A stretch of 13,523 nt of DNA from Candidatus Eiseniibacteriota bacterium (lineage in GTDB: Bacteria > Eisenbacteria > RBG-16-71-46). How positions within the stretch are numbered: position 1 is the first letter of the stretch; the number at the start of each line of letters is the position of its first letter. The notes beneath the pieces were generated by a model. That model did no database searches, was not told where the DNA came from, and saw only the letters and a program-made list of their open reading frames with translations. The stretch lies in the NCBI GenBank assembly GCA_031366795.1, contig JANLOX010000039.1:1-13523 (forward strand), in the 5' to 3' direction. Below, one piece after another: positions 1 to 13,523 of this stretch. Both the position numbers and the translations under genes were made by a program.

Positions 1-450
1 CTGGCCGGGGCACCGGCGGACTCGAGTACCTCCGGTTATCGCGCGGTGCGGCTGTTTTTCGCCTCGCCCGCGGGCGATCACCTGATCAGTGAATCGCGCG
101 AACTGCCCGAGAGCGCTACCCTGCACGAGCGGGTGGCGGCGCTGGTGAGCGAGCTGGATCGTGGACCTGCAGGCCCAGGGGTGGCGGCGCTGCCGCCCGG
201 GACTTCATTGTTGCGCGTGTTCCTCGATGCCGACGGCCTGATGACCGTCGATCTGTCGCGCGCGTTCCAGCAGGGATTCAAGGGCGGCACGGGGGCCGAG
301 TACCTGGCGATCGCATCGCTGACCCGCACGCTCGCCGCGAATGTGCCGGAGGTGAAGCGCGTGTTGATCGTGTGCGGTGGAGAACCCATTGCGACGCTGG
401 GCGGCCACTTGCCGCTCGATCGCCCGATCGATGTATCGGAGATGCCTTAA
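1..450 (+). CDS. GerMN-domain (sporulation/germination-type) protein, 5'-truncated
   Basis: Frame 1 is open from base 1 (LAGAPADSSTSGYRAVRLFF...) to TAA at 448-450. Motifs 'VRLFF', 'LPPGTSLLRVFLD', 'VDLS..F', 'SLTRTL..N.PEVKRVLI...GE....LGGH' fit GerMN. Its position directly before murI-rph is a familiar context. Confidence 0.8.
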   Translation: MAGAPADSSTSGYRAVRLFFASPAGDHLISESRELPESATLHERVAALVSELDRGPAGPGVAALPPGTSLLRVFLDADGLMTVDLSRAFQQGFKGGTGAEYLAIASLTRTLAANVPEVKRVLIVCGGEPIATLGGHLPLDRPIDVSEMP

Positions 451-452
451 AG

Positions 453-1322
453 ATGCCCGCCACTCACGATCCCAGGCCGATCGGCGTGTTCGACTCGGGG
501 CTCGGCGGCCTCACCGCCGTGCGCGAGCTGTTCCGCCAGCTGCCGCACGAGGCCGTCTACTACTTCGGTGATACGGCGCGGTTGCCGTATGGCAACAAGT
601 CGAAGGAGACGGTGACGCGGTTCTCCCTCGAGATCGCGTCGTTCCTCGTGCGCCAGAACGTGAAGTGCATCGTCGTGGCGTGCAACACCGCGTCTTCGCA
701 CGCCCTCGAGACGCTGCGCGCGCGCTTCGATCTCCCGGTCATCGGCGTGATCGATCCGGCCGTGCGCGCGGCCGTCGCCGTGAGCCCGCATGGCCGAATC
801 GGCGTCGTCGGCACGCTCGCCACGGTGGGCAGCAATGCCTTCGCGACCGAACTGACCAAGGCCGCTCCGGGGGCCACGCTGATCCAGCGCGCCTGCCCGT
901 TGTTCGTGCCGCTGGTCGAGGAAGGTTGGCTCGAGCATCCGGTCACCCGTCAGGTCGCCGAGGAATACCTTGCTGAACTGCGCAACGCGCATCTCGAGAG
1001 TCTCATCCTGGGCTGCACGCACTACCCGCTGCTGACGCCGCTGATCGCTGATCTCATGGGCCCCGGCGTGCACCTCGTGGACTCGGGCGCCGAAGCGGCG
1101 CGCGCCACCACGGCGCTGCTCGCCGCGCGCGGCCAGCTGGCCGATCGCCGTGACCCCCATCACCGTTTCTTCCTGTCCGACGAGCCGCGCCGCCGCAGTT
1201 TCGCGCGCGTGGCCGAGAGTTTCCTGAGTCGCCCGCTGCCGCAAGTGACGGTGGTCGACCAAACCGATCAGCCGTGGTTCATGCGCCCGCCGGTGGCGCG
1301 CGAACACGGCATCGAGGAGTAG
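453..1322 (+). CDS. murI: Glutamate racemase
   Basis: PIGVFDSGLGGLT, GDTARLPYG, and catalytic ACNTAS and GCTHYP motifs. Start placed at ATG 453, just after the upstream stop, not at 372 as in the track. Confidence 0.97.
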   Translation: MPATHDPRPIGVFDSGLGGLTAVRELFRQLPHEAVYYFGDTARLPYGNKSKETVTRFSLEIASFLVRQNVKCIVVACNTASSHALETLRARFDLPVIGVIDPAVRAAVAVSPHGRIGVVGTLATVGSNAFATELTKAAPGATLIQRACPLFVPLVEEGWLEHPVTRQVAEEYLAELRNAHLESLILGCTHYPLLTPLIADLMGPGVHLVDSGAEAARATTALLAARGQLADRRDPHHRFFLSDEPRRRSFARVAESFLSRPLPQVTVVDQTDQPWFMRPPVAREHGIEE

Positions 1323-1325
1323 ATC

Positions 1326-2135
1326 GTGACCCGCAAACCAGCCCCGATCCGCGAGCGGGAATCCGCCGTCGAACCCGCAGCCTTGCCGCTCGTGCGCCTC
1401 GATGGCCGCACCACGCGACAGTTGCGGCCGCTGAAGTTCGAGCGCGGCGTCAACCCGAACGCCGAGGGCTCGTGCATCGTCTCGCTTGGCCGCACGCGCG
1501 TGCTGGTGACGGCCTCGGTCGAAGAGCGCGTTCCGCCATGGCTGCGTGGCCAGGGCAAGGGCTGGGTGACCGCGGAGTACGCGATGTTGCCGCGCGCCAC
1601 CACGGACCGCACGCCGCGCAGCTCACAGACGGGCGGGCGCTCGCAGGAAATCCAGCGCCTGATCGGCCGCTCGCTGCGTGCGGTGACCAACCTCACCATG
1701 TTCGGCGAGCGCGTCATCACCGTGGACTGCGATGTTCTCGAGGCCGACGGCGGCACGCGCACGGCGGCGATCGATGGGGCCATGGTGGCGTTGCACGATG
1801 CGTTCGTGTGGATGTCGAACAAGGGCCAGTTGAAGGGCCCGCCGTTCCTCGACAGCGTCGCAGCGATCTCAGTAGGCATGGTCGATGGCGAGCCTTGCCT
1901 CGACCTGTGCTATGCCGAGGACTCGCGCGCGCAAGTCGACATGAACGTGGTGATGACGGGCGGCGGGCGGTTCGTCGAGGTCCAGGGCACCGGCGAATCC
2001 GCGACCTTCAGTGAGGCCGAAATGCGGCGCCTGCTGGCGTTCGCGCGGCTCGGCGTTCGCCGCGTGACGTCTGCGCAGCGGCGGTTGATCGGCGACTCGG
2101 GGCTGGTTCCCGTTGCGGCAACACCTCCCGCATGA
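1326..2135 (+). CDS. rph: Ribonuclease PH
   Basis: RxDGR, GWVTAEYAMLPRAT, EIQRLIGRSLRA, DCDVLEADGGTRTA and EVQGTGE motifs. GAGGAG lies before GTG 1326; an alternative start is GTG 1392. Confidence 0.97.
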   Translation: MTRKPAPIRERESAVEPAALPLVRLDGRTTRQLRPLKFERGVNPNAEGSCIVSLGRTRVLVTASVEERVPPWLRGQGKGWVTAEYAMLPRATTDRTPRSSQTGGRSQEIQRLIGRSLRAVTNLTMFGERVITVDCDVLEADGGTRTAAIDGAMVALHDAFVWMSNKGQLKGPPFLDSVAAISVGMVDGEPCLDLCYAEDSRAQVDMNVVMTGGGRFVEVQGTGESATFSEAEMRRLLAFARLGVRRVTSAQRRLIGDSGLVPVAATPPA

Positions 2136-2740
2136 GACTCGTGGTGGCCAGCATGAATCGCGACAAGCTCGAGGAGTTGCGTGAACTCCTGGCGTGGCCG
2201 GGCCTCGAATTGCTCAGCTTGTGCGATGTTCCAGGCGCCATGGCTCCGGACGAGACGGGTGCCACGTTGCTCGACAACGCGCGCATCAAGGCGCTGGCGG
2301 CGGTGGCGCTGACCGGGCAACCCGCGCTCGCCGATGACACCGGGCTCGAAGTCGATGCGCTCGAGGGGGCGCCCGGCGTCCGCAGCGCGCGCTTCGCGGG
2401 GCCGGACGCCAGCTACGCGCGCAACACCGAACACTTGCTCGGGCGGCTTACCGGCGTGCCCCCCGGACAGCGCGGCGCGCGGTTTCGCACGGTGTGCGTC
2501 GTGGCGTTTCCCGACGGGCGTGAGGTCGTGGCGGAGGGCATGCTGGAGGGCTGGATCACGGCGGTGCCGCGGGGCAACGCGGGCTTTGGCTACGATCCGG
2601 TGTTCGAACTGCCGGACCACTCGCGCACGCTCGCCGAGCTGTCCGCCGCCGATAAGCACGCGGTATCGCACCGCGCCCGTGCCGTGCGGGCGCTCAAGCC
2701 GGCATTGAGCGCGGCGCTCGAGCCGGCCCCGGGAACGTGA
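2132..2740 (+). CDS. rdgB: Non-canonical purine NTP (dITP/XTP) pyrophosphatase, Ham1 family
   Basis: ADDTGLEVDALEGAPGVRSARF, GFGYDPVF and SHRARA motifs. ATGA overlap with rph; canonical rph-rdgB pairing. Confidence 0.96.
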   Translation: MRLVVASMNRDKLEELRELLAWPGLELLSLCDVPGAMAPDETGATLLDNARIKALAAVALTGQPALADDTGLEVDALEGAPGVRSARFAGPDASYARNTEHLLGRLTGVPPGQRGARFRTVCVVAFPDGREVVAEGMLEGWITAVPRGNAGFGYDPVFELPDHSRTLAELSAADKHAVSHRARAVRALKPALSAALEPAPGT

Positions 2741-4746
2741 CCCTGAAGCGCTGGCTCTCACCGCTCTCGCGGGCATTTGGCCGTCTCGGCCGCGCGCCGC
2801 GCACCTCGGAGCAGCGCGACGTTCAGCGCGCCGCCGCCGAGCGCGTGCTGGAACACTACCGAACGCTGCTCATCGATCTCGGCGCGGTGGTGTGGGAACT
2901 CGATCTCGAGGCGCAGCAGGTGACCGCGGTCAGCGATTCGTGCGCCACGGTGCTCGGTTATTCCGCGCAGCAATGGCGCGAGTCGCCGCGGTTATGGATC
3001 GACACCCAACATCCCGACGATCTCGAGCGCTCAATGGCGTTGATTGCGCGGCTCGCCGGCGGGGCGGGCGAGGAGGTCTACGAGCACCGCATGATCGCCC
3101 CCGATGGCCATGTGGTGTGGCTGCACACCGCGATCCGTGCCGCGCGCGATGCTGCGGGTCACGCGATGTTACGCGGTGTCTCGATGGACATCACCGCCCA
3201 CAAGCGCATCGGCACCGAATTGCAGGGCGCCCTGTCGCTGGTCCAGGCCACGCTCGACGCCACGGACAATGGTATCCTCGTCGTCGGGCTCGACGATCGC
3301 ATCACCAGCCATAACCAGAAATTCGCCCAGATGTGGGGCATCATGGAAGGCCTGATGGGCGCGTTCGACGAGGACGCGGCCCGCCGCCATGCCTCGGCGC
3401 AGGTCAAGGACCCGGAACGGTTCGTGGCGCGGATCCGTGAGATTTACTGCGAGCCGGGCTCGCAGAGCTTCGATGTCATCGAGTTCCGTGATGGCCGCGT
3501 GATCGAGCGCACCTCGCAGCCGCAGCGTCTGGGTGGAGCAATCGTAGGGCGCGTTTGGAGCTTCCGCGACGTCACGGAACGCCTGCGCACGGAACAGGCT
3601 TTGCGCTTGAGCAACGAGCAATTGCAACAGGCGCAGAAGATGGAGGCCGTTGGCCAACTCGCGGGAGGTGTGGCGCACGACTTCAACAACATCCTCACCG
3701 CCGTGCTCGGCAATCTCAGCCTGATTCTCGCCGACCCCGAAGTACCGCTCGGTGTGCGGCACCGCGCCGAAGAGATCCAGCTCGCCTCCGAGCGCGCGGC
3801 CAACCTCACGCGTCAACTGCTGGCGTTCGGCCGCCGCCAGATCCTGACGCCGCGAATTGAATACCTGTGCGTGGTGCTGCTGGAGATGGTCAAGCTGCTG
3901 CGCTTGTCGGCCGGCGAGCGGATCACGATCGAACTCGACCTGGCGCCCGAACCGTCTCCGGTGCTCATCGAGCGCGGCCAGATGGAACAGGTCATCCTCA
4001 ATCTCGTCATCAACGCCCGCGATGCCATGCCGGCCGGCGGCCGTATCGTCATCAAGACGCGCCGCGTCGAGCGCGCCGCGGCGGGCTCACTCGCCTGGAC
4101 CGAGTCCGCCCAGGGTCACGATGTCCTGCTCAGCGTGCGTGACGATGGCGAGGGCATGGACGCCGCGACGATGGCGCGCGCGTTCGAGCCGTTCTTCACC
4201 ACCAAGGACCGTGGCCGCGGCACCGGTCTCGGGCTCGCCTCCGCTTACGGAATCGTGCAGCAGTTGGGAGGCTCGATCCAGGTGCATAGCGCCAGGGGCC
4301 AGGGCGCCACGTTCGACATTCTGGTGCCTCACGCGCCGCAGGGCGAGGGGCACGGGGCGGGGCGGGCACCCGCGCGCCTCGAGACGGTCATGGTCGTCGA
4401 GGACGAGCCGCCGCTACGCGGCCTGATGCGCGATGCGCTGGCGGGCGTGGGCTATCGCGTCATCGAGGTGCCCAATGGCCATGCCGCGCTCGAGCTGTGC
4501 GAAGCGCTCCCGGGCGGACTCGATGTGCTGGTGAGCGACATCCTGATGGCCGGCATCGACGGTGTGGAACTGGCGGCCAGGCTGCGCGCGCAGCGTCCAG
4601 GAGTGCGGGTGTTGTTCATCACCGGCCTCGGGGCCGACGCTCCCGGTCTGCCGCGCGAGCTGCCCGCGGACGCGAGCGTGCTGCGCAAGCCGTTCACGAT
4701 GGAGGCGCTGCTGCGTCGCGTGCGTGAGTGCTTCGAGCGGGAGTAG
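2737..4746 (+). CDS. Cytoplasmic hybrid sensor histidine kinase/response regulator (2 PAS + HisKA + HATPase_c + REC)
   Basis: PAS signatures (HPDD...[14 protein letters not shown]...[15 protein letters not shown]). H-box [17 protein letters not shown]-box [30 protein letters not shown]. Receiver VVEDE..SDILM..ITG..KPF. No obvious transmembrane segment. GTGA overlap with rdgB. Confidence 0.93.
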
Positions 4747-4750
4747 AAAA

Positions 4751-4827
4751 TGGGGTGGATGACGGGGTTTGAACCCGCGACCACTCGAGCCACAGTCGAG
4801 TGCTCTACCAGCTGAGCTACACCCACC
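4751..4827 (-). tRNA. tRNA-His (GTG), CCA encoded, includes G-1
   Basis: Minus strand reads GGTGGGTGTAGCTCAGCTGGTAGAGCACTCGACTGTGGCTCGAGTGGTCGCGGGTTCAAACCCCGTCATCCACCCCA. It has an 8-bp acceptor stem (G-1:C73) and anticodon GTG. Confidence 0.97.
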
Positions 4828-4901
4828 ACCACATTCAAGGAACGGTTAGCCACACCGTTCCCACGTTAGTTGAGACACACAAATCTTGCGCTGCGGCGAT
4901 C

Positions 4902-4927
4902 CGATGCCGCATTGGGATGCGGCATCG
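4902..4927. repeat. Perfect 11-bp inverted repeat (hairpin) in the Arg-His tRNA spacer
   Basis: CGATGCCGCAT-TGGG-ATGCGGCATCG. There is no U-tract on either side, so it is probably a spacer or processing hairpin. Confidence 0.75.
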
Positions 4928-4939
4928 CGCCCTTCCGAT

Positions 4940-5016
4940 TGGCGCGCCTGGAGGGAATCGAACCCCCGACCGACGGATTAGAAATCCGTTGCTCTATCCG
5001 ACTGAGCTACAGGCGC
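4940..5016 (-). tRNA. tRNA-Arg (TCT), CCA encoded
   Basis: Minus strand reads GCGCCTGTAGCTCAGTCGGATAGAGCAACGGATTTCTAATCCGTCGGTCGGGGGTTCGATTCCCTCCAGGCGCGCCA. Anticodon arm is ACGGA-TTTCTAA-TCCGT. Confidence 0.97.
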
Positions 5017-5067
5017 AGGGCATCCATCCCAGACCTTTGGGAAAGCCAAGGGGGTTCTTCTGGCACT

Positions 5068-5146
<79 letters not shown>

Positions 5147-5171
5147 GCACAGGGTCTGCAAAGTCATGCCG

Positions 5172-5201
5172 AAGATAGCCATGCAGGAGGAGCCGCGTCA
5201 A
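5172..5201 (-). promoter_or_regulatory. Putative sigma70 promoter for the tRNA Pro-Arg-His cluster
   Basis: Minus strand TTGACG (5201-5196), N18, TATCTT (5177-5172), about 25 nt upstream of tRNA-Pro. Confidence 0.65.
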
Positions 5202-5240
5202 ACCTTCGGTCCCCAAGGCCCAAGGGCGCATCAGAAGCGG

Positions 5241-5269
5241 TTGCACCGGCCTCCAGTGGCTCCTATGCT
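5241..5269 (+). promoter_or_regulatory. Putative sigma70 promoter for ssb-ssrA
   Basis: TTGCAC (5241-5246), N17, TATGCT (5264-5269), divergent from the tRNA promoter. Confidence 0.6.
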
Positions 5270-5317
5270 CAGGCCCGAACGTCAGTTTCACTCAGGACCA
5301 CTTCGCTGGAGACTTCC

Positions 5318-5773
5318 ATGGGTGTCAACAAGGTCATTCTCCTGGGCAACCTCGGTGCCAATCCCGAGATGCGTTTCACGCAGGGCGGGCAGGCGGTCGC
5401 CAACCTGCGCATCGCTACCACCGAGCGCTACACCGATAAGAACGGCCAGAAGCAGGAGAGCACCGAGTGGCATCGCGTGGTGTTCTTCGGCAAGCAGGCC
5501 GAAGTCGTGGGGCAGTACCTCACCAAGGGGCGCCAGCTCTACATCGAAGGCCGGATTCGCACGCAGAAGTGGCAGGACAAGGCGGGCCAGACGCGCTACA
5601 CCACCGAGATTCTCGGACAGAATTTCCAGTTCATCGGCGGGGGCCGCGGCGAGGAACGCAGCGGCGGCGGCGGTGGTAGTGGCGGTGAAGACATGGGCGC
5701 CATGGTGCCACCGGCCGAGGATGGAATTCCGTCCGATTTCGGCGGCGGTCCGGATGACGACATTCCTTTTTGA
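5318..5773 (+). CDS. ssb: Single-stranded DNA-binding protein
   Basis: [33 protein letters not shown], Gly-rich linker and C-terminal DDDIPF. GGAGA ribosome-binding site. Confidence 0.98.
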
Positions 5774-5782
5774 TTTTCAAGC

Positions 5783-6137
5783 GGGGGCGTAAAGGTTTCG
5801 ACGGGAATTGTGAACCAGGAAGTGCAGGCCGGGGACCCGTGTCCTCGTCAAAAAAACGGGACTATTCAACTGCCAATGAGCAGTTGCTTCTCGCTGCCTA
5901 ACTAGCAGCGACGGTCGCCCGGACCCCGCCTGTGGGGGCCGAAGCGAGCGTCAGACAATCGCAGGCTGGCTCGACGTCCCGCCCCGGGGCCGAAGGCGAG
6001 AGTAAGTAGGGGCTGGCACGTCACTGATCCCGCCGGTCGGAGCGGGGACGCGCGAGACTCAAACGGCCGGACACGCCTGTAGGATCTCCCTGGGGATTGA
6101 TTTTCGGACGCGGGTTCGATTCCCGCCGCCTCCACCA
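5783..6137 (+). ncRNA. ssrA: tmRNA (transfer-messenger RNA), one-piece
   Basis: 5' end GGGGGCGTAAAGGTTTCGACGGG and 3' end GGACGCGGGTTCGATTCCCGCCGCCTCCACCA. Acceptor stem has the G3:U70 Ala identity pair. Pseudoknot pk1 at about 5830-5860. Length 355 nt. Confidence 0.97.
5872..5901 (+). other. tmRNA proteolysis-tag reading frame (A)ANEQLLLAA*
   Basis: After TCAACT: GCC AAT GAG CAG TTG CTT CTC GCT GCC TAA. The AN start and LAA end are typical. Confidence 0.9.
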
Positions 6138-6142
6138 CGCAC

Positions 6143-6171
6143 GAAGGCCGGTCCGCGAGGACCGGCCTTTT
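6143..6171 (+). terminator. Intrinsic terminator after ssrA
   Basis: GAAGGCCGGTCC-GCGA-GGACCGGCCTTTT: a GC-rich stem with a GNRA loop and a short U-tract. Confidence 0.8.
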
Positions 6172-6174
6172 CGC

Positions 6175-6203
6175 TTGCCACGCCGGGGGCCCGCGAGTAC
6201 CCT
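6175..6203 (+). promoter_or_regulatory. Putative sigma70 promoter for the yggS operon
   Basis: TTGCCA (6175-6180), N17, TACCCT (6198-6203), immediately after the ssrA terminator. Confidence 0.5.
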
Positions 6204-6213
6204 CCCGCGTCCT

Positions 6214-6912
6214 GTGAGTGGCCAGTCTGACGATTTCCCGACCCGCCTCAAGTCTGTCCAAGACCGCATCGCTGCAGCTGCCGCGCGCTCCGGCCGTACG
6301 CCGGGTGCGGTCACGTTGATCGGTGTCGCCAAGACCGTCGCGGTGGACCAGATCCGCCGCGCCCTGGCTGCCGGTTTGACAGATGTGGGAGAGAATCGCG
6401 TGCAGGAAGCCGAACAGGCCATAGCGGCCGTCGGCAGGACGGCGGCGCGCTGGCACTTGATCGGGCATTTGCAAGGCAACAAGAGCGGCCGCGCTCTCGA
6501 GGGATTCGATCGCATCCATACGTTGGATTCCGTCGAGTTGGCGCAAACGCTGTCGCGCAAGGCAACGGAACGGGGCCGCACGGTTCCGGCGCTGGTGCAG
6601 GTCAATGTAAGCGGTGAGCCCTCGAAGCACGGGGTCGCACCGGCTGGACTGGTCGAAATGTTGCGGCAACTGGAAGGCAGTCCCGGACTCGAGATCGACG
6701 GCTTGATGTCGATCGGGACCCGGGTGGAGCGGCCCGAGGATGCCCGGCGGGAATTGGCCCGGCTGCGGGAGTTGCGCGACGAGGCGGAACGCGCGCTGGG
6801 CAGGCGGTTGCCGCACCTGTCGATGGGAATGAGCGACGACTACGAAGTGGCGGTAGAAGAGGGCAGCACCTTCGTGCGTCTCGGGGCGGCGTTGTTTGGC
6901 GTCCGGCCTTAA
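6214..6912 (+). CDS. yggS: PLP homeostasis protein, YggS/PROSC family
   Basis: LIGVAKT (PLP Lys), GENRVQE, WHLIGHLQGNK and LSMGMSDDY..A.EEGST.VRLG..LFG.R motifs. Start moved to GTG 6214 because the track start at 6097 lies inside the tmRNA. Confidence 0.95.
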   Translation: MSGQSDDFPTRLKSVQDRIAAAAARSGRTPGAVTLIGVAKTVAVDQIRRALAAGLTDVGENRVQEAEQAIAAVGRTAARWHLIGHLQGNKSGRALEGFDRIHTLDSVELAQTLSRKATERGRTVPALVQVNVSGEPSKHGVAPAGLVEMLRQLEGSPGLEIDGLMSIGTRVERPEDARRELARLRELRDEAERALGRRLPHLSMGMSDDYEVAVEEGSTFVRLGAALFGVRP

Positions 6913-6973
6913 GTCTCACGGAGCAACGGGCACAACAGGCGGCGCCAGGATGGCGCGCCCCTAGGAGCAACGG

Positions 6974-7273
6974 ATGTTCGTGATCGGCAATCTGCTCAGC
7001 GCGCTGGCGGGATTGATCGCATTTCTCGCCCAGGCGCTTTCGCTGGTGCTGTTGGTCAATGCGTTGTTGTCGTGGGTCCGGCCTGATCCGTCGAACCCCA
7101 TCGTGATGTTCCTGGACCGCGTCTCGGATGCGGTGTGCTCACCGGTGCGGCGGTTCCTCCCGACGGTGTACGGCGGCATCGATTTCGCGCCGTTCATCGT
7201 CATGCTGGTGTTGTGGTACGGCGTTCACGGATTCCTGGTTCGCACGTTGTCGGACCTCGCCATCCGGCTATGA
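6974..7273 (+). CDS. yggT: YggT family membrane protein
   Basis: ALLSWVRPDPSNPIV.FL.RV....P.RR.LP...GIDFAP motif. AGGAG ribosome-binding site; follows yggS. Confidence 0.93.
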   Translation: MFVIGNLLSALAGLIAFLAQALSLVLLVNALLSWVRPDPSNPIVMFLDRVSDAVCSPVRRFLPTVYGGIDFAPFIVMLVLWYGVHGFLVRTLSDLAIRL

Positions 7274-7554
7274 CGGTTCGCCTCAGGGTGCGCGTGCACC
7301 CGGGCGCCCGTCGCGAGCGCATCGACCGCCGCATGGCCGATGGCACGTGGCGGATCGAAGTTCACGCGGCGCCCGAAGCAGGACGCGCGAATGAGGCAGT
7401 CGTGGGGTTGCTCGCTGAGGTGCTGGGAGTGCCGCGCGGCAGGTTGCGCGTCGTCTCAGGACAATCGGGGCGCAACAAATTGGTCGAAGTCGAGGGCGTT
7501 GAAGGCGCCGACGTTGAGGCAAGGCTGACGCAGTCCGCGCACCGGGAGGGCTAA
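7270..7554 (+). CDS. DUF167 (YggU/UPF0235) family protein
   Basis: VRVHPGARRE, V.AAPEAGRANEAV..LLA..LGV and SGQSGRNK.V motifs. ATG 7270 overlaps the yggT stop (ATGA). Confidence 0.9.
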   Translation: MTVRLRVRVHPGARRERIDRRMADGTWRIEVHAAPEAGRANEAVVGLLAEVLGVPRGRLRVVSGQSGRNKLVEVEGVEGADVEARLTQSAHREG

Positions 7555-7629
7555 AGCCCACGCAGCTGGCTAACCCGCCCGAATTCCTCACCGCTGGTGT
7601 CCGAACTGAAATATCACGGAGGTAAGTTC

Positions 7630-8637
7630 ATGGTGTCTTCCCGCAAGAAGAGCGCAGCGAAGTCGAAGTCAGCCCGGCCGGCGGTGAGCCGCAAGCCGGC
7701 GAAAAAGGCCGCGCCTGTGCGGGCAAAGAGCCCCGTGAAGAAGCCAGCTCCCGCTCAGCCAGTCGCCCTCGCCAAGAAGCCGGTCAAGGCTGTTGCAGCG
7801 CCTAGGGCCAGTGCCAAGGCCGCTCCCGCAGCGAAGGTTGCCAGAACGGCGCCGCCCAAGCCTCTAGCGGCCAAGGCTGCGGCTGCCAAGGCTGCGGCTG
7901 CCAAGGCTGTGGTTGCCAAGGTTGTGGTTGCCAAGGTTGCGCCGGTCAAGGCTGCGCAGGGCAAGCACGTGCCCATCGTCCGCGCCGTGGCCAAGGGTGA
8001 CATCAAGCCGGCGCACAAGCCCATGAAGGGAGCCGCCGCCAAGGCCGGCATCGGCAAGAACCGCACGGGCCCTTCGCCGCGCAAGGGTTCGGCTTCGGAG
8101 ACCGTGCGTCCGCTGGGAATGCTGCCGCCCGAAGCCGTCGCTCGCGCCGCGCACCAGCGCACCGTCCAGCGCCCACCGCTCAAGCCGGCTCCGGCGTCCG
8201 TGCCCGTCCGTCACATCGCCGAACCGACCCGTTCCGAGGGGGCGCACCGCTTGACGGAGAAAGAACTCAAGACTTTCGAAGACCTGCTGCTCCGCGAGCG
8301 CCGCCGCATCTTGAAGGAAATGGGACACCTCGAGACCACCGTGCTCAAGGTGAACCAGCGCGACAGCTCGGGCGACCTGTCGGGTTACTCGTTCCACATG
8401 GCCGATGCCGGCACCGATGCGATGGAGCGCGAGAAGGCATTCCTGTTCGCTTCCGTCGAGGGCCGCGTGCTGCTCGAGATCGACGACGCGCTGCGCCGCC
8501 TGTATCGCGGCGAGTACGGCAATTGCGAAACGTGCGGTAACCTGATCGCGCGCGCGCGTCTCGAGGTGATGCCGCAGGCGCGGCTATGCATTTCATGCAA
8601 GGAGAAGGAGGAGCGGGAGCAGCGGGGCGCGGTGTGA
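7630..8637 (+). CDS. DksA/TraR C4 zinc-finger protein with a long Lys/Ala/Pro-rich N-terminal extension
   Basis: C-terminal coiled coil with HMADAGTD, followed by YGNCETCG..IARARLEVMP.ARLCISCKE. GGAGGT (7618-7623) precedes ATG 7630. Confidence 0.9.
   Translation: MVSSRKKSAAKSKSARPAVSRKPAKKAAPVRAKSPVKKPAPAQPVALAKKPVKAVAAPRASAKAAPAAKVARTAPPKPLAAKAAAAKAAAAKAVVAKVVVAKVAPVKAAQGKHVPIVRAVAKGDIKPAHKPMKGAAAKAGIGKNRTGPSPRKGSASETVRPLGMLPPEAVARAAHQRTVQRPPLKPAPASVPVRHIAEPTRSEGAHRLTEKELKTFEDLLLRERRRILKEMGHLETTVLKVNQRDSSGDLSGYSFHMADAGTDAMEREKAFLFASVEGRVLLEIDDALRRLYRGEYGNCETCGNLIARARLEVMPQARLCISCKEKEEREQRGAV
7870..7959 (+). repeat. Coding tandem repeat, 6 x 15 bp (degenerate)
   Basis: GCCAAGGCTGCGGCT x2, GCCAAGGCTGTGGTT, GCCAAGGTTGTGGTT, GCCAAGGTTGCGCCG, GTCAAGGCTGCGCAG. 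These encode AKAAA AKAAA AKAVV AKVVV AKVAP VKAAQ. Confidence 0.9.
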
Positions 8638-9212
8638 AGCGCTCCTTCCCGCTGCTCGTCAGTATCGCCGGCCTGATTCTCTGGGCCGATCAATGGACCA
8701 AGAGCTGGGCCGAGAGCACGCTGATCGCCCGGCCTCCGGTGAACGTGATCGGTGAGATCGTGCGCCTGACCTACACGCGTAATTCCGGCGTGGCATTCGG
8801 GCTGGGGCAGGGCCACGGCTTCCCGTTCTACCTGTTCTCAATCGCCGCAGTACTGGTCCTATTGTTTATGTTTGCCCGCCACCGGACACATTCCCTGATG
8901 CGGCAGCTGGCGCTGGCGTTGATCCTCGGTGGTGCCCTCGGCAATCTCGTCGACCGCCTGACGACGGGCGAAGTCGTCGATTTCATCCTCATCGGCTGGC
9001 GCCAATGGTACTGGCCGGTGTTCAATGTGGCAGATTCGGCAGTCTCGATCGGCGTGGTGTTGTTCGCGTTGACGTGGTTGCAACAGGAAAACCCACCCGC
9101 TGCTGAGGCCCTCACCCATGACGACCCCCATGCAGTGGACCGTCCCGGAACCGAACACGGGGGAGCGGCTGGATCGCTTCCTGGCCGCGGCGCAGACGGA
9201 CCTCTCGCGTAG
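8634..9212 (+). CDS. lspA: Lipoprotein signal peptidase II
   Basis: DQWTK, NSGVAFG, GGALGNLVDR, GEVVDFI and WPVFNVADS motifs. GTG 8634 overlaps the upstream stop (GTGA). Confidence 0.96.
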   Translation: MKRSFPLLVSIAGLILWADQWTKSWAESTLIARPPVNVIGEIVRLTYTRNSGVAFGLGQGHGFPFYLFSIAAVLVLLFMFARHRTHSLMRQLALALILGGALGNLVDRLTTGEVVDFILIGWRQWYWPVFNVADSAVSIGVVLFALTWLQQENPPAAEALTHDDPHAVDRPGTEHGGAAGSLPGRGADGPLA

Positions 9213-10104
9213 CCAGCTCCAGACGCTGATCCGCGACGGCAGGGTCGAGGTCAATGGCCGTCCGGCCCGCGTGTCGCACCGGGTGCAGACCGGCGATGCG
9301 ATTACCGTCGAGATGCCCGAGGCCCCCGACCACGCGGGGCTCGAGCCGGAAGCCATTGCGCTCGACATCGTGTTCGAGGACGAACACCTGCTGGTGGTCA
9401 ACAAACCCGCCGGGATGGTCGTGCACCCGGGGGCCGGCGTGACCAGCGGGACCCTGGTCCACGCACTGCTCCATCATGTGCCCGCGATCCGCACGGTGGG
9501 CGGCGCGGACCGCCCGGGCATCATTCACCGGCTCGACAAGGAAACCTCCGGACTGCTGCTCGTCGCAAAGACCGCACGCATGCATCGCGAGTTGGTCGAC
9601 ATGATGCGCCGCCGCGAAGTGAGCCGCGTCTACCACGCGCTGATCTGGCGGGATCCGCGTGAGTCCGAGGGCGTGATCGACGCGCCGCTGGCGCGCGACC
9701 AACGCGAGCGCAAGCGCATGATGGTGGTGACGCACGGGGGACGCCAGGCGGTGACGCACTGGCGCGTGCTGGAGCGCTATGGCCTCGCAACTTTGCTCGA
9801 GGTGCGGCTCGAGACCGGGCGCACCCACCAGATCCGCGTCCACCTGGCGCACATCCGCTACCCCGTCGTGGGCGACCCGACGTATGGCGGGAGGCCCAAA
9901 AAGCAGTTGAGCGCGGACGATCGCGAGCGTAGCCTCGCAATCGAGTTGCTCCGCTGCCTGCCCCGGCAGGCATTGCATGCCGCCGAATTGGCGTTCACGC
10001 ATCCGGTTACGGGTGAGGAACGCACGTTCACTTCTGCCCTTCCCAACGACTTTGAACTGGCCCTGACCCAGCTGCGGGCATTCGCCCTGAGCCGGAAGGC
10101 CTGA
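9118..10104 (+). CDS. rluD: RluA/RluD-family 23S rRNA pseudouridine synthase with N-terminal S4 domain
   Basis: RLDRFLA..LSRS (S4), VVNKPAGMVVHP, RPGIIHRLDKETSG, LETGRTHQIRVH and RQALHA motifs. Follows lspA. Start is 9118 or 9130. Confidence 0.92.
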   Translation: MTTPMQWTVPEPNTGERLDRFLAAAQTDLSRSQLQTLIRDGRVEVNGRPARVSHRVQTGDAITVEMPEAPDHAGLEPEAIALDIVFEDEHLLVVNKPAGMVVHPGAGVTSGTLVHALLHHVPAIRTVGGADRPGIIHRLDKETSGLLLVAKTARMHRELVDMMRRREVSRVYHALIWRDPRESEGVIDAPLARDQRERKRMMVVTHGGRQAVTHWRVLERYGLATLLEVRLETGRTHQIRVHLAHIRYPVVGDPTYGGRPKKQLSADDRERSLAIELLRCLPRQALHAAELAFTHPVTGEERTFTSALPNDFELALTQLRAFALSRKA

Positions 10105-10111
10105 GCCCACC

Positions 10112-10564
10112 ATGCTCCAGACTGCGGTCCCCGATGTGATCAGCGTAAGGATGCCCAGCCGCCTCGAATTGCTCGCCCTGCTCGACGGCGTGACGACTTC
10201 GGTGTGCGACCGGCTCCATGTCGACGGCGACACCGCCTCGCTCATCTCGATGTCCGTGATCGAGGCCGGCACGAACGCCATCCAACACGGCCACAAGCGC
10301 GACGCCACGCGTCCCGTGGATATCGACTTCAAACTGTTCGCGGATCGTATCGAGGTCTCGGTGTTCGACTCGGGGCCGGGATTCGACCTCAAGGACATCC
10401 ATGCCGACGCGACCTCGCCCGAACACCTGTTCGATGCCCGCGGCCGCGGCATCTTCATCATGCGCAGCTGCATGGACACGGTGGACTACGAGTTCTCGAA
10501 GACGGGCACGACCTGCCACCTGATGAAGCGTTTCCCGCCGCCCGCTCCTGCCGCGGCGGAGTAG
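10112..10564 (+). CDS. RsbW/SpoIIAB-like anti-sigma factor Ser/Thr kinase (HATPase_c_2)
   Basis: EAGTNAIQHG (N box), D.GPGFD (G1), RGRGIFIM...MD.V.Y (G2). Stand-alone domain of 150 aa. Confidence 0.85.
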   Translation: MLQTAVPDVISVRMPSRLELLALLDGVTTSVCDRLHVDGDTASLISMSVIEAGTNAIQHGHKRDATRPVDIDFKLFADRIEVSVFDSGPGFDLKDIHADATSPEHLFDARGRGIFIMRSCMDTVDYEFSKTGTTCHLMKRFPPPAPAAAE

Positions 10565-10568
10565 GCGA

Positions 10569-11099
10569 GTGGCGAGAATCCTGGCCGTTGATTGGGGTGA
10601 GCGACGCATTGGGCTGGCGATCAGCGATCCGCAGGGCATCATCGCCGTGGGACTCGACACCCTGACCGTCACCGGCCACGACATGGCCGCCACCCGCGTT
10701 GCCGAGATCGCGCGCGAAGCGGAAGCCGAATCCATCGTCGTGGGACTGCCGCTGTTGATGTCGGGAGTGCGCGGCGAGGCTGCCCAGTCCGCGGAACGCT
10801 TCGCGGCGCTGGTGGCGAAGCGCAGCGGGCTGCCCGTCGACACCTACGATGAGCGGCTGACGAGCGCGTTGAGCCAGCGCCGCCTGCGCGAAACAGGCGT
10901 GCGCACAGGGCACGCGCGAGGGCGCGTCGACCAGGGCGCGGCGATCGCGCTGCTCGAGTCCTACCTGATGCGGCTGGCCTCGCGGGCGCGCGAAGCAGTC
11001 TCGCCCGAAAGTGACGAGGCGGATGATGGTCGTGACGCGTCGCCCGCGCCGCCCACTCCACCTGGGCAGCCCGGCGAGCGGGAGCCCGAAGGCCCATGA
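10569..11099 (+). CDS. ruvX: YqgF/RuvX family nuclease (putative pre-16S rRNA nuclease)
   Basis: RILAVDWGERRIGLAISD, IVVGLPL.MSG, YDERLTS and VDQGAAIALLESYL motifs, followed by an acidic/Pro-rich tail. Confidence 0.95.
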   Translation: MARILAVDWGERRIGLAISDPQGIIAVGLDTLTVTGHDMAATRVAEIAREAEAESIVVGLPLLMSGVRGEAAQSAERFAALVAKRSGLPVDTYDERLTSALSQRRLRETGVRTGHARGRVDQGAAIALLESYLMRLASRAREAVSPESDEADDGRDASPAPPTPPGQPGEREPEGP

Positions 11100-12205
11100 C
11101 GCCGCGCGAACCCAGGCCCCAATCGGCCCGGCGCCGGCCATTCCGGCCGCGACGCTGGGCGCTGCTGCTACTGGTTGCCGCGGGGCTGGCCATCGCATGG
11201 CACTTGTTCCTGCCCGCCGGGTTGAACCCGCCCGATGAGCGGCGCGTGGTGCTGATCGAACGCGGCGCCACCGTGCACGGCATCGCCACGGAGTTGGTGC
11301 GGGTCGGGCTCGTGCAGGGAACCATTGGTTTCGAAGCGCTCGCGCGGCTGATGCGGCTCGATCGCGGCATCAAGGCGGGGCAGTATTCGTTCAAGCTGGG
11401 CACCACGGTGCCCGCGCTGTTGCGGGCCCTGGCGCGCGGCATGGGCGGTCTCGACTTGGTGACCCTCCCCGAGGGCCTGACGGTGAAGCAAGTGAGCGGA
11501 ATTCTCGCCGGGCACCTCGGCGTGCCGGCGGCGGCCTTCGATTCGTTGGCGAAGGATCGTGCCTTCCTCGACTCGCTGGGCATCGCAGCACCCTCCATCG
11601 AGGGCTACCTTGCGCCGGATTCGTACGAGTTTCTTCCCGGCACGCTGCCCGAGGTCGCCTTCCGCACCATGGTGCAGCGCACGCAGTCGATCCTGCTCGA
11701 TGCTTCCGCCGGTCGTGATTCACTGCCGCTGGGGCTATCGCTGCAGCAATTGCTGGCACTGGCCTCGATCGTCGAATCCGAGGCCCAACGCCCCGAGGAG
11801 CGGGCGCGGATCGCGCGCGTATACCTCAACCGGCTGCAAATCGGCATGCGACTCCAGGCGGACCCCACGGTGGCCTACGGCGAGGGCCGCCCGCCGCGTT
11901 CCCGCTTGTTCTTGCGGGAGCTGCAGCATCCTTCGCCCTACAACACCTATCTTCACGAAGGGCTACCGCCGGGCCCGATCTGCAACCCTGGCAGGTCCAG
12001 CATCGAGGCGTCGCTGAACCCTACCGAGGGGCTCACGGACCTGTATTTTGTCGCGCGGGGTGATGGCCGGCACCTATTCTCGGGGACCTACGCCGAGCAC
12101 CTGAAAAACATCCAGACCGCCCATGCCATGATCGCGGCCCGTGCGGAAAGCCTTGCAGTGGACACGACGGCGCACGACACTGTCGCGCTCACCCCCCGAA
12201 AATAA
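11096..12205 (+). CDS. mltG: Endolytic transglycosylase MltG (YceG family)
   Basis: N-terminal transmembrane segment; IKAGQY, VTLPEG, EGYLAPDSY, LASIVESE, LQADPTVAY, SPYNTY..GLPPGPICNPG and YFVARGDGRHLFS motifs. ATGA overlap with ruvX. Confidence 0.96.
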   Translation: MTPREPRPQSARRRPFRPRRWALLLLVAAGLAIAWHLFLPAGLNPPDERRVVLIERGATVHGIATELVRVGLVQGTIGFEALARLMRLDRGIKAGQYSFKLGTTVPALLRALARGMGGLDLVTLPEGLTVKQVSGILAGHLGVPAAAFDSLAKDRAFLDSLGIAAPSIEGYLAPDSYEFLPGTLPEVAFRTMVQRTQSILLDASAGRDSLPLGLSLQQLLALASIVESEAQRPEERARIARVYLNRLQIGMRLQADPTVAYGEGRPPRSRLFLRELQHPSPYNTYLHEGLPPGPICNPGRSSIEASLNPTEGLTDLYFVARGDGRHLFSGTYAEHLKNIQTAHAMIAARAESLAVDTTAHDTVALTPRK

Positions 12206-12324
12206 TCCGGGAACCGCCGGGCGAGGCGTTGGGGTATATCCTTCAACGCCCCACGGTGGCGGTGGCACAGGATCGATCCTCGCTGGGATCGGCTGGTGCG
12301 CCAGCCCCAAAAGCTGGCCGTGCT

Positions 12325-12384
12325 ATAGCCGACACCCGGCTCGGACCGATTGGCCCGAGTGGTTGTGGGCTATTTGTTTTTGTT
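12325..12384 (+). terminator. Putative intrinsic terminator or attenuator hairpin
   Basis: Imperfect hairpin ATAGCC..GCTCGG.CC-GATT-GG.CCGAGT..GGCTAT (12325-12373) followed by TTGTTTTTGTT. Confidence 0.45.
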
Positions 12385-12412
12385 ACTACCGTGAGGATGG
12401 AGGGAATCGAGC

Positions 12413-12661
12413 ATGAGCCAAAGCAAGCCGGTGGTCAGGCCCCGAAGCCAGCGCAAGCCGGCTGAGACCGACCTGGGGTTCAACTGGGGGCCGCTCAACA
12501 GCGCCCTCCTGGGCCTCGGAGTCGTGCTCATCCTGGCGGGGTATCTCGCGCTTTCGAAGGGTTCGATCACCCTCGCCCCGCTACTTCTCGTCGCCGGGTA
12601 CGTCGTTGTGGTCCCGGCAGCCCTCGTTCTCTTGGGTAGGGGCAATATCTCGGGCGAATAG
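12413..12661 (+). CDS. Small two-TM membrane protein, DUF3098-like
   Basis: GGAGG ribosome-binding site at 12399-12403. Basic N-terminus, then 'N..LLGLGVVLILAGYLAL..GSITLAPLLLVAGYVVVVPAAL', which resembles DUF3098 as I recall it. The family call needs an HMM check. Confidence 0.75.
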   Translation: MSQSKPVVRPRSQRKPAETDLGFNWGPLNSALLGLGVVLILAGYLALSKGSITLAPLLLVAGYVVVVPAALVLLGRGNISGE

Positions 12662-12727
12662 CTCAGCTGGCAGAGCACTTGCCTTACAAGCAAGGGGTCA
12701 CAGGTTCGAGCCCTGTTTCGCCCACCA
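12652..12727 (+). tRNA. tRNA-Val (TAC), CCA encoded
   Basis: GGGCGAATAGCTCAGCTGGCAGAGCACTTGCCTTACAAGCAAGGGGTCACAGGTTCGAGCCCTGTTTCGCCCACCA. Perfect 7-bp acceptor stem; anticodon arm CTTGC-CTTACAA-GCAAG. Confidence 0.97.
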
Positions 12728-12857
12728 TACGTGTGGCAAAAAGGACTCAAAGGTCAGGTTTGGGTTCTGGATTTGTTAAGTGTCTTGCTGTGTCGGGAGC
12801 ACCAATTACCCGTCCGCTAAACGGGTGGCAGAACGGTGATTGGGTACTAAAAGTTTC

Positions 12858-12887
12858 TTGACATGCTCCGAGATCGAGGCCTAGACT
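12858..12887 (+). promoter_or_regulatory. Putative strong sigma70 promoter for the secreted-protein gene
   Basis: Consensus TTGACA (12858-12863), N18, TAGACT (12882-12887), with an A/T-rich stretch (TAAAAGTTTC) just upstream. Confidence 0.65.
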
Positions 12888-13077
12888 TTCTTCGGCTCGG
12901 AAGGCCATGTGGTCTTTCCAATTAACGTCATTCGTTACCAGTCTTGCAGACCATCTTTTTAATTCTGAAGCGTCGAAAGGAGGTGGCTGTAGCCCGACCC
13001 GAGTCCTTGCAACTGAGATCCACAAAGCAATCCAGTGCATGCCTCATCGCTCATTTCATTTCTCTGGAGGTGCAACA

Positions 13078-13523
13078 ATGACTCGTGTTGTCCGCAATGC
13101 CGCGCTCCTTTGCGCTGCCGGCATTCTCGTAGCTTCCGCGGTCATGGCGAACGTGCCGGATCCCGCAAAGTCGCAGCTGCAGAGCCAGTACATCGCCGTT
13201 GAAGGTTCGACCGGTGGCAACCCCGACAACTGCTCGGATAACCGCTGTGGCAACTTCAGCGTCACCGTTCGTGACTTCGCGAACAACGTCATCGCTGGTT
13301 CCACGGTTGTCATCGATTTCTCTGCCTGCTCGGATATCCAGATTTCCTGCGACCAGCTGAACGCGGTCACCGGCCAGACGTTCCTCGCCGGCAAGAAGGT
13401 CTCGGGCACGACGAACGCCCTCGGCCAGTTCACCTTCAAGGTGCAGGGTGCCTCGAACGCCCAGCCGACCACGAACAACACGACGACGGCTGGCACGGTG
13501 CTCACCACTGGGTCTCCCTCGCC
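13078..13523 (+). CDS. Secreted protein with Sec signal peptide and Ig-like (Big_1-like) motifs, 3'-truncated
   Basis: Not in the ORF track because it has no stop in the window. GGAGGT ribosome-binding site, ATG 13078, open to the end of the window: MTRVVRNAALLCAAGILVASAVMA|NVPDPAKSQ...FSVTVRDFANNVIAGSTVVIDFS...GTTNALGQFTFKVQG. Confidence 0.85.
   Translation, partial: MTRVVRNAALLCAAGILVASAVMANVPDPAKSQLQSQYIAVEGSTGGNPDNCSDNRCGNFSVTVRDFANNVIAGSTVVIDFSACSDIQISCDQLNAVTGQTFLAGKKVSGTTNALGQFTFKVQGASNAQPTTNNTTTAGTVLTTGSPS

Follow-up and report, generated by a model that had tools for sequence, protein, structure and literature searches.

A conserved membrane-protein gene of Eisenbacteria that ends inside tRNA-Val, a likely tolerated overlap

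How can a gene be expressed when its only stop codon lies inside a tRNA whose maturation would remove it, and is such an arrangement kept by selection or simply tolerated? We asked this of a 13,523-nt stretch of a Candidatus Eiseniibacteriota genome (hereafter the window), in which the frame of a small membrane-protein gene enters tRNA-Val and terminates on the bases of the tRNA itself. The locus is a natural case, on the scale of a phylum, in which a tRNA that seems indispensable cannot mature without removing the only stop of a conserved gene, and it is well suited to asking how often ribosomes finish on an unprocessed pre-tRNA, what trans-translation costs, and whether RNase P and the ribosome compete. 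The parts of the overlap, and the system that would rescue ribosomes from a cleaved mRNA, are as follows.

12399-12404, + strand: Shine-Dalgarno sequence GGAGGG, 8 nt 5' of the ATG, read from the sequence
12413-12661, + strand: 82-aa two-helix membrane-protein gene, putative distant DUF3098 relative (ORF, homologues, codon pattern)
12652-12661, + strand: 10-nt overlap, supplying the last base of Ser80, Gly81, Glu82 and the stop TAG
12652-12727, + strand: tRNA-Val(UAC) with CCA encoded (ARAGORN, Rfam)
12742-12768, + strand: weak terminator-like hairpin, then GGATTTGTTA, 3' of tRNA-Val (terminator search)
5783-6137, + strand: tmRNA with tag ANEQLLLAA (ARAGORN), the rescue system for a cleaved mRNA

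The overlap and its protein

The ORF begins with ATG, its product ends ...GRGNISGE*, and a reading-frame scan of 12413-12661 found no earlier in-frame stop. tRNA-Val, with anticodon tac (UAC), was placed at 12652-12727 by ARAGORN and at 12652-12724 by Rfam (RF00005, 72.3 bits). The two share 10 nt, so that tRNA positions 1-10 form the end of the coding sequence and the stop TAG at 12659-12661 consists of tRNA bases U8 A9 G10; the pair is therefore a same-strand overlap of the selB-selC type, with the stop of the coding sequence inside the tRNA. A preliminary description of this DNA had placed the stop at tRNA positions 8-10, with the last 10 nt shared and no earlier stop, and the ORF scan, ARAGORN and Rfam all bear this out. 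The good ribosome-binding site and the tmRNA tag that it named likewise held: GGAGGG lies 8 nt from the ATG, and the tmRNA at 5783-6137 carries the tag. Folding the end of the ORF together with tRNA-Val gave no structure besides the acceptor stem.

A stop codon at this place in a tRNA is nothing special in itself. TAG occupies positions 8-10 in 23 of the 45 ARAGORN tRNA predictions in the genome, so any ORF that entered a tRNA in the matching frame would stop there. The genome holds six ORFs of at least 60 aa that end within a tRNA, the present one among them; the other five, judged by composition and Pfam alone, are Arg/Pro/Gly/Ala-rich and have no Pfam match. The TAG is an ordinary tRNA feature, but that a real conserved gene ends on it, at 12659-12661, is not a matter of chance.

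That the gene is real is supported by its homologues and by the way its codons vary. At E<=0.001, the window's protein (P0001) matched 99 homologues in a set of proteins clustered at 90%. In the set clustered at 50% identity the same threshold gave 1051 cluster representatives, of which 335 reach E<=1e-10. It has a basic N terminus, two predicted hydrophobic helices and a short basic tail ending SGE, and the loop between the helices, SKGSITLAP, is nearly invariant among homologues. The first, second and third codon positions have entropies of 0.76/0.64/1.26 across 34 related genes, a coding substitution pattern, with third codon positions varying freely at invariant residues, and a GGAG-type motif precedes the ATG in nearly every related locus.

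Naming the protein was less straightforward. Direct Pfam and NCBIfam scans of P0001 returned nothing at E<=0.01. Against PF11297 (DUF3098), the family guessed in the preliminary description, P0001 itself scored 12.6 bits (E 0.1), under the gathering threshold of 25 bits; the guess holds more loosely at the level of the alignment, where 14 of 14 members of alignment A1 match PF11297 at E<=1 (best 6.4e-06), and PF11297 assignments were found precomputed for several distant homologues. As judged by these profile comparisons, P0001 is a distant DUF3098 relative that lies outside the family by Pfam's own rule. Like DUF3098 it would be a small two-helix membrane protein, and its conserved core aligns with the C-terminal part of the model. 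A look-up in a protein atlas gave unnamed clusters or clusters partly labelled DUF3098, and nothing else. The one paper on DUF3098 that turned up merely lists a member in the portion of its text available (PMC10434189), and our literature search found no paper on DUF3098 together with tRNA-Val. SecG was considered as an identity for P0001 and ruled out, a proper SecG (79 bits) being encoded elsewhere in the genome.

Conservation of the stop and the proposed route of expression

We found the gene in 32 of 41 related genomes, and tRNA-Val(tac) lies directly downstream in all 30 loci retrieved from them. The ORF ends ...GE* at tRNA positions 8-10 in 26 of these 30. The four exceptions are of three kinds. 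Two loci (L020 and L023) have their own stop and a 19-nt spacer; a third (L027, from the unpublished genome G026) enters the tRNA in another frame and stops at positions 21-23, ending ...ANSSAG*; and in the fourth (L005, genome G008) a C at tRNA position 9 destroys the TAG, so that the frame reads across the entire tRNA and adds 25 aa. Either the assembly is at fault here, or the precise stop may be of little consequence.

The same pattern was seen on a wider scale. A set of 80 species-level loci, taken from GTDB genomes, divides into 25 that stop at positions 8-10, 26 with their own stop before tRNA-Val, 6 with tRNA-Asp downstream, and 23 in which no tRNA was found. With duplicates removed there are 75 distinct loci of gene and tRNA-Val. 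In 45 of these the stop is at positions 8-10, and 28 carry a stop of their own, 0-416 nt 5' of the tRNA; of the other two, one ends at 21-23 and one reads through the tRNA. No earlier in-frame stop is present in 47 of the 75. The preliminary description had proposed a test of diverged genomes for a stop kept at positions 8-10, and these 45 loci have it there, while 28 relatives stop earlier, the combination of a fixed stop position within the tRNA and some earlier-stopping relatives that marks the selB-selC type. At the protein level, a C-terminal GE is found in 87 of 100 proteins clustered at 90%, and among the best 150 of the 1051 representatives clustered at 50%, for which protein sequences only were compared, 35 end in GE and 7 in ANSS[AV]G, on tails of very different lengths and sequences. 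Linkage of the gene to tRNA-Val reaches Zixibacteria, Ignavibacteria, Gemmatimonadota and TA06, where the gene has its own stop. The linkage is ancient, and the overlap is conserved in dozens of related species.

The tRNA in question seems indispensable. In this assembly, which is 96% complete, we found a single tRNA-Val(UAC) gene, the one linked to the ORF. The single-contig relatives G015 and G022 have one copy each at >=97% identity, again ORF-linked, and G014 and G016 have two copies each, both ORF-linked. The preliminary description took it that a cut at +1 would yield an mRNA with no stop codon. As an inference this premise is sound, since RNase P RNA, SmpB and tmRNA are all encoded in the genome, SmpB at another place.

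The reading we prefer, at a probability of roughly 0.55, is that the gene and tRNA-Val form one transcript in the manner of secG-leuU, and that the gene has lost its own stop and borrows the invariant U8-A9-G10 of the tRNA. The unit would be transcribed in the order leader, ORF, tRNA. The nascent or unprocessed precursor would be translated, with ribosomes terminating at U8-A9-G10, and a ribosome on the last codons would mask the 5' side of the acceptor stem. Terminating at 12659-12661, a ribosome would cover this side together with some of the D arm, so that the tRNA could not be folded at that moment, and the end of translation and 5' maturation of the tRNA would for the same reason be mutually exclusive on one molecule at one moment. 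Once folded, the tRNA would be cut by RNase P between 12651 and 12652, which would remove the stop codon and leave a stopless mRNA ending ...AUC UC. By analogy with E. coli secG-leuU, the cut probably exposes this mRNA to rapid 3' decay, and ribosomes still aboard would run out after Ile79, to be rescued by tmRNA-SmpB with a degradation-tagged product. As for its origin, the gene would have stood next to tRNA-Val since before the FCB-group lineages split, and in the GC-rich Eisenbacteria, where in-frame stops are scarce, its own stop would have decayed where the frame allowed and been replaced by the TAG of the tRNA. Coupled translation, rapid decay after cleavage and tmRNA rescue together probably render the overlap harmless.

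An experimental parallel is the secG-leuU transcript of E. coli. In the part of the published account available, secG and leuU are carried on one transcript from which RNase P separates mRNA and tRNA, the cut leaves 14 nt 3' of the stop codon, and the secG mRNA has a half-life of <30 s afterwards (Mohanty and Kushner, NAR 2008, PMC2241853). Going by that part, both cases have a small membrane-protein gene directly 5' of a tRNA gene; the E. coli cut leaves a normal mRNA, whereas the cut proposed here would take away the stop codon, and co-transcription and cleavage were shown by experiment in E. coli whereas here we infer them. The window's genome also has secG followed by tRNA-Leu, with a 29-nt spacer.

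Two further systems bear on what would follow the cut. In arfA, cleavage by RNase III yields a non-stop mRNA whose product is subject to tmRNA tagging, and the truncated ArfA product is an active rescue factor in a feedback loop with tmRNA. The route proposed here would likewise involve a non-stop mRNA made by an endonuclease and a tmRNA-tagged product, but the nuclease and the site differ and there is no sign of a feedback loop. In mitochondria, where tRNAs punctuate the transcript, tRNA excision sets the mRNA ends and overlaps make mRNA and tRNA compete; those overlaps are organellar and their stops are completed by polyadenylation, whereas the present one belongs to a free-living bacterium and has an ordinary TAG.

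Tolerated or selected

Whether a gene has its own stop tracks base composition: all 12 loci with GC <0.56 have one, and 31 of the 33 with GC >=0.655 stop in the tRNA. From the codon-position composition of the genes themselves, the probability of a stop is 0.7-2.9% per codon, and a random tail of the observed length would contain a stop in 0-18% of cases, with 3.3 expected among the 45 loci. With stops arising at about 1% per codon, long retention of the overlap requires no selection.

The state is also labile. A tree of 74 core sequences, made by a quick search over 62 columns with the tails left out and with many forks unresolved, needs 7 changes of state, at least two of which are forced by well-supported branches. 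In one clade (support 96) L058 and L070 run into the tRNA, and the nine remaining members have their own stop 0-6 nt 5' of it. Close relatives differ in state, L070 from L100 and L080, and L058 from L057.

We then considered what the own-stop loci would lose. In 20 of them the spacer is <=30 nt, and loss of the stop would add 29-103 codons in 15; the next stop is a second pre-tRNA stop in 2, a stop in the D loop in 1, and the tRNA TAG at 8-10 in 2. The tRNA TAG is thus seldom the next stop in these loci, which suggests that own stops survive where they are needed. Were the tRNA TAG costly or poor as a stop, own stops should have been kept in the frame that leads to it, and their depletion there favours tolerance. 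The results on GC, stop rate, lability and frame bias are all confounded by shared ancestry, one clade making up 9 of the 20 short-spacer loci. By these sequence comparisons, neutral evolution is a sufficient, though not a proven, account of the retention of the overlap, which is likely a tolerated by-product of tight packing in GC-rich DNA and not a proven switch. Regulation through the overlap is possible but unsupported.

The form that such regulation would take has been set out for selB-selC. In the available part of that report (Mukai 2021, Int J Mol Sci 22:4605, PMC8124441), selC is nested in or overlaps selB on the same strand; selB ends at tRNA-Sec 46-48 in Dyella/Luteibacter and in one lineage of Nitrospirae, and close relatives have a new upstream stop. 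Mukai proposes there that tRNA processing yields a non-stop selB mRNA, with SelB and tRNA-Sec as alternative products, and finds the overlap conserved, not essential (PMC8124441). As that text stands, the non-stop idea is not new, having already been published for selB-selC (PMC8124441). So far as the same part of the report allows comparison, both cases have a same-strand frame that enters the tRNA, a conserved stop position within it and relatives with an earlier stop, and both come from sequence analysis only. Within the same limits they differ in their partners, here a small membrane protein and the elongator tRNA-Val(UAC) with no known functional link between them; in the place of the stop, here bases 8-10 as against 46-48; in spread, which here takes in much of a candidate phylum; and in that a neutral account, through GC and frame bias, was tested here. 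The present locus is therefore of the same kind as selB-selC, a kind that in the available text is so far purely bioinformatic, with other partners and a much wider spread.

Applied to our locus, a selected coupling would mean that the stop is kept in the tRNA so that the protein and the mature tRNA are alternative products of each transcript; as in Mukai's model for selB-selC, in the part available, protein output would report the balance of translation, RNase P and trans-translation, and the mRNA would retire itself. We regard this as possible but doubtful. The overlap is present in 33 of 33 rows of the main clade and 8 of 8 of the second family clade despite indels in the tail, the C-terminal signature recurs in 42 of the 150 best representatives, at below 50% identity, frame-shifted variants still end within the tRNA at 21-23, and the family-specific structured leader described below suggests a regulated unit. 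Persistence of this kind is, however, already predicted by neutrality when some 1% of codons are stops; the overlap follows GC content, close relatives differ in their stop state, and 28 of the 75 loci manage with a stop of their own. Depletion of own stops where the tRNA TAG could substitute is what cost-free replacement predicts, and is weaker evidence for an advantage. To our knowledge no functional link exists between a DUF3098-like protein and tRNA-Val. The preliminary description had suggested coupling to RNase P or trans-translation activity, and we found nothing specific in support of this, given the neutral stop rate, the confinement to high GC, the switching of state and the frame bias; its fallback, that the overlap is a tolerated accident, fits best.

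The frame bias and the relation to GC suggest a general rule for annotation. Where a gene abuts a tRNA in a GC-rich genome, its own stop can be lost and U8-A9-G10 used instead, and overlaps of coding sequences with tRNAs should therefore not be trimmed automatically as annotation errors.

Transcription of the unit and its leader RNA

The preferred reading, a single transcript with a borrowed stop, requires that tRNA-Val be transcribed together with the gene, which we consider likely. In every codon of the last 60 nt 5' of the tRNA the third position varies (entropy 0.6-1.95), so that no conserved internal promoter is visible in the coding sequence, and a sigma-70 scan of 11900-12857 found no site, the next gene having one at 12858-12887. 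The overlap itself, the synonymous variation and the sigma-70 scan thus place no promoter between gene and tRNA, as in units of the secG-leuU type. In the 20 own-stop loci described above the spacer of 0-30 nt leaves no space for one, and where the tRNA is duplicated, in G014 and G016, the gene and its leader were duplicated along with it.

RNA libraries point the same way. Four metatranscriptome runs, belonging to three or four studies, include contigs that join the tail of a homologue to the tRNA (X1, 449 nt; X4, 457 nt; X3, 356 nt; X2, 229 nt); these contigs come from relatives of the window's genome. The unmatched ends of the bridging contigs, translated in the frame of the ORF, read ...ASLLIRSRKPGE, ...ALVLVGRKATSGE and ...LLIRGRNQATGE; when five loose-end strings were compared with the related loci, the sole match was a 14-mer, in L012. 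An X2 contig 98% identical to the window covers 12260-12504, and so runs from the leader through the terminator-like hairpin into the ORF. These data are assembled contigs, which carry no strand, starts, ends or expression level, and parts left uncovered are not interpreted; no sequencing run contained at least half of the sampled words. As a control we looked at 8.9 kb of the window, over which the runs cover tRNAs, tmRNA, the leader, tRNA-Val and the next gene, with almost no cover over 5.6 kb of coding sequences at 6388-12049, which indicates that carry-over of DNA is small.

Alternatively, the tRNA could be expressed mainly from a promoter within the coding sequence, in which case the overlap and its processing would concern a minor class of transcripts. 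An apparently indispensable single-copy tRNA requires strong expression, the upstream leader contains a terminator-like hairpin, and the sigma-70 scan gave no promoter for the unit; canonical terminators 3' of the tRNA are also rare, being found by a strict hairpin-plus-T rule in 6 of 74 related loci, and the site at 12742-12768 in the window is not conserved. Against this stand the free variation of synonymous sites across the 3' half of the coding sequence, the lack of a sigma-70-like site in it, the short spacers of the 20 own-stop relatives, the contigs that connect the tail of the ORF with the tRNA, and the co-duplication of ORF and leader with the tRNA. A degenerate, unconserved promoter within the coding sequence is possible, yet on this evidence we think independent expression unlikely. 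That the annotated end of the ORF is not its biological end, the protein not being made or termination or frameshifting occurring elsewhere, might be read from the lack of a Pfam match at E<=0.01 for P0001 alone, but is highly improbable in view of the large conserved family, the coding pattern, the conserved ATG and Shine-Dalgarno sequence and the 47 loci that have no earlier in-frame stop.

Two further features lie upstream of the gene.

12209-12215 and 12232-12239, + strand: boxes GGGAACC and GGGTATAT, ~16 nt apart (alignments of 33-34 family loci)
12239-12412, + strand: structured leader RNA, unannotated (covariation, covariance model, RNA-library cover)

The two boxes are conserved in the 33-34 family loci and the spacer between them is variable. 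One RNA-library contig begins at 12208, so the boxes may lie within the RNA and belong to the 5' end of the leader; a promoter is the other possibility. The pattern GGAACC...GGTAT was rejected as a housekeeping promoter consensus: it has just 4 loose matches genome-wide, and it does not precede tmRNA, 6S RNA or RNase P RNA.

A family-specific, expressed leader precedes the gene. About 180 nt 5' of the ATG are conserved at the nucleotide level within the window's family, with a conserved 5' strand, CGCCCCAC-GGxGGCGGxGGCAC. The leader folds into a small 5' hairpin, a helix GGCAC/GUGCC around hairpin H1 with its conserved loop UCUUCGCUGRG, a variable hairpin H2, and a long terminator-like hairpin with a U-run at 12351-12382, after which the Shine-Dalgarno sequence comes next. 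In leader alignment A3, 17 of 40 pairs changed on both sides (shuffles gave 9.1, sd 1.7, and 0 of 500 reached 17), and 87.8% of cells were paired, compared with 31-52% when partners were slid; RNAalifold on a first, wider alignment, in which the variable hairpins were misaligned, gave only two hairpins. A covariance model (R1) has a single match in its own genome, at 12239-12415 with 84 bits, and its full-length matches in relatives all lie directly upstream of the gene. In family f1, 17 of the 24 other genomes have the leader, whereas it is missing from all 16 genomes that belong to other families; counting the window's own, it is present in 18 of the 19 family genomes that bear the gene and absent from G013, and R1 found nothing in 71 loci outside the family clade. 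RNA-library contigs cover the leader in 4 of 4 runs.

An Rfam search of 12150-12760 at E<=10 gave no match to the leader, returning the tRNA and one chance match only. The leader is not 6S RNA, which is located elsewhere in the genome, and SRP RNA was rejected because no Rfam model fits the leader and its three hairpins do not resemble SRP RNA; RF00169 (SRP RNA) had no match anywhere in the genome. It is an unreported RNA element, and its association with a tRNA gene is uncommon among cis-regulatory RNAs. It could be an attenuator, a stable fragment of the leader or a separate small RNA. The H1 loop (CUUCG) might also pair with the 3' strand (CGAAG) of the terminator-like hairpin, 83% being paired and 6 cells showing double changes, and one might imagine this weakly supported pairing as an antiterminator, which is an idea only. 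Taken to its furthest, this would give a selected self-limiting design, in which each maturation of the only tRNA-Val(UAC) precursor retires one mRNA and ssrA-tags the chains in flight, output reflects the kinetics of translation versus RNase P, and a new riboswitch-like leader controls the unit through the H1 loop as antiterminator; we consider this improbable. A terminator-like end of the leader sits oddly with the supply of an apparently indispensable tRNA from an upstream promoter, and is the main oddity of the one-transcript model.

The leader RNA and its related loci

Immediately 5' of the ORF, at 12209-12412, lies a structured RNA without annotation that shows covariation and is expressed. 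It ends at its 3' side in a long hairpin followed by a U-run, is present in one copy per genome and is confined to the family of the window's genome. Rfam holds no match to it. Among the related gene/tRNA loci, L045, L048, L054 and L058 have the gene and leader typical of Eisenbacteria, yet the MAGs that contain them bear the names Acidiferrales, Phycisphaerae, Terriglobales or Omnitrophota, probably through errors of binning or labelling.

A conserved sigma-70-like promoter beyond the tRNA

Approximately 40-70 nt 3' of the tRNA, ahead of the next gene, is a strongly conserved sigma-70-like promoter, which takes the form TTGACTTTGCT, about 17 nt, and TAGACT or TAGAAT, and which is found in L057, L058, L070, L072, L075, L076, L078, L080, L086, L096 and L100. 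In the window, the promoter and the gene that follows it are as listed:

12858-12887, sigma-70-like promoter (TTGACA-18-TAGACT) before the next gene
12907-13523, + strand, gene after the tRNA

Accordingly, the housekeeping promoters of the phylum look canonical in form. The gene at 12907-13523, which had no match in Pfam or NCBIfam, is nevertheless conserved, following the tRNA at 47 of the 110 loci.

tRNA neighbors and a variant tRNA-Val

In some Ignavibacteria and Zixibacteria loci (L073, L077, L090, L094, L098 and L107), the tRNA lying 38-55 nt 3' of the gene is tRNA-Asp(gtc), not tRNA-Val. At L053 and L066, tRNA-Val is followed by a tRNA-Asp-like sequence, and this suggests an older array in which the ancestral order was gene, tRNA-Val, tRNA-Asp. 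In the L005 locus of genome G008, positions 8-10 of tRNA-Val (1722-1797 in the gene's orientation) are TCG rather than TAG, and the ORF reads across the entire tRNA, gaining ~25 residues; the TCG could be natural variation or an artefact of the assembly.

Other RNAs of the window's genome

Elsewhere in the window's own assembly, contig C458 (locus L111) carries secG at 1459-1938 and, after a gap of 29 nt, tRNA-Leu(gag) from about 1968 on the same strand, the same neighborhood as secG-leuU of E. coli. RNase P RNA has two full-length matches in this assembly, C361:8800-9189 (267 bits) and C421:562-921 (230 bits), and the presence of two could stem from mixed strains or from the 3% contamination. 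The C361 match lies 1.4 kb downstream of tRNA-Met and tRNA-Val(cac). Model RF00169 alone, searched against the whole 96%-complete genome, gave no match for the small bacterial SRP RNA. The tmRNA (window 5783-6137), our positive control, was by far the deepest-covered feature across the four metatranscriptome runs, with a summed contig depth of up to about 20,000.
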